The notes under the pieces: generated by a model
Database searches by the model: none
The model's input: only the letters and a program-made list of their open reading frames with translations
Told to the model about the DNA's origin: nothing
Program-made: the position numbers and the translations under genes
Shown here: positions 1 through 46,799 of the stretch, one piece after another
Layout: the number at the start of each line of letters is the position of its first letter
Numbering within the stretch: position 1 is the first letter of the stretch
Source: a virus
Lineage: Duplodnaviria > Heunggongvirae > Uroviricota > Caudoviricetes
Direction: 5' to 3' (one strand)
Length of the DNA: 46,799 nucleotides
Virus record (IMG/VR): IMGVR_UViG_2703718778_000015

Positions 1-579
1 TTATTCCTGTGCCCAGCCAACCCTGTATGCCAGTATCTCATCCGCACTGGTCAGCTTTTCCAGCTCCTTCTTCATGGTGCGCTGGCGAACGTGGATTTCC
101 ATCCCTTTGGTGAACATCGCCTGCTCTGCAGCAGCACTCAGAGCAATCAGTGTTTCAGCGTCCATCGGTACGTCATTATTGTCCGCATCCGTCCAGAAAA
201 ACGCCTCCGGCAGTTTCCCCGCTTTCGCTGCCGCCACCGACGGCTCAAGACGCGTCTGCGTTGACTTCCCGTAGTCCCATTTACGCCCATTGTGCTCAAA
301 CGTGTAGTTCGCCGCTTCCATCGCATTACGCCAGGCGTTGATCCCGGCGGTTTTGAGTTCTCTGGCTTTTTCCGGGCTGATGGATGGCTGTACATATTCT
401 GCAATTTCACCGGCCTCTCCTCTCAGACAAGCGGCATAAATATCCCGCCCGTATGCTTCGGTATCGCTGGCTGTTGCAGTGAAAGGAACCGCCTGCTCAA
501 TGTGCTCAAACTTCACCATGCAATTCACAGCAGTGTGATCTTTATCTGCCCATTGCGGATTGCTTATTTTTTTCCACAT
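1..579 (-). CDS. Hypothetical protein downstream of the side tail fibre gene; possible tail fibre assembly/chaperone protein by position only
   Basis: 192-aa ORF directly after stf on the same strand. It does not resemble the lambda Tfa sequence I remember (no conserved Tfa C-terminus), so the function is inferred from position only. Confidence 0.4.
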   Translation of the reverse strand: MWKKISNPQWADKDHTAVNCMVKFEHIEQAVPFTATASDTEAYGRDIYAACLRGEAGEIAEYVQPSISPEKARELKTAGINAWRNAMEAANYTFEHNGRKWDYGKSTQTRLEPSVAAAKAGKLPEAFFWTDADNNDVPMDAETLIALSAAAEQAMFTKGMEIHVRQRTMKKELEKLTSADEILAYRVGWAQE

Positions 580-598
580 TCATGTCATCTCCTGTCAG

Positions 599-2125
599 TC
601 AGTATGCGCGCTGGAACAGCCCGATGCCTTCATTGTCATTTGTCGACGTAATTTCATTACACACCATCCATGAGCCCGGAACTGAGGATAGTATGCCGTC
701 AATGCCATCGGTGTTAGCTTTCATATAGTTTCCGTTTTCGTCTTTGATTAGGGCGCATCGCTTAAGGCGTGAACCCGATACAGTTTCTCCTGGCTGATAG
801 GTTCTGCCGATGTCGGTTATATACGGGCCTAGTGCGGCAATAATGTATGTTCCGATGCTGTAAATTTCCCCGGGTACCAGCCTTCCGGTTGGCCCTTGTG
901 GTCCCTGTGGTCCCTGTGGTCCTTGTGGTCCCTGTGGTCCGGTTTTACCATCCAACCCGGGCAGTCCCATCGGTCCTCGCCCTCCGGCAGGGCCCTGTGG
1001 CCCCGTTTTACCCGCAGGACCTGCCGGACCAACCGGCCCCGGAACACCCTGTACCCCCGCTGGTCCCCTTTCACCTCGTGGCCCTGCCGGGCCTGCATCA
1101 CCTTTGGGACCAGCTGCACCAGCCGGTCCCCGTGGGCCTGCGGGCCCCACTGCACCAGGTGCGCCAGGTTCCCCCCTGTCCCCCTTCGGTCCGGGGACTG
1201 CTGCCCGGGTTGCTGCCTCTTCTGCCTTCGTTTTTGCTGCCTGCACTTCTGCCATTACCGCTTTCACAGCCTTTGGGGTTGCCGCTTTTGTTTCATCATC
1301 GCTGTTGGTATCGCTGCTCAGCTGTACAACACCTTTCTGTGATGTGCTGGCATCCGGAACACTGGCGACACTGCCTGCGGGACCCGCAGGACCTGCGGGG
1401 CCGGTTTCTCCCCGAGGGCCTGCGGGACCTGCCGGACCTGTTGCGCCGGGTTCACCTTTATCCCCTTTCGGGCCGGTTTGCCCTGCCGGACCCTGTGGTC
1501 CGGGTGGTCCGGCCTCTCCACGTGGGCCGGTGTCACCTTTCGGCCCCGGCGGTCCGCCCGGGTCACCTTTATCGCCCTTCGGTCCCTGTGGACCTGTTTC
1601 TCCCCGTTCTCCCTTTGGCCCCGGCTCACCTTTTGGTCCGACCGCCCCCGTTGCCCCGGCTGGTCCCTGTGCCCCTGTGGCACCCTGTGGACCTGTGTCC
1701 CCCTTCTCGCCCGCCGGTCCCCGGGCATTCTCTGCCCGTTTCTTCGCTTCCTCTGCACTCGCCGCCGACGCTTCAGCACGCTTCAGGATTTCCGCTGCCA
1801 CCGCTTCCAGCTCTGCAAGCGCTTTCGGGTAATACTGCGCCTCATCCTGTTCCATCAGAAATTTATTCAGCGTTCCCGGCTCAGAATCCGCCTTCACCAG
1901 AATGTCACCCACATACGACGGGGCGTACCCTTCCGTGTTCAGCGTCACCCGGTACCACCCCGGCTCCACATCAAAACTGTAACTGCCGGTTTCCCCCGGC
2001 TGCCCCTGCGCCACCGTGGTGACTATCACTGTCTCTGTGGTGCGTCGCGCTTTCAGCTCTATGGTGCATCCCGGCACCGGCTTCCCGGTGCCGTCCTTCA
2101 GCACGCCCGATATTCTGACTGTCAT
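599..2125 (-). CDS. Side tail fibre protein with long collagen-like Gly-X-Y repeat region
   Basis: 508 aa. N-terminus ([17 protein letters not shown]...[19 protein letters not shown]) looks like the conserved prophage tail-fibre N-terminal domain; the centre is long GPxGxxGPxG collagen-like repeats; GGGAGA RBS upstream of the ATG. Confidence 0.85.
889..941. repeat. Tandem 9-bp repeats (GGTCCCTGT-like, about 5 copies) encoding GPQ collagen triplets inside the tail fibre gene
   Basis: Direct reading: ggtccctgtggtccctgtggtccttgtggtccctgtggtcc on the plus strand, which is the reverse complement of the GPQGPQGPQ coding sequence. Confidence 0.8.
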
Positions 2126-2138
2126 AGATTTCTCCCAT

Positions 2139-2172
2139 AAAAAAAACCGCAGTACCGGTTACCCGGTCTGCG
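2139..2172 (-). terminator. Putative intrinsic terminator between J and the side tail fibre gene
   Basis: On the minus strand, a GC-rich hairpin (cgcagaccgggtaaccggtactgcg) followed by T8, just upstream of the stf RBS. Confidence 0.5.
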
Positions 2173-2309
2173 ATCAGGGGTATAAATTGTGACTGGCTGG
2201 TGTTAAAGGGTGCCGTCAGTCAAAGGCACCCGTGGATAATGTACGATGTCCGGCTTTTGTCGTTTTCCGGCAATCACGAACAGATGGATGAAACCTCACT
2301 ATCCACCTG

Positions 2310-5300
2310 TCACGATGCGGTATCAAAATCGTCTGTATAGGATTTCAGGTAAAACAGAACCGGGTCATGGATCCGAATTTTACTCTTATCATGAAGTATT
2401 GAACCACCCATGTAAAAAAGCACATCTGCTTCATACCTGAATGTAATTTCAACCCGCACATCACCCTGTCCGGCAGGAATACTCCATGAGCCTGACGCAC
2501 TTCCGCCAACATCAGAATATACCGGCTCATATCTGCTGGCGTTTTTGGAAATCTGGACCTCCCGCTCCCCGGTTTTGACTTTGCCTGACCTGGCATGAAC
2601 GACAACTTTGTCATTTATCTTCATGATGAATTCACCTCTGGAAAATGAATACGCCATAAGCATAAGCTTGCGATCAAACGGCATGTTGTCTTTCAGCAAA
2701 ATCATTTTCTGAAAAGTCAGCTGGTTCTGAGTCATTACGCCCTGCCCCATATCAACCGTGTATCCCTTGACGATATCACCAATGATTCGGTCAGCGCTCA
2801 TCGTTCCATTAATGGTGCAGTCTTCCGCAATCGTCACGTTATTCAGCGTACCGGAACTGGCACTGATATTCCCGCTGATATCGGCATTACGGGCCGTCAG
2901 CCTGCCGTCCGGCGTCAGGGAGAATGCCGGGGGATTGCCACCGCTGGTAATGGTGGGGGCGGTAAGAACCTTTATCAGGGCCTCATTGATAAACGTCTGT
3001 CCCCCCTGCGTGACCAGTGCGGGTGTGGTATCACCATTCTCCGGATTAATGAATGCCACACGGTCCGCTGCCAGCAGTATCTGGCTCTGCATCCCGTCAG
3101 GGGTGTTCTCAATACCGGCACCGATACCGGCAATATAGCGACGACCATCCTGCATCTGCTGTAGCTTCACCGCCCACATGCTGTTCAGGTCATTATTTGT
3201 GTCCGTCTGCACACGCTGGATTTGCTGTATGGTGGCGTTCTGGTCCTCCAGCGTTTTACTGACCGTCTGTGTGATTTCATTGCGGGTTTCTGTGATGGTG
3301 GTCTGCATTTCCGCCATCTCGTCCTTCAGCTTGCTGTTGTCAATCTCTGCCCACAACGCCTCTGCCAGATGTGTTTTTCCTATCTTTTCCCGGAAAAACT
3401 CCAGATAGCCCGCAGCATCATCACTGGCCCGTCCACTGGCTTCCACAAAAGCAGATTTACCCACCAGGTTGACGCTGCGCACATAAAACCAGAAAACTTT
3501 CCCGGGTTTAATCTGGCTGCCGGAGACGCTCCACTGGCTGCCGGTCCCAAGATAACGGGCAGACGTTTCCACCTGTGCGGCGTCTGCAATTTTTGCCTCC
3601 GAAAACCAGAACTCAAACTGCACCGTCGGGTCATAAATGGTCAGTTTCGGGACTGCCGTTATCTGAAAATACCCCGGCGTCAGTTCAACACCGGCAGGCG
3701 CTGCCGGTGCGTTAATCCGGAACGTGGTGGTGGCGGGTTCGCCCTGCTGGCCATAACTGTTAATCGCCCTGACCGTCAGGGTGTATTCCCCGAGAGGCAG
3801 GCCACTGAAACGGTGCTCCGTATCGGCAGTGATGGCGGTGGTCAGCAGGCGGCTGTTCTCACCGCTTCCACTGGTCAGGCGCAGACTGAAGCGCACGCCC
3901 TTCACCACCCTCGGCGTGTCCCATTTCGCCAGCGCCAGATACTGGCTGTCAGCTGCGCTCACCTCCACCGTCAGGTGCTGCACTGCCGGTGGGATGACGC
4001 TGTTCAGGGAGCCTGACTGCGGCTCAAAGCGGGCACCGTTATCCACGATGGCTTCTTTTTCCGGTACGTGCTGCACCGCCGTGATGGCAAAGGTGCCGTC
4101 CGTGTTTTCCCGGATGGCCACACAGCGGAACAGGCGACGGCGAAGACCGGGCATTTTCAGTCCCCATACCCCGTATGTCTCCACGCCATCCGGCAAGGGG
4201 CTGACCTGTATCCGGTCCGGCGCGGGGTGTGCGGTGATGTCCACACTTACCGGCTTACCGCTGCCGTTAATCAGGTTCACCGTCGATGCACCTGTCCCCG
4301 GAAGTGTCACTTCACGGTCCAGCGTCAGGGTGCGGGTGGCAGCATCGATGGACAGGACACGTCCGCCGGTCAGGGTCCCGGCATAGTCGTTATCACAGAT
4401 TTCAATAATGTCACCGGGTGTGTGCCGCAGCCCCTGAGACCCGAGTGTGAAATCCACCGTCTGCGTTTCCAGCAGTTCGGTCTTTATCACCCACAGCCCG
4501 GCACGGTGGGCCTGACCGCGGCTGGTACAGCCGAACGCGTCCATCTTCAGCAGGTTGCGTCCGTAGCGCAGTATGGCGTCCGGGTCTTCCACCAGTTCCG
4601 TGGAGGTCTGCCAGCCGTTCTGCGGGTCGGTGTAATTCACCTCCACCGCCGTGTGCCGGTCCTTCAGGGCACTGAAGCTGTAGCGGAACCCCACGCCGTT
4701 ATCATCCACCACCACATCGCTGTTGGTGTACGGCCACACCACATCCGACGGGCGGTCCTGAACGAACGTCAGCGTCTGACCGTTCCATACCGGCATACAG
4801 CGCATCGCCGAGCAGAAATCACTGAGAACGTCCCACGCCTTACGCTGTTGTGCCAGGTACGCATTAAAGGTCATCCGCGGCTCTGTGCCCCCGAAACCAT
4901 CCGGGACCGTCTGGTCGCAGTACTGCCCGATGGCATACAGCGCCCACTTGTCCACATCCGCCGCCCCCAGGCGTTTTCCCATCCCGTAGCGCGGGTGAGT
5001 CAGCATGTCCCACAGACACCAGGCCGGGTTGTTGCTGTATGCCGGTTTCAGACTGCCGTCCCAGATACCGCTGTACGTGCGTTTTTCCGGGTCATAGTTT
5101 GACGGCACCTGGATGATGCGACCGCGGATATGGTAGTTCACCGTCATCTGCTGGCCGCCGAACTGCTCCGCATCCACCTGCAGCCCCACAATGGCCGTGT
5201 TCGGGTAGCACTGTTTCACATCGATGATTTCGGTGTATGACGACCACAGCGTCTTATTCTGCAGCTGGTCCGTGGTGCTGTCCGCCGTCTCCCTGACCAT

Positions 5301-5840
5301 CCGGATGTTAAAGGGCCGGGGAGGCAGATTATCCAGAATCACCGAGGCCAGGAACTGTGAGGTGGTCTTGCCGTTAATGGTGACGTCCTTTTCTGTCACC
5401 CAGTTACCGTTACGCTGTAACTGAATCAGCAGGCGGACGGATGCCGGGTTACGGTCACCCTTTGAGGTGGTCTCCACCAGTGACTGCACCCCGAAGGTAA
5501 CCCGCAGGCGGTCAATGTTCGCGGACGTAATGGTGCGCGTCACCGGTTTTGCCTTCGTCACTTCCACGCCCAGTCCGGTTTCAGCTCCGGAGGACTCAAA
5601 GCCTTCCGGTGGTGTCTGCTCCTGCTCCCCGGCACGCCAGACCGCGGTCACACCGTGTATCACGGGATTACCGTCCGTGTCCGTCAGCGGGGTTTTGTTC
5701 ACCAGGATACTCTGCAGGCCTTTCACCGGACCTTCAATGGGTCCCTCACCAATCGCATCAATCACGCTCATCATCTGCGTGGATTTGAGATTATCCTTCG
5801 CCTCACGAGGTGTGTGTGCCTTACCGCCACCTTTACCCAC
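2310..5840 (-). CDS. J: Tail tip host-specificity protein J (central tail fibre)
   Basis: Strong similarity along most of the length to lambda gpJ as remembered (HTPREAKDNLKST, QTPPEGFESSG, ITSANIDRLR, WCLWDMLTHPRYGMGKRLG); divergent C-terminal ~150 aa (receptor-binding region). The ORF track starts at a TTG at 5885, but a GTG at about 5840 with a GGAGAGGGGG RBS matches the lambda N-terminus (VGKGGGKAHTPREAKD). Confidence 0.93.
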   Translation of the reverse strand: MGKGGGKAHTPREAKDNLKSTQMMSVIDAIGEGPIEGPVKGLQSILVNKTPLTDTDGNPVIHGVTAVWRAGEQEQTPPEGFESSGAETGLGVEVTKAKPVTRTITSANIDRLRVTFGVQSLVETTSKGDRNPASVRLLIQLQRNGNWVTEKDVTINGKTTSQFLASVILDNLPPRPFNIRMVRETADSTTDQLQNKTLWSSYTEIIDVKQCYPNTAIVGLQVDAEQFGGQQMTVNYHIRGRIIQVPSNYDPEKRTYSGIWDGSLKPAYSNNPAWCLWDMLTHPRYGMGKRLGAADVDKWALYAIGQYCDQTVPDGFGGTEPRMTFNAYLAQQRKAWDVLSDFCSAMRCMPVWNGQTLTFVQDRPSDVVWPYTNSDVVVDDNGVGFRYSFSALKDRHTAVEVNYTDPQNGWQTSTELVEDPDAILRYGRNLLKMDAFGCTSRGQAHRAGLWVIKTELLETQTVDFTLGSQGLRHTPGDIIEICDNDYAGTLTGGRVLSIDAATRTLTLDREVTLPGTGASTVNLINGSGKPVSVDITAHPAPDRIQVSPLPDGVETYGVWGLKMPGLRRRLFRCVAIRENTDGTFAITAVQHVPEKEAIVDNGARFEPQSGSLNSVIPPAVQHLTVEVSAADSQYLALAKWDTPRVVKGVRFSLRLTSGSGENSRLLTTAITADTEHRFSGLPLGEYTLTVRAINSYGQQGEPATTTFRINAPAAPAGVELTPGYFQITAVPKLTIYDPTVQFEFWFSEAKIADAAQVETSARYLGTGSQWSVSGSQIKPGKVFWFYVRSVNLVGKSAFVEASGRASDDAAGYLEFFREKIGKTHLAEALWAEIDNSKLKDEMAEMQTTITETRNEITQTVSKTLEDQNATIQQIQRVQTDTNNDLNSMWAVKLQQMQDGRRYIAGIGAGIENTPDGMQSQILLAADRVAFINPENGDTTPALVTQGGQTFINEALIKVLTAPTITSGGNPPAFSLTPDGRLTARNADISGNISASSGTLNNVTIAEDCTINGTMSADRIIGDIVKGYTVDMGQGVMTQNQLTFQKMILLKDNMPFDRKLMLMAYSFSRGEFIMKINDKVVVHARSGKVKTGEREVQISKNASRYEPVYSDVGGSASGSWSIPAGQGDVRVEITFRYEADVLFYMGGSILHDKSKIRIHDPVLFYLKSYTDDFDTAS

Positions 5841-5887
5841 TCGATCCCCCTCTCCTGTCTGATGTCTGAATTTGTTTATGCCCAAAA

Positions 5888-5920
5888 AACAACAGGCACC
5901 CCGGAGGGTGCCTGCATCAT
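5888..5920 (-). terminator. Hairpin plus T-tract on the minus strand immediately upstream of the J ribosome-binding site
   Basis: Minus-strand reading caggcaccctccggggtgcctg followed by ttgttttttggg; the ORF-track TTG start of J falls inside this T-tract. Confidence 0.4.
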
Positions 5921-5951
5921 GACGGAATAAAAATTCTGAATATCTTCACAT

Positions 5952-5980
5952 TTTCACAAACTGACTGTGGCGCGTATAAT
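5952..5980 (+). promoter_or_regulatory. Sigma70-like promoter (TTCACA - 16 bp - TATAAT) in the I-J intergenic region, reading antisense to the tail operon
   Basis: Direct reading: ttcacaaactgactgtggcgcgtataat; the -10 hexamer is a perfect TATAAT. Confidence 0.55.
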
Positions 5981-5986
5981 TTCGCT

Positions 5987-6084
5987 GCGTTAGTGTTTTT
6001 TCTGCCCGAGTAACAAAAACAACTCCTTAACATTAATCTTCATTTGTCTGTCCCGCAGCTCCGCGATCACTGCGGGATTTTTTT
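5987..6084 (+). ncRNA. Candidate small RNA of about 100 nt (promoter to intrinsic terminator), no plausible ORF
   Basis: Bounded by the promoter above and the terminator at 6052-6084; the only in-frame start gives a 6-codon ORF; contains a CA-rich stretch (taacaaaaacaactcc). Confidence 0.4.
6052..6084 (+). terminator. Intrinsic terminator on the plus strand
   Basis: cccgcag-ctccgcgatca-ctgcggg followed by attttttt. Confidence 0.6.
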
Positions 6085-6089
6085 ATGTT

Positions 6090-6770
6090 TTATCCCTGTC
6101 GACCAATAACCACGACCTTTCCGCCCCCGCCTTCATCACGGGTACTGATGTCCTGGGATATACGGCGGGAGCCAACCAGCATTTCCCCGTAAGGCACCGG
6201 CATCGGGTTACCCTGGGCAATCATGTTGTCCAGTGACGAAAAATACGTGTTCTGTCTGCCGTTATCCGTTGCGCGGTAATCCGGTGTTTTTGCCTTCGGG
6301 GCCAGCATCTGGGCCACACCACCCAGAATCATGCTGGCTCCAAGTGAAAACAGCATCGTGGTGGCAGAAAAACCACCGGCTGCCAGGGCTGAACCCCATA
6401 ACGCCATCGATGCCCCGGCAGTGAAGAAAGAGCCCACGATGGCTGCCGCCCCCAGCACAATCTGCAGTCCACCCTTTCCGGCCCCGGCCAGTCGCGGCAC
6501 AATGTGGATGACCGTTCCCTCACCCAGCTGTTCGTGAAGACGGGCGTACACCGCCTCCGGTGCCGTGTCCTCACCGGCAATACGTATCTGGTACCAGCCT
6601 TCGTTCATCTGACGGCGGAATCCGGGCACCTGTAACGACAGCGCCCGGATGGCTTCCGCTGCCGTGTTCACATACAGGCTGAGGCGGCGGCCAAATCGTT
6701 GTAAATCCCCGTGAAGGCAGATGCGTGCCAGTGGCGGTGACGCCAGACAGAATGCGTTCGTCGTTGCCAT
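6090..6770 (-). CDS. I: Tail assembly protein I
   Basis: 226 aa; matches lambda gpI as remembered (ARICLxGDLQRFGRR, GAAAIxGSFFTAGA, NTYFSSLDNMxAQGN). Confidence 0.9.
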   Translation of the reverse strand: MATTNAFCLASPPLARICLHGDLQRFGRRLSLYVNTAAEAIRALSLQVPGFRRQMNEGWYQIRIAGEDTAPEAVYARLHEQLGEGTVIHIVPRLAGAGKGGLQIVLGAAAIVGSFFTAGASMALWGSALAAGGFSATTMLFSLGASMILGGVAQMLAPKAKTPDYRATDNGRQNTYFSSLDNMIAQGNPMPVPYGEMLVGSRRISQDISTRDEGGGGKVVVIGRQG

Positions 6771-7411
6771 TTTTCGGAATACCTCTCCCGTTTACTCAGT
6801 TGTTCAGGCAGATGGTGAAGCAGCTCACCGTTGCCACAGTAAATGGCGGCATGGTTCGGTACCGAAGCACCAAAGCAGCACAGCAGCACATCGCCCGGTT
6901 GTGCTGATGACAACGGCACCTGATACAGCCCTGTGGCCTCCAGATTATCCAGGTACAGGTTCTGGCCGTTGCGCCACCAGTCATCCTCGCGATGAAAATC
7001 CGGCATTTCAGTCCCCGCCAGATGATAAGCATCCCGGAACAGCGTGTAACAGTCCGTCACCCCGTGCTCAAAGCGCCGTCCTGTCAGATGTGGCACACAG
7101 CGGAATTTGTGAATGTCACCCCGGCTGACCAGCCACCAGGGCAGTGCGCTTTTTATCTGCAGCCGCCGGTCGGCCTCGCTCAGCCAGGGCAGACCACCGG
7201 GATGACTGTGGACCAGTGCCACAATCTCCCCCTGCATCTCTGCCCGCAGCCAGTCTTCCGGTGCGATACGAAAATACGCCTCCGGCTCTGCGGAAATATT
7301 CACACAAGGGATATACCGCTCCCCCTCCGGCGTGCTTATCACGAAGCCGCACGACTCCGCAGGCGCACACCGCCGGGCATGCGCCAGAATCGCTGATTCA
7401 GTCTGTGTCAT
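6668..7411 (-). CDS. K: Tail assembly protein K (NlpC/P60 plus JAB/MPN domains)
   Basis: JAMM motif HSHPGG and NlpC/P60 Cys motif (GVTDCYTLF). Start set at the internal Met (MTQTESAILAH) 11 bp after the L stop; the longer ORF-track extension runs antisense-like into L. Confidence 0.85.
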   Translation of the reverse strand: MTQTESAILAHARRCAPAESCGFVISTPEGERYIPCVNISAEPEAYFRIAPEDWLRAEMQGEIVALVHSHPGGLPWLSEADRRLQIKSALPWWLVSRGDIHKFRCVPHLTGRRFEHGVTDCYTLFRDAYHLAGTEMPDFHREDDWWRNGQNLYLDNLEATGLYQVPLSSAQPGDVLLCCFGASVPNHAAIYCGNGELLHHLPEQLSKRERYSEKWQRRTHSVWRHRHWHASAFTGIYNDLAAASACM

Positions 7412-7421
7412 AAAACAGGAT

Positions 7422-8120
7422 TTACTGCGAAAGTTTATTGATGGAAAGGAAACCGCCAAAATTGCCGACATTCCTGCGCAGTTCACACCCGCGCATGCAC
7501 TTGCTGCATCTGTCCTTACGGATATCCGTGGTGGGTTTATCGAACTCATCCGCCACAGCCCCGCCCGTGTAACCACACTCATCAGAGCGGTAGGTCCACA
7601 TACAGGTGTTCGCCAGCATGATACGACCGGGAAACAGCGCCCCGTCCGTCTCGGTCGGTGTGGCCAGCACAAACGAGGCCGTCATGGCCGTCAGCTCTGA
7701 CATCTGCTCCACCACCCAGCGGTCACTCAGCTCCTGCTCCGGGTCCGCTTCCGGATTGCCTGCCACAAAATTCACCGCATCCAGAAAACGCGCATACACC
7801 CGGCGACGAACCACCGTGGCCCCCACCAGGCTCTGCAAATCCTCCGCCATCCCGGTAACCAGCCCGAACAGATTCGACACCGTCAGTGACGGGCGGGCAC
7901 TGCTCCCTTTCCCGTTCATCTCAAAGCCGCTGCCGTCAATCGGGTACGCCTGATATTGCCGCCCCTGCCAGGTCACCGGCTCCCCTTTTTCATTCAGCTC
8001 ATTGCAGAAAAAATACCGCTCACCGCCCTGTACCGTCAGGTCGATTTCCCAGAGCACCACCCGCGGTGACTGCTCTGATTTAACCGACTCGTTCAGACTT
8101 TCTTCGTGAATATCCTGCAT
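7422..8120 (-). CDS. L: Minor tail protein L
   Basis: 232 aa, same length and motifs as lambda gpL; 1-nt stop/start overlap (TGATG) with M. Confidence 0.93.
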   Translation of the reverse strand: MQDIHEESLNESVKSEQSPRVVLWEIDLTVQGGERYFFCNELNEKGEPVTWQGRQYQAYPIDGSGFEMNGKGSSARPSLTVSNLFGLVTGMAEDLQSLVGATVVRRRVYARFLDAVNFVAGNPEADPEQELSDRWVVEQMSELTAMTASFVLATPTETDGALFPGRIMLANTCMWTYRSDECGYTGGAVADEFDKPTTDIRKDRCSKCMRGCELRRNVGNFGGFLSINKLSQ

Positions 8121-8449
8121 CAGTTCACCACCTGCTTAAACTCCGCGCTGAACTCAACGCGCAACATCCCGACCCGCGCAGACCACCCGGCACAGGTCAC
8201 CTTTATCTGCCGGTATGCATAGGGTGGCTTCCACAAAAATGCCTTCCAGCCACCGTGCTCTGCCAGGAACGCTTCCAGATGACGGGCCTCCTCCCGGGTC
8301 ACGGAAAGCATCACCCGGTATGTTTTCAGGTCAGCATTCAGCCCTGCCGCCATACGCTGTGAGTACCCGTCACCAAAACGCACTTCACGCACCGATGGCT
8401 GCGAGTTCACCTCCATATCCGGTTTCACTTTCCAGCGAAAGGTTTTCAT
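8120..8449 (-). CDS. M: Minor tail protein M
   Basis: 109 aa, same length as lambda gpM; immediately follows H. Confidence 0.93.
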   Translation of the reverse strand: MKTFRWKVKPDMEVNSQPSVREVRFGDGYSQRMAAGLNADLKTYRVMLSVTREEARHLEAFLAEHGGWKAFLWKPPYAYRQIKVTCAGWSARVGMLRVEFSAEFKQVVN

Positions 8450-11019
8450 CGCCCGCTCCCCGATAACAGACCGCCATCACGCAACTGCAGCCGGAGCTCA
8501 TCCTGCGCACCTTTACGGGCCATCTCATACACCGCTTTCATCAGCTGCGGCCCGGCCTGTCCGTTGATGCCGTCGTTCTGAATCACCACGTGATTGTTCT
8601 GATTAAAATTAATGCCTTCGGCCCGCCGCATCTGCGCCGGACTTCCGGCAGCACCCACATACCCCCCTTCCGCATAGCCCCGCATCAGGCGGTACAGGTT
8701 CCCGACACCAATCCGGCTGGTTGCCTCCTTCGTGAAGACAAACTCCCCGCGGTGGACAATCCCCGCTGGCTCATATTTGCCACCGGTTCCCGTAAATCCC
8801 CCGGTCGCGAAATGGAAGTTCGCCGCCGCAGCCTGAATGGCCGTCCCCGTGGAAGCGGATGCGCCACCACCGAAAGCACCACCAATGGCGCTGCCGATAC
8901 GCCCGACAATCCCCACCATCGCCTGCTTCAGAAAAATCTCTGTCAGCATGGAGAGCACGGAACGGGTGAAACCACGCCAGTTCTGTTCGCTGCCGGTCAG
9001 CATCGCTGCCATATTCTGTGCAATACCGTCAAAGGTCTGCGTGGCCGCGCTTTTAACCTGCGAAAAACTGTCCGTCGCACTTTCCGCCCACTCGCCCCAG
9101 CCGGACTTCAGACCCGCCATCCAGCTTCCACGAAGCTGCTCCTCCGCAGACCAGGTGTTCTTCAGTGCAGATGTGGCCTTCGCCAGCGCATCCGGATTAT
9201 CACCGTACACGTCACGAAGGCGCTGCTCTTCCGACTCCCGCTGCGCCTGACGGTCGGTGAGGCCGCGGGCTTTTGCGCTGATGGCGGCCTGCTTCGCGCT
9301 CTGCTGCTGTTCAAACCGCGCCGCCTGCTGTGCCAGCTCATTCAGCCGTTTCTGGTGTTCAACCTTGTCGCCCAGGTCAGCCAGCTGGCGTTTGTACTCC
9401 AGCGTCTCTTTCTCATGGGCCAGCAGGGATTTTTCCTGCTCAGATAACTGCCGTTTCGTGGCGGCCTCTTTCAGGACCACATACTGATTTTCCGCTTCCC
9501 ATAAATCCCGGCGCTGCTGGCTGATTTTCTCATTCACACCGCTGTGTTTTTCCAGCGTCCTGAGCTCGGTTTCAAGCGCCAGCATGGCTGCATGCGCCCG
9601 GTCTTCCTGGCGCTCACCGGCAGACACCTTCACACCGGACGGCTTTTTCTGCGTCGACTCATAATCCTTTTTTGCCGACGCCATCAGCGTGTTGTAATCC
9701 GCCTGCAGGATTTTCCCGTCTTTCAGGGCCTTATTCAGCTCTTCCTGCCGGGCGGTATATTTCTCCAGTGGCGTCAGCAGGCGCTCATACGCCTTCTGCG
9801 CCTCTCCGGTATACTTCAGCTGTGACGACTCACGCTCAGCCCTGTCCCTTGCCGCCAGTTCACCGGCTTTTTCCATATCCGACTGCAGCGTTGCCGCTGC
9901 CAGACCCAGACGGGCATTTTCCCGGTCATCCCATGCGCCCTGAAGGTTGGCCCGGAAAGAGGAGGTTTTACCGCGGCGCTGGCTCCGGCTCTGGTACCAC
10001 TGCCATTTTTTATCCGCCTCATCAAATGCCTTCTGCGCACTGGCGAGCATATCCGCTGAGGATTCCGGACGACCGATATCCAGAATGGCATCCCACATCG
10101 ATTTGAATGCCTTCCCTGTTTTATCCGCCCAGGTCTCCAGTGTTCCCATGTTTTCTTTCAGGCGACGGGTCTGCTCATCAAAGCCTTTCGTGGCGATATC
10201 GTTCGCCGCCTGTAAGGCCCCGGCCTCGTCTCCGGAACGCTGCAGTTGTGCAACATACGCAATCTGCTCTGCCGTCACGTTACGGAACTGGCGCGCCATC
10301 GCCATCAGTCCCGACGTCGGGTCAGTGGTCAGCTTCCCGAAGGCTTCAGCGACTTTATCCACCTCCACACCGGATGCAGACGCAAAACGCGCGACACTCT
10401 GGTTAATGGCATCAAACTGTTCACCACCACGCACACCGGCATTCACCAGGGCTGCCAGTGACTCTCTCGCCTGGTTAAACGTCAGCCCTGCTGCCTGCCC
10501 GGCTCTTGAGAGCGTCAGCATACGATCGGCAGTCAGTCCGGCCTGATTGCCGGAAAGGACCAGCGTTTTATTAAATTCTGAAAGCGTGGAATCCCCCTGG
10601 TACCAGGCGTACGCCAGCGCACCTGTCGCCACCGCCAGCGAGGTGACCCCGACCATCGGCAGGGTGATCGCACCGGCAAGCCCCCTGAACATGGGGATCA
10701 TCCCGCCGAAGGAGTCCTTCACCTGACCGCCCTGTTGCAGCAGGATGAGCCAGGGATTCTGACCACCGGCAAGCTGCGTGGCGATATCCGTAAACTGTGC
10801 GGGCAGGGTACGCATGGCTGCTTTATACTGCCCGACGGAAATCCCGGCTTTTTGTGCGGCCAGCGCCTGACGGTTCAGACTCTGCTCAACGGCACCGGCG
10901 GTTTTTCTGGCGTCGGTATCCAGTCCTGAAAAATGACGCCTTACCCGGCTCATCTGCTCATCGAAACGGACAGCATCCAGACTCAGGTCAATAACAAGAT
11001 CACCAACCGGCTGGGACAT
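8446..11019 (-). CDS. H: Tail length tape measure protein H
   Basis: 857 aa (lambda gpH is 853); coiled-coil centre, Gly-rich C-terminal region, position between G-T and M. Confidence 0.93.
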   Translation of the reverse strand: MSQPVGDLVIDLSLDAVRFDEQMSRVRRHFSGLDTDARKTAGAVEQSLNRQALAAQKAGISVGQYKAAMRTLPAQFTDIATQLAGGQNPWLILLQQGGQVKDSFGGMIPMFRGLAGAITLPMVGVTSLAVATGALAYAWYQGDSTLSEFNKTLVLSGNQAGLTADRMLTLSRAGQAAGLTFNQARESLAALVNAGVRGGEQFDAINQSVARFASASGVEVDKVAEAFGKLTTDPTSGLMAMARQFRNVTAEQIAYVAQLQRSGDEAGALQAANDIATKGFDEQTRRLKENMGTLETWADKTGKAFKSMWDAILDIGRPESSADMLASAQKAFDEADKKWQWYQSRSQRRGKTSSFRANLQGAWDDRENARLGLAAATLQSDMEKAGELAARDRAERESSQLKYTGEAQKAYERLLTPLEKYTARQEELNKALKDGKILQADYNTLMASAKKDYESTQKKPSGVKVSAGERQEDRAHAAMLALETELRTLEKHSGVNEKISQQRRDLWEAENQYVVLKEAATKRQLSEQEKSLLAHEKETLEYKRQLADLGDKVEHQKRLNELAQQAARFEQQQSAKQAAISAKARGLTDRQAQRESEEQRLRDVYGDNPDALAKATSALKNTWSAEEQLRGSWMAGLKSGWGEWAESATDSFSQVKSAATQTFDGIAQNMAAMLTGSEQNWRGFTRSVLSMLTEIFLKQAMVGIVGRIGSAIGGAFGGGASASTGTAIQAAAANFHFATGGFTGTGGKYEPAGIVHRGEFVFTKEATSRIGVGNLYRLMRGYAEGGYVGAAGSPAQMRRAEGINFNQNNHVVIQNDGINGQAGPQLMKAVYEMARKGAQDELRLQLRDGGLLSGSGR

Positions 11020-11871
11020 ATCTCACACCTCCGGAAATCCCCGCTGAAGCCATCATTAATGCAACATCATCCTCGCTGACATCCACCACATCTGCAGAAG
11101 GTGAAATATCGCCCCCTCCCTCCCCACCGAACCGGACGCCTCCGGCAAGTCCTGCCGCTTTCTGCATCAGCATGTCTTCCTCATCCGGCATCTCCGTCTG
11201 CGCTTCCTCTCGCCGGGGAGCCAGCAGACTGAAATCCGAGGGATGCATATCCGGATCGCAAAAAAACAGGCTGAGTACGGCGTACATCAGCCCGGAAAAA
11301 TGCATATCCAGTTGGGTATCCTGAAAATAATGCGTGCGGTAAAAATGTCGCCAGTCGGCATATTCGGTGGATGTCATCCCGGCAAGCATGGCGCGCCAGT
11401 CAGGCCTCCCCATCTCACGCGCCAGTCTGAGGGCAAAATTCAGCTCGCCGTCGAAAACTTTCCCGCAGAAAAATCATCATCAGTAAGCGCGTTATTTTTC
11501 GCCACTTCGGTGCTGTCAGTATCCGCATGAACAGCCCCGCTCATCCCGGACAGACGTAACACCACCTCTTCCGCCCGGGCAATGGCATCGGCAGGCCAGG
11601 TGGTGAGCACTTCCTGCTCTATCTTCATCACGGCCTCATTCATTGACGGTGACTGCGTTTTCTGTGGATGGTTATGCCACAGGGACATCGCCACCAGAAA
11701 CGCGCCGGTTCTGACAAGATCTTCCACACTCACCTGCAGGTTGCCGCTGGCTTCAGCCTCTTCTGCCCGCCGTTTCAGGAGGGCAAGATGCTCAATACGC
11801 TGCAGCGCAGACAGCTCAGAAAGCATGACGGATACACCGTTATATTCAAATTGTTCTGTTTTCAGAAACAT
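11000..11871 (-). CDS. T: Tail assembly chaperone G-T fusion made by -1 programmed ribosomal frameshift
   Basis: The slippery heptamer G GGA AAG sits at the end of G (zero frame ...SAGKFSTAS*). Reading from the -1 frame gives ...VFDGELNFALRLAREMGRPDWRAM..., which continues into the T ORF ending at 11000. Confidence 0.85.
11440..11871 (-). CDS. G: Tail assembly chaperone G
   Basis: 143 aa; close match to lambda gpG as remembered (MFLKTExFExNGV...LSELSALQRIEHLAL...WHNHPQKTQ). Confidence 0.93.
   Translation of the reverse strand: MFLKTEQFEYNGVSVMLSELSALQRIEHLALLKRRAEEAEASGNLQVSVEDLVRTGAFLVAMSLWHNHPQKTQSPSMNEAVMKIEQEVLTTWPADAIARAEEVVLRLSGMSGAVHADTDSTEVAKNNALTDDDFSAGKFSTAS
11458..11464 (-). promoter_or_regulatory. 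Slippery heptanucleotide GGGAAAG for the G to G-T -1 frameshift
   Basis: Plus strand ctttccc; minus strand G GGA AAG in the G reading frame. Confidence 0.85.
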
Positions 11872-11884
11872 GTATTACCTCCGT

Positions 11885-12637
11885 TTACCCTGCAGCGCCC
11901 GCTTCAGTAACGGTGACTTCAGCTACCGTGGCAAACTGACCATTACCGGAAATCACGGGGATACTCACTTTTCCGGCCTTAATCCCCGTCACAGTGATCA
12001 CCATATCTTTCACAGCAATGGTTCCCGTTGACGGATCGGCGGAAACCGCTCTGAACGTCTTGTCGGTTGCACTTTCCGGCTCAAAAGAAACCGTCAGGGT
12101 GGTTGTTTTTCCTTTTTCCACGGTACCGGATGTCGGTGTCACCTTAATTGCAGTGACCGGCGTAATTTTGCTGCGTTCTTCCGCCACGGAAGGTTTGCCC
12201 ACGTTGGTCACTTTCACCGTGCGGGTGATCACTTCTTTCGCCGTCACGGCCTTACCGATACTGCTGACCCAGCCACGAAACACATCCACCGTGCCGTTCG
12301 GAAAACGGATTTTATAGGCCCGCACATCCCCGCTTTCAAACCAGCCTATAAGCCCTTTCTGACCATCTTCTCCCGGTTTCCAGGCCAGCGTAAAACTGGT
12401 ATCTCCTGCAGACTTCTGCCCCTGCCCGGTCGCGGTCCAGTCCGCGTCTTCATCATCCAGGTAGTTATCATCGTAGGGTTCTGCCGTCATCTCGCCCGGC
12501 GTCAGATCCTTCACCTTAGCCAGTCGCTGCCAGTCATCGTCTGACAACGGGTTTGCATAAGCATCACCCTTGCCGTTGTAAACCCACAGAGTGGTACCGG
12601 CACCTTTTACCGGCTCCAGGGGATTTGGTGTTGCCAT
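11885..12637 (-). CDS. V: Major tail protein V
   Basis: 250 aa; position and length as lambda gpV, with a C-terminal Ig-like (Big_2-type) region. Confidence 0.9.
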
Positions 12638-12644
12638 ATCGTCC

Positions 12645-13040
12645 TCACATCTCGTATGTAATGGAATAAGTCAGATCCGCAGAGCTCCATAACGCCATAT
12701 CGTCATCACGACGATACTCATAGCCCTGCGTAACCATCGTGGTAATCAGTCCTGCCAGTGCAGGGATCGCAGTCATCGCCGGATAAATCCGGCTTTCCAT
12801 CCACTGATCGAGCTCCGAATCAGGTACCTGTGCCGGTAAAAACACCTCAATATGCAGTGTGGCCCGCCAGGTATCTGCATCCAGCTCTTCACCGGTATAC
12901 TCTGCATCCGTCAGATAAACCGCGATCGCAGGAAAATCCTCTTCGTCAAAAACAACGGGGCGACCATCAAACAGCGTCGCCCCGTGTTCATGCTGCTCGA
13001 GTGCATCCAGCACTGCGGCACGAATGTCAGTGTGTTTCAT
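12645..13040 (-). CDS. U: Tail terminator protein U
   Basis: 131 aa, same length and position as lambda gpU. Confidence 0.88.
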
Positions 13041-13612
13041 CGTTTTATCGCAATCCTCAGTTGTTGTTTCAGCGCGTATGCCAGTTCTTTAGGCAGGCGT
13101 TCACGCCGGATACGGTCAACATTCTCATCAAATGCCTGTTTCAGTGGGGCCGCCATCGGGATTTTCACCACCTGAATGGGAAGGCGATTACGCTTTTTCC
13201 TTCCCTTGTCGTCATTGCCCTCCTCATATCTGGCCTGGGGAAGACGTTGCATAACATGCCAGCGCCCATTATTTAATCGCTGGATAAATGCCCGCTGATA
13301 ACGATGCTGACCGGCTTTGAGTATGCTGTCCGGACGACGCCCCAGCATTCTGATCCCCAGCTTAATCACAGGGAGATCACCGCGGTTAACGATAATTTTT
13401 GCATTCGGATTTCTGACCGTGGCCCGTTTCAGTCTGGACCGTTCCTTAACCAGTTTCCGGCGTACCTTTGTCTCCCGGGCAACCTGTGATGAAGACTGAT
13501 TAATCGCCGTTGTGGCCACGCGGTTAATCGTCATTGCTGAAGCCGCCGGAATGGCGTTTTTACGAACCCGGCTCAGATTATCAATCGCCTGATCAAGCCC
13601 TTTTATCGCCAT
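13037..13612 (-). CDS. Z: Tail completion protein Z
   Basis: 191 aa; position and length as lambda gpZ; start overlaps FII stop region. Confidence 0.85.
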   Translation of the reverse strand: MAIKGLDQAIDNLSRVRKNAIPAASAMTINRVATTAINQSSSQVARETKVRRKLVKERSRLKRATVRNPNAKIIVNRGDLPVIKLGIRMLGRRPDSILKAGQHRYQRAFIQRLNNGRWHVMQRLPQARYEEGNDDKGRKKRNRLPIQVVKIPMAAPLKQAFDENVDRIRRERLPKELAYALKQQLRIAIKR

Positions 13613-13627
13613 AATTTCACCCTGCGT

Positions 13628-13981
13628 TTATCGTCGCCGGTTAACAGCGGGTGGTTGCCCACGGTTGAGCCAGAGATAACAGCTTCCCCCGTCATCCGGA
13701 GAAACACGATCCACCCAGAACATCTCGCCGTTAATGGTCAGCGTGTCACCACGCCGCACGGCACGCACCGTATCCGTCCGCACAAATAATGACGGGCTGC
13801 TTCCTTCAATACGGACCCCGCCACCGGCAAAACCCAGCGACTCCGGATCGTCAAAAACCCCCTGAACTTCGCCGCCACGTTGTGCTCCGGAGGTGAACTG
13901 CGCACGGATCCCCATCACTTCAACGATCGTACTGTCCACCCCGGCGAGGGCAGCATCAAAGGCATTCTGAAAATCACGCAT
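13628..13981 (-). CDS. FII: Head-tail joining protein FII
   Basis: 117 aa, same length and position as lambda gpFII. Confidence 0.85.
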   Translation of the reverse strand: MRDFQNAFDAALAGVDSTIVEVMGIRAQFTSGAQRGGEVQGVFDDPESLGFAGGGVRIEGSSPSLFVRTDTVRAVRRGDTLTINGEMFWVDRVSPDDGGSCYLWLNRGQPPAVNRRR

Positions 13982-14357
13982 ATTCAGCCGTTCCGTGCTG
14001 TATCATGGCCGTTGCCAGTGATGATGGCACCAGAACACGCATACCCCGTAACGCCAGCTCAACGGGACGACCTGTCTCCGGGCAATACCCCATTACTTGC
14101 AGGCACTTCCGTACCCGGACGGCTTTAACATCATCCGGAGCATCCGTGTTGTTCAACTGCTCACCATCGTCTGTGTGATTTTGATCAGCCCCGCTCTCAT
14201 CAGAGTGCATAATGCCCTCCGGGGAAACAGCAACCTCCTCTTCCCACTCTGCCACACGCTGTGCGATATCCGCTGCACTCCCCGACATATCCGCCTCGCG
14301 CCCCAGCAGGCCAGCCAGTTCACGAAGACGTTTCTGATTTTCTTCTTTTGTTGCCAT
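13974..14357 (-). CDS. FI: DNA packaging protein FI
   Basis: 127 aa between E and FII; acidic linker region as in lambda gpFI. Sequence is divergent, so the call is by position and architecture. Confidence 0.65.
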   Translation of the reverse strand: MATKEENQKRLRELAGLLGREADMSGSAADIAQRVAEWEEEVAVSPEGIMHSDESGADQNHTDDGEQLNNTDAPDDVKAVRVRKCLQVMGYCPETGRPVELALRGMRVLVPSSLATAMIQHGTAEYA

Positions 14358-14409
14358 ATCCAGCCCCCTGTGAAAAAAGACACGGGGGCATTTCGCCCCC
14401 GCTCCCGGA

Positions 14410-15438
14410 TTATTTCACCTGTACCACCACAAACTCATCCGGATCCGGCAACACCATCAGCGGTGCGGACTGCGTCATGGTAAATTCACGGGCAGGATCC
14501 CCCACCGTCAGCCAGTGTTTCGGATAACGGGAAGAGGCCACCACACCTTCGGACAACGCCTGCGCATCCTGAATGGCACCATAGCAACGAATGCCTTCTG
14601 CTGCCGTATTCCCCAGGACCAGTGTACCCTCCGGCAGATAACGTTTTTCGGTACCGTCTTCTGCCACATAAGACGTTTTCGCCACCACAATGGCCAGATC
14701 ACCGTAATACCCTTTGAAAGACACCACCGCCCCCAGGTCTTTCACTGCCGTTTCGAGTTGTGAATTTGAGCCGCGACGGGTATCCAGTTTTTCGCGGAAA
14801 AGCTTAAAGCCATTCAGCAGACGCCAGACAGTACCGTCCATAATGGCAATATTCACAAGACCGCTGGCCTGATCGCAGTAAAGGTCAATATCATGCGTCG
14901 GATCAAACGTATCACGGTCCTGCTCAGACCATTTTTTACCGTCGGCCTGCTCAATGTTATTTCCTTCAGAGCGCCCGAAATCCACCTCAACCGTGTCAAA
15001 CTGTTCCCCTTCCATGGTGTATTTGCCATACAGCACGGCATTCACCGCCTGCATTTCTTCCACCTGCACAATAGCGTGCTCTTCCTGTTTGAGGTTATCA
15101 GTAATGATACGCAGACGACGGTAGGCCGGGTCGTTCAGCTGAGCCGGATCTTCACCGGGAAGGCGCTCAACCGCCTGCTGGTAATTAAATTCGTGTTTCG
15201 GCTTGACGTAGCCCGGACGCAACACGCGGGTTTCACCACCACGATGACGAAGCACTTTACCTTCAACGACCGGGGAGACATAGGCCGCCACCGGCGTTTT
15301 TCCGGTAATTTTGTCCAGCATCACCTCTTCGGTGTGGAAATTCACCGTACGGCGGAAAAATAGTTCCAGAAACAGCGCACGAAATTTCACTTTTTGTTCG
15401 GTATAACCGAGCAACTGGCGGGTCGTAAACAATCCCAT
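14410..15438 (-). CDS. E: Major capsid protein E
   Basis: 342 aa; strong match to lambda gpE as remembered (KLDTRRGSNSxLETAVKDLG, YPKxWxTxGDPAREFTMxQSAPLM). Confidence 0.95.
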   Translation of the reverse strand: MGLFTTRQLLGYTEQKVKFRALFLELFFRRTVNFHTEEVMLDKITGKTPVAAYVSPVVEGKVLRHRGGETRVLRPGYVKPKHEFNYQQAVERLPGEDPAQLNDPAYRRLRIITDNLKQEEHAIVQVEEMQAVNAVLYGKYTMEGEQFDTVEVDFGRSEGNNIEQADGKKWSEQDRDTFDPTHDIDLYCDQASGLVNIAIMDGTVWRLLNGFKLFREKLDTRRGSNSQLETAVKDLGAVVSFKGYYGDLAIVVAKTSYVAEDGTEKRYLPEGTLVLGNTAAEGIRCYGAIQDAQALSEGVVASSRYPKHWLTVGDPAREFTMTQSAPLMVLPDPDEFVVVQVK

Positions 15439-15495
15439 AAATCAGTTCCTTTCATTCAGAAATCAGTCAGGCCACCGCGGTGGCCTGATAACGTG

Positions 15496-15843
15496 TTACG
15501 GCAGCGCCGCGTGACTCAGGGCAGTGCCAGCAAAGGCATTTGCCTTTTTGTGTTCATCCACACTTTCAGGCCAGCGGATTGCCTCCGTCGCAAAGGTCCC
15601 CGACTTGTAATACGTCAGCACCGTCTCTGTGCCTTCAAGCGGCAGTACCAGTATGCCAGCCGCACTACCGGCTTTCTGTCCGTCCCAGACCACCAGTTTC
15701 CCGCTGGCTTCATCCAGCATCAGGGGCGTCAGTGCCTGTGTTGCCTGAGAAATCCCGCTGCTGCCTGTGGCGGTATGAGCCGGATCATTACCGGCAAAAA
15801 TACGTACTTCTGCACGTTGTTCAGTGATGGTTTTCGTTACCAT
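15496..15843 (-). CDS. D: Head decoration protein D
   Basis: 115 aa; gpD-like length and position. Confidence 0.88.
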   Translation of the reverse strand: MVTKTITEQRAEVRIFAGNDPAHTATGSSGISQATQALTPLMLDEASGKLVVWDGQKAGSAAGILVLPLEGTETVLTYYKSGTFATEAIRWPESVDEHKKANAFAGTALSHAALP

Positions 15844-15879
15844 ATTGTAAAAACCTCATATTGATAGTCAGCACTGACT

Positions 15880-17385
15880 TCATGGCATGGCCATGAGCAT
15901 TTTCACGTCCGCATCACCGTCTGCCGACGTCTGTGACACGCCACCCTGCACGGCTGCCGGTGAATGGTTCGCCATGATGCGTTCAAACATGGCGGTTGTG
16001 GATGCAGAAACCGGTTCTGCTTTATCCGGCGATGAGGACAGAATGTCGCGGGCAGCCTCCACCGTCATTCCGGGAAACGCCGCCAGTTTTTCAGCCTGCG
16101 CCTCAGCCCCTTTTGCCTCATCCAGAGCCATAATCTGATCACGGAGTGAGGGTCCGGCATCCGCCTGCGGTGAAGCCGCCAGGATCGGGCGGGCTTTTTC
16201 CACCGTCATATCCGGCATCGCCGCCAGCGTTGCCGCCAGTTGTTCACGACCTTTAGCTTCTTCACACGCCATAATGCGATCGGCTTCACTCTGCGTGGAT
16301 GCCACCGGCTGCTGTGGTGCTGCCGCGGTCAGAATCGCCCGGGCCTGTTCAACGCTCATGCCCTGTTGTCCTGCCAGCATCGTGGCAAGGTGTTCACGTC
16401 CTTTCGCTTCCTGACACGCCAGGATCCCCATCACTCGCTGGTTCTCCTGCGCGGCAGCTTCCGTTGCAGTTAATTGCGGCATAGTGCCTCCTGTATCATG
16501 TGTGTTCAGCGCCGCAGCCATCACGCTGATGGCATCCGACGCATTGATTAATTCATCCGCCAGCCCGGCCTCAATGCCGGACTGACCTTCAAAAACGGCG
16601 GCCTCTGTTCCCGTGACTGCATCAACAGACAGACCGGTATACATCGCCACTTTTTCGGCAAACATCCGGCGCGCCGCATCAATCCGTTGCTGCATGTCCT
16701 GGCGAACCTCTTCCGGCAACGCTTCAAACTGATTGCCATCCACCTTGTGCGCCCCTGAGTAAATCAGCGTGATATCCACACCGGCCTGCGCCAGATGACC
16801 GGCATAGCTGACATGGCTCATCATCACGCCAATGGAGCCGATACGGGATGTCTGGGTAACCAGCCGTCGGGAGCAGGCCGACGCCAGCAGCATGGCTGCA
16901 GAACAGGCCGTGTCATTGCACAGTGCCCAGACCGGCTTCTGCTGACGGAGGCGGTAAATCATGTCAGCACAGTCAAACGCACCGGCGGCCTGCCCGCCCG
17001 GACTGTCAATGTCCAGCAGTACACCCCGCACCTGGCTATCCGCCATTGCCTGCTGAAGACAGGCGACAATGCCGTCATAGCCTGTCATTCCGGAAAATGG
17101 CCGCATACCTCCCAGCCGGTGCACCAGCGTGCCTGTCACCGGCAGTACAGCAATACCGTTCACCACCCGGTAAACACGGGCCGGTCGTTTACCTCCGGCC
17201 ATGTACTCGTCCGTTTCAGCCAGCATTCCGGGTGCATCAAGCTGTACCTGCTGTTGTGGTACCGAAAGACTTGCTGCCCCCATCTCGCGCCCGAGCGCGC
17301 AAAAGAAAACCCGCGCATAGGCGGGCTCCAGAAGCAGCGGTTCATTGAATGCTGCGGCAATAATGTGTGAAAGATTACGTCTCAC
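15880..17385 (-). CDS. C: Capsid assembly protease C with nested scaffold (C/Nu3); S49 peptidase family
   Basis: 501 aa; S49/ClpP-like core (DSPGGQAAG, Ser in CNDTACSAAM); C-terminal third has three roughly 40-aa repeats (EAKGxE...MTVExARxIL). Confidence 0.88.
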   Translation of the reverse strand: MRRNLSHIIAAAFNEPLLLEPAYARVFFCALGREMGAASLSVPQQQVQLDAPGMLAETDEYMAGGKRPARVYRVVNGIAVLPVTGTLVHRLGGMRPFSGMTGYDGIVACLQQAMADSQVRGVLLDIDSPGGQAAGAFDCADMIYRLRQQKPVWALCNDTACSAAMLLASACSRRLVTQTSRIGSIGVMMSHVSYAGHLAQAGVDITLIYSGAHKVDGNQFEALPEEVRQDMQQRIDAARRMFAEKVAMYTGLSVDAVTGTEAAVFEGQSGIEAGLADELINASDAISVMAAALNTHDTGGTMPQLTATEAAAQENQRVMGILACQEAKGREHLATMLAGQQGMSVEQARAILTAAAPQQPVASTQSEADRIMACEEAKGREQLAATLAAMPDMTVEKARPILAASPQADAGPSLRDQIMALDEAKGAEAQAEKLAAFPGMTVEAARDILSSSPDKAEPVSASTTAMFERIMANHSPAAVQGGVSQTSADGDADVKMLMAMP

Positions 17386-18967
17386 GTGGTGTTGTCTCCT
17401 CTTCCGGCCTGCGACTCTCCGCTATCTGCTGCTGATACGCCTGCGCTATCCACACCGGACGTGAGAGTCCGGCTTTTTGCCGCTCAGCAGATTCCCTGAC
17501 CTGCTGGCGGAAAATGTCCTGATAATCCTCGCCCATCAGCGCCAGCTCTTTCTCATACGTGCTCAGTCCGGCCTCAATGCGCATCACTGATTCCTGGACT
17601 TCCTTGAGCCCGTCAATGGCCATTCTTCCGGCACCAATCCACTCTGCCCGTGACCAGGCTGATCGCGCCTGATAAAAATCAAAACGTGCCCGTGGCGGAC
17701 GAATAATCCCCCGAAGAAGTGCCTCTTCCAGCCAGCAGGAAAACATCTGCGTGGCCAGCCGGGCCGCAATAAATTTTCGCCGCCCCATAAAATAGCGCCA
17801 CGACTCATTGGCGGAGGCGCGGGCACTTGAGTAACTGACCTTCGAGTAATCACGGGACAACTGTTCGTAGGAAACGCCAAGACCGGCGGCGATATACCGC
17901 AGCAGCGCCTGTTCAAGCGCAGAAAATCCATTGTCTGAATCCTGCGCAGTCTGTAGTTTCAGATCATCACCGGGGAAAAGGTGCGGAATTTTGACACCGC
18001 CCAGTGTCACGTTATTCGTGTCATACCAGCTGGAAAACTTCTCCAGAATATTAATAAGCGGATTATCCTTCTGCTCCTGTGGCGCGCCGGCGATATATTC
18101 AAAGGCCTTTTCGGTATCAAGTTCACTTTCAATCGTCGCTGCATACATGGCTTTAACAATGGCCGACTGAAGCTGTGTTGCCTGCAGGGAATCGAGCATC
18201 TTCAGCCGTTCCATGACGCTGTAAAACTGGTTGGCCCCACGGGTCTGCCCGTCCTCCACCGGCTCGAAAATATGCAGCATGGCCGGACGCCCGGTGGGAA
18301 GTTCACGCGGGATCCGTTCCCATCGTCCACTCCCGGAGCGAGGAAAATCATCCTCACAGATATGGTACGCAACGGCACGGCCATATCGATCAACCTCCAC
18401 CCCGGCCCGCAGAAAACGGTTCCCGATACCGTGTCCTGGCGTGTCCACCCGTTTCGGACTCACGGCTTTAAAACGCGTACGAAACAGTTGCGTGCTCTCC
18501 GTATCCCAGACCGGCTGCACAAAGATTTCGCCGTTAAACGCATGAACGCCCACACCTTCACGGATAAATTCCGTAAACGTGCGTTTCCCTTCCACGTCGA
18601 TCTCACCAAACATCCCTTCTGCGTATTCTGACCAGGCCGCCTCCACCTCATCGACAAAACTTTTTGCCGCGGTCTCCCGCATCCCCAGCCAGCGCCAGTT
18701 CGGACGGTAGCTAATCAGAAACATATGCCCGACAATGTGATCCTTATGCAGGGCCACCGCATTGGCCGCTATTCCGTTATTGCGCACCAGATCATCTGCA
18801 CGGGCATTCCCCAGACGCAACGCGGGCAGCAGGGCCGCATCGGCACTCTGCGAGGGTGGCAACCACTCTGCCATTTGCCCGCCAAATCCTGCACCGCCCC
18901 CGTTGTAGCTGAGGCTCTCCCGAAGCGGAACGCCGTTCACATCAATCAGGACAGGCTTTCGTTTCAT
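17375..18967 (-). CDS. B: Portal protein B
   Basis: 530 aa (lambda gpB is 533); located between W and C. Confidence 0.93.
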   Translation of the reverse strand: MKRKPVLIDVNGVPLRESLSYNGGGAGFGGQMAEWLPPSQSADAALLPALRLGNARADDLVRNNGIAANAVALHKDHIVGHMFLISYRPNWRWLGMRETAAKSFVDEVEAAWSEYAEGMFGEIDVEGKRTFTEFIREGVGVHAFNGEIFVQPVWDTESTQLFRTRFKAVSPKRVDTPGHGIGNRFLRAGVEVDRYGRAVAYHICEDDFPRSGSGRWERIPRELPTGRPAMLHIFEPVEDGQTRGANQFYSVMERLKMLDSLQATQLQSAIVKAMYAATIESELDTEKAFEYIAGAPQEQKDNPLINILEKFSSWYDTNNVTLGGVKIPHLFPGDDLKLQTAQDSDNGFSALEQALLRYIAAGLGVSYEQLSRDYSKVSYSSARASANESWRYFMGRRKFIAARLATQMFSCWLEEALLRGIIRPPRARFDFYQARSAWSRAEWIGAGRMAIDGLKEVQESVMRIEAGLSTYEKELALMGEDYQDIFRQQVRESAERQKAGLSRPVWIAQAYQQQIAESRRPEEETTPRET

Positions 18968-19170
18968 AACCTCACTCCCAGCGGACGACGGCGACGGCGG
19001 GTTGTCCCCAGTACCAACTCAGCATCATTGATCGCCCGGTTAAGCTCATCCAGAGAGGCCGCCGTATATTCAATTCTGCGACCATCTTTCTGGACAGACA
19101 CCACCCGTTTACCGGTTAATAAATCAAGGCGCGCCTGACGCAGCGCCTGCAGTTCAGCGACTGTAACCAT
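18964..19170 (-). CDS. W: Head-tail joining protein W
   Basis: 68 aa, same length and position as lambda gpW. Confidence 0.88.
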   Translation of the reverse strand: MVTVAELQALRQARLDLLTGKRVVSVQKDGRRIEYTAASLDELNRAINDAELVLGTTRRRRRPLGVRL

Positions 19171-21082
19171 TCACTCCTCCGGACAGCTTCGCTGCCAGTT
19201 CTTTAAGGGTTGGCCGGGTCGTCTCTTCTTCCCGGGATTTTGCCAGTACAGCCAGATCAAGTTGCCAGCGTTGCACGGACACACGTAATGCCGCGTAGGC
19301 ATACACCAGGCAGTCCAGCGCTTCGTTACGCCGCTTTTTGTTATCCCACAGCAGACGCATCTTTCCTTTTTCCCACTTCTCCACAAGCTCTTCCGCCACC
19401 AGTTGCTGCGCCTCTGTCTGCGAAAAAATCTCCGGATCATCAGGAAAACGGATGGCATACGACGTGGCTTCATCCGCAGGCGTGGGATCGGCTTTCATAC
19501 GGGCATAGAGAATTTCTTTTGCGGTGTCCGTCCCCACTTCGCACAGATACACGCCCCGCTGATTGCGGGTTTTTGGCATGGTGATCACCGGCTTGCCATA
19601 AACAGATGCACCTTTTACCGGCAGCACCCGGAAAACACCGTGTTTTTTTGACCTCTGATAGACAATTTCGCCATCGATCCCCCCGGTGTCCCAGCAGACA
19701 CGGGAAATGGTCATTTCGGTTCCGTCTGCATGGCGGTATTTTTTGTTGATCGCCACATCCACACGTAACAGCGTCTCTTCCTCATCGGGACGCCCCATAA
19801 TGATGATTTTATCCACCAGAAAGGCTTCCTCTCCCGGAGCCCATCCCCAGACATACATCTCAAAACGGTTTCGCTGCGAGTCAATGCCCGCCGTCAGATA
19901 AACCACCCGGGAAGGCACCGCAGCCGTGTAACGCACAACCTTATCCATCAGCACCTGGTGATCGAGTTTTTCGCCCACGGCCTCTTCCCAGGTCTCGCCC
20001 AGCGTGGTGTTCACAAATGTTTTCAGGCCGTTGGGATCTTTCAGTGCATCCAGCCAGTCATAGACAATCTGTACCCAGGTGGTGAACGGACTGTACGCCG
20101 TCCAGATATGGAATGTGATGGAGCGCGGCGGCGGAATTTCATTATCCGCGGCGCTGAAAAACGTCAGACCGTCGCGGGTCCACATGCCCGTGTTTTCACA
20201 GATCCACCGCCCGTTGCTCTGGTCAAGCTCAGACTGATGGATCACGCAGCCATGATGTTCACAGAGGTAGAAAACGCTTTCGGGGCTGTCCTTCTCCCAT
20301 TTAAGGCCAAAAGGCGTGGACTCATCGCCAAATTTCAGATACTGCGCCTCCCCACAGTGCGGGCAGGGCACATAAAAACGCATGAAATGCGCCGACTCGT
20401 TGGCCGCTTTTTCGATCTGGCAGGAGCCTTTTATTTTAGGCGTCGAGCCGCGAATGGATTTTGGCCATACCGAGCCCTCAATACGCTTATCCCCCAGCAG
20501 GGTTGGCGAGCCCTCTTTTTCGACATCCGGCTCGAACGAGGAAAGTTCGTCATAGCAGACCACGTCCACGGATTTTTCACGGTAGTTTTTGGCGGCAGCG
20601 CCGCCCAGGCACCAGAAGCCCACACCCGATGAAAAGCGTTTCAGCGTGATGGTATTATCACGATGTTTACGTCCCAGCCAGGGAGAAAGTTTTTTCAGGC
20701 AGGGAACATCGCGAATCGTCGCCTCCACGTGAGACTTCATAAAATCTTCAGCGGCAGAATCCGTGGGCTGAAAAAGCAGACTGTTTCGGGATTTATGCTC
20801 AATAAAATACCCGGCGACTCCCAGCAACATCTTTGTATAGCCAACACGGGCAGATTTAATCAGATTAACAGTCCGGATCTGATCATTCCCCATGCTGTTC
20901 ATGATGGCGATCTGGAACGGCAGCGTTTTCCATTCTCCCTCACCATATGAAGATTCTTTAGGCAGATAATAATTTTGATCAGCCCATTCAACTGGCGTCA
21001 CCGGCAATGCCCTTATCAGGGGCTGTAATGCTGTTGTGACAGCACTCATCATATTATTCAGTTGTTGCTCTGATATATTCAT
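19154..21082 (-). CDS. A: Terminase large subunit A
   Basis: Extensive match to lambda gpA as remembered (YYLPKES, KSARVGYxKMLLGV, KSVDVxxYDEL, GSVWPKSIRGSTPK, TxxIWTAYSPFTTWVQIV, WDxKKRRNEALDC). Start set at MNISEQ (about 21082), not the upstream ATG of the ORF track. Confidence 0.95.
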   Translation of the reverse strand: MNISEQQLNNMMSAVTTALQPLIRALPVTPVEWADQNYYLPKESSYGEGEWKTLPFQIAIMNSMGNDQIRTVNLIKSARVGYTKMLLGVAGYFIEHKSRNSLLFQPTDSAAEDFMKSHVEATIRDVPCLKKLSPWLGRKHRDNTITLKRFSSGVGFWCLGGAAAKNYREKSVDVVCYDELSSFEPDVEKEGSPTLLGDKRIEGSVWPKSIRGSTPKIKGSCQIEKAANESAHFMRFYVPCPHCGEAQYLKFGDESTPFGLKWEKDSPESVFYLCEHHGCVIHQSELDQSNGRWICENTGMWTRDGLTFFSAADNEIPPPRSITFHIWTAYSPFTTWVQIVYDWLDALKDPNGLKTFVNTTLGETWEEAVGEKLDHQVLMDKVVRYTAAVPSRVVYLTAGIDSQRNRFEMYVWGWAPGEEAFLVDKIIIMGRPDEEETLLRVDVAINKKYRHADGTEMTISRVCWDTGGIDGEIVYQRSKKHGVFRVLPVKGASVYGKPVITMPKTRNQRGVYLCEVGTDTAKEILYARMKADPTPADEATSYAIRFPDDPEIFSQTEAQQLVAEELVEKWEKGKMRLLWDNKKRRNEALDCLVYAYAALRVSVQRWQLDLAVLAKSREEETTRPTLKELAAKLSGGVNGYSR

Positions 21083-21563
21083 CGAGTAAATCCGGTAATT
21101 TATCCCCCGCCCGCGCACACTGATTTGCCCCCTTCGCAATAAGGGTTTTCAGATGGTCAAGATGGCGCGGTGTTAAATCAGGAAACTGTCGCTGCATGGA
21201 TAAAGGGATGGAATCAAGCGTACTGGATAACGCCATTGCCAGCTTGCTGAGGGCAAAAATACAGAACCCGGTGTCAATAAGTTTTCCTTTTGACACCTCA
21301 TTTTTTAACTGCTGTGTAACAGCCTGTTCTGCTGTCAGTTCCCATCTGGCAATAAGCAATTTCTCCTCATAGTCGTCTTCGCTATCGCCATCAGGCACAT
21401 CGTTTTTACTTCTTCTCAGATACGATATGTAAAAATCGCGCCAGGCATCCAGATCCAGTTGCCCTCGCTTATTCGATATCGGGGCACCCGGCAATTTCTG
21501 CAATCTGCGAAGCTGGCGATCGGTCAGACTTAAATGCCTGGCAACTTCAGTCTGCGTAGCCAC
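21054..21563 (-). CDS. nu1: Terminase small subunit Nu1
   Basis: 169 aa; C-terminal half matches lambda Nu1 as remembered (TxFCxFxLSxxAxxxSxLDxxPLSxQRxFPxLxxRHxDxLK); N-terminal HTH; overlaps the A start as in lambda. Confidence 0.88.
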   Translation of the reverse strand: MATQTEVARHLSLTDRQLRRLQKLPGAPISNKRGQLDLDAWRDFYISYLRRSKNDVPDGDSEDDYEEKLLIARWELTAEQAVTQQLKNEVSKGKLIDTGFCIFALSKLAMALSSTLDSIPLSMQRQFPDLTPRHLDHLKTLIAKGANQCARAGDKLPDLLDEYIRATTE

Positions 21564-21746
21564 TCCTCACCTCGCAAAAACTCTCACCTCACAATCACAA
21601 CAAAACCGGTCATGTCCGGTTTTAGTGTCTATTTTTTGCGCATGTCCGGTTCATGGAAAGCATGTTTTTATATTTTTCATATGGTTAACTTGCATAGAAA
21701 CCGGACATGGATCCCGGAAAATTTTCATAAATAGTGAAAATCCGCG
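21564..21746 (-). promoter_or_regulatory. cosB region (terminase small-subunit and IHF binding region) between cosN and nu1
   Basis: Position between cosN and the Nu1 start, as in lambda; individual R and I1 sites were not mapped. Confidence 0.6.
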
Positions 21747-21758
21747 AGGTCGCCGCCC
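21747..21758 (-). other. cosN: 12-nt cohesive-end site (GGGCGGCGACCT on the minus strand)
   Basis: Plus strand aggtcgccgccc. Flanks match both lambda genome ends as remembered: minus-strand GCGGGTCCTTTCCGG.GATCCG...GTTACG before it and CTCGCGG.TTTTC.CTATTTATGAAAATTTTCCGG after it. Confidence 0.85.
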
Positions 21759-22018
21759 CGTAACGGCCCGGATCGCCGGAAAGGACCCGCGAAAATGATA
21801 ATGGTTATCAGTTGCAACAAAATCCAGTTTCTTCCACCATCGCACCGGACCAGCGACCATGAGGGGACAACGCCGCGCTCCGTTAACGCGGTAAACCCCG
21901 GTGTGTATCGTTTTTGATTATCCCCGCACACTCGCGCAGAGGAGTCTCCCTGTCGGGCTGCGGCCTCTGTTAATACGGGAATACGGCGACAATACCGCGC
22001 CATGGATAATAAGGTCGC

Positions 22019-22243
22019 TCAACACACTGGCTGTAATGCAGCCGATACCATGCGGCATTTAGCGGCATTCACAGCACACTCCACGGTTAGCTCTTCATTC
22101 GAGGCATCCACCCGAAAGACCCGGGAGTATGATTGCGTACATTTACCACTGAACGTACCTTCAACAAGAACACGACCAGGCTGCAAAACACGGAACGGAA
22201 TTGTTCCCTGAAAAGGCTTTACGGTTACCAGTAATTTCTTCAT
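22019..22243 (-). CDS. Hypothetical protein (74 aa) between Rz and cos
   Basis: ORF with GGAGGA upstream of the ATG; no recognisable motif; does not resemble lambda Bor as remembered. Confidence 0.35.
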   Translation of the reverse strand: MKKLLVTVKPFQGTIPFRVLQPGRVLVEGTFSGKCTQSYSRVFRVDASNEELTVECAVNAAKCRMVSAALQPVC

Positions 22244-22266
22244 ATATCCTCCGGATAATAAAAAGA

Positions 22267-22743
22267 CTACTTAATGCACTGAGTACGGATATATTCCTGC
22301 GCCCCTTCCAGTTGCTTCTGCATCGTCATCAGCCGCTCTCTGAGGGTGAAATAATCCCGTGTAACGGTGTCTGCCAGTTGGGGGCCGGTTGCATTATCCA
22401 CGCGGGCGGTGCCGGTGGCTTCACGCACGGGACCTGGACAGGTGGCGTTGATACGCAGGCGCTTACGACCAGCGGCAACATCAGCACGCAGAGTTTCATT
22501 TTCAGCTCTCGCATCGGCTAATTCCCTCGAGTATTTTGCATCGAGCGCAGCAACATCACGCTGGCGCACCTGCATGTCAGTAATGGTGGCATTCGCCTGT
22601 TCCAGCTCTCTGGCTTTTTTATCGCGCTGCGCTTTGTAGGTGATGGCGTTATCGCGGTAATGATTCAGCCCCAGACTAAGCGCACCACAGACCACCAGCA
22701 GAATAACAGTAAACGCGGAAAGAATTCGGTTTATGCTCACCAT
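22267..22743 (-). CDS. Rz: Spanin, inner-membrane subunit Rz
   Basis: 158 aa; close match to lambda Rz as remembered (NHYRDNAITYKAQRDK, MQxRQRDVAALDAKY, RDYFTLRERLxTMQKQLEG). Confidence 0.92.
   Translation of the reverse strand: MVSINRILSAFTVILLVVCGALSLGLNHYRDNAITYKAQRDKKARELEQANATITDMQVRQRDVAALDAKYSRELADARAENETLRADVAAGRKRLRINATCPGPVREATGTARVDNATGPQLADTVTRDYFTLRERLMTMQKQLEGAQEYIRTQCIK
22329..22514 (-). CDS. Rz1: Spanin, outer-membrane lipoprotein subunit Rz1, embedded in the +1 frame of Rz
   Basis: 61 aa; lipobox LVVSAC and Pro-rich core (CVKPPAPPAWIMQPAPNWQTPLHGIISPSE) closely resembling lambda Rz1 as remembered. Confidence 0.88.
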   Translation of the reverse strand: MRELKMKLCVLMLPLVVSACVSTPPVQVPCVKPPAPPAWIMQPAPNWQTPLHGIISPSESG

Positions 22744-22751
22744 GCCCCCTG

Positions 22752-23519
22752 TCAGAAATTGCAGATTATCAGCTCGCTGACACTGCTTGTCTTACCACGT
22801 GGTACAGTATAACGATGAGCAACATGATGAATATTCATCCCCTCAAACAATCGTCTCATTTCCTGCGAATCGTTCAGGGATATAATCATTTTGCCTTTTA
22901 TTGTGCGGGCAAGTTCTGCCATGCGCTCATAATTGCAGAATGAAAAATCAATGCCGTAACCACCATCCAACCAATACGGAGGATCGCAGTAAAACAGCGT
23001 TGTCGGGCGGTCATACCGTGCGATACAGACCTCCCAGTCAAGGTGTTCAATAGTTGCCCGCGCCAGCCGATCACGGGCTTCCTGCAATAACTGCTCTGTA
23101 TTCCCGGGGATTATCTGCGGTCTGTGAGTTTTAACTCCAAATGCCCGACTGTATGCTCTTCCGCCATACGCGCACTTCTGGATAAAAAAGAAACGGACAG
23201 CCCGCTGGATATCCGTCATGTACTCCGTGTGCTGATTTATCACCTCATTCCACATCTCACGACTGGCGAGCATCCACTGAAACTGGCGGGAAAATTCCTC
23301 CTGGTGGTACTTCACCACACGGTAGAGATTAACGATATCACTGTTTATATCGTTGATGATTTCAGCGCAGCTCGGTTTTTTCATAAAGAACAGTGCCGCA
23401 CCGCCACAGAACGGTTCCACATACAGAGTGTGCTCAGGAAATAACGGCAGAATATGTTTTGCCAGACGACGCTTCCCTCCTAACCACGGGAGAAACGGTT
23501 TTGCAGAGTTATTATTCAT
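22752..23519 (-). CDS. DNA N6-adenine methyltransferase (Dam-like, D12 class), orphan
   Basis: 255 aa; motif I FCGGAALFF and catalytic DPPY (YCDPPYWLDGGYG); no adjacent restriction endonuclease candidate. Confidence 0.85.
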   Translation of the reverse strand: MNNNSAKPFLPWLGGKRRLAKHILPLFPEHTLYVEPFCGGAALFFMKKPSCAEIINDINSDIVNLYRVVKYHQEEFSRQFQWMLASREMWNEVINQHTEYMTDIQRAVRFFFIQKCAYGGRAYSRAFGVKTHRPQIIPGNTEQLLQEARDRLARATIEHLDWEVCIARYDRPTTLFYCDPPYWLDGGYGIDFSFCNYERMAELARTIKGKMIISLNDSQEMRRLFEGMNIHHVAHRYTVPRGKTSSVSELIICNF

Positions 23520-23788
23520 TTCACCACCAGCGGATTTCCCGGATTAGAACCGCAATTGCCACAATGCGAATGGCAAATGCCGTTGCCCGAATAAATTCAG
23601 TACTCATCTGTTTAAATAAATTGTCGTCATCAGTCACTGTCACCCCACCAGCCCTGCCGAAGTCAACGCCATCCAGGCTATGGAAAGAAAAAGAGCAACC
23701 ATCATTAGCGAAAATGAAACGCCGACAATCACACAGATGGTCTTCGCCAGCGTTATGAGTTTGCCTGATATCATTAGACGCCACTCCA

Positions 23789-24358
23789 TCAATCCGTCTT
23801 TGTGATTTTTCCTTTGCCTGTATCAGCCAGGACAAAACCAATCAGCAGATTCGCTTCGTTTATCAACGTGCGAATTTTTGATACATGCGCGGCTTTAACC
23901 AGTTTCCATTCGTTTAACCCTGTACCAAACAGACTGGCAATGTTTTTATCCCGTTTCATGTCAGCGCATGCCTGGTTGAGTTCTTCCATCACGCTCATTT
24001 GACGAGGATTAACGACAAAACCCTTCGTCCAGTATTCATAGAGAACATCGTCGCACTCTTCCTGATACTGGATAACCTTGTCGCGGATTCCGGGTTTTAC
24101 TTTGTTGGGATTGATGGTTTGTAACCAGCCTGCAAGTTTTCGAAGTGGCAGGGACACCATATTGCGTCGTTTCCCGTCCTCAGCAACCATAACGATTTCC
24201 GTTATAGTTGACGCAAAACGCTGTCTTAACTTAGCCAACTGTGATTGCCAGGCCAGCCCCATCCCCGCAACGACAGGTTTCATGGGAACGTATGGTTCGC
24301 CGTTATGGTTAACCACATAAAGAGAATCGCCGTGAAACGGCACGGTTATCATATTCAT
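23789..24358 (-). CDS. Putative antirepressor (Ant-like N-terminal domain protein)
   Basis: 189 aa; the N-terminus (ITVPFHGDSLYVVNHNGEPYVPMKPVVAGMGLAWQSQ) resembles the AntA/AntB-type N-terminal domain of phage antirepressors as I remember it; sits between R and Rz. Confidence 0.6.
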   Translation of the reverse strand: MNMITVPFHGDSLYVVNHNGEPYVPMKPVVAGMGLAWQSQLAKLRQRFASTITEIVMVAEDGKRRNMVSLPLRKLAGWLQTINPNKVKPGIRDKVIQYQEECDDVLYEYWTKGFVVNPRQMSVMEELNQACADMKRDKNIASLFGTGLNEWKLVKAAHVSKIRTLINEANLLIGFVLADTGKGKITKTD

Positions 24359-24631
24359 CGGTTATTTCCTTTTAGTGATGAACCCTGCGCACAGGAATAA
24401 CCAGCCCAAAGAGGGTTAACCAGACCACTGCCGGTTATCCACCAGGGCTCATCCTGAAAGGTTCTTTGGTTTATTTACGCTTGTGCGAAGCGCAGAAATG
24501 CCAAAGGCACCATTACGGTGCCTCTGCGTGAAACAATGTTCCTGACTTTATTCACTTAGGTTTTGCCAGTTCGCAGGATTTCGTGTTATCCGTCCGCGTT
24601 GGTCAACGTCATTTTTCAGCAAAATATTCTG

Positions 24632-25165
24632 CTACCTGTCGATACCCCAGCATGCCAGCGCACTCTCCTGGTCGCGACGGGATACCTGACCGTAGCAATT
24701 ATTTGAGCGAATACGGCAGTCTCTGCCACCGTCCTTAATCCACCAGCGAATCGCTTCGCAGGCACCTTTTCGATCGCCTGCATTAATTCGTTTATAAAAC
24801 GTCGACGGGAAACACTTACCGGGGCCAATGTTGTAAGGACAGAATGACGCAATTCCCGCTTTCTGGGGTTCGGTCAGCGGCACTCTGATGTTTTTCTCCA
24901 CCCACGCCAGCGCTTTATCACGCTCAATGGCGTTAACCTGGTCGCATTTTTCCTTCGACAGTTTCATGCCAGGAACAACAGGTTTGCCATCCACCACCGT
25001 GGCACCCCGGCAGATGGTCCATATACCAGAACCATCACGGTATGCTGTGGTGTGGTTACCTTCTTTTTCATCCAGAAACTGGTCGAGAATATCAGGCGCA
25101 GGCGCCCCTGCGGCAATCAGCGCCAGAACGGCAGCCGACAGGCCGTATTTGATTTTGGTGTTCAT
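24632..25165 (-). CDS. R: SAR endolysin R (T4-lysozyme-like muramidase with signal-anchor-release N-terminus)
   Basis: 177 aa; Gly/Ala-rich weakly hydrophobic N-terminus (YGLSAAVLALIAAGAPAP) followed by the E-x8-D-x5-T catalytic triad (EGNHTTAYRDGSGIWTICRG). Confidence 0.88.
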   Translation of the reverse strand: MNTKIKYGLSAAVLALIAAGAPAPDILDQFLDEKEGNHTTAYRDGSGIWTICRGATVVDGKPVVPGMKLSKEKCDQVNAIERDKALAWVEKNIRVPLTEPQKAGIASFCPYNIGPGKCFPSTFYKRINAGDRKGACEAIRWWIKDGGRDCRIRSNNCYGQVSRRDQESALACWGIDR

Positions 25166-25296
25166 GGATATTTATCAGGATTTATCGGTTCCGAATCCCT
25201 GGATATGTTAAGCCTTCACCCCACCAGTGGTGGGCACTGGCGGGTTCTTAATTTCCCCGGATGATCGTGGATTACATTCCACCAGGAGATTACTTA

Positions 25297-25928
25297 TGCT
25301 TATCTATCCAGCGGCAGACCTCCGTTTACAGGGACGCAGAGCACAACCATGGGATAAAACAACCACTCATAAATATCGTCCCGGTCAATATTATGACTTT
25401 CGTAAACACCCGGAACTGATCGAGACACACCTTGAGGATTTTGTTGAATATTCAGACAGACAAGCGATTCAGACCTTTTTTTCTTTTGTTAAGTGGATCA
25501 ACAGCAATTCATCTGCATTCGAGAGCACGGACTGCATGTTTTCAGGAACACCAAAGGTTGATGAATACGCCCCGGTATTTGGTTGCACCCATGCGTCATC
25601 TGGCCGCTTCGAATTTTTGTTTCGCGATACGAAAATAAACCAAAATGAGCGAGCTGTCGGATGGGTACTTAACAAACTATCGCTCTACCTTCAGAAAGAA
25701 CGGCCCGATTTTTGTAAAGGAACCTTTGGCATCGTTCCCCTCATGACGGAATATACCGACTCCGGCAGTAACGAGTTCACCGGTTATCGTATTTGTGTCT
25801 ATTTCGATGCTTACGGGAATGGAACAGAGGATACCTGGACTTCTCTCAACATCATGTTTGATGGCCTCATGAAAGCCACCAAAAGAATGAGCAATGAAAC
25901 AATCACTGGCGAGATGCGTCCCCTTTAA
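25297..25928 (+). CDS. Hypothetical protein (about 210 aa), plus strand, in low-GC insertion between S and R
   Basis: Long ORF with AGGAGA RBS 6 nt upstream of the ATG; no recognisable motif; its 3' end overlaps the convergent ORF at 25677-26468 by about 250 bp. Confidence 0.4.
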
Positions 25929-26468
25929 AAAATTATCCAGAATTTCACTATTTGCAGAGCGCTCTCTGTTTTTTTGAATACGGAAACACTCTGCGAGATT
26001 TCTGCTCATCACTTTCCGGCAATAATCGTAAAACGCCGCGAACTGCTCATCACGGCGTTTTTTTTCACCTTCGGAAGGGATCTGCACCGACAGTTTTTTA
26101 TTCAGTTCAACGACGCTGTTCTCCAGTTTTTCAATGCGTGATTCGATATCATCTTTTTCTGACTGTATCGTGTTATATGCATTGTTAATTTGTATGGTAT
26201 ACCGCTCTTCTGAACAAAGGCGCTTTTCCGGCAACGGTTCGTTCCCTTCACATAACCCGGCAGCAATATCCATGAAAAACTGCTTCGCCTTCTTTTTCGC
26301 CTCAGCTTCGTAAAACTCCAGCGGGGCACCTTCAACACGATCAAGATCAATCACCACATTTGGCAACAACAGTGACGTATACCCACCAGTTTCCAGCGCC
26401 ACAGTAACAGTAATCTTATCCGGGTAAATATTTATCCCTTTAACAACCAGTTCGTATTGTTTATTCAT
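25677..26468 (-). CDS. Hypothetical protein (263 aa) immediately downstream of holin S
   Basis: ATG 3 nt after the S stop with a GGGAGAG RBS; predicted coiled-coil centre (IESRIEKLENSVVELNKKL); low-GC region; no recognisable catalytic motif. Confidence 0.5.
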   Translation of the reverse strand: MNKQYELVVKGINIYPDKITVTVALETGGYTSLLLPNVVIDLDRVEGAPLEFYEAEAKKKAKQFFMDIAAGLCEGNEPLPEKRLCSEERYTIQINNAYNTIQSEKDDIESRIEKLENSVVELNKKLSVQIPSEGEKKRRDEQFAAFYDYCRKVMSRNLAECFRIQKNRERSANSEILDNFLKGTHLASDCFIAHSFGGFHEAIKHDVERSPGILCSIPVSIEIDTNTITGELVTAGVGIFRHEGNDAKGSFTKIGPFFLKVER

Positions 26469-26471
26469 CGT

Positions 26472-26687
26472 CTACTCTCCCCGCGCCGCCTTACGCCGGT
26501 CTTCTTTAATTTTGAAATACAGGTTCGTCAGATATGTCAGCAGACCAAACAGCAGACTCCCCAGCACGCCTATTGCCGCCCACTGAGACGGGGAAACCCT
26601 GTCCAGCAACTGCAGGAACCAGTAGCCCGTTCCCACCGCTGACGTGGTGTATGACACACCTGTTGTGATTTTTTCCATCTGGTACAT
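26472..26687 (-). CDS. S: Pinholin S (phage 21 S21-type), dual-start motif
   Basis: 71 aa; near-identical over most of the length to S21 as remembered ([25 protein letters not shown]...[22 protein letters not shown]); Met1 and Met4 (MYQM) give the antiholin/holin dual start. Confidence 0.9.
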
Positions 26688-26762
26688 ACCCCGTCTCCCG
26701 CAATCCGGAAGCTCACAACAACAAGTGGGGCATCAGCTCACACCGACACCCCCTGCGCATGG

Positions 26763-27033
26763 TTACATCATCATTTCGCCGTCAGGCTGAGGCTCTTCAC
26801 TACCGTCAGGCTGAGACCCGACGCCATCTGAAACAGCACTGTCATCCGCAATGCCTTCCGGCTCCGGAACAGTCGGTGCGCCCAGCAGTTCATCCAGAAT
26901 GGCATCCACTTCTGCATCAAGACGCGCCTCAAGGTTCTGCCGAAGTTGCTGTTTCAGTGCGCTTCTGACTTCTTCAGAGCGCAGGACTTCCTTCACTGCC
27001 TCAGCAGTGACCAGCGATTTTATTTCTGACATA
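26763..27033 (-). CDS. Hypothetical acidic protein (about 90 aa)
   Basis: ORF from the internal Met (MSEIKSLV...); the longer ORF-track start overlaps the upstream gene; acidic C-terminus. Confidence 0.4.
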
Positions 27034-27057
27034 GGATTTTCTCGTTGAAAGGGGTTA

Positions 27058-27252
27058 TTAAGAAGGTTGTTCCGGAATGAGTGGGGCTTCTGTTTTTGCT
27101 CCGGCTGACTGACTGGCGCTGATTTTCTCTGCGGCCCTTTTATCAATCTGCCTGCGCCAGGAATCGCGCACTGCCCTGTACCCACCCGAAAGAAGATACA
27201 GCACACAGACCGCCGTACAGAAGTACAGCATCACCTGATGAATAAATGTCAT
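27058..27252 (-). CDS. Hypothetical small membrane protein (64 aa)
   Basis: N-terminal hydrophobic helix (VMLYFCTAVCVLYLL); function unknown. Confidence 0.35.
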   Translation of the reverse strand: MTFIHQVMLYFCTAVCVLYLLSGGYRAVRDSWRRQIDKRAAEKISASQSAGAKTEAPLIPEQPS

Positions 27253-27270
27253 AGTTTCTTACCGTTATGG

Positions 27271-27299
27271 TTGACAATGAGAACTGTTTTCATTTAAAA
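27271..27299 (+). promoter_or_regulatory. Sigma70-like promoter with perfect -35 (TTGACA, 17-bp spacer, TTAAAA/TAAAAA -10)
   Basis: Direct reading: ttgacaatgagaactgttttcatttaaaaa, in the intergenic gap between nanS-p and the 64-aa ORF. Confidence 0.4.
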
Positions 27300-27305
27300 A
27301 ACCAA

Positions 27306-27387
27306 TGTACGAAAGCATCTTTTCTTTACATTCTCCATTGGGATTACCTCCGCCAGCTTCCGTTCCTGCCGCTGGCGGTTTTTTTTT
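27306..27387 (+). ncRNA. Candidate small RNA of about 80 nt (promoter to intrinsic terminator), antisense orientation relative to the late operon
   Basis: Promoter above plus the terminator at 27349-27387; no ORF in the interval. Confidence 0.35.
27349..27387 (+). terminator. Intrinsic terminator on the plus strand
   Basis: ccgccagc-ttccgttcctgcc-gctggcgg followed by T9; no T-tract on the minus-strand side. Confidence 0.6.
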
Positions 27388-27392
27388 GCCGG

Positions 27393-29372
27393 TTATGCTG
27401 ATGCCCGGCTTTCGTTAACGTTGACAGTGACCGTATCAAGCAGTACCGGATACGTCGCTTTTGTCCCCGTGATATCTGTCAGCGTCAGCGTATCTGCTGT
27501 AAAGCCATCATTTGTCCACATCACAAGGTCAAATGCCGTCTGCTCTGCACCATCAATCACCGGAACAACTCTTTCGCTGTTATTTCCCGCAAAGCGGAAA
27601 ACAACCGTATGCCAGTTATGGTCAAACGTACCAAATGTACCCAGTTGTGCATTCGAGGAGCCCTTCTGGTGCATCAGATTAAGATTTGATGTATCCGTCT
27701 GAAGGAAGAATGATGCCAGCATACTGTTTGCTGTCGCGCCTGACGCCCACTGCGACACCGGCCAGTAGATACCAAAGACAAACTGTCCGTTCACCAGCTC
27801 GCTTCCATCCGGAATTTTGAACCGTACGGCAATTTCCCCCCCCTTGCTGAGAAGATTTTTTGCCTCCTCCACTGCAATAGTACGGAACATTTTCCAGGAC
27901 GTCAGTTTACCGGGCTGTTTTTCCAGTCGCAGCGCTTTCCGTCCACCGTCATCAGTCACAGTGCCTTTGCCGCCGGAAGCGCCCCACTGCTGCTCTGTCA
28001 ATGCACCATTTCCACTGTTCGCATCATATTCAGCCACCGTCCTGGTACTGCTCACGGCCTCATCATGACCAGTACCAGCAACACCGCCATCCTGCGGTTT
28101 CTCAACATCCGGTGTCCCCGGACTGACAGGCGTTGTACCACCCGACTGCGGTGCGCTCTGCCCGGTAAGGAACGATAATGTCCGCCCGGCGTACTGCAAA
28201 ATGGCACCTGCCAGGCGGTCTGAAACAAGGCCTCTTCGCGCCCATGAACTGAAGTGCGTTTTACGATCGGCTGCCGTCCAGTTACTGGCAGTGCGTGACG
28301 CAGCGCCATAGTATCCCGCCGGGATAATGTCCGGATCTTCTGACGGCTCGTTTGTCGGCACATTCACACCATGCTCATCCGTCATCAACGGCACAAAGTG
28401 AATATTCTGCGCAGCTTTTCCTTTATACCCACCGTAAACCGCCTCATACGGCACTGCATACCTTTCCTTCCAGTAGTACGTGGTATCACCGCAAATCCAC
28501 GGGACGCTGGCCGTTGTCCCGCCAGTACACTGCTCTGCCACATCTGCCAGTTCCGTACGGAACTGATTTACCATGGCAAGGAAAAGCGCATTGTGTTCTG
28601 CATGTCTCCCCGAACTGACATCTTTTTCTCCCTGCATCCAGATCACTGATAACAGCACGTTCTTCGGATTTTTCTTCAGGGCCGCACGGGTTCTGCTGAC
28701 CAGGTCATGATACAGCGGTTTATCCGCCCCCCACAGGGACGAGCCTGCGGTCGCTCCCGACGCTTCGTTAAACGCCCCCTCGGCCCCCGCAGTAAATCCC
28801 GAATCGCCACGGCCACATGGAACAAGAAGGATACCCGCATTCGCAGGCATAAACGGCAGCAGCTTTTTGGCAACATGCAGAGCATGCCCCACACAACCGT
28901 ACTGTCCCTTACTCAGGTCTGCATGAGGATGATTCAGGTTACTCATATCCTGCACATCATGCAGACAGTGGTCTGCCGGAATGATGTCGTTATATTTACA
29001 GGCGGCACCACCCGGCGTCACCGTACTGCGACGCGCCAGCTGTTTAATACGCGGGTCCGGACGGTCATATGTCTCCGGCAGCGGCAGCCCTTCACCAAAA
29101 GACATTGAGTTTGACTGCCCCGCCAGAACAACAACAAAGTAATACTCCGGTTCGCTGGTGGTGCTGATAACTGTGCCTTCTCCATCCGACGGCTTCACCA
29201 CCACAGGTGTGGTGACATCACCTTCCGCCGCAATGGCCTGCATCAGGGTATAAGGCGTGATGGCCACCGGGCTGCCAAATGGCTGCCACCCCTCCTTCAG
29301 TTTTTGAGTCAGTCGCTCCGCAAGGTCTGACGGCGACGCCGCCCTGACCACATCGTAGTGTTTAAATGTCAT
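27393..29372 (-). CDS. nanS-p: Sialate O-acetylesterase NanS-p-like protein (prophage-encoded)
   Basis: 659 aa; recognised as the esterase found between stx and the lysis genes in Stx-type prophages. The family call is from memory of those proteins and of the locus position, not a motif scan. Confidence 0.75.
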   Translation of the reverse strand: MTFKHYDVVRAASPSDLAERLTQKLKEGWQPFGSPVAITPYTLMQAIAAEGDVTTPVVVKPSDGEGTVISTTSEPEYYFVVVLAGQSNSMSFGEGLPLPETYDRPDPRIKQLARRSTVTPGGAACKYNDIIPADHCLHDVQDMSNLNHPHADLSKGQYGCVGHALHVAKKLLPFMPANAGILLVPCGRGDSGFTAGAEGAFNEASGATAGSSLWGADKPLYHDLVSRTRAALKKNPKNVLLSVIWMQGEKDVSSGRHAEHNALFLAMVNQFRTELADVAEQCTGGTTASVPWICGDTTYYWKERYAVPYEAVYGGYKGKAAQNIHFVPLMTDEHGVNVPTNEPSEDPDIIPAGYYGAASRTASNWTAADRKTHFSSWARRGLVSDRLAGAILQYAGRTLSFLTGQSAPQSGGTTPVSPGTPDVEKPQDGGVAGTGHDEAVSSTRTVAEYDANSGNGALTEQQWGASGGKGTVTDDGGRKALRLEKQPGKLTSWKMFRTIAVEEAKNLLSKGGEIAVRFKIPDGSELVNGQFVFGIYWPVSQWASGATANSMLASFFLQTDTSNLNLMHQKGSSNAQLGTFGTFDHNWHTVVFRFAGNNSERVVPVIDGAEQTAFDLVMWTNDGFTADTLTLTDITGTKATYPVLLDTVTVNVNESRASA

Positions 29373-29553
29373 GAATCCTCCCGGTCGGGATAATGTTGTG
29401 AGTCAGATAAGGAGCGAGCTGAAGTCCGGAAGTTACAGGACAATGGCAGGAGGAAGACTACAGCCCGCAATACGAAAAAGGCCGCGCAGTTGCGCAGCCT
29501 TATGAATTCTGGTTAAAATCCATTCGATTATAAAAATGTATATCTCATGCTGT

Positions 29554-29580
29554 TGCCCGAACCCACTCGGGCTTTTTTTT
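29554..29580 (+). terminator. Intrinsic terminator on the plus strand, within a cluster of GC-rich stem-loops
   Basis: gcccgaacccactcgggc followed by T8; the adjacent hairpin gcccctccggagaggggc (about 29595-29612) has a U-rich tail on the minus strand, making the pair bidirectional. Confidence 0.5.
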
Positions 29581-29944
29581 GCCCACAAGAAAGCCCCTCC
29601 GGAGAGGGGCTAAAGCCGCGTATCTGTATCATCATGCACATGGTGCCGGGTGCCTCCCGGTGAGTTCAGCCCGGTGCCACTAAACCCGCGTCATTCTCGT
29701 TTTGATAATCAGAGATTATACCGTCACCAGTCGCCCCTCCGCTCAGGGGGATTCACCATGCCAGTTTCTTTTAACAAACTCCCCGCAAACCAGACAACAG
29801 TCAACCGCCTGAATTGTGAGGTATTTAAAAATTTCAACGGGTAACTGATACCCTGCTAATCGCCTGATGCTTTCTTTTTCAGCAACGGGAAAGCAACAAC
29901 CACCACACCCATCAGCCGCCCATTTACCACAAATAAAAAAGCCT

Positions 29945-30142
29945 TCAGGACTGAAGGCGTCTGTAACAACCGAACTGATAGTCTGCCAGCCCAGCCATAA
30001 CAAGCTGGGTCAGTATTAACTGACAGCGTTCGCGTGAAAGGTACGTATTCTGTGCAATCTCCCCGACTGTCGCCGGTTCGGTGACGCTTAATTCATTAAA
30101 CACCACTCTGGCGGTTTCGGTCATATCCTGCTGTTTCAGCAT
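29945..30142 (-). CDS. Hypothetical small protein (65 aa), possible winged-helix fold, between tR'-like terminator and nanS-p
   Basis: ORF from the internal Met (MLKQQDMTETARVVF...); the upstream part of the ORF-track version overlaps the terminator hairpin; occupies the slot where stx genes sit in Stx phages. Confidence 0.4.
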   Translation of the reverse strand: MLKQQDMTETARVVFNELSVTEPATVGEIAQNTYLSRERCQLILTQLVMAGLADYQFGCYRRLQS

Positions 30143-30263
30143 GTCTTTTTCCCTTTTCCGGTTAACGTGACACACCAATAACTCTTGTCGAAAAAGCCAG
30201 CAAGCTGAAAGAACGGTATTAATAACCACCAGCGAATTTATTGCGCTGCTGTATATTACGGAC

Positions 30264-30288
30264 ACAAAAAAACCACCTTCCGGTGGCT
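30264..30288 (-). terminator. tR'-like intrinsic terminator about 75 bp downstream of the Q-like gene
   Basis: Minus strand gccaccggaaggtggc followed by T7; preceded by a second stem-loop (gcgaaa...tttcgc). Confidence 0.6.
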
Positions 30289-30359
30289 TCCTTGTGCGAA
30301 AAAAACTTGCATTTCGCCTCGCGATACAGCCTTGCGAAGCTTATACGGATTGAAGCAGT

Positions 30360-30932
30360 TTATTGATCAGTTTGCAACATTTTTTTCTCTGTAACAAAAG
30401 CCATACGCATGGGGGCATGTAACATAAATTCAGATATCCCCAACCACTGATCAATTCGGCGTCTGCACGTAACCAACGTCCACTCAGGATGATCTGCATT
30501 TAACCTTTCGGCCATTTTCAGTTTGCTCATTCCCCGTCCTTCGTACCTTTGCCGGAGAATATTGATTAGTCCGGGATATTCCCCAAGCACCTCACTGATA
30601 ACGCGATCAATAATCAACGCCTCTGTGTCTGTACAATGTGACAACCAGCTCTTCTGCTTCCCTCTGGTCATATCCCGAAAAAATGCCTCAAGTTCCGGTT
30701 TTTCCAGCCCGGATTTCTTCATTCTGCGTAAAACCTCATTAACTGCTGTTTTCGTCAGCTTTTTCGAAACCAGTAACCGGTTAAACATATTTCCGGATTT
30801 ACCCCCACCGATATACGACCACCGCCCCCACATCCGTAATTTCCCCTGGATCCAGACTGCTTCCAGCGTGTTCAGACGTAAATGTTCGCCGCTTTTGCCT
30901 GTAATTTCCGGATATATCATATTTACGCTCAC
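30360..30932 (-). CDS. Putative late-gene antiterminator (Q-like), assigned mainly by position
   Basis: 190 aa; sits between rusA and the tR'-like terminator/lysis region; does not resemble lambda Q as remembered, so family membership is unverified. Confidence 0.45.
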   Translation of the reverse strand: MSVNMIYPEITGKSGEHLRLNTLEAVWIQGKLRMWGRWSYIGGGKSGNMFNRLLVSKKLTKTAVNEVLRRMKKSGLEKPELEAFFRDMTRGKQKSWLSHCTDTEALIIDRVISEVLGEYPGLINILRQRYEGRGMSKLKMAERLNADHPEWTLVTCRRRIDQWLGISEFMLHAPMRMAFVTEKKMLQTDQ

Positions 30933-31288
30933 TCACTCTCAATTTTGTAAATCTTCACACCCAGCCGTCCACCAGATACTGGCTGACCACGTACAATATT
31001 GATTTCATCAAACTGCTCGTCATCAATGAGCACTCCCGCATGCGTCAGCGCATCCAGCGGTGCTTTCAGAATGTTGTCCAGGTCGCGACGACGCTTATCC
31101 GGTGGCTCTGCAATCACCTTTATCACCAGCCTTCCGGACAGGCTTAATTTCAGCCGCTGCTGGCGAACAATAAGCGCCACAGCCCGGCGATAACGCTTTC
31201 CCTCCTCCGAGATAAAATATGTGCTGCCACGGCGTCGCCAGTAAGTGTTCACCGTCGGCGGGTAAGGTAAAACCAAATCTATGAGCAT
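30929..31288 (-). CDS. rusA: Holliday junction resolvase RusA
   Basis: 119 aa; RusA-like motifs (PPTVNTYWRRRG, DKRRRDLDNILKAPLDALTHAGVLIDDEQ). Confidence 0.88.
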   Translation of the reverse strand: MLIDLVLPYPPTVNTYWRRRGSTYFISEEGKRYRRAVALIVRQQRLKLSLSGRLVIKVIAEPPDKRRRDLDNILKAPLDALTHAGVLIDDEQFDEINIVRGQPVSGGRLGVKIYKIESE

Positions 31289-31300
31289 CAGTCACCTCTT

Positions 31301-32350
31301 TTACCCAAGCACGCCAGTTGCAAAGGCGTGATCAAGAAAACGAAAAATTAAATCAATCTGAGAACCATGCTTTTCTTCGAACGCCAGCGGATCCGCATGA
31401 AGTTCGTTGTGATGTTCCCGGCACAACGGTAGCGTGAAAATATCGTGGGCCTTTGTTCCCATCCCTCCCTGACCGTGACCAATCAGGTGATGGGGATCGT
31501 CGGCTGGCTGACCACAACACGCACACGGCTGTGTCTTCACCCAGCGCGTATATTTCTCATTTACCCAACGGCGACGTTTAGGTCGCCTCATGAAAGATTC
31601 CGGAGACTCCGGATCAACGGTGATGCATACCACCGTCTTTTCCTGTGGTGGGTTCTGTTGCTGGCGGGCGTGAGACGGCGGCGCAATATTTTTTGTGCGC
31701 TGCTTCAGTATGCTGGTGGCGGTCTGCTCTCCCGGTATGATGTCGCTTTCGCGATACACCGAGCGGATTTTTTCCGCACGTAACCCCAGAGAACGACGTA
31801 ATACTGCCTCCGGAAGCGCGTCCGCCACCTGATTGCAGACCGCCCACCAGGATAATTCAGCCAGCGACAATTCCCGCTCCTGCGTGCCATTCATTGCATG
31901 GCGTATGACGTCAATCATCCATGCTGACAGGTTTTGATGAGCAAGTTGCCCGAGTGATTCGGATGTCTGGTCACGCAGCTGGTTGTCACAGTGCCAGCAC
32001 AACACCATCGCGCCAGCGCCATAACGGTGAATGACGGTTTCACTGTGGTGATAATCGCCGTGTGGCCACTGGCAGGATTTAACATGGCGCAGTAACCAGT
32101 CAGACAATGCGCCAGCGCCACCAGCAGCACGAATCACTCGTTCGTCGCTGAAAAATGGCAGTAATGATTTATCCTCCGCCAGCGGCTGGCGAACGGCAGG
32201 AACGCCCCCGGACGGCATATTACGCATGCTTTTCGGTTCCGGCTCCACCAGTACCCGGGTATTTTGGAATACCGGCATGGATTCATGGCCCGGCTTAACG
32301 ATCACCAGCCCGAGTTCTGGCACAAGAACAGGTCGAAGTAATACCCGCAC
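31301..32350 (-). CDS. DUF968-family protein (YdfU-like) with C-terminal HNH-like Cys/His cluster
   Basis: 349 aa; C-terminal CACCGQPADDPHHLIGHGQGGMGTKAHDIFTLPLCREHHNELH is typical of the DUF968 proteins of lambdoid nin regions. Confidence 0.75.
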   Translation of the reverse strand: MRVLLRPVLVPELGLVIVKPGHESMPVFQNTRVLVEPEPKSMRNMPSGGVPAVRQPLAEDKSLLPFFSDERVIRAAGGAGALSDWLLRHVKSCQWPHGDYHHSETVIHRYGAGAMVLCWHCDNQLRDQTSESLGQLAHQNLSAWMIDVIRHAMNGTQERELSLAELSWWAVCNQVADALPEAVLRRSLGLRAEKIRSVYRESDIIPGEQTATSILKQRTKNIAPPSHARQQQNPPQEKTVVCITVDPESPESFMRRPKRRRWVNEKYTRWVKTQPCACCGQPADDPHHLIGHGQGGMGTKAHDIFTLPLCREHHNELHADPLAFEEKHGSQIDLIFRFLDHAFATGVLG

Positions 32351-32351
32351 G

Positions 32352-32630
32352 TTACCTCCAGATACGTTGCTGGAATGTGCGGGATGGACGCGGTGGGCGC
32401 TCGGAGTAAGGAAGCCTGACGGAGATTATCCAGTGACGATAATCGAGGCTGAGGGCTTTCTTAATCTCGTATCCGTGTCTGCGGTAGCACTGAATTAGCC
32501 ACTCGGCCTGTTCTTCAGTGCATGGGGGATGCTGGAACCAGTCAGATTTGAAAGTGCGGGAACGCCGCCCGTGCCTGCTGGCAAAGACGGCAGAATCATC
32601 AGAATTGTGTAATTTGGTATCGTGCGCCAT
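32352..32630 (-). CDS. Hypothetical protein (about 92 aa)
   Basis: ORF from the internal Met (MAHDTKLH...) downstream of the hok terminator; stop overlaps the DUF968 start; weak RBS. Confidence 0.4.
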   Translation of the reverse strand: MAHDTKLHNSDDSAVFASRHGRRSRTFKSDWFQHPPCTEEQAEWLIQCYRRHGYEIKKALSLDYRHWIISVRLPYSERPPRPSRTFQQRIWR

Positions 32631-32702
32631 CGGTTGTCTCTGCTGGCGCAGCAGGTGCCAGTTGTTCAGGCTGGCGTGCGAATTGTAAACCAGAATGCCA
32701 GG

Positions 32703-32728
32703 AAAAAACAAAACCCGCCGAAGCGGGT
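32703..32728 (-). terminator. Intrinsic terminator downstream of hok
   Basis: Minus strand acccgcttcggcgggt followed by tttgtttttt. Confidence 0.65.
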
Positions 32729-32797
32729 TACGTGCGGGTGCGTTGAGGATGCCTGACACATCAGAGGTGGCGAGGGATTTCTCCCTCGCCGGGTCTC

Positions 32798-32953
32798 TTA
32801 CTCCTCAGGTTCGTAAACTGTGAAGACAGCGACCTCCGTCTGGCCGGTTCGGATTCGTACCTCGCAGAGGTCTTTCCTCGTTACCAGTGCCGTCACTATG
32901 ACGGTTAAACAGATGACGATCAGGGCGATTAACATCGCCTTTTGCTGCTTCAT
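32798..32953 (-). CDS. hok: Hok-family type I toxin (small membrane peptide)
   Basis: 51 aa, MKQQKAMLIALIVICLTVIVTALVTRKDLCEVRIRTGQTEVAVFTVYEPEE, one residue from HokD/RelF as remembered; strong AAGGAGAAG RBS. Confidence 0.9.
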   Translation of the reverse strand: MKQQKAMLIALIVICLTVIVTALVTRKDLCEVRIRTGQTEVAVFTVYEPEE

Positions 32954-33244
32954 AGCCTGCTTCTCCTTGCCTTTCGGCACGTAAGAGGCTAACCTAGATT
33001 TGCCGTTCATAGATTGAGCCTCAGATTAATGTTAAGCGTCTTGCAGGACGCGTAATGTTAACTGGGGCTTTTCTCTATCTGCCTTTTGGTATTCATGCCT
33101 GAGACAGATAGCCTCAAGCACCCGCAGCAATTCTACTTAACTATCCTTTCCCCGCAAATCGTTTTTATCCCCAGCGACAAATCGAATACACCACCAGCGC
33201 CACCGCCATTGCGATCCCTACCGTTGTGAATGCCTCAGGCCAGG

Positions 33245-33589
33245 TCATCGTAAAACATCCTCTGCGCTTATCAGTCCGTTTCGCTTCAGGTAGTCCATCG
33301 CCTTACCCGGCAATTTACAGTCCGGCTTCGTTTTCCTCAGTTGCCAGGTTAACTGCTTTACCAGCATGGTTAACTCGTCGACCAGACGCTGATGTCCCAC
33401 TGGTTTGTATTCATGCAATTTACCGGCTGGCTCTGCTGCCAGCGATGCCAGTGCGATTTCCAGAACAGCAATATCCATCTTATATGTGCGGATGATGTCA
33501 TGGTCGTTTGTGCCCGGTATGCACAGTCTCTGTGCTTCAATAGTCTCCTCTGCGTGAGCTATTAACTGCTCTCTGGTAAAAGTGGTCAT
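33245..33589 (-). CDS. Hypothetical protein (114 aa), paralogous to the ORF at 34103-34528
   Basis: N-terminal segment [15 protein letters not shown]...[12 protein letters not shown] resembles MTELTKEQLIEEAKL...FKIALTSLEAEP of the neighbouring ORF. Confidence 0.5.
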
Positions 33590-34101
33590 GCCGCGCTTCC
33601 TTCTTGCTTATTAACGATTACACCGTCATATATTTCATTAAGGTGTCCCCTCAACTCCATGCGCCTTAATGCAGACAACATGTAATCGCATTCAACCTGC
33701 TTATTTCCAGTAAATGGCTTATCGTCAGGATCACCCCAACAGCAATTACCCTTGGGCCACCCATGTACTTTCCGTACTCTTCCGTTAACAACGTGAAGTA
33801 ATCCCCAGCCAGGTGGTAAATCCTCAATTGAAATAATTCCCGGCTCACTAATAAAGAATCTCCAGTCGCCCATGCCAAGAGAGGGATTTTTACGGAAACG
33901 CTTTTTTCTATCTGCCAACAAGTCAGCACGAGAACACTTCGCCTCTATCAGGCATGATGCTGAATTTCTGAATCCCATAGCATCTGGTTGTTCTCCAGTA
34001 CTGGTTACAGCAACAAAGCGGTCATGAAAGCAAACCTTGAACCCGTTGCGCTTAAGGAACCTGTACGCAATCTGACAGAGTTCGCGGTGTGTTAACGCCA
34101 T
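33586..34101 (-). CDS. Hypothetical protein with possible PD-(D/E)xK nuclease motif
   Basis: 171 aa; candidate motif ...PDAMGF...CLIEAKCS (D...E-x-K). Weak, motif-only evidence. Confidence 0.4.
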
Positions 34102-34102
34102 C

Positions 34103-34528
34103 TCATTCTCCTTTGATGCGAATGTTTACAACCTGACAAACCTCTTTGAGTACCCAGTCAACAGCGTCTTTCCACGCTCCAGTCTCAACTGGCGGATTCT
34201 CACGTTTTACTTGTTCATAGAAGTGCACAGCTTTAACCAGTCCTTCAGGTACTACAGGCACTGGCGGCATGCGATACAATGGAGTAACACAACGCGAAGC
34301 CTCATATTTATCTGACGGACGCTGAAATATCTCACCGAACCCATATTTTTCAATATCTCGCAGTTCCTCGTCGTCAGTCCATGCCACCGGTTCTGCTTCC
34401 AGCGATGTCAGTGCAATTTTGAATAACTCACCCTCTACTCGTGCCACGCCTGAATTGGGATGGCATTTCGCAATCGCTATTTTTAATTTGGCTTCTTCGA
34501 TTAATTGCTCTTTTGTTAATTCAGTCAT
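34103..34528 (-). CDS. Hypothetical protein (141 aa), paralogous to the ORF at 33245-33589
   Basis: Shared N-terminal module with 33245-33589; C-terminus differs. Confidence 0.5.
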   Translation of the reverse strand: MTELTKEQLIEEAKLKIAIAKCHPNSGVARVEGELFKIALTSLEAEPVAWTDDEELRDIEKYGFGEIFQRPSDKYEASRCVTPLYRMPPVPVVPEGLVKAVHFYEQVKRENPPVETGAWKDAVDWVLKEVCQVVNIRIKGE

Positions 34529-34623
34529 TTTTCATTACCGCTCTTTCGGGCGGCCTCCTGATGTTCTGAGGGTGCAGAAATCCCTCCGGCTAAGGATTAA
34601 ATTTTTAACAGTTCTAAATTTAA

Positions 34624-34980
34624 CTATTCAGTTCTGGATTTTGTCGCCCTGCGTATCCGCGCTTTCGCGTTACGCTCAATCTGAATTAGCTTTTCTATAT
34701 TTTTTCGCCTTTCCCGCTCCTCCTGGCGCAAGTGCCTTACATCATCTGCCAGTCTGGTTTCTCTTTTCGCCACAGAGAGCATCCAGTCAAATGGCTCCAC
34801 AACTGCACCGCAGATTTTACAGCGGACCTGACGCTCTTTTTCGTCAACCAGGACAGAGGCGTGATGACAATATGGTCTTTCCGATGGCTCATAAAGAAAA
34901 TTAACCTGATTACGAGGGTCATCCTCTTTTACCGGAAATAAAACGATATTGCTTAACTCATCCTCTGGTTTTATTTCCAT
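34624..34980 (-). CDS. Hypothetical protein with Cys/His cluster (possible zinc ribbon)
   Basis: 118 aa; CHH...CKICG arrangement; basic C-terminus. Confidence 0.45.
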   Translation of the reverse strand: MEIKPEDELSNIVLFPVKEDDPRNQVNFLYEPSERPYCHHASVLVDEKERQVRCKICGAVVEPFDWMLSVAKRETRLADDVRHLRQEERERRKNIEKLIQIERNAKARIRRATKSRTE

Positions 34981-35419
34981 GCTCCTCTCCTTTGATGCGA
35001 ATGCCAGCGACGCGTAATGCGTGTTCTAGGTCAATCAGGTAAAGCCAACTGCCATTTTCTTTAGGTATCATGACATGTCGCTCATCTGCATTTATCGGGT
35101 GTCCATATCGAAGGTCGTAGCGAGTCGGTAATTGAACTTCCCGCGCTTCCAGTTCAGCAATACGCTTGCTCCCATCAGAGATAACGCCTTCGTAATACTC
35201 ACGCTGCTCGTTGAGTTGTGATTTTGCTTCTTCCAGTCCATCCAGCAAATCAGCGATAATATCCGCTTCCCGATGACGGATGTGACGCTTAAACGCAGCA
35301 AGAGCCGCATCACAATCCCGTTCAGCATTTTGGCTGTCCGGGATAGCCTGATACCACGCCAGCGTCGACTGATAGTTTTGTGCTGCCTCACGAAGCGCCT
35401 CATAGTTAACCTCTCTCAT
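34958..35419 (-). CDS. Hypothetical protein (153 aa)
   Basis: ORF in operon context; predicted coiled-coil centre; no motif recognised. Confidence 0.45.
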   Translation of the reverse strand: MREVNYEALREAAQNYQSTLAWYQAIPDSQNAERDCDAALAAFKRHIRHREADIIADLLDGLEEAKSQLNEQREYYEGVISDGSKRIAELEAREVQLPTRYDLRYGHPINADERHVMIPKENGSWLYLIDLEHALRVAGIRIKGEEHGNKTRG

Positions 35420-35712
35420 TGAGCCACCTCCTGATAAATCACCGCATGCCCCAGTTTCTCCGCCAGTGCCAGCTCTGCCTTAGCGCCCGCTGACCGCTGC
35501 CAGCCATTCAGCATGTAAATCGCATCCACACAACGAATCATTGCCATGCAAATATCCATGTAGTGCGGCTGTGTCAGCCCGTCCGGAAGTACTGCCGGGT
35601 TTAAGACGGTATGCCCTTCCCGTTTCAGTTCCTCTTCCGCCTTGTGAAACGCCTCACGGTTGAAATTTTCATATCCCGTCATTGGACCGGCAATATAAAC
35701 TCTGACCCTCAC
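35416..35712 (-). CDS. DUF4406-family protein (nucleoside 2-deoxyribosyltransferase-like fold)
   Basis: VYIAGPMTGYENFNREAF...GHTVLNPA...MLNGWQRSAGAKAELALAEKLGHAV matches the DUF4406 pattern as remembered; probable GTG start overlapping the upstream stop. Confidence 0.55.
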   Translation of the reverse strand: MRVRVYIAGPMTGYENFNREAFHKAEEELKREGHTVLNPAVLPDGLTQPHYMDICMAMIRCVDAIYMLNGWQRSAGAKAELALAEKLGHAVIYQEVAQ

Positions 35713-36116
35713 TCCATCACCTCCTGAAAGTTTCCCCGATAGAACGCCAGCACACGCTGCATAACTTCGCTCTGGCGGCACTCACGACAAATTATGTTCT
35801 GCCGTCTGTTGTAACGACGTATTTCTCCGTCAGGTAACTTTCGAATCAGTGTCGGGTCAGCAGCCTTCTCCGGTGTCTTACGCCATACGCGATACGCCTG
35901 CTCTGATGGAAATACCCCGCAACCAGAGAGCCAGACATCACCACTGGCCGCAAGCGCACCAGATAAACGACGAATAGCGGTCTTACTGACACCCGTTTTA
36001 TCTGCCAGTTGTCGAAAAGTTTCTCGTCCGCTCAGGCGCACGAATTCCACAATGCGCGCCTTCACTTCTTCCCGCTCTTCTGGTGTAAATACTTTTGCCA
36101 TAAGCGCCTCCGGCAA
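35709..36116 (-). CDS. Hypothetical protein (135 aa)
   Basis: ORF in operon context; Cys pair (CRECRQ); no family recognised. Confidence 0.45.
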   Translation of the reverse strand: MPEALMAKVFTPEEREEVKARIVEFVRLSGRETFRQLADKTGVSKTAIRRLSGALAASGDVWLSGCGVFPSEQAYRVWRKTPEKAADPTLIRKLPDGEIRRYNRRQNIICRECRQSEVMQRVLAFYRGNFQEVME

Positions 36117-36911
36117 TCACTTTTCCGATACAACACGGCGGGAAGAATCAGCAATCTGTCGAACAATATCCCGGTGCTTGTTCAGCTCCCGCAGCGCGGC
36201 GCAGACTCGCTCCCACTTCTGAACATCACTTTTCGCCCTGCGCAGCGCCAGGTTTGCCCTGCGAAGGGACGGAAAAATCAGCTCATCTGCTTGCGTTTCG
36301 GTAAACGATGGCAACGGCTGCACAATGTCCGCCACAGTTTCTGTTTTAATTTCTTCCTGTGTTGCGGCTTCCCGGACTGGTAACGCAGCACCTGCTGGCT
36401 GAGGAAAGGCCTTACCATCACTTTCCGTTACCAGCGCGGCTTTCGGCTCTGCTGGTAAATTATCGCCCGGCATGCAGTAACGAAATTTACCGTTCTGATT
36501 AACGCGTGCCAGCCGCCCCGTTGCGGTTACCACCGCCAGCGTGGAGGCAACCTTGCGAGTACTGACGCCGAACTTACCCGCCAGTTCCTCACACGTTTTA
36601 GCACCATCCTGACCGATAAACTCAATCATCATGTCTGCGGTAACTTTTTGTTCGACCTCCCCAGTCAGCATATCCTGTGCTTCAGATTTTACTGGCCGCT
36701 CTTCGGTTACCCGGGATTCACCTTCGCCAGCCAGAAACCAGGTGTGACCAGTTTTATCAACGACGCCATTTCTTTTGAGTTCCCACAGCTCGTTGAGAAC
36801 CTCTTCACGACTGATATCAAGTCGCGCGGCCAGTTCTACCGATGTGGCTTTTCCCATTGCTTTCAGTGCGTCAAATACGGTTTCCATTAAAATTTCCTCC
36901 GACAAAATCAT
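36117..36911 (-). CDS. Hypothetical protein with N-terminal winged-helix-like DNA-binding region
   Basis: 264 aa; N-terminus ([31 protein letters not shown]) looks like an HTH; real start may be the internal Met at about 36887. Confidence 0.5.
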
Positions 36912-36920
36912 TTCTCAAAT

Positions 36921-37463
36921 TCAGACAAAACCAGCCGCTTTCCGGCGCTCATATTCCTGTTTCAGTAACTCAATTGGCGTTGGCCCTGGCGGGTGTTTTG
37001 GCCCTTCCAGTTGTCGTCGCACTGGCGGAACACTCATGCCGTTACCAACATTCTTTGCCCATTTGGTCAACAGTCGTTCTGCAAGTCGTTTCAGCTCACT
37101 TTCAGTCATCTGACGTTCAATCCCTCTGGTGCGCATCTCGAGGCAAATGTGGTACAGCACAGGCTGTGGCCACGGGTATTTATCACTCCCGTCGTATCGC
37201 CAGGATTCATTGCGCCAGCGCCGGTACTCTTCCATCACTGCATCCACCGTAAGACCAAATGGATTTGCCCCACTCTCCGAAATCAGTGCAACAAACTCAG
37301 CCAGGTCCGGGGGCCACGTTTCACCCGCCCGGCAGCGGTCCATGCACTGACGACAGACCAGACGGATTTGCTGTTCAGTCATCGCACCAATCTGGGCAAT
37401 CCAGAGCTTCGAAGGTGCGGCCCCGTTCTTCTGAGTCCAGCGGTTCGAATACACCTCCCCCAT
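36921..37463 (-). CDS. P: Replication protein P-like (helicase loader)
   Basis: C-terminal half resembles lambda P as remembered (YPWxx...Y...L, relaxed similarity); sits after the O-like gene. Start is uncertain: the ORF-track start overlaps the O-like gene by about 200 bp. Confidence 0.6.
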   Translation of the reverse strand: MGEVYSNRWTQKNGAAPSKLWIAQIGAMTEQQIRLVCRQCMDRCRAGETWPPDLAEFVALISESGANPFGLTVDAVMEEYRRWRNESWRYDGSDKYPWPQPVLYHICLEMRTRGIERQMTESELKRLAERLLTKWAKNVGNGMSVPPVRRQLEGPKHPPGPTPIELLKQEYERRKAAGFV

Positions 37464-38385
37464 AAGCTCCCACAGCTTCCAGGCCGTTTCCGTTGCTGAT
37501 AAATCCGTTTTCACGTTCCCACTGTTCGCGTGCTGCCCGGATTTCCTGAACTGCCCGTGATGCCGTGCCACCTGATGCTGCATGGCTTACCCCCTTGCTG
37601 ACTGGTTTTGCCTGTGCCCTGACGTGCTGCACGTGGCGGGCAAATTTCTGCTCCCACTGAACCTGCGTGAAAACCTTCCCCTCCGCCATCCAGTAATCCC
37701 GGAATGCGGCAAGCTCTGCAGGTGTAAATTCCGGCTCAGGCAGAGCCATACCCCACACAGCTGCCCGTTGTCGAAAATCCGGCGACGGCTGCCAGACAGT
37801 GGTCATCGAAAATTTCCCGATCGGTTCGCTCAGGCCGTCCAGGTATTCAGGTTCGGCTGTCTGCAACGGCGCACCATGCGACTCACTGGTAGGAATACTC
37901 TCGCGTTCACGCACGTTATGTGTGGGGTTTAATTCTTTTAGATCTGTATCTTTATTAGTTGCTTTTGTGTTTGCGTCATGTTCAAACACAACACCAACAT
38001 TTGTTTGAACACCTGTTAAATCTCTCTCTTGTTTTGTTTGAACATATGCTTCCTTTCTGCTTCTTCTGGCCTGAACAGATGCTTTTCCGGCGGCTGATTT
38101 TTTGGTCAATTTTTCCCTGACTGATGCCAGATCTTCCTCAATCCGAAGATGCACCCATTCATCGCCGTTATCGCAAAAAAACTCCCGCAAGGATGGTTCC
38201 ACATCAGCCCATCGCTCGTTAGTCAGACGGGAAATTTTTGCCAGCCTGTTTTTAGGTATTGGTTTCCCTGTTTGCCAGTAATTGAACATCAGCAACAAAT
38301 ACGCACCGTGCTCCTCTGCGGACAAATGCATGGTGTCAGCCAGGTAATCAGCTATGTACAGTTGCATGTATGGTAATGCGGCCAT
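37375..38385 (-). CDS. Replication initiation protein (O-like position; YdaU/DUF1376-like N-terminal domain)
   Basis: 337 aa from the internal Met (MAALPYMQLYIADYLADT...EEHGAYLLLMFNYW); lies between the YdaT-like and P-like genes. Confidence 0.55.
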   Translation of the reverse strand: MAALPYMQLYIADYLADTMHLSAEEHGAYLLLMFNYWQTGKPIPKNRLAKISRLTNERWADVEPSLREFFCDNGDEWVHLRIEEDLASVREKLTKKSAAGKASVQARRSRKEAYVQTKQERDLTGVQTNVGVVFEHDANTKATNKDTDLKELNPTHNVRERESIPTSESHGAPLQTAEPEYLDGLSEPIGKFSMTTVWQPSPDFRQRAAVWGMALPEPEFTPAELAAFRDYWMAEGKVFTQVQWEQKFARHVQHVRAQAKPVSKGVSHAASGGTASRAVQEIRAAREQWERENGFISNGNGLEAVGAYGGGVFEPLDSEERGRTFEALDCPDWCDD

Positions 38386-38471
38386 AATTGCCTCATCTTG
38401 TGACGAACCATCCTCTGGTGATATTCTGTGATTCCCCAATCAACAGAATCAGCAGGGGTATGGCATAAATA

Positions 38472-38909
38472 TCAATGCACCACAACAGACTCGCCGGATG
38501 ACCCGCCGTCGCTGAAATACGCTTTCCGGTAAACTGCCTGGACTGCATCATCATGCGCATCAATTGCCGTGCTCAACGCTTCCTGGGCCGCCAGTAATGC
38601 ACGGCGCTCAACAGTGTCAAAAATACTGAGGTGATAACGCAGTTCACGCGGAAGAACAGTCAGGATAGCTGGAATTAGTGCCTGAATTTTTTCAACAGCA
38701 TCAGGCGTATCCTTTTCAAGCCAGCGAAAAATATTTTGTATGTTCAATCCAATACCCTCTGTCGTAGAGGTGTCATGCATTGGTGGATAAGTCATTTCAA
38801 GCTGAAAATATGCTGTCGCTATATCATCAGCGATTTTTTTGCGCCCTACCCTCGGATAAAGCAGCCACGCATTCATCGCCATGCGGATGTGCTCATGCTT
38901 GATTTTCAT
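38472..38909 (-). CDS. YdaT-like protein (CII-analogue of Rac-type prophages)
   Basis: 145 aa; the C-terminal half (LIPAILTVLPRELRYHLSIFDTVERRALLAAQEALSTAIDAHDDAVQAVYRKAYF) resembles Rac YdaT as I recall it; position immediately after the cro-like gene. Confidence 0.55.
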   Translation of the reverse strand: MKIKHEHIRMAMNAWLLYPRVGRKKIADDIATAYFQLEMTYPPMHDTSTTEGIGLNIQNIFRWLEKDTPDAVEKIQALIPAILTVLPRELRYHLSIFDTVERRALLAAQEALSTAIDAHDDAVQAVYRKAYFSDGGSSGESVVVH

Positions 38910-39166
38910 GAATCAACTCCCGCCGCTGCTTGTGCGTTAGCCTGATACTCAACAGGTAAACCATCGGTTGGATTAGGGTATTTATCAGGGCGCAATTCAT
39001 GCGGAGTTACTCCCCAGTCAAGCGCCTCACATGCTGGTATAACCTCCTCCGCTGGCACTCGTTTTTTAAACCACCCACTTATGGTTTGCGGTGTTTTACC
39101 AAGACGACGCCCTAATTCTGATTGGCTCATTATTGACAGGATTTTCACTTGAGTACTTTTTTGCAT
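38906..39166 (-). CDS. Cro-like HTH regulator (YdaS-like)
   Basis: 86 aa HTH protein (QSELGRRLGKTPQTISGWFKKR) divergent from the cI-like gene across an operator region. Confidence 0.6.
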   Translation of the reverse strand: MQKSTQVKILSIMSQSELGRRLGKTPQTISGWFKKRVPAEEVIPACEALDWGVTPHELRPDKYPNPTDGLPVEYQANAQAAAGVDS

Positions 39167-39194
39167 GTTTCCCTCCGAACTTTACGATGACACC

Positions 39195-39245
39195 GATAAT
39201 TACAAATTTAAACTTAAATTTCAACTTCTATTTGTAATGCCACTT
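39195..39245. promoter_or_regulatory. OR-like operator region: inverted TTACAAAT / ATTTGTAA repeats with inner AAATTTAA...TTAAATTT palindrome
   Basis: Direct reading: ataattacaaatttaaacttaaatttcaacttctatttgtaatg between the divergent cro-like and cI-like genes. Confidence 0.55.
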
Positions 39246-39286
39246 ATCAATTTTTTCTGTAGGATCGCGGAACTAGTTTACGAGGG

Positions 39287-39685
39287 GTGGTGATGATCTT
39301 TGTAAAACGCCTTCAGCAGGTGTTGCAGGAATTGAATATAAACCAGTCAGAGCTGGGAAGACGTCTTGGTGTAAAACCCCAATCCGTGCAAGGTTGGTTG
39401 AAAGGCGTGATGCCAAGAATGGATAAACTGGAAAAATTAGCAGAGCTCTCACAACATCCCGTCCATTGGTTCTTTATGGAAGAAGAAACTCTCGGCGATA
39501 AAATGGCTGTATCCAGTAATGACAACCAACCGCAACTTACAGAACAACAACGAAAAATCATATCGCTTTTAGATGAGTTACCTCAAAGCGACGCAGAGCA
39601 GATCATTCGTGATATGGAGCAAAAACGCGATTTCTATAAACGGAAACTTGAAGAGTTACTGCGGCAGAAAAACAAAACTGCCTGA
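39287..39685 (+). CDS. CI-like prophage repressor (short HTH repressor, RacR-like; no S24 peptidase domain)
   Basis: 132 aa; N-terminal HTH (NINQSELGRRLGVKPQSVQGWLKG), coiled-coil C-terminus; divergent from cro-like gene. Confidence 0.6.
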   Translation: MVMIFVKRLQQVLQELNINQSELGRRLGVKPQSVQGWLKGVMPRMDKLEKLAELSQHPVHWFFMEEETLGDKMAVSSNDNQPQLTEQQRKIISLLDELPQSDAEQIIRDMEQKRDFYKRKLEELLRQKNKTA

Positions 39686-39731
39686 TGCATTCCTTTTCTG
39701 GAACGAGCATCAGGCAAATGACTAGCAGATT

Positions 39732-40091
39732 TTATAATCCAACCAGGCTTTCCAGGGGGATACCAAATTGATTATGAAGACGGCGAATCATTGGTAACGT
39801 AAGGCTTCTGGTACCATTCAACACCTCATAAACCCGATTTTTTTTCCCAATTGCGGGTTCCAAATCTTTCACAGTCAGCCCCTGCTGTTCCATGCGAAAT
39901 CTTATAGCTTCAATTGGGGATGGTGGCTCAATGGGATAATGTTTTTTTTCATATTCCTCTATTAGCAAACACATCACCTCAAAAAAATCCCCCTCAGGCG
40001 TGTCAATTTCGGGCTCATTGTCGAACATGGGTTCAACAGCACGCAACGCGGCTTCATAATCTTGCTCTGTACGAATAGGTTTGATGTTCAT
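39732..40091 (-). CDS. higA: HigA-like antitoxin (HTH/XRE)
   Basis: 119 aa; HigA-type architecture with C-terminal HTH (GLTVKDLEPAIGKKNRVYEVLNGTRSLTLPMIRRL); immediately downstream of higB with a 2-bp gap. Confidence 0.75.
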   Translation of the reverse strand: MNIKPIRTEQDYEAALRAVEPMFDNEPEIDTPEGDFFEVMCLLIEEYEKKHYPIEPPSPIEAIRFRMEQQGLTVKDLEPAIGKKNRVYEVLNGTRSLTLPMIRRLHNQFGIPLESLVGL

Positions 40092-40093
40092 GC

Positions 40094-40396
40094 TTACTCC
40101 AGTTCGATGGTATCAGCATCAATAGCATCGTATTCCTTGTGGTTTCCGATGAATTTAACAAATACCCATCCTCGCTGATACGCAATTGCAACAATTAAAC
40201 GGTAATGATTACCTTTTATGTTGAATACCACGCGCCGGTTTTTCAATATACTGGCCGTTCGGTATTGTACCTTTATGTCTGCTGGGCTTTTCCAGTCAGC
40301 TTTTGCCGCCTCATCCACCCATGCCCTTAGCGGTTGTTCTGCATCAGGATTCTCCGCCCAAAAATCCCTGAGTGTTTTAACTGAGATAATCTTCAT
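40094..40396 (-). CDS. higB: HigB-like toxin (RelE/ParE superfamily)
   Basis: About 100 aa from Met (MKIISVKTLRDFW...VFNIKGNHYRLIVAIAY...FIGNHKEYD), typical HigB motifs; toxin-first order. Confidence 0.75.
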   Translation of the reverse strand: MKIISVKTLRDFWAENPDAEQPLRAWVDEAAKADWKSPADIKVQYRTASILKNRRVVFNIKGNHYRLIVAIAYQRGWVFVKFIGNHKEYDAIDADTIELE

Positions 40397-40440
40397 AACT
40401 GTATAGTAGTCCCATTTTGGGACTGATGCAACAGCTCGCA

Positions 40441-40495
40441 ATTACAAATTTAATAATAAACATGTTGACCAGTTAAATTTTAATTTGTAAATTGT
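40441..40495 (+). promoter_or_regulatory. OL/pL-like region: sigma70 promoter (TTGACC - 17 bp - TAAATT) flanked by TTACAAAT / ATTTGTAA operator half-sites
   Basis: Direct reading: attacaaatttaataataaacatgTTGACCagttaaattttaatttgTAAATTg; same 8-9-bp motif as in the OR region; the higB promoter must be divergent from the same interval. Confidence 0.55.
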
Positions 40496-40672
40496 ATCCA
40501 TAAACCCACCCCGCCCCACAGAACGCAGGGCAATACTTCGAGTTACCCGGCAGTGGTCAGGGGTTAAGTAGCCAGCCCGAGGCGTAAGAACATGACGGCA
40601 GGGTTCAACTTTAATAACTATGCAGCAGGTTTTTGTTCCGCTACCCCGGCGTTAAGGGGAAATGAGGTCAGC

Positions 40673-40828
40673 ATGGATACTATCGATCTTGGCAACAACG
40701 AATCTCTGGTATGTGGCGTGTTCCCCAACCAGGACGGTACGTTCACCGCGATGACGTATACCAAAAGCAAAACGTTTAAAACCGAAAATGGTGCCCGTCG
40801 CTGGCTGGAAAGAAACTCAGGTGAGTGA
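40673..40828 (+). CDS. Hypothetical small protein (51 aa), first gene of early-left operon
   Basis: ATG preceded by GAGGT RBS (MDTIDLGNNESLV...). Confidence 0.4.
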   Translation: MDTIDLGNNESLVCGVFPNQDGTFTAMTYTKSKTFKTENGARRWLERNSGE

Positions 40829-40829
40829 T

Positions 40830-41135
40830 ATGGATTTCGACACAATCATGGAAAAGGCTTACGAAGAATACTTCGAAGGCCTTGCCGAAGGCGAAGAAGC
40901 TCTCAGCTTCAGTGAGTTTAAACAGGCACTCAGAATAAGAATGTGCTCTCACAATGACGCGGAGCACAAATATGAGAAGCAAAATCAGACCGCAGAAAAT
41001 TTTGTTCTGGAACCCGGAGAAACGCTTTTCAAAATTCCCGTTACGTGCCCCATTTGCGGTTTTACATCAGAAGAACTTGACGACTCCTGTAACAATCAGG
41101 AAACAACCAAGTATGTCGAAGATGATACCGAGTGA
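40830..41135 (+). CDS. Hypothetical acidic protein with CxxC zinc-ribbon-like motif (101 aa)
   Basis: ATG overlapping the upstream stop (TGATATG), AGGTGAG RBS; contains CPICG. Confidence 0.4.
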   Translation: MDFDTIMEKAYEEYFEGLAEGEEALSFSEFKQALRIRMCSHNDAEHKYEKQNQTAENFVLEPGETLFKIPVTCPICGFTSEELDDSCNNQETTKYVEDDTE

Positions 41136-41387
41136 GCACGAAGAACGGTTATATCCACGAGCCCAAACTCCAGGACCAATAAATCTCACTTTGAGAGGGT
41201 GGTTAATCCACTCTCCCAAACCAATAAAAAAGATGCCGGAGGACAAAAAACCCAATGGAACAACGGGATATCTGTCGAAAAAAGACGTTCCATTAAAGAC
41301 AAACAACGCAGCGCCAACAACTGTAAGCGCTTTATACCAGTAATCAATTTTCATGTTCTTAAGTGGATTTATTGGTGGTTGCGACAT
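41067..41387 (-). CDS. Putative small membrane protein (possibly superinfection-exclusion SieB-like)
   Basis: Two predicted hydrophobic helices (ALTVVGAALFVF, GIFFIGLGEWI, ...ILGCFLIVTGVV); SieB assignment is by position in the imm-left region only. Confidence 0.35.
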   Translation of the reverse strand: MSQPPINPLKNMKIDYWYKALTVVGAALFVFNGTSFFDRYPVVPLGFLSSGIFFIGLGEWINHPLKVRFIGPGVWARGYNRSSCSLGIIFDILGCFLIVTGVVKFF

Positions 41388-41895
41388 TGCTTAATGAATC
41401 CTTAAAACTGTGGTGATTTTAAGGATACCACCTCGCCTGACGTGGTTAAAAGCAGGCACACAACACGAAAGCGCACGGCGAGGTTTCTGGTTCATAGATG
41501 GCTTGTCGTTAAATTTTCGTCGACCGTGCGCTCCCGGTTGTGGCAATCCGCGAAACGGCGCGGCGGTAAGTATGGCGGGGGTACTCTTCTCCCCCTGTGG
41601 AGCACCGGGTTGTCAGGTTGACCATACGCTTAAGAGACAACCACGCTGCAACGCCCTCTGTTATCCATTTTCTGGTGACGTTTGGCGGTATCAGTTTTAC
41701 TCCGTGACTGCTCTGCCGCCCTTTTTAAAGTGAATTTTGTGATGTGGTGAATGCGGCTGAGCGCACGCGGAACAGTTAAAACCAAAAACAGTGTTATGGG
41801 TGGATTCTCTGTATCCGGCGTTAATTGTTAACTGGTTAACGTCACCTGGAGGCACCAGGCACCGCATCACAAAATTCATTGTTGAGGACGCGATA

Positions 41896-42084
41896 ATGGA
41901 AACGTTATTACCAAACGTTAATACGTCTGAAGGTTGTTTTGAAATTGGTGTCACTATCAGTAACCCTGTATTTACTGAAGATGCCATTAACAAGAGAAAA
42001 CACGAACGGGAGCTATTAAATAAAATATGCATTCTTTCAATGTTGGCCCGTTTACGTCCGATACAAAAAGGATGCTGGCAATGA
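41896..42084 (+). CDS. Hypothetical small protein (62 aa)
   Basis: ATG with GAGGA RBS (METLLPNVNTSEG...); followed by a 15-codon hydrophobic mini-ORF with stop/start overlap. Confidence 0.3.
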   Translation: METLLPNVNTSEGCFEIGVTISNPVFTEDAINKRKHERELLNKICILSMLARLRPIQKGCWQ

Positions 42085-42365
42085 ATACAGCATTTGCACT
42101 TGTTCTGACAGTTTTTCTTGTTTCCTGAGAGCCAGTTGATATTGCAGTCAGTGTTCACAGGACAATGCAGGAGTGTGTGACTGCAGCAACCGAACAGAAA
42201 ATTCCCGGTAACTGTTACCCGGTCGATAAAGTTATTCACCAGGATAATATCGAAATCCCGGCAGGTCTTTAAAACAGTTCCGTAATAAACATCCGATTTC
42301 ATTCTTATATGCCAGCAATGGCAGGGATTTGTTCATCCTTAAATCTGTCATGAGGTTAAAACAAA

Positions 42366-44837
42366 ATGAGTAAAGTCTTTATTTGCGCCGCTATTCCTGA
42401 CGAACTGGCAACAAGGGAAGAAGGCGCTGTGGCTGTAGCCACAGCCATTGAAGCTGGCGACGAACGCCGTGCTCGAGCAAAATTTCACTGGCAGTTCCTG
42501 GAACATTATCCGGCTGCTCAGGACTGCGCTTATAAATTTATTGTCTGCGAGGATAAACCTGGCATACCCCGCCCTGCCCTCGATTCATGGGATGCTGAAT
42601 ATATGCAGGAAAACCGCTGGGATGAGGAGTCTGCTTCTTTTGTCCCGGTTGAGACTGAATCCGATCCGATGAACGTCACTTTTGACAACCTAGCCCCTGA
42701 AGTACAGAACGCTGTCATGGTTAAGTTCGACACATGTGAAAACATCACTGTTGATATGGTGATTAGCGCACAGGAATTGTTGCAGGAAGACATGGCAACA
42801 TTCGACGGCCATATCGTTGAAGCGTTGATGAAAATGCCAGAAGTTAACGCTATGTATCCGGAGCTTAAGCTGCATGCCATCGGGTGGGTTAAGCATAAAT
42901 GTAAGCCTGGTGCCAAATGGCCCGAAATTCAGGCAGAGATGCGCATCTGGAAAAAACGTCGCGAAGGTGAACGCAAGGAAGCCGGAAAATACACGTCTGT
43001 TGTTGATCTCGCCCGCGCCAGAGCCAATCAACAGCACACTGAAAATTCAACAGGAAAAATCAGCCCGGTCATTGCTGCCACTCATCGCGAATACAAGCAG
43101 ACATGGAAAACACTGGATGACGAACTGGCCTACGCTCTCTGGCCTGGTGATGTGGATGCCGGAAACATTGACGGCAGCATCCATCGCTGGGCAAAAAATG
43201 AAGTTATCGACAACGACCGCGAAGACTGGAAGCGTATCTCGGCATCAATGCGCAAACAGCCTGATGCCCTTCGCTACGACCGCCAGACTATTTTTGGCCT
43301 TGTCCGTGAACGTCCGATCGACATTCACAAAGACCCTGTGGCACTGAACAAATACATTACTGAATACCTGACTACAAAGGGCGTGTTTGAAGATGAAGGA
43401 ACAAATCAGAGCGCAACTGATACTCTCTCGTCGCCAGTACCAGAAACTGATGCAGTGGAAACGGCAATTCCGGACAACGAAAAAACCGAATGCAAAGTGG
43501 AAGTCGAACCATCTGTAGAGCGTGAAGGGCCGTTCTACTTCCTCTTCACCGACAAGGATGGCGAAAAATACGGTCGCGCAAACAAACTTTCTGGTCTGGA
43601 TAAGGCACTGGCTGCAGGGGCTACTGAAATCACGAAAGAAGAATATTTCGGCCGCAAAAACGGTACATACTCAGGTTCACAACAAAATACTTGTGCATCT
43701 GACACGACCGCACAACCTGGGCCGGTAAAAGTTACCGCTGACGAAGTAAACAAAATTATGCAGGCAGCCAATATCAGCCAGCCTGACGCCGATGAACTGC
43801 TTGCAGTATCACGTGGTGAATTTGTTGCAGGGATTAGCGATCCGAATGATCCGAAATGGGTGAAGGGGATTGAAACCCGCGATTCTGTGAACCAGAACCA
43901 GCAAGAAACGGAACAGAACGACCAGAAAGCGGAACAAAACAGCCAAAATACGCAACAAAACGAGCCAGAAACGAAACAACCTGAACCAGTAGTGCAACAG
44001 GAACCGGAAAAGATCTGCACCGCCTGCGGTCAAAGCGGTGGCGGCAACTGCCCTGATTGTGGTGCAGTGATGGGCGACGCAACATACCAGGAAACATTCG
44101 ATGACAAGAACCAGGTTGAAGTTCAGGAAGACGATTCGGAGAAAATGGAAGGCGCTGAACATCCACACAAGCAGAATGCTGGCAGCGCTCTGGGTCACGC
44201 CAGCGATAGTGAAACTGGCGAGACGGCAGATCCCTTAATTACGGTGAACGGTCATCACGTTATCATATCCACCAGCAGGACGTGTGACCATCTAATGATC
44301 GACCTTGAAACCATGGGAAAAAATCCTGATGCCCCGATTATCTCAATAGGTGCAATATTTTTCGATCCGCAAACCGGAGATATGGGACCGGAATTTAGTA
44401 AGACTATCGATCTGGAAACTGCTGGCGGAGTCATTGATCGGGACACCATTAAATGGTGGCTTAAGCAATCACGCGAAGCGCAATCAGCCATTCTGACCGA
44501 TGAAATCCCGTTGGATGACGCACTGTTGCAATTACGGGAATTTATCGACGAAAACTCCGGTGAATTTTTTGTTCAGGTCTGGGGAAATGGAGCCAACTTT
44601 GACAACGTAATTTTACGCCGTTCATATGAACGGCAGAGGATCCCCTGCCCATGGCGTTACACCAATGATCGCGATGTAAGAACGATGGTTGCTCTGGGAC
44701 TGGTGATGGATTTCGATGCTCGAAGTGTCATCACATTTGAGGGTGAGCGCCATAATGCCCTGCACGATGCGCGTTACCAGGCAAAATACGTTTCAGCTAT
44801 CTGGCAAAAACTGATCCCGAGTCAGGCTGATTTTTAA
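42366..44837 (+). CDS. Large early protein with C-terminal DnaQ-like (DEDDh) 3'-5' exonuclease domain
   Basis: 823 aa; C-terminal motifs Exo I (MIDLETMG), Exo II (VWGNGANFDNVIL) and Exo III (HNALHDARYQAKY); upstream CxxC-x10-CxxC zinc ribbon (CTACGQSGGGNCPDCG) and a Q/E-rich low-complexity stretch. Confidence 0.75.
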   Translation: MSKVFICAAIPDELATREEGAVAVATAIEAGDERRARAKFHWQFLEHYPAAQDCAYKFIVCEDKPGIPRPALDSWDAEYMQENRWDEESASFVPVETESDPMNVTFDNLAPEVQNAVMVKFDTCENITVDMVISAQELLQEDMATFDGHIVEALMKMPEVNAMYPELKLHAIGWVKHKCKPGAKWPEIQAEMRIWKKRREGERKEAGKYTSVVDLARARANQQHTENSTGKISPVIAATHREYKQTWKTLDDELAYALWPGDVDAGNIDGSIHRWAKNEVIDNDREDWKRISASMRKQPDALRYDRQTIFGLVRERPIDIHKDPVALNKYITEYLTTKGVFEDEGTNQSATDTLSSPVPETDAVETAIPDNEKTECKVEVEPSVEREGPFYFLFTDKDGEKYGRANKLSGLDKALAAGATEITKEEYFGRKNGTYSGSQQNTCASDTTAQPGPVKVTADEVNKIMQAANISQPDADELLAVSRGEFVAGISDPNDPKWVKGIETRDSVNQNQQETEQNDQKAEQNSQNTQQNEPETKQPEPVVQQEPEKICTACGQSGGGNCPDCGAVMGDATYQETFDDKNQVEVQEDDSEKMEGAEHPHKQNAGSALGHASDSETGETADPLITVNGHHVIISTSRTCDHLMIDLETMGKNPDAPIISIGAIFFDPQTGDMGPEFSKTIDLETAGGVIDRDTIKWWLKQSREAQSAILTDEIPLDDALLQLREFIDENSGEFFVQVWGNGANFDNVILRRSYERQRIPCPWRYTNDRDVRTMVALGLVMDFDARSVITFEGERHNALHDARYQAKYVSAIWQKLIPSQADF

Positions 44838-44898
44838 TGTTCAACCGTCGCCAGTTGTCGTTGGTATTCTGCAACTGGCGCGTTCCGGAGTGATAGCC

Positions 44899-45168
44899 AT
44901 GAGCGAACAGTACCTGATAACGCTCGACGAGTGGAAACCAAAACGGTTCAGTCTCCCAATAACAAACACTACCCTGGTGAAATACGGAAAACTAGGATAC
45001 ATCGTTCCAAGACCACAAAAAATTCGTGGGCGTTGGCTGATAGATCGCCGAGCAGTATTTGTTGGGCCTGGTGAAACGGGAATTGCGCCGGAAATTCATA
45101 CTGGCGATGATGATGCACTGAAGGAGATTTTAACTCATGTCACCGAGGCCACGAAAAAACAGCACTGA
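44899..45168 (+). CDS. xis: Excisionase (Xis-like)
   Basis: About 89 aa from MSEQYLITLDEW...; lambda Xis-like pattern (YLTLxEW ... PxPxK.GRxxL); GGAG RBS; overlaps the int start. Confidence 0.65.
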   Translation: MSEQYLITLDEWKPKRFSLPITNTTLVKYGKLGYIVPRPQKIRGRWLIDRRAVFVGPGETGIAPEIHTGDDDALKEILTHVTEATKKQH

Positions 45169-46255
45169 CGTAGCCGGTCTTTACGAAAAGTTTGATCGCA
45201 GAACTGGCAGAGTTTACTACCAGTATAAAAATCCTGTGACTGGAAAATTTCACGGACTCGGAACAGACAAAGGTAAGGCAGAAAAAATCGCTTCCACAGC
45301 CAATCAGCGGATAGCTGCAGCAGAAGCTGAATATTTCATGCGCAAAATTGATGAAAGTCCGTCAGCAACAAAACGTCGGGGTATCAGATTAAAGGCATGG
45401 GTTGATCGATATCTGAAAATACAGGACACGCGACTGAAAAATGGAGATATTGCAGCTACAACTCACAAAGAAAAAGCCCGAATGGCTGCATACCTGGTTT
45501 CCCGTCTGGGAAACCACCCATTGAAAGAACTGGAAGTAAGAGACTTTGCATTAATACTGGATGAGTGGCTGGATAAAGACATGGTCAGCACAGCGAGAGT
45601 AAATCGTGGATTATGGGTTGATATTTATAAAGAAGCACAGCATGCAGGGGAAGTTCCTCCTGGATGGAATCCTCCGGAGGCTACCCGTAAACCGATCCCT
45701 AAAGTAACTAGAGCCAGGCTCACCCTGGAAGACTGGCAAAAAATTTACAACGCAACGCCTGAAAAACACTTTATCCGTAACGCAATGCTTCTTGCGATTG
45801 TTACTGGTCAGCGCCGTGATGACATTTGCCACATGCGTTTTTCAGATGTGTGGAACGAACACTTGCATATCACCCAGGGAAAAACCGGAATGCGTCTGGC
45901 GTTACCGCTTACACTACGCTGTGATGCCATTGGGATAACGTTAAAAGAAGTTATTGATGGGTGCCGAGACAGAATATTAAGTCCATATCTAATCCATAGT
46001 CGGCACCAGAAACAACCAAAGCCGATGAGTAAAGACAACCTGAGCGACTACTTTGCCAAAGCACGGGATCTGGCTGGGATAACTCCACCAGCAGGAAAAA
46101 CTCCGCCAACATTTCATGAACAACGCTCCCTGTCAGAACGACTGTACCGCGCGCAGGGTATTGATACAAAAACATTACTGGGACATAAAGTCCAGGCAAC
46201 CACCGATCGTTATAACGATACTCGTGGTCAGGAATGGGTTAAATTGGTTGTTTGA
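45137..46255 (+). CDS. int: Tyrosine integrase (lambda Int family)
   Basis: 372 aa; matches lambda Int as remembered along its length, including TGQRxxDxCxMxxSDV, PPTFHExRSLSxRLY and LLGHKxxxxxxxYxDxRGxEW (catalytic R, H-x-x-R, Y). Confidence 0.95.
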   Translation: MSPRPRKNSTDVAGLYEKFDRRTGRVYYQYKNPVTGKFHGLGTDKGKAEKIASTANQRIAAAEAEYFMRKIDESPSATKRRGIRLKAWVDRYLKIQDTRLKNGDIAATTHKEKARMAAYLVSRLGNHPLKELEVRDFALILDEWLDKDMVSTARVNRGLWVDIYKEAQHAGEVPPGWNPPEATRKPIPKVTRARLTLEDWQKIYNATPEKHFIRNAMLLAIVTGQRRDDICHMRFSDVWNEHLHITQGKTGMRLALPLTLRCDAIGITLKEVIDGCRDRILSPYLIHSRHQKQPKPMSKDNLSDYFAKARDLAGITPPAGKTPPTFHEQRSLSERLYRAQGIDTKTLLGHKVQATTDRYNDTRGQEWVKLVV

Positions 46256-46300
46256 CGAAATAAATGCAGCTGAAAAATGTTGATATTGCTTTGCTAGTGT

Positions 46301-46323
46301 AAAAACCCCGGCATCAACCGGGG
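46301..46323 (-). terminator. Intrinsic terminator for the convergent gene at 46332-46799
   Basis: Minus strand ccccggttgatgccgggg followed by T5, 8 bp after the stop. Confidence 0.55.
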
Positions 46324-46331
46324 TTCGGAGA

Positions 46332-46799
46332 CTAATCTTGATCAGGTTCCTGCTTAGAATAATGTTTTCCAACAATAAATGCCGTAACCAATGCAACAAG
46401 ATCTATTGAAACGAGAGTTCCGGCAAGAACTGTCTCCCCCATGACGCCAAAGACAGTGGCAGCTAAGATGATCAATATTGCCAACCAAAAAGCCTTTGTT
46501 TGACCATCTCTGGCAATATCAATGCTATCAGCCACTGTTTTATGGCGATGAGCCTGCTCTTTTTCGGTCAACTCAACAAGTCGATTTGCAAGCCCAGGCA
46601 CCAGTTGATCATACTTTTTAAGCATTGAAGGTGGCGGAACAGGCCCCTGAAAATGCTGGCAAACAATAGCCCGCACCTGCGGACTATCCAAAACCCTGTT
46701 TAAGACCTCTGGATTTTCGATTACTCGAGAAACCAGTTCATTATCCTTTTGTTCTTCACAAGTGAGTTTGGTGTTCTCACTTTCTTTTTGATCTGGCAT
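46332..46799 (-). CDS. Hypothetical membrane protein (two C-terminal TM helices); host or flanking-element gene, possibly truncated by the window edge
   Basis: 155-aa ORF whose start codon coincides with the last bases of the window; hydrophobic C-terminus (AFWLAILIILAATVFGVMGETVLAGTLVSIDLVALVTAFIV). Confidence 0.45.
   Translation of the reverse strand: MPDQKESENTKLTCEEQKDNELVSRVIENPEVLNRVLDSPQVRAIVCQHFQGPVPPPSMLKKYDQLVPGLANRLVELTEKEQAHRHKTVADSIDIARDGQTKAFWLAILIILAATVFGVMGETVLAGTLVSIDLVALVTAFIVGKHYSKQEPDQD

Follow-up and report, generated by a model that had tools for sequence, protein, structure and literature searches.

The window analysed here is a 46,799-nt stretch of DNA from a tailed virus (Caudoviricetes; IMG/VR record IMGVR_UViG_2703718778_000015) whose tail operon lies on the minus strand. 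Gene limits were set by our own reading together with the PGAP annotation of a genome identical over 5841-6089. The stop codon of tail assembly gene I (TAA) occupies 6090-6092 on the minus strand in both, and J has a GGAG-type ribosome-binding site (RBS) upstream of its GTG start, so that the interval 5841-6089 is exactly the I-J spacer (features in Table 1). In lambda the two genes are separated by 60 bp (from the end of I at 15444 to the start of J at 15505), against 249 bp here. A first-pass annotation of this DNA, made from the sequence alone, was thus right to call the region expanded, and somewhat loose in describing the two lambda genes as essentially contiguous. With its own promoter and terminator between genes that are near neighbours in lambda, the insertion is of the moron type. 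All sequence features that the annotation described were found where it had placed them, with four small corrections.

Table 1. Features of the I-J spacer and the flanking tail genes, in window coordinates.
Feature	Coordinates	Strand	Basis and remarks
J, tail tip / host specificity gene	2310..5840	(-)	GTG start at 5840
I-J intergenic spacer	5841..6089	.	249 bp, moron-type insertion containing the whole unit; gene limits and lambda comparison
Intrinsic-terminator-like hairpin and T run	5883..5915	(-), tail-operon strand	Abuts the J RBS on its upstream side
A/T-rich stretch, possibly an UP element	5925..5952	(+)	5' of the -35 hexamer; second TTCACA at 5945-5950
-35 hexamer TTCACA	5953..5958	(+)	Scan; kept in all spacer types except one (871-nt type, L062, promoter block lost)
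-10 hexamer TATAAT	5975..5980	(+)	Scan; AATAAT or GATAAT in a few variants
Primary transcript, predicted 98 nt	5987..6084	(+)	Promoter geometry: start about 7 nt past the -10 hexamer, end in the T run
Stretch matching 83-nt PasB of E2348/69	6003..6084	(+)	BLAST, 96.4% over 83 nt; two substitutions, one missing C
AAC AAA AAC AAC, four AAN triplets; proposed Hfq distal-face (A-R-N) motif	6012..6023	(+)	Invariant columns
Single-stranded stretch TAATCTTCATTTGTCTGT, putative seed	6034..6051	(+)	Just upstream of the terminator; ATCTT invariant
Intrinsic terminator	6052..6084	(+)	7-bp invariant stem, 11-nt loop, seven U; ends 5 nt from the I stop codon
Tail assembly gene I	6090..6770	(-)	Longest ORF; PGAP call is 6090-6671

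On the plus strand, opposite the tail genes, the near-consensus sigma-70 promoter reported earlier (TTCACA-16-TATAAT) is present at 5953-5980 and matches 11 of the 12 consensus positions. A 2-kb scan returned 2 sigma-70-type sites versus 1.0 ± 1.1 in shuffled sequences, a count that is not significant alone. The promoter and terminator are judged to be more than chance because of their conservation: when 27 distinct spacers were compared by mean pairwise identity for each block, the promoter block (5925-5983) and the terminator each reached 95%, against 58% for the mosaic J-proximal part (5841-5924). The 5' leader (5984-6002) reached 86% and the RNA body (6003-6051) 73%.

The terminator stem pairs CCCGCAG (6052-6058) with CTGCGGG (6070-6076) across an 11-nt loop and is followed by an A and seven T (6078-6084). 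The hairpin has a predicted energy of -14.9 kcal/mol (z = -3.2), and none of 200 shuffled sequences was as stable. Its stem begins 71 nt past the -10 hexamer, in agreement with the strong terminator placed about 70 nt downstream in the first-pass annotation, which had counted eight T in the run instead of seven. RNAalifold on 13 distinct RNA variants supports the terminator only, with its seven pairs invariant and a loop of 9 to 16 nt. The predicted plus-strand transcript contains no AUG, and its GUG frame runs for 6 codons. A frame of 21 codons opening with TTG (6044-6109) crosses the terminator and has no purine-rich Shine-Dalgarno sequence in front of it, so the earlier remark that no ORF exceeds six codons is inexact as a count and holds for credible frames.

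The spacer matches a known RNA. PasB (pathogenicity-associated sRNA B) is an 83-nt RNA of prophage PP6 in EPEC O127:H6 E2348/69 (NC_011601.1, 1466343-1466261, minus strand; Table S6, PMC8550237), and its published Northern probe (AATCCCGCAGTGATCGCGGAGCT; same table) is the exact reverse complement of window positions 6057-6079. In E2348/69, too, the RNA is encoded opposite the tail genes, in the gap separating the tail assembly gene from gpJ, and it ends 5 nt from the I stop codon as it does here. Whether this was one of the named RNAs, a question left open by the first reading, is answered by the probe match and the 96.4% identity, and the proposal of a small RNA antisense to the tail operon gains support from that identity and from position. 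An Rfam scan had been suggested as one means of identification; no Rfam model matches the interval 5841-6089 at its gathering score or at E = 10, and BLAST with the published PasB gave the identity instead. The interval is thus very probably a copy of pasB, within a PasB/EcOnc22-24 family, and a self-contained sRNA moron antisense to the late operon. The element is already known: Hfq crosslinking revealed it in 2014, the name PasB dates from 2021, and a survey of its distribution followed in 2026. Among the matches listed, no RefSeq annotation lies under any PasB relative.

The window copy and PasB of E2348/69 have near-identical promoters, with one base different just upstream of the -10 hexamer, and share an identical terminator stem-loop and U tail and the same I-J position and orientation. 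They differ in the body, where the window has A for C at position 27 and A for G at position 33 (both single-stranded and both within the region proposed to pair). The window copy also lacks one C in front of the terminator and has an additional one at 6002, inside the 5' U run. Its predicted duplexes with yhhX and fabR/yijD, partners known from E2348/69, are weaker than those of E2348/69 PasB. The window RNA would be a slightly divergent PasB, which fits a drifting pairing region between conserved expression signals.

Expression, Hfq dependence and the partner list are taken from relatives in EPEC and EHEC; identity, position and the pattern of conservation are the evidence from the window itself. 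In EPEC, PasB is seen on Northern blots, depends on Hfq for its stability and comes 15th when RNAs are ordered by how many RIL-seq interactions they have (Pearl Mizrahi et al., 2021; PMC8550237). Its level is higher in the non-activating condition, an overnight static LB culture (PMC8550237). In one RNA-seq table of that study, mean counts are 1082 for pasB, 1.6 for the flanking I and 6.7 for J (PMC8550237), and on these counts PasB is made independently of the late operon. A U tract of 7 is given for PasB in Table S5 (PMC8550237), and the window tail also has seven U. The promoter region includes a direct repeat of TTCACA at 5945-5958 on the plus strand (TTCACATTTTCACA), the second copy of which is the -35 hexamer; the repeat block is invariant in most variants and might be a regulator site tied to stationary-phase expression of PasB.

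Promoter geometry predicts an RNA of 98 nt, versus published sizes of 83-85 nt for the relatives; the 83-nt size of PasB comes from read coverage and Northern blot (PMC8550237). These sizes would place the 5' end near 6002-6003, and either processing at the 5' U run or the approximate nature of the sizes may account for the difference. A 5' hairpin between the U run and the A-rich stretch was considered and dropped: 92% of alignment cells were compatible with it and one pair was compensatory, but it was no better than shuffled sequences, and it could not form in an 83-nt species.

The same RNA appears in EHEC Sakai under another name. A CRAC study of Hfq lists three plus-strand peaks, homologous to one another, as EcOnc22 (prophage Sp15), EcOnc23 (Sp14) and EcOnc24 (Sp11) (PMC4104026, Table S2; Tree et al., 2014), and EcOnc22 gave a Northern band of about 85 nt and was destabilised in an hfq deletion (PMC4104026). 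The Sakai coordinates of that study are older than NC_002695.2, and the shift was calibrated at +133 to +150 with AgvB (Rfam match at 1941920-1941981 versus 1941783-1941835 in PMC4104026) and HnrS (promoter and terminator at about 2234372-2234437 versus 2234239-2234287). In the current record, each of the three peaks falls within the I-J spacer of its own prophage, where the tail genes are on the minus strand and the peaks on the PasB strand. After the shift their positions coincide with the PasB homologue's body, and their offsets from their respective spacers are equal within 2 nt. Published coordinates are 133-150 nt below RefSeq over about 1.9-2.9 Mb, and taken unshifted they would misplace EcOnc22-24 onto the J-proximal hairpin.

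EcOnc22-24 thus resemble PasB in being Hfq-bound, Hfq-dependent RNAs of about 85 nt in an I-J spacer opposite the tail genes. The EcOnc22 copy in Sp15 and the window have the -35 hexamer, ATCTTC block and terminator stem in common; the Sakai body differs in having GAAAAAUAACUCCAUAACG, the -10 hexamer AATAAT and 6 nt missing. That EcOnc22-24 belong to the PasB family is a link drawn here from coordinates and sequence, and it is absent from the papers covered on either name. The term EcOnc is never used by Zhu, Shabalina and Storz (2026; bioRxiv 10.64898/2026.05.13.724894), and a 2021 review still gave the targets of EcOnc22-24 as unknown.

Relatives of the transcribed part were found in 1772 of 5426 complete E. 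coli genomes, at up to 10 places per genome. Shiga-toxin-type (EHEC) strains among the matches listed have 4-8 places, O157:H7 records 4-7, and a further 147 phage records with relatives are mostly those of Stx-converting phages. In viral loci fetched by means of the I protein, the PasB terminator adjoins I in 80 of 80. A scan of one genome per species found true relatives only in Escherichia albertii, apart from true matches on three small contigs; its remaining matches were rejected as unrelated terminators. The contigs, filed as Streptomyces flavalbus (L106), Parendozoicomonas haliclonae (L100) and a Clostridiales MAG (L110), carry an E. coli I-J region at 82-95% identity. The first two, both tiny (91-95% and 82% identical), look like contamination, and the Clostridiales contig (85-87% identical) may be a mis-binned relative.

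The spacers differ most on the side of J. In short spacers of the window type, the J-proximal part carries the minus-strand hairpin, which in the window runs from 5915 to 5892, is followed by TGTTTTTTGG and has a predicted energy of -24.5 kcal/mol (z = -4.1); a second hairpin with a T tract immediately upstream of the J RBS had been noticed in the first reading, and it is there. Spacers of the E2348/69 type, whose hairpin was folded as well, have this stem with another loop, and three other short spacer variants have a mismatch or a G-U change within the stem. A second RNA ending at this hairpin was considered and rejected, as the scan found no minus-strand promoter for it. Most likely the hairpin stops or buffers non-antiterminated transcription into J, or protects the I transcript. 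The best Rfam match in the interval, a partial one of 25 bits between this hairpin and the terminator of STnc100, was judged to reflect a hairpin only.

Long spacers (about 363 nt from the I stop to an anchor about 20 nt inside J) have the hairpin replaced by about 190 bp of unrelated sequence containing a different hairpin. Spacers of this type, seen in L006 (2182-2544) and some 45 further IMG/VR loci, keep a complete PasB unit, and their replaced part also has a second promoter-like sequence, TTGCCA-18-TATCCT; the new, strong hairpin (-20.7 kcal/mol, z = -4.3) has its T run on the PasB strand, and the pair may be a second small transcription unit. Rfam returned nothing for this second promoter and hairpin region. 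Three loci with an 871-nt spacer (L062, L066 and L075; 2182-3052) keep the PasB body and terminator and have lost the TTCACA/TATAAT promoter, and their PasB copy may be disrupted or re-wired.

Within the RNA body, conservation follows a triplet pattern. Across the 13-variant alignment, A6016, A6018, A6019, A6021 and A6022 are invariant and 6015 differs in one variant, whereas the third triplet bases (6017, 6020 and 6023) vary among A, G, C and T. These triplets read AAA-AAC-AAC in the window, AAG-AAU-AAU in the commonest Stx-phage type and AAA-AAU-AAC in Sakai Sp15. Since the A positions are kept while the C positions change, the AAN periodicity suggests an Hfq-binding motif. A-R-N periodicity is of the type that binds the distal face of Hfq. 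At 6015-6023 such triplets are single-stranded and upstream of the terminator, as in class II RNAs, and we take PasB to be presumably a class II Hfq-dependent sRNA, with an A-R-N motif and a U tail as in ChiX and MgrR. Motifs of the A-R-N type are reported at Hfq sites by the CRAC study (Tree et al., 2014; PMC4104026).

A seed for PasB was placed just upstream of the terminator from conservation alone (Zhu, Shabalina and Storz, 2026; bioRxiv 10.64898/2026.05.13.724894), and in our 13-variant alignment the invariant ATCTT at 6036-6040 fits that position. Partners of PasB in E2348/69 are given in the RIL-seq tables of PMC8550237, of which the following holds for the part covered. PasB is the second RNA of the chimeras in all but one row of both sheets, a position typical of a regulator, and of the 37 interactions that Table S5 credits to it, 30 seem to involve coding or 5' UTR regions. 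The dominant partner is a plus-strand RNA at 743482-743611 in prophage PP2 (774 chimeras, in all three non-activating libraries), and the equivalent region of PP5 contributes 54 chimeras. This partner region is, in both prophages, the spacer between a SASA-family esterase gene and a class II holin gene. Weaker partners in the same part of the tables are a gp16-family gene junction of PP9 (71 chimeras), yhhX (57) and fabR (50), followed by ygeV, bfpB, ftsZ, espC, caiF and yibT. No published regulatory effect of PasB on any target was found in the literature.

Two observations concern the esterase-holin spacer itself. In L088 (2983-3213, equivalent to E2348/69 743482-743712), inspection by eye found on the holin strand a promoter-like TTGTCA...TATAAC and a terminator-like GCCGTCAG...CTGGCGGCTTTTTT, and the PP2 spacer lies antisense to, and overlaps, the start of PasA at its 5' end. 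The prophage of the window has no PP2-type holin leader; DUF1378 and DUF826 genes stand at that position.

Plausible-looking duplexes were predicted between PasB and its partners, including one in which PasB nt 34-50 forms 16 bp with the holin leader and one of 11 contiguous bp over the Shine-Dalgarno sequence of yijD. The local duplex method recovers the validated pairs AgvB-GcvB (0 of 60 shuffles as good) and HnrS-hha (1 of 60). When duplexes with the holin leader, the gp16 junction, yhhX and fabR/yijD were compared with those of shuffled PasB, yhhX was the only one to do better (1 of 120 shuffles). Definition of a seed from predicted duplexes was accordingly dropped, and we claim none from them.

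We propose that in a lysogen host sigma-70 RNA polymerase would start at TTCACA-16-TATAAT and stop at the invariant hairpin and its seven U, giving an RNA of about 83-98 nt. Hfq would bind and stabilise this RNA, with probable contacts at the 3' U tail and the conserved AAN repeats, and the RNA would then pair in trans by way of its single-stranded middle and of the segment that directly precedes the terminator. Its main partner in EPEC is the esterase-holin spacer RNA of two other prophages, with some 30 mRNAs as weaker ones. The exact 5' end, the part played by the AAN repeats in Hfq binding, the seed and any regulatory outcome are what we infer in this scheme.

An alternative is that PasB acts in cis, by pairing perfectly with the I-J spacer of the tail mRNA during lytic growth and so causing its cleavage or altering J expression, or by interference of its convergent promoter with transcription of the late genes. 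The position and orientation of the unit are fixed in every locus examined, its 3' end approaches the I stop codon to within 5 nt, and the late transcript must hold about 100 nt fully complementary to PasB. PasB, however, overlaps neither the coding sequences of I and J nor the RBS of J, its promoter, with the -35 hexamer at 5953, is some 110 bp away from the GTG of J at 5840, and it has many partners in trans, with which a cis role would be compatible. The part of the RIL-seq tables covered has no I or J entry under six UTR, intergenic and antisense names, an absence that is uninformative because both genes were almost silent in those cultures. We regard an action in cis as unlikely.

The first-pass annotation had also offered the CA-rich stretch of the transcript as a decoy for a GU-rich seed. 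In that reading, the RNA would be an anti-sRNA that works like AgvB: positions 6012-6023 would imitate an mRNA target and tie up a seed, for instance region R1 of GcvB. The stretch (aacaaaaacaac) is present at these positions, and RIL-seq, duplex prediction and conservation all leave the decoy role unsupported. It is true that AACAAAAACAAC is rich in C and A, and that an AsxR-like anti-sRNA in the same window indicates that such RNAs occur in this prophage. Yet the gcvB-pasB pair is absent from the block of sRNA-sRNA pairs that heads both RIL-seq sheets, as far as those sheets were covered (PMC8550237), and GcvB, abundant on Hfq in the non-activating condition, does not appear among the PasB rows covered on that sheet (those up to gshA and those beginning with ydbJ). 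Of the predicted PasB-GcvB duplexes, the best (-12.4 kcal/mol) was equalled by 32 of 60 shuffles, whereas the AgvB-GcvB control reached -19.4 kcal/mol with 0 of 60 by the same method. The GcvB target consensus CACAACA is absent from the interval, and other family members replace the C positions (AUAAGAAUAAU) and keep the A positions. The Rfam models of AgvB and AsxR also have no match here, even at E = 10, and altogether a decoy function is highly unlikely.

AgvB and AsxR (Rfam RF02702 and RF02703) resemble PasB as short, Hfq-bound prophage RNAs opposing late genes and as members of a family whose ends are conserved and whose pairing region varies. They are unlike it in their PR' moron site, their size (51-60 nt) and their proven sponge mechanism, of which PasB gives no such signal. 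The two models, which include a conserved 42-nt 3' domain, found nothing in 5700-6250 even at E = 10; they do work, since they found AsxR at 29525-29577 of the window and AgvB in Sakai. The anti-sRNA site is marked by a convergent sRNA pair 3' of PR', whereas the I-J interval is part of the tail operon, some 23 kb away from the STnc100/AsxR pair. Membership of PasB among these anti-sRNAs was ruled out by its site, the absence of a sequence or Rfam match and the lack of pairing with the GcvB seed. The AsxR-family RNA at 29525-29577 (+) scores at the Rfam gathering threshold (63.0 versus 63) and is convergent with a full STnc100 at 29581-29790 (-; 152 bits); its 5' variable domain differs from that of AsxR at several positions, which could mean a different core sRNA target. 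The window also holds a sok antitoxin RNA at 32948-33123 (-; 112 bits) and a perfect-length DicF RNA at 41670-41721 (+; 77 bits).

HnrS (EcOnc10-12; PMC13502914) is, like PasB, a multicopy Hfq-bound sRNA of prophage late regions, and the two have the octamer UAAUCUUC and A-rich triplets in common. HnrS differs in its locus and its terminator, and it represses hha (PMC13502914). A shared target was considered and rejected: HnrS pairs as published, and the PasB variants do not (55-60 of 60 shuffles were better).

Least credible of all is that the spacer has no RNA function and amounts to two terminators or insulators plus a chance resemblance to a promoter: promoter-like sites are indeed not enriched in the 2-kb scan and both hairpins could be plain transcription stops or mRNA-decay barriers, but homologous loci in two pathotypes yield an abundant Hfq-bound RNA of the expected size, the promoter block is highly conserved beside a mosaic neighbouring spacer, and published Northern blots and Hfq crosslinking on relatives contradict the idea.

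The interval resembles the lambdoid morons (Juhala et al., 2000, as cited in PMC4104026), which are likewise self-contained units between conserved phage genes; the cargo here is a non-coding RNA, unlike the protein genes of those morons. A wider view, speculative and rather doubtful, is that the RNAs of I-J junctions form a diversified family with a common promoter, terminator and AAN handle and exchangeable pairing regions. Their main job would be cross-talk between prophages, with PasB tuning the lysis genes of co-resident phages and perhaps acting also in cis on its own I-J transcript.

As a discovery the element matters little, the RNA being already known. The window gains a firm annotation that RefSeq and Rfam lack, and two names in the literature, EcOnc22-24 and PasB, are now connected. 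PasB relatives are broader in distribution, reaching a third of complete E. coli genomes, and more diverse in the pairing region than one would gather from the stringent count in print. A testable lead on the function of PasB comes from its RIL-seq chimeras with holin leader RNA of other prophages.

Follow-up and report, generated by a model that had tools for sequence, protein, structure and literature searches.

An orphan Dam-family methyltransferase gene between the endolysin and spanin genes of a lambda-like E. coli prophage

The lysis cassette of the lambda-like E. coli prophage studied here carries, between the endolysin gene R and the spanin genes Rz/Rz1, an orphan methyltransferase gene of the Dam family. 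This gene is intact and evolves under purifying selection, its insertion boundaries can be drawn, it is rare among comparable cassettes, and members of its subfamily recur beside lysis or late genes in other phages. The best explanation for the R-Rz interval is that of a cargo slot, in which a bare methyltransferase ORF was placed on top of a module that is standard in Stx-type phages. With a probability of roughly 0.6 we infer that the gene would be co-transcribed late, and that an active enzyme would benefit the phage by shielding progeny DNA from restriction.

Gene order and small features of the R-Rz interval

The window, which is the whole stretch of 46,799 nt that was analysed, encodes Q, holin, R, Rz and the terminase on one strand, which is shared with the methyltransferase. 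On this minus strand the lysis cassette reads from R through an ORF-free spacer, an ant-like gene, two small membrane-type ORFs and the methyltransferase to Rz/Rz1. The features are as follows.

24632-25165, minus: endolysin R, phage lysozyme of 177 aa (PF00959, E 1e-24)
24359-24631, minus: R-ant spacer of 273 nt, ORF-free (ORF scan and folding)
24505-24523, minus: terminator-like hairpin with the core GGCACC-GUAAU-GGUGCC, extended to 10 pairs and followed by a U-rich tail
23789-24358, minus: Ant-like protein of 189 aa (PF10547 and PF10549 matches, phrog_524)
23640-23792, minus: small hydrophobic ORF 1, 43-50 aa, one predicted membrane span (phrog_4906, E 5e-27)
23521-23607, minus: small hydrophobic ORF 2, 28 aa, MSTEFIRATAFAIRIVAIAVLIREIRWW (homologous ORFs elsewhere)
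22752-23519, minus: orphan Dam-family (D12, alpha-class) N6-adenine DNA methyltransferase of 255 aa (PF02086, TIGR00571, phrog_56, PADLOC, fold)
22744-22751, minus: 8-nt junction CAGGGGGC with a Shine-Dalgarno-like G run for Rz (sequence reading)
22267-22743, minus: spanin Rz, 158 aa (PF03245, E 8e-49)
22329-22514, minus: Rz1, 61 aa, embedded in Rz (PF06085, E 1e-19)

The first-pass annotation had delimited the inserted genes as 22752-24358, and these coordinates are exact: on the minus strand the stop codon of the methyltransferase ends at 22752 and the start codon of the Ant-like gene begins at 24358. The distances it gave are likewise reproduced. R and Rz, described as about 1.9 kb apart, are separated by 1,888 nt; the short gap in front of the Rz ATG is indeed of 8 nt, counted from the stop codon of the methyltransferase, and this junction is identical in every methyltransferase-bearing locus compared; the non-coding stretch of about 270 bp with a stem-loop corresponds to the spacer and its hairpin. 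The 1.9 kb had been taken as a single insert, of which the length stands but not the unity, as the interval is made up of two layers, of which the ant module is common and the methyltransferase ORF of ~0.8 kb is rare. The stretch of 269 nt that separates ant from the methyltransferase (23520-23788) had gone unmentioned and contains the two small hydrophobic ORFs. R is annotated as a lysozyme in near-identical E. coli loci.

The ant-like gene had been described as antirepressor-like. A domain search revealed the N-terminal domain of P22 Ant (P22_AR_N, PF10547, E 9e-45, residues 5-113) together with ORF11CD3 (PF10549, E 5e-7), and the protein falls into phrog_524, 'anti-repressor Ant' (E 1e-108). 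The homology to Ant was thus recovered for the N-terminal but not for the C-terminal P22 domain: P22_AR_C (PF10548) is absent at E-values up to 0.01, and the C-terminal part is ORF11CD3. P22 Ant is a protein of about 300 aa. The similarity of the experimentally studied Ant of Phi24B (Fogg et al., PMC3064807) to P22 Ant is chiefly C-terminal, and therefore the lysis-cassette protein is probably a different one. The antirepressor activity of the latter is putative.

Small ORF 1 overlaps the ant stop codon, is intact in six diverged cassettes and is annotated as a hypothetical protein in related loci; pN/pS is below 1 in its frame only, and for the closer pairs only. A 106-aa ORF in another frame (23521-23841, phrog_3246 match), which extends small ORF 2 in frame, overlaps it and was set aside as a probable miscall due to its substitution patterns, which are weak evidence. 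The stop codon of small ORF 2 lies 1 nt ahead of the methyltransferase ATG. PGAP labels this ORF a partial pseudogene in one related locus (L001), and we considered the 113 nt upstream of the methyltransferase as a remnant of the donor. This was dropped because E. coli SCU-111 and phage PhiR5_1, neither of which has the methyltransferase, carry a homologous 28-aa ORF right in front of Rz.

No ORF of 30 aa or more was found on the coding (minus) strand of the R-ant spacer, which is kept in Stx-type phages and whose initial ~86 nt are kept in all variants compared. The spacer folds better than shuffled sequences (MFE -85.6 kcal/mol, z -3.2). It is not a described RNA family, since Rfam gave no match in the R-Rz interval, neither for the whole window at gathering thresholds nor for 22000-25300 at E-values up to 1. 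The hairpin is situated ~95 nt downstream of R (61-nt fold -21.4 kcal/mol, z -2.6), and the ant-less cassettes L003 and L006 have a different, canonical hairpin with a U-tract at the equivalent position. Judged from its structure the hairpin may act as a terminator. It could then limit downstream transcription unless Q-modified polymerase reads through, which speaks against late methylation.

Family, target recognition and selection of the methyltransferase

The Dam-class motifs FCGGAALFF (aa 37-45) and DPPY (aa 179-182), by which the gene was originally recognised, are backed by Pfam, NCBIfam, a PDB sequence search and a fold match. Motif I is N-terminal to motif IV with the target-recognition region in between, which is the order of the alpha class, and FCGGA (aa 37-41) and DPPY are invariant across 33 subfamily members. 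PF02086 matches with 94.9 bits (cut-off 22, E 8.7e-27) and phrog_56 with E 3e-90, and the best PADLOC model is MTase_II, a plain Type II methyltransferase (E 6e-92). The 'dam' subfamily model TIGR00571 is barely passed (115.2 versus a cut-off of 114.85), and the Dam equivalog model NF008152 is failed (69.7 bits versus a cut-off of 441). In the PDB sequence search DpnM and EcoDam were matched at 23-26% identity (phmmer E 4e-18 to 1e-14). The AlphaFold2 model (pLDDT 79.7, pTM 0.81) led to the same enzymes: the top 26 PDB matches of Foldseek are EcoDam, DpnM, Mcbe1 and T4Dam, with E-values down to 4e-18 and TM-scores of 0.64-0.76. Fold and motif order are those of EcoDam and DpnM (TM 0.73-0.76) and of T4 Dam (TM 0.64-0.68).

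In the DNA complexes of EcoDam and T4Dam, GATC is read by residues which in EcoDam are K9, the hairpin residues N120, L122, R124 and P134, and the NVPFGRY motif. These residues are not conserved in the prophage enzyme, where P11 and YGGRAYSRAFGVKTHRP are aligned to them, the loop alignment being uncertain. Both K9 and the GATC-reading beta-hairpin (118-139, NVPFGRY) are replaced; the subfamily consensus at the recognition loop is FGGKVxxxTFGTxTTSxPR, and the GATC-hairpin region is modelled at pLDDT <50. Because the GATC contacts of EcoDam are not conserved the target site is not predictable, and judged by these residues 'Dam-class' should not be read as GATC-specific. Relatives are of little help. 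We found no characterised relative above 60% identity, nor in the literature a characterised specificity for the phage Dam subfamily, which as a whole is without the GATC-reading residues of EcoDam. Hia5/Hin1523 and M.EcoGII were rejected as guides to the target, as the former belong to a distant subfamily and the latter to the beta class.

The 255-aa ORF is intact in all fetched loci carrying the gene. With a dN/dS of 0.31 overall, and of 0.16 in the core outside three loops, it is under purifying selection. Two E. coli alleles, that of the window and that of JNEC-KY176/2013C-3033, are ~12% apart at the DNA level and differ mainly in these three DNA-facing loops (aa ~111-140, 183-195 and 226-247). 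Inside the loop patches dS is 0.9 versus 0.24 outside, and a recombinant allele occurs naturally. It is conceivable, although we would rather doubt it at present, that the enzyme belongs to a phage-specific Dam subfamily whose target is not GATC but a different or relaxed one, that recombinational exchange of loops shifts the specificity, and that the cassette carries a diversifying late anti-restriction or anti-defence module.

The annotation as an orphan was sustained. Immediate neighbours of the gene are the 28-aa ORF and Rz, and a scan of the neighbours and of the lysis- and early-region ORFs yielded no nuclease partner, so that a restriction-modification pair was rejected in this scope. 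That is also true for the related loci, all of which are without a nuclease partner. PADLOC gave no defence match for the Ant-like protein, the small ORFs and the S-R cargo.

Rarity and boundaries of the insertion

Lysis cassettes were compared across phages as the first-pass annotation had proposed. The order holin, R, spacer, ant, small ORF and Rz/Rz1 is the standard of Stx-type phages, and the methyltransferase is rare. Altogether 427 phage records match the cassette at 80-95% identity, each in two pieces with a gap of ~1 kb exactly at the methyltransferase; at the DNA level the insert itself was found in 0 of 50,697 phage records. An Ant gene between R and Rz had been noted as known from some Stx-type phages, and the same gene is present in the 427 records. 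The ant module is ancestral to the Stx-type cassette, and the methyltransferase alone is the unusual insertion.

The methyltransferase is encoded by five of 5,426 complete E. coli genomes, and its flanks are matched in 496. Thus about 1% of the comparable cassettes have the gene, and due to this rarity it cannot be generally needed. The same rarity counts against an anti-restriction function. The 6-kb lysis region is in no complete E. coli genome covered to 80% or more; draft assemblies and IMG/VR prophages match it at 97-98%.

In the loci found, the methyltransferase is always immediately upstream of Rz; one of these loci is without ant. The terminase backgrounds are at least four (lambda Nu1/A, DUF1441+GpA, Stx-type and HK97-type/HNH). 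The insert is ORF-sized, it is flanked by the short shared sequences GGTGAG or ATGAA, and the G-rich ribosome-binding context is duplicated. There is no GC anomaly over the methyltransferase region, so the base composition does not hint at a donor. The gene is phage cargo of an ordinary kind; what is unusual is its slot.

Probable late expression, alternative roles and related systems

Promoters and terminators were searched by a simple consensus scan over 21500-27500. No promoter-like site was found upstream of the methyltransferase and no terminator-like site between its stop codon and Rz. Inside the ORF there are a weak terminator-like site (23206-23192) and, at the 3' end, one weak promoter-like site (22793-22765); one such site in 6 kb is less than expected by chance. 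The tight coupling to the late genes described at the outset is confirmed, with gaps of 1 nt upstream and 8 nt downstream. An autonomous moron with its own promoter and terminator was therefore rejected. Since the gene has its own Shine-Dalgarno sequence, is without promoter or terminator and shares its strand with Q, holin, R, Rz and the terminase, it is most likely transcribed only within the Q-antiterminated late transcript and translated alongside the lysis proteins. The enzyme, made late, would methylate replicating and packaged phage DNA, and progeny would enter the next host pre-modified and protected from those restriction enzymes that the modification blocks. With GATC as its target the enzyme would duplicate the host Dam of E. 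coli, which is a point against late methylation.

The case for late methylation and anti-restriction is supported by the gene positions of relatives in other phages. The gene belongs to a widespread phage Dam subfamily with ~50-60% identity and thousands of members in Enterobacterales prophages, which recur beside lysis or late genes. A member is found directly upstream of the holin in a Salmonella prophage, beside the holin/transglycosylase operon in Mu-like Enterobacterales prophages, and after tail gene D in VP882.

Among the alternatives, a role within the phage itself is unlikely but survives best. The enzyme could affect the timing or regulation of late genes, mark DNA for replication, repair or packaging, or allow escape from mismatch repair. 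P1 Dam acts in pac cleavage, and if the target is GATC, extra late Dam activity would fully methylate fast-replicating DNA. GATC sites are scarcer in the window than expected (124 versus ~213), and the homologue of phage B3 is under Com-type translational control. However, the occurrence of the methyltransferase with at least four unrelated terminase systems makes packaging improbable, and no core phage function depends on the gene because ~99% of comparable cassettes do without it.

Lysogenic conversion, in which expression from the prophage would reprogram the host methylome and so serve epigenetic regulation or act as a 'molecular vaccine' when restriction-modification systems come in, we consider quite improbable. 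According to one report, orphan prophage methyltransferases can change host phenotypes in other species (PMC12435837), and the weak promoter-like site might be suspected to serve such expression. This site, however, is at the 3' end of the gene, from where it would serve Rz instead; no such site precedes the gene, and the neighbours are only 1 nt and 8 nt away. Moreover, comparable prophage-borne orphan methyltransferases of E. coli are reported to be transcriptionally silent in lysogens (PMC4659465), and a second report describes the same silence (PMC5778455); this also speaks for the late reading.

It is very doubtful that the gene is a non-functional, decaying passenger of illegitimate recombination. 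Its rarity and the short shared sequences at the junctions, typical of such recombination, would fit, but the ORF is of full length in all fetched carrier loci and in both diverged alleles, all catalytic motifs and the low core dN/dS are preserved, and the gene has spread into several phage backgrounds. Equally doubtful is a hidden two-gene system with the Ant-like gene or the small ORFs as a restriction-like, toxin-like or superinfection-exclusion partner: PADLOC weakly matched PD-Lambda-5_B (E 4e-18) and small membrane ORFs always lie just upstream of the methyltransferase, but MTase_II is by far the best model, the supposed partners have no defence or nuclease match and are present in hundreds of phages without the methyltransferase, and one methyltransferase-bearing locus is without ant.

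On the preferred reading the R-Rz interval of lambdoid lysis cassettes acts as a cargo slot, where very short stretches of shared sequence suffice for a bare ORF to be inserted by recombination and from which it can spread over phages with unrelated packaging modules. A new or relaxed target would make the enzyme a compact natural case of specificity change in the Dam fold, with possible use as a reagent; a GATC target would make the finding a routine one.

Orphan methyltransferases of phages are a well-known counter to restriction, and their position in late operons is known as well from Mu mom, B3 and phiE125. The gp27 of Burkholderia phage phiE125 (also gp26 of phi1026b) belongs to the same Dam subfamily, is 52.6% identical over the full length and reportedly has been demonstrated to be an active adenine methyltransferase. 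It adjoins the lysis genes on the same strand in the order holin, endolysin, Rz and methyltransferase. While here the methyltransferase precedes Rz, gp27 follows it with a gap of 142 nt, in an unrelated siphovirus of another host. ORF48 of Pseudomonas phage B3 (49.6% identity) is located in the late region among tail genes, behind a Com-like translational regulator, of which there is no counterpart in the prophage. Mu Mom and the Hia5-type enzymes are late-expressed adenine modifiers which shield phage DNA from restriction (PMC3299994). Hia5/Hin1523 are non-specific and form a Dam-like subfamily (15% identity to MboIA) far more distant than that of the prophage enzyme.

The cassette itself is most similar to those of Stx-converting and related lambdoid phages, such as Stx2 phage 86, BP-4795 and P13374, which share the order of class II holin, R, 273-nt spacer, ant, a ~49-aa ORF and Rz/Rz1 at a nucleotide identity of 88-93%. 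In contrast to the Stx-converting phages the prophage is without stx and has a lambda-type Nu1/A terminase. In the Stx-type phages the stop codon of the small ORF runs straight into the start codon of Rz in an overlapping GTGA, whereas here ~0.9 kb with the second small ORF and the methyltransferase are interposed.

Layout of the lysis region

The genes of the lysis region are all encoded on the minus strand, with the methyltransferase gene placed directly ahead of Rz.

Features of the lysis region and further elements in the window
30360-30932, minus: Q (DUF1133/antitermination Q)
26472-26687, minus: P21-type class II holin (PF04971; ORF listing and Pfam)
25677-26468, minus: DUF1327 ORF (Pfam)
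24632-25165, minus: endolysin R (PF00959)
between R and the Ant-like gene, minus-strand reading: R-ant spacer, 273 nt
23789-24358, minus: Ant-like gene (P22_AR_N, E 9e-45, plus ORF11CD3)
23640-23792, minus: small hydrophobic ORF 1 (~43-50 aa), within the 269-nt stretch between ant and methyltransferase
23521-23607, minus: small hydrophobic ORF 2 (28 aa), within the same stretch
22752-23519, minus: methyltransferase, 255 aa (PF02086, E 9e-27)
8 nt: gap between methyltransferase and Rz
22267-22743, minus: Rz, with Rz1 embedded at 22329-22514
past Rz/Rz1, minus: lambda-type terminase genes Nu1 and A
29525-29790, 32948-33123, 41670-41721: Rfam matches (AsxR-like and STnc100, sok, DicF)

The first-pass annotation had described a real arrangement, its coordinates are exact and its interpretation is essentially right. 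The separation of R and Rz, put at about 1.9 kb, measures 1,888 nt; the sequence confirms the 8-bp gap ahead of Rz, and the motifs FCGGAALFF and DPPY are found at aa 37-45 and 179-182 of the methyltransferase. The supposed 270-bp non-coding stretch between R and ant is 273 nt long and free of coding-strand ORFs of at least 30 aa.

This spacer folds better than its shuffles (z -3.2) and contains, ~95 nt past R, a hairpin that leads into a U-rich tail (24505-24523, -21.4 kcal/mol, z -2.6). Two cassettes without ant (L003, ~5190-5222, and L006) carry a different canonical hairpin and U-tract at the equivalent position, and conservation of the first ~86 nt downstream of R extends to all six loci in the comparison. 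Since the hairpin position is kept in two unrelated sequence versions, ant-bearing and ant-less, a real terminator or 3'-end element is suggested, which would be read through by Q-modified polymerase.

Several further elements were seen. A 106-aa ORF (23521-23841) overlaps both small ORFs and matches phrog_3246 (E 5e-39), yet in a different frame from small ORF 1, so that either the family itself derives from miscalled ORFs or the region is overprinted. The interval between holin and R (25166-26000) is a second cargo slot. The DUF1327 ORF matches its family over the first ~100-170 aa only; beyond lie ~0.8 kb which 132 of 5,426 complete E. coli genomes share at 99% identity or more, mostly without annotation, and two compared loci (L002 and L003) have their DUF1327 gene annotated as truncated at this point. 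An antisense ORF inside the ~0.8 kb (233 aa, plus strand, 25227-25928) had no match in Pfam, PHROG or PADLOC. An AsxR-like anti-sRNA beside the STnc100 element downstream of Q scores exactly the Rfam gathering score (63.0 bits), and this pair occurs here in a prophage that lacks stx; a sok antitoxin RNA and DicF were also matched.

A standard cassette and a rare insert

The 1.9-kb interval consists of two layers and is not a single insert. Megablast of window 22200-25200 against 50,697 phage records gave 427 matches of 80-95% identity, nearly all to Stx-converting or related lambdoid phages. As these phages are annotated in the order R, ant, ~49-aa hypothetical protein and Rz, the arrangement R-spacer-ant-small ORF-Rz is the standard, previously annotated cassette. 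Each match falls into two pieces with ~65% query coverage and skips ~1 kb. The skipped piece is the methyltransferase, whose DNA was absent from these records in the nucleotide search.

Among the complete E. coli genomes the flanks were matched in 496, the insert in five of 5,426 (three at 99.7% identity or more, two at ~87%). In the large protein collection only two clusters are close (99% and 87%), the rest being at most 60% identical. In every recovered locus, from complete genomes, drafts, Logan assemblies and six IMG/VR prophages, the gene lies directly upstream of Rz/Rz1, while the packaging modules downstream vary (lambda Nu1/A, DUF1441 with GpA, Stx-type terminase, HK97-type terminase with HNH); ant is missing from one of these loci. 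The ant module had been described before. The methyltransferase belongs to a familiar kind of phage gene but is new, and rare, in this position; its interest is low to moderate unless its specificity proves new or relaxed.

The name antirepressor rests for the lysis-cassette gene on annotation only. Its 189-aa product has in Pfam only the N-terminal P22 Ant domain plus ORF11CD3. The experimentally studied Ant of Phi24B is similar to P22 Ant chiefly towards its C-terminus (PMC3064807), and therefore the two are probably different proteins.

The alignment with the Stx-type phage P13374 shows that normally the stop of the small ORF and the start of Rz overlap (…GGGGTGAGCATAAACCGA…). In the short allele the two are separated by a block the size of an ORF, with the hexamer GGTGAG repeated on either side and the G-rich ribosome-binding context duplicated (GGGGGATATG… / …TGACAGGGGGTATGGTGAG). 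The left joint of the window allele is instead at the stop of the second small ORF (TGGTGGTGAAATGAA…), and in E. coli SCU-111 and phage PhiR5_1, without methyltransferase, a homologous second small ORF runs directly up to the start of Rz (TGGTGGTGATATGAAC…). All loci agree in the right joint to Rz. This pattern fits an origin by recombination between very short stretches of shared sequence, after which homologous exchange would have spread a methyltransferase-Rz unit. Base composition shows no anomaly at the methyltransferase.

The divergence between the two alleles is concentrated on aa ~111-140, 183-195 and 226-247; these three patches coincide with lower-confidence surface loops of the structure model (pLDDT <50 for aa 118-134, averaging 66-70 for aa 181-190 and 231-250). 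Inside the patches dS is 0.90 and dN 0.39. Because dS too is about fourfold higher there, the patches derive by recombination from a more distant lineage and not from simple evolution under weakened constraint. P0002, a representative in the database, is a recombinant too: its patch 3 is of the window type, its patches 1-2 are of the other. A 320-aa E. coli homologue (P0003) aligns with an internal tandem duplication of ~65 aa across the DPPY region, probably an assembly or recombination artefact.

Identity and specificity of the methyltransferase

The protein passes PF02086 and, barely, the Dam subfamily model TIGR00571 (115.2, cut-off 114.85); it falls short of the Dam equivalog model (69.7, cut-off 441). 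Its motif order, I ahead of IV, is that of the alpha-class. phmmer against PDB sequences found DpnM (4e-18) and EcoDam (1e-14), and the AlphaFold2 model (pLDDT 79.7, pTM 0.81) matches EcoDam, DpnM, Mcbe1 and T4Dam with TM 0.64-0.76.

In published DNA complexes of EcoDam and T4Dam, GATC is read by K9 and the beta-hairpin residues N120, L122, R124 and P134. The EcoDam hairpin residues sit within the motif NVPFGRY shared with DpnM. At the aligned positions these residues are not conserved in the prophage enzyme, which has P11 and YGGRAYSRAFGVKTHRP; the subfamily-wide consensus here is FGGKVxxxTFGTxTTSxPR. Since, moreover, confidence in the model is lowest at the hairpin, GATC specificity cannot be assumed, and no characterised relative close enough for motif transfer was found. 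GATC is under-represented across the window (124 sites, ~213 expected from trinucleotide frequencies), but lambda has a similar density, so this count carries no inference on the target.

Proposed role and related phages

Q, the STnc100-type element, a SASA-esterase-like gene, holin, R, cargo, Rz/Rz1 and the terminase genes share the minus strand, and therefore the methyltransferase is most likely made from the Q-antiterminated late transcript only. Translation would start at its own Shine-Dalgarno sequence. The gene lies 1 nt from its upstream and 8 nt from its downstream neighbour; it has neither a promoter nor a terminator to itself, and a consensus scan of 6 kb gave a single, weak promoter-like site (6.9 expected), located within its 3' end. 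The enzyme would methylate phage DNA before packaging, and progeny might so gain protection from restriction in the next host. We give this reading, a late-made orphan methyltransferase protecting progeny DNA, a probability of about 0.6. It builds on what is shown of the gene, namely its identity, intactness, selection, placement and the habit of its family, and infers its transcription, activity, target and benefit.

A regulatory or replication role inside the phage we consider rather unlikely. Slightly less probable still is lysogenic conversion: prophage-borne orphan methyltransferases of E. coli are reported to be silent in lysogens (PMC4659465; PMC5778455). A decaying passenger, which the rarity of the insert would favour, is very improbable; the 255-aa ORF is intact in all fetched copies, dN/dS between window and 87% alleles is 0.31, and outside the patches (dS 0.24, dN 0.04, ratio 0.16) the catalytic core is under clear purifying selection. 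Equally improbable is a hidden two-gene system: the neighbouring genes and the early region yielded neither a nuclease nor a further methyltransferase, and the enzyme is therefore an orphan.

Protection of progeny DNA also agrees with the habits of the relatives that come next, at 50-60% identity; these make up a very large subfamily in phages and prophages across Gamma- and Betaproteobacteria. In phiE125, gp27 lies on the same strand directly past holin-endolysin-Rz; in VP882 the methyltransferase follows tail gene D, and in B3, ORF48 lies amid tail genes, following a Com-like translational regulator. A lambdoid prophage of Salmonella enterica (draft-genome locus L027, 5001-8149) has a 58%-identical methyltransferase immediately upstream of its holin-lysozyme-Rz cassette, which is a second, independent link of the subfamily to the lambdoid lysis cassette, at its other end. 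The homologue P0117, indexed in 2,682 blocks of the collection, adjoins a holin/transglycosylase operon in Mu-like Enterobacterales prophages. These positions show that members of the subfamily recurrently lie late or next to lysis genes. Such a location follows the same logic as that of Mu Mom and of Hia5/Hin1523, enzymes that take the place of mom and shield DNA from many restriction enzymes (PMC3299994).

Follow-up and report, generated by a model that had tools for sequence, protein, structure and literature searches.

Several described systems come close to parts of the locus analysed here. Among prophage systems these are the Tha/Ith module carried by prophages of Staphylococcus aureus (Rostol et al. 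2024, PMC11087260) and the BstA/aba self-immunity system (Owen et al. 2021, PMC8585504). Antisense overlaps between protein-coding genes have been reported for pop/ompA (PMC7103648), for olg1/olg2 (PMC8850804) and for olg1/gene 10 of phage Fc02 (PMC9936078). In Fc02, a lysogen gene that is co-transcribed with the repressor and a gene of the lytic operon lie on opposite strands and overlap, and exclusion activity is reported both for gene 10 and for a small ORF that overlaps olg1 (PMC9936078). For the DUF1327 protein family, the sole biochemical data concern binding to RNase E and RNA rather than lysis: residues 1-72 of YdfR from E. coli K-12 bind to RNase E's N-terminal catalytic domain (PMC13232886).

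The locus that we compared with these systems is the interval between a pinholin gene (S) and an endolysin gene (R) in a 46,799-nt stretch of viral DNA, referred to below as the window, whose source is an E. coli prophage. A 263-aa ORF on the minus strand and a 210-aa gene on the plus strand, which we call A, converge in this interval and overlap at their 3′ ends. The reading that we favour, and to which we give about an even chance of being right, is that the interval holds a resident ydfR-family gene and a mobile A/B cassette, in which A would be a lysogen defence gene and B, the small antisense frame at the end of the 263-aa ORF, its late antagonist. At least 119 complete E. coli genomes, among them those of O26, O145 and O157 pathogens, contain an identical copy of the segment, which also occurs in Stx1a/Stx2a phages. 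One such copy is that of E. coli O26:H11 11368 (NC_013361.1:2196582-2197887).

The S-R interval and its YdfR gene

A sequence-only reading of the window had described the interval as an AT-rich, 1.3-kb insertion carrying two convergent genes. The ORF list and Pfam placed S, R, the 263-aa ORF and A where that reading had put them (Table 1). The 263-aa ORF does start with an ATG 3 nt past the S stop, with GGGGAGAG upstream, A is indeed preceded by an AGGAGA motif, and the overlap estimated at about 250 bp measures 252 nt, with homologues for both frames. The base composition was also described correctly: the GC content is 44.3% in the interval versus about 52.4% in the whole window, and only 2.9% of 1306-nt windows have a GC content as low.

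Table 1. Coordinates of the features in and around the S-R interval (positions in the window).
Feature	Coordinates	Strand	Size or basis
Pinholin/holin S, phage-21-type, class II	26472..26687	-	71 aa; Pfam PF04971 Phage_holin_2_1, E = 7.2e-33
Endolysin R	24632..25165	-	177 aa; Phage_lysozyme PF00959, E = 1e-24
263-aa ORF: ydfR-family gene + B, in-frame fusion	25677..26468	-	stop codon 25677-25679
DUF1327/YdfR N-terminal domain, residues 1-96 of the 263-aa ORF	26181..26468	-	PF07041
YdfR-type middle segment, residues ~97-160 of the 263-aa ORF	25991..26180	-	alignment
B, small antisense frame, residues ~160-263 of the 263-aa ORF	25680..25990	-	
A, 210-aa gene	25296..25928	+	homologues and predicted structure
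Shine-Dalgarno motif of A (AGGAGA), 6 nt before the ATG	25284..25289	+	sequence reading
Dual-coding A/B overlap, 252 nt	25677..25928	both	
Terminator-like hairpin and T-run (GCAGAGCGCTCTCTGT TTTTTTG), just past the A stop	25954..25976	+	
Conserved element upstream of A (ATCAGGAT ... CCCTGGATATGTT)	25174..25209	+	-10-like TATGTT at 25204-25209

The N-terminus of R, MNTKIKYGLSAAVLALIAAGAPAP, is hydrophobic and rich in Ala and Gly, by inspection a candidate SAR segment. A 158-aa ORF (22267-22743) with an embedded 61-aa lipoprotein-like ORF (22329-22514) marks a candidate Rz/Rz1 position, at which an endopeptidase is annotated in a related phage record. The terminator-like hairpin beyond A falls within the minus-strand 263-aa ORF. 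A search of positions 24000-27500 against Rfam at a relaxed threshold returned no credible match.

The proposal of a single discrete insertion did not survive comparison with related phages. DNA homology to phage PhiR12_1 begins at 26019 and the variable segment comprises only 25242-26018; the S-proximal ~450 nt (26019-26468) are part of a DUF1327/YdfR gene. Residues 1-96 of the 263-aa ORF match PF07041 (E = 7.5e-34; score 116.3 bits, curated cut-off 25), PHROG 2091 covers residues 1-168, and the RefSeq product name is 'DUF1327 domain-containing protein'; homology to the family is confined to residues 1 to ~168. A weak coiled-coil-type Pfam match, to a spectrin-repeat model, was obtained for residues 102-133. 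The middle segment ends at the conserved ...FAAFYDYCRKVMSRNLAECF, and when aligned with family members of 169, 183, 296 and 305 aa the protein is conserved up to 'AECF' and divergent beyond. YdfR-type proteins with exchangeable C-terminal modules are suggested.

The slot after the holin holds a DUF1327/YdfR gene in Stx1_14040, PhiR12_1 and Stx2 phage 86, and a 161-aa variant that lacks the DUF1327 domain in Stx2_14040. In the related phages compared, DUF1327/YdfR is a resident gene normally found between S and R, and it is a common lysis-cassette-associated gene. The sequence-only reading had itself raised the objection that its two ORFs might be common lysis-cassette components, and this applies in part, namely to the DUF1327/YdfR gene that sits in the S-R slot of the related phages examined. 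Its statement that neither protein has a recognised motif is wrong for the 263-aa protein, which carries DUF1327 (PF07041).

Gene A and the sites of the cassette

The longest plus-strand form starts at GTG 25227 and encodes 233 aa. A start at ATG 25296 shortens the product to 210 aa, and this is where the homologues of A begin. Full-length homologues with 53-65% identity were found in Salmonella and in metagenomes. At E ≤ 1e-3 the family comprises 251 clusters in a representative library, and its members are present across unrelated contexts and phyla. An AF2 model of A, built from an alignment of 60 sequences, has a pLDDT of 93.1 and a pTM of 0.90, and the pLDDT means of 10-residue blocks over residues 121-200 range from 83 to 98. 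These residues span most of the A/B overlap. Homologues and model together argue that A is a real gene of a broad uncharacterised family, and its product is predicted to be a folded cytoplasmic protein.

A has no annotation in any GenBank phage record or RefSeq genome that was examined. That these records, including those annotated by PGAP, list the minus-strand ORF only would agree with the DUF1327 ORF being the sole gene and the plus-strand ORF being spurious. This is extremely improbable in view of the 210-aa homologues in unrelated contexts and phyla, the high-confidence model obtained from a diverse alignment, the strong ribosome binding site and the 511 nt that would be non-coding if A were absent; as far as sequence evidence reaches, it is refuted. 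A is omitted from every record inspected because annotation pipelines forbid long overlaps.

Neither Pfam, NCBIfam, PHROGs nor PADLOC contained a match to A or 59 relatives, the A profile did not match any PDB sequence, and neither a HEPN nor another known domain was detectable in A. Foldseek of the A model against BFVD gave TM scores of ≤0.35 throughout and no informative fold. With PADLOC-DB v2, A, the 263-aa ORF, P0003, P0137 and P0142 were unmatched, and the lone match was a weak one of P0006 to REase_II (E = 0.01). Pfam did not bear out the label 'DUF1823' that the depositor had given to the plus-strand ORF of PhiR12_1.

A scan of 24900-26800 for the sigma-70 consensus found no promoter, including none for A. 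The element at 25174-25209 also precedes A in four tail-located cassettes (L010, L011, L036 and L056), in which the remaining intergenic DNA around it has diverged. A fuller inverted repeat is present upstream of A in these four, CTGAT-N5-ATCAG in L010 and L011 and CTGTT-N5-ATCAG in L036 and L056. We infer that the element is a candidate promoter/operator. A LexA box was rejected as the identity of the inverted repeat because its spacing is 15 nt, not 16.

Homologues of A with 37-65% identity occupy quite different genomic places. Some separate tail genes I and J, as in L036, or neighbour a tape measure gene; another lies in a P22-like prophage, flanked by a Kiwa system and the holin, and another in a prophage remnant of Salmonella. 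Wherever the cassette is at S-R, at a holin, at I/J or at a tape measure gene, A opposes and B follows the direction of the late genes, and in tail-located cassettes a minus-strand terminator lies at the end, beyond the upstream region of A. Across the contexts compared, the A/B cassette is shown to be mobile and its orientation relative to the late genes to be fixed. What remains of the horizontally acquired moron proposed earlier is the plus-strand gene, with homologues at varied sites; the S-proximal YdfR part is resident.

The same distribution bears on a second earlier suggestion, that of a lysis-timing module. In such a lysis-timing or lysis-regulation module YdfR-B and/or A would modulate the holin or endolysin. 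Although the S-R position, the translational coupling of the 263-aa ORF to S and the habitual presence of DUF1327 genes in the S-R slot are in line with such a role, A/B is also found between tail genes I and J, near tape measure genes and inside a prophage remnant, all of them sites that lack lysis genes in their vicinity. Moreover, A faces away from the late operon and the biochemistry of DUF1327 is that of RNase E/RNA binding, not lysis (PMC13232886). We consider a lysis-timing role very unlikely because the cassette occurs far from lysis genes.

Distant relatives of A are encoded directly downstream of a short pAgo (E = 1.8e-122) or share an operon with genes for a PDC-M41A-like protein and a radical SAM enzyme. 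Other neighbours of distant relatives are PDC-S01, SocA/Panacea with an NsnC-like protein, and PemK, and in L008 Kiwa is less than 3 kb away. These defence neighbours amount to a handful of loci, not to an enrichment in the statistical sense; a defence or exclusion role for A would fit this context.

The B frame and its conservation

The overlap comprises codons 128-210 and the stop codon of A and residues 181-263 and the stop codon of B, and the two frames are in exact antisense codon register because 25677-25296=381. The antisense frame within A contains 5 stops in the first 128 codons and 0 in the last 82. B does not have its own start codon in the window, but homologues that stand alone, with 89-104 aa, exist elsewhere. 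An ATG and a GGAG-type Shine-Dalgarno motif precede stand-alone B in L010-L056, L050 and L052, with a weak motif in L048 and none in L008. The ATG is located 5-8 codons past the A stop in the closer lineages L010-L049 and 9-11 codons past it in L054 and L056. B also stands alone directly after a holin (P0128; L052/L053), and in L050 B is intact and A is broken by an internal deletion. Fusions of B to YdfR are of four kinds, those of 263, 305 and 161 aa and that of L012, where only A codons 130-210 are left, in frame between the YdfR N-terminal part and another C-terminal domain. Pfam and PDB profile searches with B revealed no known domain or match. On these comparisons, the 263-aa ORF very probably ends in what other phages carry as a free-standing small antisense gene.

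Of the 11 lineages tested, with A identities of 37-100%, 10 keep the B frame open. Permutation of synonymous codons within each lineage gave p values between 0.0001 and 0.35, the modest ones including 0.19 and 0.35, and a combined p = 2e-10 over 10 lineages. In 10 lineages the upstream codons of A contain 4-15 antisense stops versus none in the last 81-90 codons. One of the genes with an open B frame has a GC content of 40%. Closure of the frame was seen in one decayed copy from Salmonella (L005) and in distant relatives of A, which lack B. The overlapping ORF pair is more than chance in the lineages compared, because both ORFs have homologues and antisense stops are absent from the end of A. 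Among these lineages the cassette has the overlap itself as a conserved feature, and both frames behave as conserved coding frames.

At positions where the A residue is identical, codon identity was ~0.42 outside the overlap and 0.55-0.62 inside it, with a peak at codons 121-165; the rise was significant by the Mann-Whitney test (p = 7e-7 and 2e-8). Synonymous-site conservation of A is raised in the overlap only, and the amino-acid identity of A is about equal inside and outside. Recent recombination as the source of the excess codon identity was rejected because the amino-acid identity of A in the overlap is no higher than elsewhere. Comparisons with L005, in which B is closed, showed no rise, and L054 and L056 have an open frame, yet no excess codon identity. 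Two broad alignments, A3 and A5, had diverged too far to be of use in locus searches; alignment A4 belongs to the evidence for B.

At short distances the picture differs. In three close pairs, antisense-synonymous changes made up 5/45 outside the overlap and 9/28 inside (p = 0.035), and the synonymous rate of A was equal inside and outside (p = 0.74). L052 and L050 differ by 4 synonymous and 14 non-synonymous codon changes in the B frame, and by 9 and 9, respectively, in the A frame. Constraint on B is clear at deep divergence and weak or invisible at shallow divergence, with some close pairs contrary.

These close-pair data would be expected if only A were functional, the cassette had landed in or recombined with a ydfR-type gene, and the ydfR frame read accidentally through the antisense strand of A to a stop; elsewhere, the open frame would then reflect codon usage, an antisense regulatory RNA or tolerated useless ORFs. 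Long shadow ORFs arise most readily in antisense frames that are in register. B is without a domain or structural match, the 4 to 14 changes leave A as the seemingly constrained frame, the synonymous rate of A is not reduced in close pairs, and the permutation p values are modest in some lineages. However, accidental read-through has to contend with a strong within-gene control, the antisense stops that are frequent upstream and absent at the end of A in 10 lineages, and with an ATG and Shine-Dalgarno motif kept in the short 3′ flank of A. It also leaves aside that synonymous-site conservation is limited to the overlap despite equal amino-acid divergence of A, and that B is kept exactly, in frame, where A is deleted (L012) or broken (L050). 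We judge this explanation unlikely, but the most serious competitor.

The inseparability of the genes, the pairing of a small with a larger protein, the toxin-antitoxin genes (SocA/Panacea and PemK) near distant relatives and the promiscuous movement of the cassette among prophage positions are also what an addiction module would display, with A and B as toxin and antidote in either order, stabilising the cassette or prophage without any phage defence. Such a module appears quite unlikely. Neither protein is similar to a known toxin or antitoxin family, and A alone is tolerated, because distant relatives lack B and L005 combines an intact A with a closed B. L050 retains B with A broken, and in late-operon contexts no promoter is evident for B itself, unlike what a constantly needed antitoxin would have.

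The proposed module and described systems

In the defence-antagonist reading that we prefer, B apparently originated in the clade of A that prophages carry, through overprinting. In the window it would have lost its own start codon and become fused to the first ~160 residues of a YdfR-type protein, and would therefore be made as the C-terminal part of the 263-aa protein, whose translation directly follows that of the holin on the late transcript. In the lysogen, A would be expressed from its own small promoter/operator region and may act as a defence, exclusion or toxin-like effector. Upon induction, late transcription would run antisense across all of A and damp its expression; it would also yield B, which could antagonise residual A, and with A neutralised the prophage's own lytic growth would be spared. 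A and B are inseparable by recombination because they share DNA. The cassette, which recurs in many prophages, probably acts as a switchable lysogeny/lysis module, and Tha/Ith, Fc02 olg1/gene 10 and BstA/aba are precedents for such logic.

Only tentatively, and with more doubt than confidence, we extend this reading to a new family of prophage defence (or abortive-infection) modules in which an immunity protein is overprinted on the coding sequence of the effector, so that the two are inseparable and switched by the direction of transcription. In E. coli prophages that carry the fused form (Stx1a/Stx2a-type phages and RefSeq genomes), a YdfR protein that binds RNase E and is co-made with the holin would have captured the antidote as its C-terminal domain, and the wider A family would represent a defence effector or sensor fold that has gone unrecognised. 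Confirmation of B would make this a protein-coding antisense overlap of unusually strong conservation for bacteria or phages. Relatives without B form a built-in natural control, and either gene can be silenced without changing the other because the codons are in register. A provides a first handle on a 251-cluster protein family that is without annotation.

With YdfR of the Qin prophage of K-12, the 263-aa protein shares an N-terminal region of 96 residues that fits the family model and a gene position right after the holin, as in related lambdoid prophages. K-12 YdfR has 103 aa, whereas the 263-aa protein has a longer middle segment and an unrelated tail of ~100 residues (B), which is encoded opposite another gene and which other phages have as a small gene by itself. 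BstA/aba resembles the proposed A/B module in that a prophage defence locus holds an element that spares the carrier prophage in the lytic cycle. However, aba is a DNA element and not a protein, as B is predicted to be, and BstA is unrelated to A.

Like Tha/Ith, A/B is a prophage module in which a larger lysogen-expressed protein is opposed by the product of a small opposite-strand gene, although for A/B this expression is a prediction; the small gene of A/B likewise overlaps the transcription unit of the putative effector. Tha is a HEPN RNase, whereas A has no detectable HEPN domain and no sequence or fold relationship to Tha. The antisense gene ith is nested in the operon and overlaps at the transcript level, whereas 83 codons of A and B are written on the same DNA. 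A constitutive promoter of its own serves ith, whereas B lies in the late operon. Function has been demonstrated for Tha/Ith, whereas for A/B we infer it from strand orientation relative to the late genes. With the overlapping genes of E. coli, Pseudomonas and Fc02, A/B has in common a long opposite-strand coding overlap that was missed by annotation and a younger gene that was apparently overprinted. The published overlapping genes are termed novel or evolutionarily novel in the abstracts, whereas the A/B frame has been kept at 37-53% identity of A within a mobile cassette.

Layout of the S-R interval

All elements named in the sequence-only reading (holin gene S, the 263-aa ORF, a plus-strand ORF with its AGGAGA, their overlap and endolysin gene R) were confirmed by the ORF listing and the sequence (see table). 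The plus-strand ORF, here called A, overlaps the 263-aa ORF by 252 nt (25677-25928), and because 25677-25296=381 the codons of the two are in exact antisense register. The order on the late strand is S, ydfR::B (B being the C-terminal tail of the 263-aa ORF, encoded antisense to the 3' end of A), 511 nt antisense to the 5' two-thirds of A, and R. The low GC content reported for the interval was also borne out (0.443 versus 0.523 for the window; lowest 3% of same-size windows), with the ydfR-like part (0.433) as AT-rich as the remainder. The observation thus stood, while its interpretation as an insert of two genes of unknown function splitting an otherwise contiguous S-R pair was supported in part.

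Features of the lysis region and its surroundings
Feature	Position	Strand	Basis or remark
Holin S, P21-type	26472-26687	-	PF04971, E=7e-33
263-aa ORF	25677-26468	-	ATG 3 nt past S stop, behind GGGGAGAG
ORF A, longest form	GTG start 25227	+	ORF listing and sequence
ORF A, homology-supported form, 210 aa	25296-25928	+	ATG 25296, 6 nt past AGGAGA; homologues
Endolysin R	24632-25165	-	PF00959
Conserved element before A	25174-25181; 25197-25209		ATCAGGAT; CCCTGGATATGTT
Near-perfect palindrome	25220-25234		CCCACCAGTGGTGGG
Terminator-like hairpin	25954-25976		After A stop
Antirepressor Ant	23789-24358		P22_AR_N, E=9e-45
255-aa ORF	22752-23519		Resembles Dam-type DNA methyltransferase (by inspection)
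Spanin-like pair	22267-22743; 22329-22514		158-aa ORF with embedded 61-aa lipoprotein-like ORF
nanS-p/yjhS esterase gene	27393-29372
Esr41 model match	27312-27386	+	Full-length; 23 bits vs gathering score 102, E=0.29

The 263-aa ORF proved recognizable, since a DUF1327/YdfR domain spans its residues 1-96 (E=7.5e-34). The whole interval is carried at ≥99% identity by at least 119 E. coli genomes, and RefSeq names the minus-strand ORF by this domain. We compared four related phage records (Stx1_14040, Stx2_14040, PhiR12_1 and Stx2 phage 86). An ORF fills the position directly after S in all four, and S and R are therefore non-adjacent in this phage group; the DUF1327 domain is present in three of these ORFs, the fourth being a 161-aa variant without it in Stx2_14040. 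PhiR12_1 and phage 86 have in addition a small plus-strand ORF between the post-S gene and R. Homology within the YdfR family ends at about residue 165, ...FAAFYDYCRKVMSRNLAECF, as judged from the family alignment and PHROG 2091. Beyond this point three endings are found: a short one (169-183 aa), an unrelated C-domain of ~125 residues (287-296 aa), and the window-type tail. By DNA comparison, the segment that varies relative to PhiR12_1 is 25242-26018. One locus (L012 1-733) encodes an in-frame three-part chimera in which A codons 130-210 alone are left, as B, between a YdfR N-part and the 296-aa-type C-domain, which suggests that C-terminal modules are swapped among YdfR-type proteins at the conserved ...AECF junction. 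The sole biochemistry on the family concerns K-12 YdfR, the first 72 residues of which bind the catalytic N-terminal half of RNase E and which co-purifies with RNA (PMC13232886).

The lysis cassette is split again (22267-24358) by the Ant gene and the methyltransferase-like ORF, which separate R from the spanin-like pair. Among phage records, the nearest are those of Stx1a-converting phages, and nanS-p is present, yet upstream of nanS-p, at 29400-33500, no listed ORF of at least 80 aa resembled a Shiga toxin subunit. The prophage may be a relative that lacks stx. The weak match to the EHEC sRNA Esr41 lies between nanS-p and the small ORFs that precede S, and is probably due to chance.

Gene A and its genomic settings

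Full-length homologues of A (210-219 aa) are 53-65% identical to it, and a profile search yielded a family of 251 clusters, typically of 200-235 aa, with members in Deltaproteobacteria, Nitrospira, Acidobacteria and Verrucomicrobia. An AlphaFold model based on 60 diverse sequences had a pLDDT of 93.1 and a pTM of 0.90, with 10-residue block means of 83-98 over residues 121-200, which make up most of the overlap. A was not recognized by Pfam, NCBIfam, PHROGs or PADLOC, and is almost certainly a genuine coding gene that has escaped annotation.

A is mobile. In a P22-like prophage of Salmonella (L008) its relative is flanked by a Kiwa system and the holin gene; in lambda-like prophages (L010, L035, L036, L044, L047, L056) relatives separate tail genes I and J, and in L048 and L049 they adjoin tape-measure genes. 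Another lies in a Salmonella prophage remnant linked to sodC (L005), and those of L052 and L053 directly follow a P21-type holin gene that has no DUF1327 gene after it. In every late-operon context examined A is opposed to the phage late genes. Distant relatives have defence-type neighbours, PemK among them. One distant family member, P0137 (31% identity), is encoded 25 nt downstream of a short pAgo on the same strand (L057 2-1852; PADLOC pAgo_I, E=1.8e-122), and the family may include pAgo-associated partners. At L059 1647-4621, L064 3971-6019, L066 3893-5611 and L054 106-1865, other distant relatives either share what looks like an operon with a PDC-M41A-like protein plus a radical SAM enzyme, or lie next to genes for a PDC-S01 AAA_14/DUF4143 ATPase or a DUF4238 protein, or to SocA/Panacea with an NsnC-like gene.

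Before A, the tail-located cassettes of L010 and L011 (CTGAT-N5-ATCAG) and of L036 and L056 (CTGTT-N5-ATCAG) have a fuller inverted repeat, outside which the intergenic sequence has diverged. Tail-located cassettes also have a minus-strand terminator just past the A upstream region. PhiR12_1 (L002 2501-2880) and phage 86 (L003 2501-2950) share segment 25166-25241 of the window, including the ATCAGGAT...TATGTT element. The small ORFs that follow downstream on the plus strand (86 and 104 aa) are unrelated, have no Pfam match and are again convergent with the DUF1327 gene. The palindrome, which lies in what is presumably the 5' leader of A, is kept with small changes in both phages. The occurrence of the element before A and other plus-strand cargos suggests that the S-R slot may combine a fixed promoter with exchangeable cargo; a consensus scan called no sigma-70 promoter at the element.

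An antisense frame within the 3' end of A

Over the last 81-90 codons of A, no stop interrupted the in-register antisense frame in 10 of 11 tested lineages (37-100% A identity); the upstream codons of each carried 4-15 antisense stops, the last of them at codon 127/128 in eight lineages. When synonymous Leu and Ser codons were shuffled within each gene, p for the open frame was 0.0001-0.35 in single lineages and 2e-10 when they were combined. Outside E. coli, the B frame starts with an ATG 5-8 codons past the A stop in closer lineages and 9-11 codons past it in L054 and L056, in most cases preceded by a GGAG-type motif. Stand-alone B is 89-100 aa long and ends in GPFYLK(V/I)xR; 104-aa versions with strong Shine-Dalgarno sequences (P0128, P0129) were called independently by gene callers. 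Codon identity at identical A residues was ~0.42 outside the overlap versus 0.55-0.62 inside it (p=7e-7, 2e-8), peaking at codons 121-165. A recently exchanged 3' end is argued against by the nearly equal amino acid identity of A inside and outside the overlap. No such excess was seen against L005, in which stops interrupt the B frame. B can outlast A, in the L012 chimera as well as in L050 and L051, where A has undergone an internal deletion and frame change; in this prophage, whose holin is of another type (Phage_holin_8; L050 5001-5478 and L051), A lacks codons 16-96 and the 104-aa B ORF is intact behind an AGGAGG Shine-Dalgarno sequence.

The case for B also has weaknesses. L054 and L056 have an open frame, yet no excess codon identity. 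In three close pairs, antisense-synonymous changes rose from 5/45 outside the overlap to 9/28 within it (p=0.035), yet the synonymous rate of A was not lowered in the overlap (p=0.74). The L052-L050 comparison gave 4 synonymous and 14 non-synonymous changes in the B frame, and 9 and 9 in A. The signal for B at short divergence is thin, and B had no domain or PDB match. For A relatives at 28-36% identity, the tail has antisense stops in L057, L060, L062-L064 and L066. L065 is stop-free from codon 134 to the last of its 243 codons in a gene of 56% GC, and the open frame of L059 (61% GC) encodes nothing B-like. B is missing in these distant relatives and is therefore clade-restricted, as overprinting predicts. 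Taken together, B is probably a genuine second coding gene, antisense inside A. In the window its sequence is necessarily translated along with the ydfR-type ORF, since the two share a reading frame that no stop interrupts.

A possible role for the pair and its precedents

On the best description, the interval holds a ydfR-family gene that is fused to the small member of an antisense-overlapping pair missed by annotation, and this structural account is very likely correct. More tentatively, A would be made in the lysogen and then antagonized: late transcription would silence A through convergent transcription and antisense pairing, and would also supply B, which would neutralize the A protein. 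In the window, B would come as part of a YdfR fusion that is coupled to the holin. Contextual support for this possible scheme comes from the orientation rule of A, the physical inseparability of A and B, and the defence-type neighbours of distant A relatives (short pAgo, PDC-M41A-like with radical SAM, PDC-S01, SocA/Panacea with NsnC-like, PemK and Kiwa).

Experimental precedents for the logic are Tha/Ith of S. aureus prophages (PMC11087260), BstA/aba (PMC8585504) and the Fc02 olg1/gene 10 pair (PMC9936078). A/B belongs to none of these three families, with which no common domain, HEPN included, was detected. The interval is akin to known prophage morons that have antisense-encoded partners, and to antisense genes that arose by overprinting.

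Follow-up and report, generated by a model that had tools for sequence, protein, structure and literature searches.

In lambdoid prophages, the small RNAs (sRNAs) PasA and PasC have been assigned to the interval that separates the sialic acid esterase gene from the holin/lysozyme operon (Zhu, Shabalina, Storz, bioRxiv 2026). In EPEC E2348/69, where PasA (85 nt) corresponds to NC_011601.1 743499..743415 and PasC (79 nt) to 1290909..1290832, both on the minus strand, the two RNAs were verified by Northern blotting and found to be stabilised by Hfq (Pearl Mizrahi et al. 2021, PMC8550237). Table S6 of the latter study moreover gives their orientation with respect to the neighbouring genes as '> < >', lists the neighbouring esterase gene (E2348C_0688) among the RIL-seq partners of PasA, and names EcOnc51 and EcOnc52 of O157 Sakai as PasA/PasC homologues. 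A further Sakai sRNA, EcOnc33, was recovered in 5/5 Hfq-CRAC data sets and yields a Northern band of ~71 nt (Tree 2014, Waters 2017); it ranks with the most abundant orphan sRNAs that Hfq binds in this strain. Esr41, finally, associates with both Hfq and RNase E and represses cirA, chuA and bfr; it confers colicin Ia/Ib resistance through repression of iron-uptake receptors, increases motility and decreases LEE expression. Matches to the Esr41 model are frequent near PasD (Zhu et al., bioRxiv 2026), and in the main texts of the literature searched we found no mention of Esr41 homologues, of 'Esr41-like' or of EcOnc33.

Inspection of the published genomes revealed how these RNAs are arranged around the esterase gene. 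The E2348/69 PP2 and Sakai Sp12 prophages each contain two tandem modules with a TTGACA hexamer, an A-rich –10 and a terminator, and in the esterase-proximal module (i.e., the EcOnc52 type) as well as in PasC the T-run lies directly against the stop codon of the esterase gene, just as in the DNA studied here. In the Sakai Sp6 prophage, the gap between the esterase and DUF1378 genes carries TTGACA-N18-TAAAAA, followed by GCCGCCGG..CCGGCGGCC and T7. After correction for an offset of ~+128 nt between genome versions, the RNA of this Sp6 gap turned out to be EcOnc33, and the RNase E-CLASH reads published for EcOnc33 (CCTGCATGTTTTGCTTTGGAT, CCTGCCCCGGCGGCCTTT) match the Sp6 RNA strand exactly. Experimental evidence for the slot as well as for the orientation thus comes from two pathotypes, with PasA/PasC in E2348/69 and EcOnc33 in Sakai.

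The window analysed here (i.e., the whole stretch of 46,799 nucleotides of phage DNA) contains a 140-bp gap (27253–27392) between two minus-strand ORFs, encoding a DUF1378 protein and a SASA-family sialate O-acetylesterase, respectively (Table 1). A RefSeq locus with a 100% identical 140-bp gap is annotated with genes for a SASA esterase, DUF1378, DUF826, a class II holin and lysozyme, so that the gap has the position of PasA and PasC, with the SASA esterase gene on one side, the holin/lysozyme operon on the other and the predicted RNA antisense to both. According to the first-pass annotation of this DNA, the gap would give rise to a non-coding RNA of roughly 80 nt that is oriented antisense and has a promoter and a terminator of its own. 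The annotation had also suggested a comparison with sRNAs reported from prophages; this comparison yields the same slot and the same orientation for PasA, PasC, EcOnc33, EcOnc51 and EcOnc52, each known from Northern blotting or from Hfq-CRAC/CLASH, and together with the conserved elements and the Esr41 homology described below it supports the proposal.

Table 1. Features of the gap, its flanking genes and the predicted RNA (positions in the window).
Feature	Position	Strand	Remarks
DUF1378 protein gene	27058..27252	-	64 aa; Pfam DUF1378, E 2.7e-34
ORF (mechanical list)	27267..27401	+	44 aa; overlaps gap
–35 hexamer TTGACA	27271..27276	+	From sequence
–10-like hexamer TAAAAA	27295..27300	+	18-nt spacer; register conserved among alleles
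ORF (mechanical list)	27305..27418	+	37 aa; overlaps gap
Predicted sRNA	27306..27387	+	~80 nt; +1 at 27305-27307; 3′ end inside U-run
5′ motif GUACGAAAG	27307..27315	+	Perfect complement of cirA codons +17..+25; in weak 5′ stem-loop
Putative seed AUUCUCCAUUGGGA	27330..27343	+	Core UCUCCAU 27332-27338; homologous to Esr41 seed UUUCUCCAUGGGGU
Intrinsic terminator hairpin	27350..27378	+	CCGCCAGC (27350-57) / 13-nt loop / GCTGGCGG (27371-78; RNA GCUGGCGG)
U9 tract (T9)	27379..27387	+	Ends 5 nt before esterase stop codon (other strand)
SASA-family sialate O-acetylesterase gene (nanS-p type)	27393..29372	-	659 aa; Pfam DUF1737 + SASA + DUF6645; convergent with sRNA
AsxR copy	29525-29577		Rfam, 63 bits

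With regard to the promoter, the TTGACA hexamer lies on the plus strand of the gap between the two minus-strand genes, as had been reported, and its first five bases (TTGAC) are invariant in 23 aligned family members and recur in 15/15 of the allele and relative classes compared, including Esr41, PasA, PasC, EcOnc52 and EcOnc33. The hexamer TTAAAA that had been paired with it is indeed present at the proposed spacing (27294–27299, 17 nt past TTGACA; 3/6 match to TATAAT), but comparison with 14 other alleles and relatives shows that the conserved –10 register is situated one base to the right, which makes TAAAAA (4/6 match to TATAAT, without the conserved final T) the more likely –10 element on the basis of this alignment. 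Same-slot alleles with unrelated spacers and bodies carry TAAAAA or a near variant 17–18 nt from TTGAC, and the PasA, PasC and second-module alleles of E2348/69 as well as Esr41 have only looser A-rich or AT-rich hexamers at the –10 position.

For Esr41 (start of the Rfam model, and the construct used for expression by Waters et al.) and for PasA and PasC (Table S6, based on RNA-seq coverage and on the size in Northern blots), the respective sources place the 5′ end 30 nt past the –35 hexamer in each case. A segment of an EcOnc33 CLASH read that opens with CCTGCATG shows the same 30-nt spacing. From this spacing, the transcriptional start of the window RNA is predicted at 27306 (27305–27307), and a covariance model (R1) that was built from 18 same-slot sequences, with Esr41 left out, spans 27304–27386. 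As a separate observation, the promoter spacer matches the 19-mer Fur box consensus at 12/19 positions in a manual count; we found no support in the literature for a Fur box in this spacer.

At the other end of the gap, the GC-rich hairpin and T9 described in the first-pass annotation were confirmed, although the hairpin starts 50 nt past the –10 element rather than 55 nt. Its 8-bp stem contains seven G–C pairs and has a predicted energy of -15.3 kcal/mol (cf. -13.9 kcal/mol for Esr41 and -16.3 kcal/mol for PasA), and the GC-rich stem is followed by a U-tract on the plus strand, i.e., it has the make-up of an intrinsic terminator on the transcribed strand, with the U9 tract likely constituting the Hfq-binding 3′ end of the sRNA. 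Every allele has a T-run of 5–9 on the sRNA strand directly beside the esterase stop codon. Within the alignable family the outer seven base pairs of the stem are invariant, the eighth being C–G in classes A and B (which include the window's allele), U–A in L071/L072 and U·G in L086; with changes confined to this eighth pair and no compensatory pairs in the stem (0), covariation of the terminator is uninformative.

The minimum free energy fold of 27304–27387 (-20.7 kcal/mol, z = -2.2) consists of a weak 5′ stem-loop (27304–27332 paired), a mostly unpaired seed region and the terminator. Because the reverse strand folds equally well, folding energy does not discriminate between the strands. The strand was instead assigned from the U-tract, which is always found on the plus strand, and from the G·U pairs of L086 and Esr41, which become C·A mismatches when read on the other strand.

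To compare alleles, 80 IMG/VR loci were fetched with the window esterase as anchor (esterases 58–100% identical), the sequence downstream of each esterase stop was inspected, and the loci with enough downstream sequence were compared. All of these except L008/L010 contain TTGAC(A/T/G), a TAAAAA-like hexamer 17–18 nt further on, and a GC hairpin with T5–9 beside the esterase stop. In contrast, the spacer and the 55–110-nt body fall into at least 10 mutually unalignable classes, which indicates that promoter and terminator are conserved as features whereas everything between them has been replaced. In line with a mosaic organisation, blastn of the flanks revealed breakpoints at the cassette edges (e.g., the alignment with L036 ends at 27386). 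The window itself has the layout of the EcOnc33-type cassette, i.e., a TTGAC-N17/18-TAAAAA promoter, ~30 nt from the –35 to the predicted transcriptional start, a body that varies between alleles, and a GC hairpin with a T-run at the esterase stop on the antisense strand.

The body of the window RNA was subsequently compared with known RNA families. The Rfam scan that had been suggested earlier gave no match in the gap at gathering thresholds; in other parts of the window it matched STnc100, AsxR, sok and DicF. A permissive scan of the gap did yield a sub-threshold best match, to Esr41 (RF02676), covering 27312–27386 and model positions 1–74 at 23.0 bits (E 0.065), compared with a gathering score of 102 bits for this family. 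Weak matches to PrrF, RybB and SAM-SAH (E 1.2–2.8) were driven by the terminator and were discarded. Class B relatives such as L036 and L086 scored higher against RF02676 (30.9 and 29.8 bits, respectively). Conversely, model R1 recovered the Esr41 locus (L003 2992–3074) at its exact place with 25.8 bits and an E-value of 7.8e-4, the latter being rough and obtained from a 90-kb search.

The alignment (A1) that the window family has in common with Esr41 reads ACAUU(UU)CUCCAU(G)GGG(U)AUU(C)CCUCCGCC(G/A)GC and GCUGGCG-U7-9. Further upstream, the 5′ hairpin of Esr41 (GAUGC..GCAUC) aligns with GAUGU-ACGAAAG-CAUC of L032 and L063, and ACGAAAG is common to classes A and B. From these model scores and the alignment we conclude that the window RNA is distantly homologous to Esr41 but falls outside RF02676 by the Rfam threshold, the E-values being borderline. 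No homology was detected between the Esr41 flanks and the phage region beyond IS elements and an iha-cirA similarity, and Esr41 looks like an isolated copy of the esterase-slot cassette family.

Part of this homology concerns the seed. CCAU is invariant in the family, and the core UCUCCAU is common to classes A and B, L073 and Esr41. A published Esr41-chuA CLASH chimera (AGGCATCACATTTTCTCCATGGGGTA joined to ATTTTCCTCATGGAGAATCGCTATGT) defines both the Esr41 seed and the mRNA motif CCUCAUGGAGAA, and this motif recurs at the Shine-Dalgarno sequence of cirA (UUACCUCAUGGAGAUAUGGAAUG). Like an Esr41-type seed, the window seed pairs in silico with CCUCAUGGAGA(A/U) in both chuA and cirA. The predicted pairing amounts to -17.6 kcal/mol at the chuA site and -18.0 kcal/mol at the cirA Shine-Dalgarno region, compared with -20.2 and -25.8 kcal/mol for Esr41, respectively, all of these being duplex energies that ignore accessibility. 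Shuffled versions of the window seed paired as well in 0/300 (chuA) and 2/300 (cirA) cases, and the unrelated same-slot RNAs EcOnc33 and PasA paired with the chuA and cirA sites no better than shuffles.

In a ranking of 1,588 sequence windows from a background of only 12 kb of K-12 DNA, the initiation region of cirA took second place with the window RNA and first place with class B. The seed core UCUCCAU is itself an anti-Shine-Dalgarno motif and as such would find matches in many mRNAs. For bfr, duplex prediction by a crude method gave pairing no better than shuffles for either the window RNA or Esr41.

These data suggest the following course of events. A sigma-70-type promoter (TTGACA-18-TAAAAA) would start transcription near 27306 on the plus strand, antisense to the phage late operon, and the strong intrinsic terminator (8-bp GC stem plus U9) would end it 5 nt short of the esterase stop codon to give an ~80-nt product. 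The gene would be one allele of a mosaic sRNA cassette between the sialate esterase and lysis genes of lambdoid prophages, of which PasA, PasC, EcOnc33, EcOnc51 and EcOnc52 would be other alleles, and its body is homologous to Esr41. By analogy with Esr41, the product is most likely an Hfq-dependent, trans-acting base-pairing RNA in the lysogen, and its single-stranded seed AUUCUCCAU is predicted to pair over the Shine-Dalgarno regions of mRNAs for iron-uptake receptors, such as cirA and chuA, and thereby to repress them. No class A or class B sequence occurs among the Sakai CLASH reads, so that expression of the window allele is argued by analogy. What the analysis shows directly are the sequence elements, their conservation, the homology and the complementarity; from these we infer the transcription, Hfq dependence and targets of the allele.

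That the gap contains a trans-acting sRNA gene is very likely. We also consider it probable that this gene is an independent plus-strand unit and an Esr41-homologous cassette allele, the product of which acts in trans as an Hfq-dependent repressor of iron-uptake receptor mRNAs. A broader proposal is put forward only tentatively, namely that the esterase–lysis junction is a dedicated, hypervariable sRNA cassette in which seed bodies (at least 10 unrelated types) are freely exchanged between a fixed promoter frame (TTGACA-N18-TAAAAA) and a fixed terminator frame next to the esterase stop codon, that Esr41 would be an escaped copy of one such allele family, and that the class A and class B alleles, including that of the window, might lower the outer-membrane receptors CirA and ChuA in lysogens by pairing at two cirA sites, with UCUCCAU contacting the Shine-Dalgarno sequence and GUACGAAAG contacting +17..+25.

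Among the alternatives, an action mainly in cis on the late transcript is the least improbable, although we regard it as unlikely. The hairpin would then serve as a 3′ stabiliser or processing site of the esterase message, or the RNA would be a true antisense RNA that pairs with the late mRNA in its esterase–DUF1378 intergenic part (acting, for example, via RNase III cleavage or transcriptional interference), in either case uncoupling esterase expression from that of the lysis genes. Indeed, the RNA is fully complementary to the late mRNA over 27306–27387, a late-strand version of the hairpin (-18.2 kcal/mol) can form as well, right after the esterase stop in every allele, the –35 hexamer lies on the opposite strand only 18 nt from the DUF1378 start codon, and PasA has its neighbouring esterase gene among its RIL-seq partners. 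However, the late strand reads A9 ahead of the hairpin and AGGUAAUCCC after it, so that, as the first-pass annotation had pointed out, there is no U-tract on that side and the hairpin cannot terminate late transcription or serve as the terminator of the nanS-p gene. Moreover, the complementarity stops, on the upstream side, >50 nt short of the DUF1378 start and leaves its ribosome-binding site uncovered, the sister alleles and Esr41 have many trans targets, Esr41 works at a locus without esterase or late operon, and the free exchange of bodies between alleles fits a diversification of trans-acting seeds. Action in cis is nonetheless compatible with the trans-acting sRNA that we favour.

A second alternative is that the gap yields no functional RNA, either as a decayed or silent cassette copy or as a chance arrangement, with a weak –10 and negligible transcription. 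The –10 element indeed departs from TATAAT at two of six positions, including the final T, and a generic promoter scan, which on account of this weakness did not list the site at 27271, found fewer sites in the region than in shuffles. In addition, the L008/L010 allele, which lacks a correctly spaced –35, has evidently lost its promoter spacing, and hence the promoter is not universal. However, the abundant, Hfq-bound EcOnc33 has the very same –10. Moreover, the –35, –10 and terminator are kept while spacers and bodies diverge, and TTGAC-N18/19-TAAAAA occurs once on both strands of the 46.8-kb window, compared with 0.02 occurrences expected from shuffles. The allele is also widespread, with the 140-bp gap being found at 92–100% identity in 439 places in 306/5,426 complete E. 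coli genomes. Given this conservation and the use of the same weak –10 by EcOnc33, we consider a silent or decayed copy quite improbable.

Finally, a plus-strand small protein is very unlikely: while the 44-aa and 37-aa ORFs from the mechanical list do contradict the earlier statement that no plus-strand ORF exists here, they are not credible genes, since both run across the terminator hairpin and U-run into the esterase gene and both of their ATGs are missing in close variants (CCGATATACG, ATTGTTGACAATAAG), with the ATG at 27305 being ATA in many class A variants and that at 27267 being ATT, followed by a TAA, in class B, and neither ATG is preceded by a Shine-Dalgarno sequence.

Returning to the trans-acting sRNA that we favour, its distribution reaches well beyond the phage studied here. 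The copies of the gap in E. coli genomes are unannotated everywhere listed, and the carriers include E. coli CP55_Sichuan (NZ_CP053731, gap 100% identical), O104:H4 2011C-3493 (NC_018658.1 2549391-2549524, 96% identical) and isolates labelled UPEC by their depositors. The gap is further present in 10 GenBank phages, including Stx1-converting ones, and the seed plus terminator-arm motif occurs in at least 120 IMG/VR contigs. In contrast, when the species-representative genomes were scanned twice with patterns for the seed and the terminator, 0 matches were obtained, which suggests that the Esr41-like family is absent from representative genomes and confined to accessory prophages.

The literature treats Esr41 as an EHEC-specific sRNA of one island and PasA/PasC as a separate family, and the window allele links both, with an Esr41-type seed and terminator sitting in the PasA/PasC/EcOnc33 slot of ordinary lambdoid prophages. 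If this allele is expressed and represses cirA and chuA like Esr41, many non-EHEC lysogens would carry an unannotated, phage-borne control of iron and colicin receptors. Should the hypervariable cassette proposal hold as well, phage-borne colicin/microcin resistance and retuning of iron uptake would extend to ~6% of complete E. coli genomes, including non-EHEC ones. For annotation of this region, a simple rule follows, i.e., TTGAC-N17/18-TAAAAA, then a hairpin with a T-run beside the esterase stop codon. The window RNA belongs to a described sRNA class and is thus not a new kind of element, and the gain is incremental in that both this class and its mechanism were already established.

Several known systems lend themselves to comparison. 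AsxR and AgvB, which are located at the PR′ moron site, resemble the window RNA in being prophage-encoded, convergent with the late operon and Hfq-binding (the latter being predicted for the window RNA). They differ in their length of 51–60 nt, in a conserved 3′ end of 42 nt and in their location upstream rather than downstream of the esterase gene (cf. the AsxR copy in Table 1); moreover, they act by sponging core sRNAs and show no sequence similarity to the window RNA.

PasA, PasC, EcOnc51 and EcOnc52 are closer, sharing the slot between esterase and holin/lysis genes, the antisense orientation, the TTGACA –35, the spacing from the –35 to the transcriptional start, and a similar size (79–85 nt). 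Their bodies, however, are without detectable sequence similarity to the window RNA, and in E2348/69 PP2 and Sakai Sp12 the gap measures 448 bp, lacks DUF1378 and houses two tandem modules, compared with one module in the 140-bp gap of the window. Identity of the window RNA with PasA, PasC or EcOnc52 was accordingly rejected, the slot being the same and blastn similarity being absent. Specifically, blastn of PasA, PasC and the second module against the class A and class B gaps gave no match, whereas Zhu et al. assign PasA/PasC similarity by blastn over >75% of the query. Model R1 reached only E-values of at least 1.5 at the PasA, PasC and second-module loci, and the PasA seed GCCAGCACCU, which in PasA lies in the terminator arm, is absent from 27306–27387.

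In its setting, EcOnc33 is nearly a counterpart of the window RNA, being encoded in an esterase–DUF1378 gap on the same strand, with TTGACA-N18-TAAAAA, the same start spacing (from CLASH), and a GC hairpin plus U7 beside the esterase stop, and being associated with Hfq and RNase E. In contrast, it has an unrelated body (CCUGCAUGUUUUGCUUUGGAUAUAACG...), a terminator (GCCGCCGG/CCGGCGGC) with a 24-nt loop, and no complementarity to cirA or chuA.

With Esr41 (RF02676; EcOnc14), the situation is reversed. Esr41 is situated next to iha in a tellurite-resistance island (SpLE1/OI-43) without esterase or lysis genes, whereas the window RNA lies in a lambdoid late region, and Esr41 has been verified experimentally, whereas the window RNA is known from its sequence. 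The two differ in their 5′ 25 nt and in the terminator loop, and the window seed has a U for a G and two U's fewer than that of Esr41. Nevertheless, both RNAs are ~75–80 nt long, with a TTGACA –35 located 30 nt ahead of the transcriptional start; the 5′ hairpin region of Esr41 (GAUG...CAUC) returns in several alleles, and Esr41 and the window RNA have in common a single-stranded seed (..UUCUCCAU.GGG.AUU.CC) and a near-identical terminator, i.e., CCGCC(A/G)GC...GCUGGCG followed by U7-9.

Apart from the predicted Esr41-like sRNA, the prophage holds at least five known sRNA genes, counting sok and DicF (see the table). The one at 6002–6084 is PasB, an Hfq-dependent and Northern-verified sRNA of EPEC E2348/69; the published PasB probe is matched exactly, as reverse complement, at 6057–6079. 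The covariance model built from the Esr41-like family also matched this locus (6008–6084, 25.8 bits), through the PasB terminator, and the other candidate sRNA of the first-pass annotation (‘I-J’) is probably this same PasB gene. A weak match to the same model was seen at 38033–38103 on the plus strand (16.3 bits, E 0.13), with a T-run (i.e., GGCGGCTGATTTTTT) as its 3′ end.

Known sRNA genes and holin–lysozyme interval ORFs in the window
Feature	Position	Strand	Remark
PasB	6002–6084	+	Exact match of published probe
233-aa ORF	25227–25928	+	Overlaps DUF1327 (YdfR) gene on opposite strand
DUF1327 (YdfR) gene, extended to 263 aa	25677–26468	−	Pfam match on residues 1–96 only
AsxR	29525–29577	+	63.0 bits, exactly the gathering score
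STnc100 (related to PasD)	29581–29790	−	152 bits
sok antitoxin RNA	32948–33123	−	Rfam, 112 bits
DicF	41670–41721	+	Rfam, 76.7 bits

The promoter spacer of the Esr41-like candidate contains an imperfect inverted repeat on the plus strand (AATGAGAA-CTG-TTTTCATT, 27276–27294, 7/8 complementary), which is kept in allele classes A and B and in the esterase-bearing viral contig L071, and which may constitute a putative operator. By our own count, 12 of the 19 positions of the Fur-box consensus are matched at 27273–27291. In the viral contigs L008 and L010, the esterase is 97% identical to that of the window and the sRNA body downstream differs. Their gap places a −35-like TTGAAA just 7 nt from TAAAAA, a short distance that looks like a deletion within the promoter spacer, and this allele is possibly a dead copy. 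At the Esr41 locus itself, a stretch of the adjoining iha gene (L003, 582–672) is 79% identical at the nucleotide level to a segment of cirA (L089, 3295–3385), the mRNA of which is repressed by Esr41.

Between the holin and lysozyme genes sits the extended YdfR gene, whereas the RefSeq locus with an identical sRNA gap has just a truncated YdfR gene there. The opposing 233-aa ORF yielded no Pfam match.

Upstream of the esterase gene, AsxR and STnc100 form a convergent pair. In certain related viral contigs, STnc100 occurs four times in tandem upstream of the esterase gene (L071, 1792–2773, and L033, 1680–2795, plus strand; 77–142 bits each). The AsxR/STnc100 pair of the window has the PR′ ‘moron site’ arrangement (Tree et al. 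2014), in this case without intervening stx genes.

Follow-up and report, generated by a model that had tools for sequence, protein, structure and literature searches.

The Q-to-nanS-p interval of a lambdoid prophage: a probable reduced moron site with a predicted convergent sRNA pair

Results

Organization of the interval

The DNA analyzed here, called the window, is the complete 46,799-nucleotide stretch of IMG/VR record IMGVR_UViG_2703718778_000015 (Caudoviricetes). Its late operon is encoded on the minus strand and begins with the following features.

30932..30360, minus: Q, a DUF1133-type late-gene antiterminator, 190 aa from GTG
30297..30262, minus: tR'-type intrinsic terminator (core hairpin 30286..30273, T7 30272..30266)
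30142..29945, minus: gene of a 65-aa winged-helix protein, phrog_331
29944..29373: stretch of 572 bp without a long open reading frame
29372..27393, minus: nanS-p-type sialate O-acetylesterase (Pfam DUF1737, SASA and DUF6645)
26687..26472, downstream of nanS-p: S21-type holin (Pfam search)

Q matched Pfam PF06576 (DUF1133) with 345.9 bits, PF06530 (Phage_antitermQ) with 32.3 bits (cut-off 26) and phrog_753, "anti-termination protein Q-like," with 250.6 bits. NanS-p, encoded by the first long late gene, matched phrog_143 with 1005 bits. NCBIfam gave no match for Q, the 65-aa protein or NanS-p. A lysozyme gene is annotated downstream in the near-identical prophage of JNEC-KY179. The order Q, tR'-like terminator, 65-aa ORF, about 570 bp, nanS-p, holin and lysozyme given in the initial annotation was recovered with every element in its place. 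Q domains, a promoter-proximal intrinsic terminator and downstream lysis genes together give the makeup of a lambdoid Q-dependent late operon. The pair stxA and stxB, which in a Stx-converting phage lies between Q and nanS-p, was absent. Searches of the window by tblastn returned no match for StxA, StxB, the methyltransferase described below or TerB (none significant for StxA and StxB). ARAGORN found no tRNA gene in the whole window, as had been noted before.

Seven terminator-like hairpins were counted in 29000..31000, compared with 2.3 ± 1.4 in shuffled sequences. The cluster of GC-rich hairpins reported earlier was thus real, including a plus-strand hairpin with T8 (29555..29572) and a minus-strand hairpin with a U-rich tail (29611..29592). 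The description of the interval as about 570 bp of non-coding DNA was right in length (572 bp) and wrong as to its emptiness: two sRNA genes recognized by Rfam and a gene remnant lie inside. The open reading frames 29650..29844 (plus) and 29743..30003 (minus) were rejected as genes; they had no Pfam match, and their frames are broken by 4- and 1-nt indels relative to 933W. Taken together, the interval is most probably a reduced "moron" site, located where the Q-dependent late operon of a stx-negative lambdoid prophage has its 5' end.

Late promoter, terminator and leader RNA

A candidate late promoter overlaps the end of Q.

30377..30340, minus: candidate PR' (TTGCAA 30377..30372, 17-nt spacer, TTCAAT 30354..30349)

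The motif is followed by the -10-like hexamer TATAAG (30345..30340), which could be a sigma-dependent pause element. In alignments, TTGnnn-17-TTSAAT recurred 3' of the DUF1133-type Q genes of E. coli JNEC-KY204 and Salmonella with different spacers, and the motif with a TATAAG-like element behind it was kept in three lineages. The -10 has no A at position 2 and was not called by the consensus scan. The core of tR' consists of CCACC-GGAA-GGTGG (30286..30273) followed by the T7 run, and its stem is lengthened to 16 bp by the A-rich 5' flank. A 75-nt leader that includes the tR' flanks folded with -31.1 kcal/mol (z = -4.1), and none of 200 shuffles was as stable. In seven related loci the tR' position was occupied each time by a different GC-rich hairpin with T6-7. 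In a lysogen, PR' and a strong tR' would be expected to yield only a leader RNA of ~75 nt.

Known leader RNAs between PR' and tR' include 6S RNA of lambda, StxS (PMC7547250) and IsrK of Gifsy-1 (PMC4825925). The window showed no resemblance to StxS or IsrK, either in sequence or in the Rfam search. An IsrK-like pairing of the leader with the 5' UTR of the 65-aa gene was matched or surpassed in 71% of shuffles. The hairpin over the start codon of the 65-aa gene was not significant by itself (p ~0.14), and its alignment contained only one-sided changes, with no double compensatory ones. A sub-threshold isrK match at the tR' of WGPS2 (21.4 versus 50 bits) was absent from the whole-locus search and was discarded.

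The 65-aa gene and its usual neighbor

Two further elements flank the 65-aa gene.

30233..30226, minus: Chi octamer GCTGGTGG, upstream of the 65-aa gene
29958..29935, minus: intrinsic terminator over the stop codon of the 65-aa gene, GCCTTCAGTCCTGAAGGC plus T6

The Chi octamer is kept in phiP27, 1720a-02 and MSB1_4I according to the alignment, and the terminator folded with -10.5 kcal/mol (z = -3.4). The 65-aa protein has 335 homologues and carries the NCBI name "TrmB family transcriptional regulator"; no mention of it was found in the literature by RefSeq accession. Comparison with Salmonella gave pS 0.66 and pN 0.06, corresponding to a dN/dS of ~0.04. Judged by sequence comparison, the gene is real, strongly conserved and under purifying selection; its conservation was a point on which the initial annotation had made its reading depend. 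The AlphaFold model (pLDDT 81.5) placed helices at residues 4-17, 26-33 and 37-49 and strands at 53-55 and 59-61, forming a three-helix bundle with a beta-hairpin wing. Foldseek aligned the model to winged-helix domains of IclR, MarR, Rrf2, CymR, NsrR and Mlc with TM scores of 0.75-0.78, the best E-value being only 0.007, and the Pfam TrmB match was below the cut-off (18.1 versus 25.6 bits, E = 0.0024). The predicted structure supports the earlier guess of a winged-helix protein.

In 16 of 17 enterobacterial species loci the 65-aa gene directly follows Q, and a gene for an M.EcoGII-type DNA methyltransferase lies ~150 nt downstream. Among the species-level loci the Q upstream belongs to four different families. 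By its gene neighborhood, the 65-aa gene thus appears as a rule to be paired with, and to precede, the gene of an M.EcoGII-type non-specific adenine methyltransferase, and in the window it stands alone. Methyltransferases of this family are toxic and silent in lysogens, and a close homologue has been reported in 1720a-02 (PMC5778455). In at least 12 enterobacterial genera, the small "hypothetical" gene that follows Q can be recognized as a conserved methyltransferase partner, which makes its function directly testable.

One tentative and rather unlikely reading is that the 65-aa protein controls the toxic methyltransferase in the manner of the C proteins of restriction-modification systems, acting on the exceptionally well-conserved 140-nt spacer and on its own conserved 5' region, and that the copy in the window is a functionless orphan that has not yet decayed. 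The tight linkage in the 16 species loci, the toxicity and silence of the enzyme in lysogens, and a recognition helix, CQLILTQLV(M/L)AGL, that is invariant even among homologues of 50% identity are consistent with this. The spacer between the two genes is also conserved more than the coding sequence; however, it may be a structured RNA instead. No binding site was identified for the protein, and the assignment to TrmB stayed below the Pfam cut-off. Moreover, the gene in the window is intact and its orphan form is kept in ~30 genomes, which points to a function that does not require the methyltransferase.

Two predicted sRNA genes upstream of nanS-p

The distal part of the 572-bp stretch contains the following elements.

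29790..29581, minus: STnc100/EcOnc27-type sRNA gene, Rfam RF02076
29525..29580, plus: anti-sRNA of the AsxR/AgvB/EcOnc03 family, convergent with STnc100
29490..29519, plus: putative promoter of the anti-sRNA (TTGCGC, 18 nt, TAAAAT)
29501..29473, minus: fourth late-strand terminator hairpin, AAGGCTGCGCAACTGCGCGGCCTT plus T5, 105 nt upstream of nanS-p

The late-strand gene matched RF02076 with 152.1 bits (gathering threshold 47) over the full model, positions 1-206. Its terminator is AGCCCCTCTCCGGAGGGGCT at 29611..29592, and the conserved block starts at 29820. It lies just 3' of the moron cargo and 5' of nanS-p, in the same position as in 933W, WGPS2, 1720a-02 and MS20674; in 933W and WGPS2 the homologous DNA is located just 3' of stxB. 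STnc100 is equivalent to EcOnc27 (PMC4104026; PMC12711010) and is also named sRNA103. In O157 Sakai, EcOnc27 is an Hfq-bound transcript of ~235-247 nt (PMC4104026), longer than the 206-nt Rfam model. Other Rfam matches (Leu_leader, Esr41, rpsB and others) scored well under their gathering thresholds and were set aside. The fourth terminator folded with -18.3 kcal/mol (z = -4.25), a stability reached by none of 200 shuffles; it is identical in 933W and overlaps the -35 of the putative anti-sRNA promoter.

On the plus strand, RF02703 (AsxR) matched at 29525..29577 with 63.0 bits, exactly on the gathering threshold of 63, and RF02702 (AgvB) reached 43.4 bits, below its threshold of 56. The predicted RNA ends in the terminator GCCCGAACCCACTCGGGC plus T8 and has the length (51-60 nt) and the conserved ~42-nt 3' region, terminator included, of the family. 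Over the last 36 nt at the 3' end it matches EcOnc03 exactly, with 2 differences from AsxR; the 5' end resembles that of AsxR, with four changes in nt 1-18. The CACAACA motif that mimics a GcvB target in AgvB is absent from the sequence. Because the variable 5' seed (14-18 nt), which in this family determines the sRNA to be sponged, differs from all three published variants, the RNA is regarded as a further member of the family and not as AsxR itself. AsxR sponges FnrS through complementarity of its 5' region to the loop of the FnrS terminator, and AgvB sponges GcvB. Duplex predictions against FnrS and GcvB were uninformative for the window RNA and for authentic AsxR: with FnrS both RNAs scored no better than shuffles, even though AsxR-FnrS is a validated pair. 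The last base of the putative -10 lies 6 nt ahead of the start of the Rfam model. The promoter was below the threshold of the consensus scan; it is 100% conserved in the 933W alignment. Triphosphate 5' ends have been mapped for homologues of the anti-sRNA (PMC4104026).

The two terminators (29555..29572, plus, and 29611..29592, minus) face each other. Convergent sRNAs between a moron coding sequence and a conserved downstream ORF were described by Tree et al. in 2014 (PMC4104026); in O157 the pairs comprise AsxR/EcOnc02 with EcOnc27 in Sp5, AgvB in Sp10 and Sp17, and EcOnc03 in Sp9 (PMC4104026). The hairpins that the initial annotation took as bidirectional terminators are, after the Rfam search, the terminators and bodies of an STnc100/EcOnc27-type sRNA and of an AsxR-family anti-sRNA. 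It is quite improbable that the hairpins act as late-operon terminators or insulators only, with the Rfam matches marking conserved terminator DNA that has no independent sRNA function here. All four late-strand hairpins are terminator-shaped, no promoter reached the scan threshold, and the function of STnc100 is still undefined in the literature (PMC12370729). However, the STnc100 match extends over the entire 206-nt model with 152 bits, far beyond a terminator. On the plus strand, the element combines a conserved -10 (TAAAAT), well placed relative to the model start, with a T8 terminator that opposes the late operon, and the O157 homologues are abundant Hfq-bound primary transcripts (PMC4104026).

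A deletion joint and a tciB remnant

Between the 65-aa gene and the sRNA genes, the window contains a junction.

29912..29905, minus: deletion joint, reading GGCGGCTGaTGGGTGT up to the joint and GGTGGTTG after it
29930..29856, minus: mini-ORF, tciB (DUF3927) remnant, 24 codons, the last 17 being the true TciB C-terminus

Three-way alignment with E. coli MS20674 showed that the joint fuses the spacer 3' of the 65-aa gene to the inside of tciB. Both parental sites carry Chi (GCTGGTGG) plus GGGTGT, and the copy in the window is mutated to GCTGATGG. By BLAST, window positions 30243..29905 correspond to 992..1330 of locus L016 and positions 29910..29584 to 3501..3823; L016 positions 1331..3500 (2,170 bp) are therefore missing from the window. 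The missing ~2.17 kb contains the methyltransferase, tRNA-Ile/Arg/Arg, tciA and the 5' part of tciB. Recombination between two Chi-containing direct repeats of 14-16 bp would account for this loss and would have left the 17 tciB codons behind. The mini-ORF is probably a pseudogene. Residues 38-54 of TciB were found by tblastn at 29909..29859 with 100% identity; the Pfam match to DUF3927 (PF13064) was 21.6 bits, below the cut-off of 25, and the frame falls short of the full-length TciB of ~54 aa. The remnant DNA is 100% identical to the 3' end of tciB in phage JLK-2012 and was present in 1,728 E. coli genomes. The whole short interval occurred in ~30 of 5,426 genomes, as against these 1,728, a number to which genomes with an intact tciB also contribute. 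A deletion was preferred to an insertion because the tciB frame is truncated and the short form is rare, not on the basis of a phylogeny.

From 29819 down to nanS-p the window was 81% identical to 933W, the homology beginning 46 nt after the stop codon of stxB2, which bears out the synteny with Stx phages that had been claimed. BLAST separated two modules: 30274..29905, with the 65-aa gene, is common to WGPS2, phiP27, 1720a-02, Salmonella and Klebsiella, and 29819..29300, the sRNA region and nanS leader, is common to 933W. The gene order in Stx2 phages is Q, 65-aa gene, methyltransferase, tRNAs, stxAB and nanS-p; in E. coli MS20674, tciA and tciB take the place of stxAB. The 65-aa gene, which the initial annotation had put in the toxin slot, is not located there, because in several Stx2 phages it lies upstream of methyltransferase, tRNAs and stxAB. 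A search by blastn-short detected no stx remnants at the junction. Where an ancestral empty site or a deletion of stx had been considered, the alignments indicate that a methyltransferase-tRNA-tciA-tciB cargo was reduced by deletion to the present site, with the 3' remnant of tciB retained. That the toxin slot was ancestral and never filled, or was emptied of stx, with the 65-aa ORF as its cargo, is highly improbable: the order Q, terminator, small gene, nanS-p, S and R is indeed like that of Stx phages, and 81% identity links the distal half to the stxB-nanS spacer of 933W, but this reading is contradicted by the coexistence of the 65-aa gene with stx in phiP27, Stx2a_WGPS2 and 1720a-02 and by the last 17 codons of tciB, not stxB, in the window, and furthermore no stx-derived sequence was found by blastn-short at the junction or tblastn in the window, and in related prophages the stx position holds tciAB or nothing.

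Discussion

The Q-to-nanS-p stretch is an ordinary locus of an E. coli-type lambdoid prophage, the well-known "moron site." The initial annotation was correct in proposing a regulatory or cargo-acquisition hotspot, but the lambdoid "moron" site with convergent sRNAs was already known as such (PMC4104026). The discovery value is accordingly small: this architecture has been known since 2014, and Rfam already contains both RNAs. By homology with Stx phages, the late-strand terminators would keep nanS-p and the lysis genes silent in the lysogen. Both sRNA genes would be transcribed in this state, and their RNAs would function via Hfq, with the anti-sRNA sponging a host sRNA. Upon induction, RNA polymerase modified by Q would read through all four terminators.

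We also considered a more speculative extension, which is unlikely to hold. The 65-aa gene, its conserved 5' leader, in which a predicted hairpin contains the start codon, and the ultra-conserved 140-nt spacer may form an undescribed control module that gates the toxic methyltransferase at the head of lambdoid late operons. By analogy, the module would follow C-protein control or IsrK-type riboregulation. As a separate part of this extension, the variant seed may make the anti-sRNA a sponge for a host sRNA that is neither FnrS nor GcvB. If such a module exists, the window would hold a naturally uncoupled copy of its regulator. With the seed variant, the anti-sRNA family, whose members rewire host Hfq networks, gains a further candidate sponge.

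The expected leader RNA would resemble lambda 6S RNA, StxS and IsrK in being short, in starting from a constitutive promoter just after Q and in ending at a strong terminator. A predicted hairpin encloses the start codon of the first downstream ORF, as it does in IsrK-orf45. The sRNA pair corresponds to that of the O157 moron sites in its place between the moron coding sequence and a nanS-p-type ORF, downstream of Q and PR', and in its convergent orientation with back-to-back terminators, an anti-sRNA of ~55 nt and a full-model STnc100 partner on the late strand. It differs in having no stx upstream and in its seed, CGAUUAUAAAAAUGUAUA, which departs from AsxR at 4 positions within nt 1-18 and has neither CACAACA of AgvB nor the 5' end of EcOnc03.

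JLK-2012 and the E. coli MS20674 prophage are stx-negative and carry TerB and DUF3927 cargo (tciA and tciB). Their identity with the window is 99-100% over the final 91 bp of tciB and the downstream sRNA/nanS-p leader, whereas the window has lost tciA and tciB codons 1-37. The joint documents a route of cargo loss by recombination at short Chi-containing repeats. With phiP27, Stx2a_WGPS2 and 1720a-02, the window shares Q, a tR'-type terminator and the 65-aa gene (97-100% aa identity), followed by STnc100 and nanS-p. In contrast to these phages, its Q is of a different family (DUF1133), the methyltransferase, tRNA-Ile/Arg/Arg and stxAB are missing, and the tciB remnant replaces the 3' flank of stxB. 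The module boundaries at window positions 29905 and 29819 match these phages to the base. The comparison thus provides a base-resolution map of exchangeable Q-to-nanS-p modules, in which the cargo (stxAB, tciAB or nothing) lies between these two fixed boundaries.

Organization of the Q to nanS-p Interval

Between Q and nanS-p in the minus-strand late operon, a 65-aa ORF is followed by 572 bp without a long ORF, and an S21-type holin gene lies downstream of nanS-p. No tRNA genes were found by ARAGORN across the whole window. Terminator-like hairpins were enriched in 29000..31000 (7, compared with 2.3 ± 1.4 in shuffles), and four late-strand hairpins had significant stability. The tR' leader folded with z = -4.1, the hairpin that follows the 65-aa gene with z = -3.4, and the one at 29501..29478 (late strand) with z = -4.25. 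The initial annotation described the interval accurately, including the missing tRNA genes.

Features of the interval (window coordinates, strand)
30932..30360, minus: Q antiterminator (DUF1133, 345.9 bits; Phage_antitermQ, 32.3 bits; PHROG "anti-termination protein Q-like")
30142..29945, minus: 65-aa ORF, between Q and nanS-p
29790..29581, minus: STnc100 (RF02076; Rfam 152.1 bits, full model, at or above gathering)
29611..29592, minus: STnc100 terminator, facing the anti-sRNA terminator
29525..29577, plus: AsxR (RF02703; Rfam 63.0 bits, at or above gathering)
29555..29572 + T8, plus: anti-sRNA terminator, facing the STnc100 terminator
29372..27393, minus: nanS-p-type esterase (DUF1737 + SASA + DUF6645)

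Cargo Site and Deletion Joint

Module boundaries, taken from BLAST of the window against fetched related loci, were sharp. Window 29819..29300 shares 81% identity with 933W, where homology begins 46 nt after the stxB2 stop codon. Window 30274..29905 is common to the Stx2 phages WGPS2 (89%), phiP27 (92%), and 1720a-02 (95.6%) and also matches Salmonella (77%), and Klebsiella matches the 65-aa module at 73% over 30152..29902. In the three Stx2 phages, Q and the 65-aa gene come first, followed in order by a DNA methyltransferase, tRNA-Ile/Arg/Arg, stxAB, STnc100, and nanS-p. Because the 65-aa gene coexists with stxAB and lies upstream of it, it is a fixed component preceding the cargo and not, as initially proposed, the occupant of the toxin slot. 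In E. coli MS20674 the exact stxAB position is held by tciA/tciB (TerB + DUF3927), whereas JNEC-KY204, with the same DUF1133 Q backbone, has the methyltransferase and tRNAs without cargo, and phage JLK-2012 has different tRNAs plus tciAB.

The 84-bp junction at window 29904..29820 had no match in any fetched Stx phage locus; it is the tciB 3' end in 1,728 E. coli genomes and phage JLK-2012 (100% identity), and 29909..29859 encodes TciB residues 38-54, also at 100% identity. The joint was read from a three-way alignment of the window with the two parental sites of MS20674 (slash, joint). The site after the 65-aa gene reads …GGCGGCTGGTGGGTGT/TAGGGG…, the site within tciB …GTGCTGGTGGCGGGTGT/GGTGGTTG…, and the window …GGCGGCTGATGGGTGT/GGTGGTTG…. 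Both parental sites share an imperfect repeat of 14-16 bp with Chi (GCTGGTGG), which is mutated to GCTGATGG in the window's joint copy (29912..29905). Relative to MS20674, 2,170 bp are absent, comprising the methyltransferase, three tRNAs, tciA, and 110 nt of tciB. The site is most likely a deletion and not the ancestral empty site considered alongside it in the initial annotation, and the cargo lost was of the tciAB type, not stx. The complete short form occurs in ~30 of the 5,426 complete E. coli genomes (90-98% identity); it circulates as a variant and is not confined to the window.

In MS20674 and JNEC-KY179, two STnc100 copies lie ~480 bp apart (tandem copies in relatives, unstranded locus coordinates: L016, MS20674, 3621-3826 and 4104-4313; L002, 3536-3772 and 4023 onward; spacing ~250-480 bp), with an extra terminator-like hairpin between them. 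The window's single copy combines the 5' flank of the first with the body of the second, which is consistent with a second deletion via recombination between copies.

Chi octamers numbered 11 in the 46.8-kb window compared with 2.0 ± 1.4 in shuffles; 9 of the 11 were on the minus (late) strand, and one was at 30226..30233 (minus).

The 65-aa Winged-helix Protein

The 65-aa protein (phrog_331, annotated as of unknown function) had 335 homologues in Escherichia, Shigella, Salmonella, Klebsiella, Citrobacter, Buttiauxella, and others. The gene is real and constrained, with pS = 0.66, pN = 0.06, and dN/dS ~0.04 against Salmonella. The AlphaFold model (pLDDT 81.5) comprised three helices and a β-hairpin, and Foldseek matched it to wHTH domains of IclR, MarR, Rrf2, and Mlc regulators (TM 0.75-0.78), supporting an earlier winged-helix guess; Pfam TrmB scored below threshold.

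Among 17 loci (one genome per species), an N6/N4 methyltransferase begins ~150 nt downstream of the 65-aa gene in 16, and the Q genes upstream belong to four different families. The same arrangement is found in phages phiNP, cdtI, and yong2. This enzyme falls in the M.EcoGII family, which is non-specific, toxic if expressed, and silent in lysogens; a close homologue is ascribed by name to phage 1720a-02 (PMC5778455). From this linkage we infer a functional tie between the 65-aa protein and the M.EcoGII-type methyltransferase, with the protein most likely its regulator and the window's copy uncoupled from it.

The ~140-nt spacer between the two genes (alignment; L013, WGPS2, 5212-5354, unstranded; also L012, L005, L008, L019, L020, and L021) is conserved above neighboring coding sequence across six genera; the window retains only 29930..29905. 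RNAalifold predicted a fold of several stems in which 5 pairs carried double changes, and no Rfam family matched the spacer. It may represent an as yet undescribed operator or structured 5' UTR. Within the 5' UTR of the 65-aa gene, the conserved segment GUUAUUGGUGUGUC can base-pair with GACAUGCUGAAAC, in which the start codon lies (window 30178..30128, minus). Variation in this predicted hairpin was one-sided only (G-U/A-U), and its stability was not significant (p ~0.14).

Promoter, tR', and Leader RNA

In 7 of 7 aligned loci, the tR' position holds a GC-rich hairpin followed by T6-7 with differing stem sequences, good comparative support for a putative tR' in the interval. Three lineages conserve TTGnnn-17-TTSAAT, followed by a TATAAG-like element, downstream of their DUF1133-type Q genes; these could represent PR' and a pause element, respectively. 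By analogy with lambda 6S RNA, StxS, and IsrK (PMC7547250; PMC4825925), a ~75-nt leader RNA would be expected in lysogens. In an Rfam search, the window leader had no similarity to StxS or IsrK. An isrK match at the WGPS2 tR' region (L013 4860-4887) was sub-threshold (21.4 bits versus 50), was cut at the search boundary, and did not reappear when the whole locus was searched at E ≤ 0.001.

Convergent sRNA Genes

The hairpin cluster noted initially stands as an observation; Rfam resolved it into STnc100 and AsxR-family sRNA genes, convergent with terminators back to back. The AgvB model reached only 43.4 bits in the interval, below threshold. EcOnc27/sRNA103, detected experimentally just 3' of stx2B, overlaps STnc100 (PMC12711010; PMC12370729). 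The anti-sRNA was compared with published sequences (PMC4104026 supplement). It shares the 3' 36 nt of EcOnc03, whereas its 5' end resembles AsxR with four substitutions within the first 18 nt, making it one more seed variant within the family; MS20674 carries the same variant. A TAAAAT -10 element, identical in 933W, ends 6 nt upstream of its first model base. Duplex energies did not single out even the validated AsxR-FnrS pair and gave no lead to a target.

An ORF at 29650..29844 (plus), antisense to/within STnc100, was rejected: it had no family match, and indels relative to 933W break the frame. Similar small "hypothetical protein" CDSs occur at STnc100 (phiP27 P27p27, JLK-2012 gp77, and 4443-4562 of related locus L023); public CDSs of this kind are probably annotation artefacts.

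Elsewhere, a very weak Esr41-like match (23 bits versus gathering 102) lies at 27312..27386 (plus), just downstream of nanS-p, where related prophages reportedly carry Pas/Esr41-type sRNAs (10.64898/2026.05.13.724894). A hok/sok-type toxin-antitoxin occupies 32798..33123 (minus; sok RF01794, 112 bits), its Hok-like ORF spanning 32798..33010. The window also has a gene for the sRNA DicF at 41670..41721 (plus; RF00039, 76.7 bits).

What the analysis adds is modest: exact limits for the modules, a deletion joint at Chi-containing repeats, a variant seed in the anti-sRNA, and linkage of the wHTH gene to the methyltransferase. A 2026 preprint lists STnc100, AsxR, and AgvB as usual neighbors of prophage Pas sRNAs (10.64898/2026.05.13.724894). 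The interval is a real feature whose architecture and RNA families were already known.

What the first reader, a model, noticed from the sequence alone, without database searches (positions are those of the whole stretch)
32631..33244. hok-type type I toxin with long structured leader and terminator in the nin region; antisense Sok-like RNA expected but not mapped
A 51-aa Hok peptide differing by one residue from HokD/RelF as remembered is encoded with a strong RBS, about 290 nt of upstream leader and a strong downstream terminator. In hok/sok systems a short antisense RNA overlaps the leader/mok start; it should lie on the plus strand around 32950-33080, but I could not identify a convincing promoter by eye. 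Whether the locus is active or a decayed remnant cannot be judged from sequence alone.
Basis: partly seen in the sequence, partly recalled or inferred. Interest (0 to 1): 0.45.

Follow-up and report, generated by a model that had tools for sequence, protein, structure and literature searches.

The report
Complete prophage hok/mok/sok toxin module

Summary
The Hok ORF, its ribosome-binding site and the terminator are real. The "290-nt leader" is not: the leader is 170 nt (33123-32954). The rest of the interval holds the hok promoter and a separate conserved 27-codon ORF.

The locus is a complete hok/mok/sok type I toxin-antitoxin module:
- hok promoter with -10 TAGAAT;
- 5' tac element paired with a 3' fbi element;
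- anti-SD (ucb), mok SD and dcb boxes;
- a 70-codon in-frame mok;
- Hok, 51 aa, 50/51 identical to K-12 HokD;
- a 3' protective hairpin and a terminator.

Sok maps by homology to annotated sokW (phage 933W) and to K-12 sokC, sokB and sokE. It starts at 33002 (+) and ends at 33072-33078. Its promoter, TTGCCT-17-TAACCT at 32967-32995, lies in a stretch identical to that of sokW, whose -10 was shown by mutagenesis to be needed for antitoxin activity.

K-12 hokD is a 5'-truncated copy of this module; the window holds the full form. The same 614 bases occur at 100% identity in E. coli chromosomes, where the peptide is annotated hokD. The module is 93% identical to hokW/mokW/sokW of 933W/Sp5, which was characterised experimentally in 2021. 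Verdict: already known, probably active, low interest.

One by-product is worth a look. The 22 nt that form the Sok 5' tail and its target loop are hypervariable among otherwise near-identical prophage copies.

The parts
33130..33157 (-). Putative hok/mok mRNA promoter: -35 TTGCGG (33157-33152), 16-nt spacer, -10 TAGAAT (33135-33130).
   Evidence: Read from the sequence. The -10 aligns with TATAAT of K-12 hokC and is nearly invariant in 63 related phage loci. It is identical in 933W. The consensus scan did not list it because it matches only 8 of 12 positions. Not mapped experimentally.
32703..33123 (-). Full-length hok/mok mRNA, about 419 nt: 170-nt leader, hok ORF and 3' UTR.
   Evidence: The 5' end is taken from the start of the Rfam model and the tac element. 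The 3' end is the terminator. The fold has z = -7.1, with the 5' end paired to the 3' UTR.
33112..33123 (-). tac (translational activator element), GGGTGCTTGAGG, at the mRNA 5' end.
   Evidence: It pairs with fbi in the full-length MFE structure; the duplex energy is -21.5 kcal/mol. All 12 pairs are kept in all 64 unique variants; the substitutions seen only create G-U pairs or hit the bulged base.
33064..33070 (-). ucb / anti-SD box, AAGCCCC.
   Evidence: It pairs with the mok SD in the full-length fold and with tac in the open form. This helix is 99.4% paired across 49 leaders.
32798..33010 (-). mok-like ORF: 70 codons in frame with hok, ATG at 33010, SD GAGG at 33022-33019.
   Evidence: ORF list and translation. 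It is 62/70 identical to MokW of 933W. K-12 mokC has the same in-frame layout.
32985..33022 (-). Sok-target hairpin: the mok SD paired with dcb (GCCTC, 32989-32985), with the mok AUG in the stem.
   Evidence: Rfam consensus structure, constrained fold and hairpin folds of 10 alleles at -13 to -15 kcal/mol.
32996..33017 (-). Hypervariable segment: the Sok 5' tail and its target loop, around mok codons 2-5.
   Evidence: Mean pairwise diversity is 0.32, against 0.03-0.05 in the rest of the leader. Eighteen alleles occur in 80 IMG/VR loci. In the leader, differences from 933W hokW cluster here.
32798..32953 (-). hok toxin gene, 51 aa, with SD AAGGAG at 32968-32963.
   Evidence: Pfam PF01848 at 78.6 bits; PHROG 251 'MokW-like host killing'; 98% identical to K-12 HokD and 92% to HokW.
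32769..32790 (-). 3' UTR hairpin GGCGAGGGAGAAATCCCTCGCC, the presumed stop for 3' exonucleolytic trimming.
   Evidence: Present in both folds. Its position matches the R1 hairpin whose disruption lowers mRNA stability (PMC9841398). The role here is inferred.
32736..32748 (-). fbi (fold-back inhibition element), CCTCAACGCACCC, complementary to tac with one bulged C.
   Evidence: K-12 hokB carries compensating changes on both sides (GCCUGAGA / UCUCAUGGC).
32703..32729 (-). Intrinsic terminator: stem AACCCGCTTCGGCGGGTT followed by TTGTTTTTT.
   Evidence: Terminator scan. Homology among related loci ends inside the T-run.
32967..32995 (+). Sok promoter: -35 TTGCCT (overlapping the hok SD), 17-nt spacer, -10 TAACCT.
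   Evidence: Read from the sequence. The stretch is identical to 933W/Sp5 sokW. In that system, replacing the -10 (primers YO-421/422) abolished antitoxin activity (PMC8621323). The layout matches the R1-like locus, TTGCGC-17-TATCCT. It matches only 7 of 12 consensus positions and was not listed by the scan.
33002..33078 (+). Sok-like antisense RNA, 71-77 nt: a 14-nt single-stranded 5' tail, one long hairpin, then a U-rich 3' end at 33072-33078.
   Evidence: The annotated K-12 sokC, sokB and sokE map to 33002-33077/33078. The annotated 933W sokW (71 nt) maps to 33002-33072. Folds: -30 kcal/mol with z = -5.6 for the 71-nt form and -33 kcal/mol with z = -5.8 for the 77-nt form. Expression was not tested here.

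Best explanation
The interval holds one complete hok/mok/sok type I toxin-antitoxin cassette of the hokW/hokD type. It sits in the early-right (nin-equivalent) region of a lambdoid prophage and is co-oriented with the genes that lead to Q.

Proposed mechanism, by homology with R1 hok/sok and Sp5 hokW-sokW:
1. A constitutive promoter (-10 at 33135-33130) makes a stable mRNA of about 419 nt.
2. In that mRNA the 5' tac pairs with the 3' fbi. This holds the anti-SD (ucb) on the mok SD, so neither mok nor hok is translated and Sok cannot bind.
3. Slow 3' trimming back to the hairpin at 32790-32769 removes fbi.
4. tac then pairs with ucb, and the mok SD moves into the SD/dcb target hairpin.
5. In that form either Sok binds or ribosomes translate mok. 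Sok is a short-lived RNA of 71-77 nt made from TTGCCT-17-TAACCT and starting at 33002 (+). Its 14-nt 5' tail binds first, and RNase III cleaves the duplex. If ribosomes win, hok is translated by coupling to mok.
6. When Sok synthesis stops, Hok inserts into the inner membrane and depolarises or kills the cell.

Likely role, by analogy with hokW-sokW: Sok is lost on prophage induction, Hok appears before holin and endolysin, and phage release is helped.

Shown here: every sequence element, the in-silico conformational switch, and homology to annotated and tested loci.
Inferred: transcription of both RNAs, 3' processing, toxicity and the biological role.
For: Family membership:
- Pfam HOK_GEF, E 2.6e-22.
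- Rfam RF01794, 112.4 bits against a gathering score of 59, model positions 1-157 of 157.

RNA structure:
- The full-length fold closes tac on fbi and ucb on the mok SD, z = -7.1.
- In the full-length RNA the closed form beats the open form by 10.4 kcal/mol (11.6 for the R1-like control). After 3' truncation the open form is within 0.5 kcal/mol of the MFE (2.0 for the control).
- tac-fbi keeps 12/12 pairs in 64 unique variants.
- The leader structure is 90.5% paired, against 30-52% for slid controls. Twelve pairs change on both sides, against 3.1 in shuffles.

Sok:
- Its coordinates come from four annotated homologues.
- The Sok promoter, dcb, the hok SD and the first 91 bases of the hok ORF are identical to 933W hokW/sokW.
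- For Sp5 hokW-sokW, published work shows toxicity, Sok-promoter dependence, both RNAs on northern blots, loss of Sok with HokW production on induction, and twofold phage release (PMC8621323).

Peptide: 98% identical to HokD, which is reported toxic (bioRxiv 10.1101/2025.08.07.668861).

Occurrence: the module is 100% identical in E. coli chromosomes, and 72 of 80 IMG/VR phage loci carry the full leader.
Against: - No expression data for this copy.
- Both promoters are weak by consensus (8/12 and 7/12), and the scan listed none.
- The unconstrained MFE of the truncated mRNA gives the 5' metastable hairpin, not the open form. The same is true of the R1 control.
- This allele's target loop has no unpaired YUNR U-turn motif, unlike R1-like, hokC, hokB and the hokW allele.
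- Chromosomal hok loci tested earlier (hokA, hokB, hokC) did not mediate post-segregational killing.
- The position differs from hokW, which lies at the far right end of the 933W map, so the role need not be the same.
- The 3' end differs too: 933W lacks this terminator.
Confidence: 0.88

Rival explanations
1. The locus is a decayed, inactive remnant, like K-12 hokD, hokA, hokC and hokE. It would be carried passively and never make Hok.
For: K-12 copies are disrupted by IS elements or truncated. Earlier work found tested chromosomal hok loci inactive for post-segregational killing. The promoter scan lists no promoter. This allele has no YUNR motif in the target loop.
Against: Every element is intact. 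tac-fbi is perfectly maintained across 64 variants, with only pair-preserving changes. The leader outside the recognition segment has diversity 0.03-0.05, against 0.43-0.48 in the flanks. The Sok promoter and hok translation-initiation stretch is identical to active hokW-sokW (PMC8621323). This allele alone is present in 1631 of 5426 complete E. coli genomes.
Confidence: 0.06
2. The cassette is active, but its role is prophage maintenance by post-segregational-type killing. Cells that lose or excise the prophage without lysing would lose the unstable Sok and be killed by the stable hok mRNA.
For: This is the established role of R1 hok/sok. The depositors of 933W annotated hokW as 'prophage maintenance'. 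The cassette has its own promoters and terminator and moves as a discrete 430-nt module.
Against: It has not been tested for any prophage copy. Chromosomal hok loci tested earlier did not give post-segregational killing. Deleting hokW-sokW had no reported effect on uninduced lysogens. This role is compatible with the lysis-assist role rather than exclusive of it.
Confidence: 0.25
3. The cassette is active as an abortive-infection or exclusion device. A superinfecting lytic phage shuts off host transcription, Sok decays, and Hok kills the cell early, which protects the lysogen population.
For: [quoted passage not shown]
Against: The same survey found no enrichment of hok near defence systems. 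The T4 effect was modest and needed high copy number. Nothing in the window bears on this role.
Confidence: 0.15

Closest known systems
hokW / mokW / sokW of Stx2 phages 933W and Sp5 (VT2-Sakai)
   Same: - 93% nucleotide identity over 407 nt.
- The hok -10, tac, ucb, the extended Sok hairpin, the Sok promoter, dcb, the hok SD and fbi are all identical.
- Hok is 47/51 and Mok 62/70 identical.
- The 70-codon mok is in frame with hok in both.
- The annotated 5' end of sokW maps exactly to 33002.
- Both lie in a lambdoid prophage, and a 27-aa ORF precedes both.
   Different: - The recognition segment after the mok ATG differs (AACGGCAAATC here, CTGAACACATG in 933W), and the YUNR motif is missing here.
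- Four C-terminal Hok residues differ.
- 933W lacks the terminator hairpin; homology ends just after fbi.
- hokW lies at the right end of the phage map, next to L0136-L0141, not between the replication genes and Q.
hokD (relF) of the E. coli K-12 Qin prophage
   Same: The Hok peptide is 50/51 identical. The hok SD, ORF, 3' hairpin, fbi and terminator are the same. The neighbourhood is of the same type: upstream of a DUF968/YdfU gene and a Q-like antiterminator. PGAP names the window's peptide HokD.
   Different: In K-12, homology starts only about 15-17 nt upstream of the hok ATG, and relBE lies directly upstream. So tac, ucb, the mok start, the Sok RNA and the Sok -10 are all missing. The window has the full module. 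The next gene downstream is not related to K-12 rem.
hok/mok/sok (parB) of plasmid R1, the family paradigm
   Same: The same order of elements and the same two-state RNA switch, with comparable computed energies. The Sok promoter overlaps the hok SD in the same layout. Pfam and Rfam place both in one family.
   Different: Hok is only 40% identical. mok is in frame with hok here and out of frame in R1. The Sok hairpin is longer here. R1 is on a plasmid, this copy on a prophage. The tac/fbi sequences differ with compensating changes.
hokC / mokC / sokC (gef) of E. coli K-12
   Same: The tac and leader are nearly identical over the first 60 nt or so, mok is in frame, and the annotated Sok starts at the homologous position.
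   Different: hokC in K-12 has IS186 19 nt downstream of the stop codon, so fbi is lost. SokC lacks the 18-nt extension of the hairpin. The hokC recognition loop matches the 933W allele, not the window's.

Membership tests
hok/mok/sok type I toxin-antitoxin family | Small Hok/Gef-type membrane peptide of about 50 aa. | tested here: met
   Pfam PF01848 at 78.6 bits (cut-off 22), profile positions 1-42 of 42; PHROG 251.
hok/mok/sok type I toxin-antitoxin family | The leader RNA fits the family covariance model in sequence and structure. | tested here: met
   Rfam RF01794 at 112.4 bits (gathering score 59), full-length match at 32948-33123 (-). Note that the model matches the hok-mRNA strand, not the Sok strand.
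hok/mok/sok type I toxin-antitoxin family | A mok reading frame with its own SD, starting upstream of hok and overlapping it. | tested here: met
   A 70-codon ORF from 33010, with GAGG 8 nt upstream. Translational coupling itself cannot be tested with these tools.
hok/mok/sok type I toxin-antitoxin family | Long-range 5'-3' pairing (tac/fbi) that locks the full-length mRNA. | tested here: met
   Present in the MFE structure. Twelve of 12 pairs are kept in 64 variants, and hokB shows compensating changes.
hok/mok/sok type I toxin-antitoxin family | Conformational switch: ucb on the mok SD in the full-length RNA; tac/ucb plus SD/dcb after 3' truncation. | tested here: met
   The open form costs 10.4 kcal/mol in the full-length RNA and 0.5 kcal/mol in the truncated RNA. 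The R1-like control gives 11.6 and 2.0. This is computation only.
hok/mok/sok type I toxin-antitoxin family | A cis-encoded antisense Sok with its own promoter, complementary to the mok translation-initiation region. | tested here: met
   Positional homology to annotated sokW, sokC, sokB and sokE. The promoter is identical to the mutationally tested sokW promoter. The predicted RNA has a tail-plus-hairpin shape. Transcription of this copy was not tested.
hok/mok/sok type I toxin-antitoxin family | A YUNR (U-turn) motif in the Sok-target loop. This is an accessory feature that speeds binding. | tested here: not met
   No unpaired YUNR in the loop of this allele, whereas it is present in R1-like, hokC, hokB, the hokW allele and others.
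hok/mok/sok type I toxin-antitoxin family | Hok is toxic, Sok neutralises it, and the mRNA is processed at the 3' end. | not testable with these tools
   Support comes only from relatives: HokD is reported toxic, and HokW/sokW was tested.
hokD (relF) locus as defined in E. coli K-12 | HokD peptide sequence. | tested here: met
   50/51 identical.
hokD (relF) locus as defined in E. coli K-12 | hok as the third gene of the relBE operon, with no mok or sok leader of its own. | tested here: not met
   The window has the complete leader and no relBE. K-12 homology begins about 15-17 nt before the ATG.
hokW-sokW of 933W/Sp5 | The same cassette in sequence. | tested here: met
   93% identity over 407 nt. 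The differences cluster in the recognition segment, the Hok C-terminus and the 3' end.
hokW-sokW of 933W/Sp5 | The same position in the phage genome. | tested here: not met
   In 933W the locus is at 58.4-58.8 kb of 61.7 kb, beside L0136-L0141. Here it lies between the nin-type genes and DUF968/RusA/Q.

The most novel reading that the evidence does not exclude
The 22 nt that encode the Sok 5' tail and its target loop (32996-33017) may act as a swappable specificity cassette under diversifying selection.

The reasoning: Hok is released when a prophage's own Sok disappears on induction. A co-resident prophage or chromosomal locus with the same Sok allele would supply Sok in trans and block that release. 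Prophage hok/sok modules would therefore be driven to mutually orthogonal Sok alleles, much as lambdoid phages diversify their immunity regions.

What the data show:
- Eighteen block-substituted alleles sit in an otherwise 95-97% identical leader, and all of them keep the hairpin.
- The hokW allele shares its loop with chromosomal hokC; the window's allele does not.
- Carrier genomes hold on average only 1.05 copies of the window's allele.
Probability: 0.25. Interest if true: 0.5.

Novelty: already known. Interest (0 to 1): 0.15.

Why it matters
For annotation. RefSeq (PGAP) marks only a 'hokD' CDS at this locus, and the mok frame, the Sok RNA and the RNA switch elements go unmarked. The Rfam 'sok' hit falls on the hok-mRNA strand and could be read as an antisense gene on the wrong strand. 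The element map given here can be transferred to the roughly 1600 complete E. coli genomes that carry exactly this allele.

For biology. The window shows the intact form of the module of which the textbook K-12 hokD/relF is a truncated remnant. It adds nothing new about the mechanism. The only lead beyond the known is the sharply localised hypervariability of the Sok recognition segment. If this reflects selection against cross-talk between co-resident prophages, it would extend the idea of immunity specificity to type I antitoxins.

Tried and rejected
- **290-nt leader.** Rejected. The family model, the conserved -10 and the homology break put the 5' end at 33123, and 33165-33248 is a separate conserved ORF.
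- **Consensus promoter scan of 32500-33400.** No site on either strand. Both promoters were therefore placed by homology only.
- **Unconstrained MFE of the 3'-truncated mRNA.** It gives the 5' metastable hairpin with the mok SD still closed. The R1-like control behaves the same way. Plain MFE is thus uninformative, and constrained folds were used instead. A first constrained run used mis-indexed pairs and is discarded.
- **Sub-threshold Rfam matches in the 3' UTR and leader.** isrK scored 27.8 bits against a gathering score of 50; ceN48, rsmX and CsrC were weaker. All were treated as chance.
- **Downstream 92-aa ORF (32352-32630) as a Rem homologue.** No similarity to K-12 Rem and no Pfam family. 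It matches only PHROG 1212, of unknown function.
- **Anti-cross-talk test, same-genome loci.** Two same-genome pairs among the IMG/VR loci gave one pair with different alleles and one with the same allele.
- **Anti-cross-talk test, genome-wide counts.** The window's allele occurs at 1715 places in 1631 genomes. The conserved leader occurs at 9857 places in 4516 genomes. That is a mild deficit of same-allele pairs against a crude random expectation. It is confounded by clonality and by prophage immunity, so the result is inconclusive.
- **Second hok locus in the window.** None found.

Full report
**What is in the sequence.**
On the minus strand there is a 51-codon ORF at 32798-32953. A 70-codon ORF in the same frame starts at 33010.
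- The 51-aa peptide matches Pfam HOK_GEF over the whole profile (78.6 bits, E 2.6e-22) and PHROG 251 'MokW-like host killing'.
- AAGGAG lies 10 nt before the ATG.
- An intrinsic terminator (32729-32712 plus a T-run) follows the ORF.

So the core observation is correct.

**The leader is 170 nt, not 290.**
- Rfam RF01794 matches 32948-33123 (-) end to end at 112 bits, against a gathering score of 59. Its first bases, GGGUGCUUGA, are the family's 5' tac element.
- A -10-like TAGAAT sits 7 nt upstream of 33123. It aligns with TATAAT of K-12 hokC.
- In 63 distinct related phage loci, similarity collapses just upstream of this -10 and again inside the terminator T-run. The cassette is therefore a discrete module of about 430 nt.
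Its ATG overlaps the stop of the upstream gene, and it is conserved in 90 phage records.

**Element map** (verified against the sequence; minus strand unless stated).

| Element | Sequence | Coordinates |
|---|---|---|
| hok -35 | TTGCGG | 33157-33152 |
| hok -10 | TAGAAT | 33135-33130 |
| tac | GGGTGCTTGAGG | 33123-33112 |
| ucb / anti-SD | AAGCCCC | 33070-33064 |
| mok SD | GAGG | 33022-33019 |
| mok ATG | ATG | 33010 |
| dcb | GCCTC | 32989-32985 |
| hok SD | AAGGAG | 32968-32963 |
| hok ORF | | 32953-32798 |
| 3' hairpin | | 32790-32769 |
| fbi | CCTCAACGCACCC | 32748-32736 |
| terminator | | 32729-32703 |
| Sok -35 (+ strand) | TTGCCT | 32967-32972 |
| Sok -10 (+ strand) | TAACCT, after a 17-nt spacer | 32990-32995 |
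| Sok start (+ strand) | | 33002 |

**Where Sok is.**
- Aligning the locus with K-12 hokC, hokB and hokE and transferring their annotated Sok RNAs gives 33002-33077/33078 (+) in all three cases.
- Phage 933W carries an annotated sokW (71 nt) in a cassette 93% identical to this one. It transfers to 33002-33072.
- The predicted RNA has a 14-nt single-stranded 5' tail and one long hairpin, followed by a U-rich stretch (-30 kcal/mol, z = -5.6).
- Its hairpin is about 18 nt longer than in SokB, SokC and SokE.
- The Rfam family named 'sok' is modelled on the hok-mRNA strand. Its hit marks the leader, not the antisense gene.

**Is it intact or a remnant?**
All family elements are present, and they behave as in the paradigm.
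- The full-length RNA (33123-32705) folds with tac on fbi and ucb on the mok SD. The energy is -169.4 kcal/mol and z = -7.1.
- Forcing the tac/ucb ('open') pairing costs 10.4 kcal/mol in the full-length RNA. It costs only 0.5 kcal/mol once the 3' 55 nt are removed.
- An R1-like locus treated the same way gives 11.6 and 2.0 kcal/mol.
- In the open form the mok SD pairs with dcb, as described for R1 (PMC9841398).
- tac-fbi keeps 12 of 12 pairs in all 64 unique variants. The few substitutions create G-U pairs or hit the bulged base, and hokB shows compensating changes.
- Over 49 leaders the open structure is 90.5% paired, against 30-52% for slid controls. Twelve pairs change on both sides, against 3.1 in shuffles. 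Two caveats apply: the structure was derived from the window's own sequence, and most rows are close relatives.

By contrast, K-12 hokD is similar to the window only from about 15-17 nt upstream of the hok ATG, with relE directly upstream. It has lost tac, ucb, the mok start, Sok and the Sok -10. The window therefore holds the complete form of the module, and the K-12 'reference' is the remnant.

**Experimental support from the closest relative.**
Takada et al. 2021 (PMC8621323) studied hokW-sokW of Sp5. They report that:
- HokW is toxic;
- sokW made from its own promoter protects the cell;
- replacing the -10 region (primers YO-421/422 replace TAGGTTA, the complement of TAACCTA) abolishes protection;
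- both RNAs are seen in uninduced lysogens;
- sokW disappears and HokW appears, in a RecA-dependent way, on prophage induction, about 1 h before endolysin;
- deleting the locus delays growth arrest by about 40 min and halves phage release.

From the -10 of Sok through dcb, the -35, the hok SD and the first 91 bases of the hok ORF, the window is identical to 933W. This makes an active Sok promoter and an active hok translation-initiation region likely here too.

**Differences from hokW.**
- The 11 nt after the mok ATG differ (AACGGCAAATC here, CTGAACACATG in 933W).
- Four C-terminal Hok residues differ.
- The window has a terminator hairpin that 933W lacks.
- The genomic position differs.

**Context.**
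The window is a lambdoid prophage read on the minus strand.
- Upstream of hok lie replication-type and Ea22-type genes.
- Downstream lie a 92-aa protein of unknown function, a DUF968/HNH protein (YdfU-like), RusA and a Q-like antiterminator.
- This is the same relative place as hokD in Qin.
- hok is co-oriented with early-right transcription. Its terminator therefore lies on the path to Q, and Sok is transcribed against that flow. This could be one route to Sok loss on induction, but that is inference only.

**How common it is.**
- The 614-nt interval is 100% identical in four E. coli chromosomes, where PGAP annotates only the CDS, as 'hokD'.
- The conserved leader occurs at 9857 places in 4516 of 5426 complete genomes.
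- This exact recognition allele occurs in 1631 genomes.
- 102 phage records carry the module under names such as hokW/mokW/sokW, 'host killer protein', 'gef' and 'RelF'.
- Enrichment of hok in prophages has been reported (bioRxiv 10.1101/2025.08.07.668861).

The finding is thus an already known element.

**By-product: a hypervariable segment.**
- Among 64 unique sequences chosen only for Hok identity of at least 98%, nucleotide diversity is 0.03-0.05 along the leader. It rises to 0.32 in the 22 nt at 32996-33017, close to the 0.43-0.48 of unrelated flanks.
- This segment is the Sok 5' tail and its target loop.
- Eighteen alleles occur in 80 loci. They differ by blocks of bases, and all still form the SD/dcb hairpin at -13 to -15 kcal/mol.
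- One allele family changes the mok frame. There mok is 19 codons long and ends in a TGA that overlaps the hok ATG.
- Most alleles, like R1-like, hokC and hokB, have an unpaired YUNR motif just after the mok AUG. The window's allele and the commonest allele do not.
- The 2026 survey states that it did not analyse Sok and Mok, and I found no description of this pattern in the papers I searched.
- A selective reading, orthogonality between co-resident modules, is possible. My two crude tests were inconclusive.

**Verdict.**
- Observation: partly confirmed. The leader length was wrong.
- Interpretation: supported.
- The missing Sok is now mapped, and the locus is judged intact and probably active.
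- Novelty: already known.
- Interest: low.

Noticed in passing
window 33165-33248 (-): A 27-codon hydrophobic ORF ([27 protein letters not shown]). Its ATG overlaps the TGA of the upstream 114-aa gene. It is conserved in 90 phage records, mostly unannotated or 'hypothetical'. It is present in 29 of 80 IMG/VR hok loci, in 18 of them ending 44 nt before tac, and it also precedes hokW in Sp5/933W. It matches no Pfam or PHROG family. It may travel with the hok module.
   Followed up: partly
window 32996-33017 (-); loci L007-L086: The Sok 5' tail and target loop form a sharply bounded hypervariable block (diversity 0.32 against 0.03-0.05 nearby). Eighteen alleles occur, and all keep the hairpin.
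   Followed up: partly
window 32985-33022 (-): This allele's Sok-target loop lacks the unpaired YUNR (U-turn) motif. The motif is present at the same place in R1-like, hokC, hokB, the 933W hokW allele and several others.
   Followed up: partly
L075:1445-1504 and related loci (12 of 80): An alternative mok architecture. A net -1 indel puts mok out of frame, so it is 19 codons long and stops at a TGA that overlaps the hok ATG (ATGA), instead of the 70-codon in-frame mok.
   Followed up: yes
window 32948-33123: Rfam family RF01794, named 'sok antitoxin', matches the strand of the hok mRNA leader from tac to the hok AUG, not the Sok strand. A naive reading would annotate a 176-nt 'sok' on the wrong strand.
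   Followed up: yes
L002:4276-4460 (K-12 Qin) versus window 32954-33123: K-12 hokD shares the module only from about 15-17 nt upstream of the hok ATG, and the relE stop region replaces the leader. hokD/relF is thus a 5'-truncated copy of a prophage hokW-type module.
   Followed up: yes
window 32813-32821 (-): The Tyr46 codon sits in UUUACGAAC, so the UACG context is kept. Codon 46 is the one said to be A-to-I edited to Cys in hokC, hokD and hokE. The single difference from K-12 HokD (A45V, GCU to GUU) is the base triplet directly 5' of that codon. HokW has CUACGAA here. The effect on editing is unknown.
   Followed up: no
window 33037-33057; loci L061, L063: The Sok hairpin, and the matching leader hairpin, is about 18 nt longer than in K-12 SokB, SokC and SokE. 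At least four of the 80 IMG/VR loci, among them L061 and L063, have the short form, with a different recognition allele.
   Followed up: partly
window 29525-29790: Downstream of the Q-like gene, Rfam finds STnc100 (29581-29790, -, 152 bits) and the anti-sRNA AsxR (29525-29577, +, 63 bits, exactly at the gathering score). This is the arrangement known from Stx phages, but ARAGORN finds no tRNA gene in the window. stx genes were not searched for.
   Followed up: no
window 41670-41721 (+): A DicF sRNA match (76.7 bits against a gathering score of 48) in the early-left region of the prophage.
   Followed up: no
L089:1906-1960 (933W) versus window 32703-32735: Homology between the 933W hokW module and the window ends a few bases after fbi. 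933W lacks the window's terminator hairpin, so the two copies must end their mRNAs differently.
   Followed up: no
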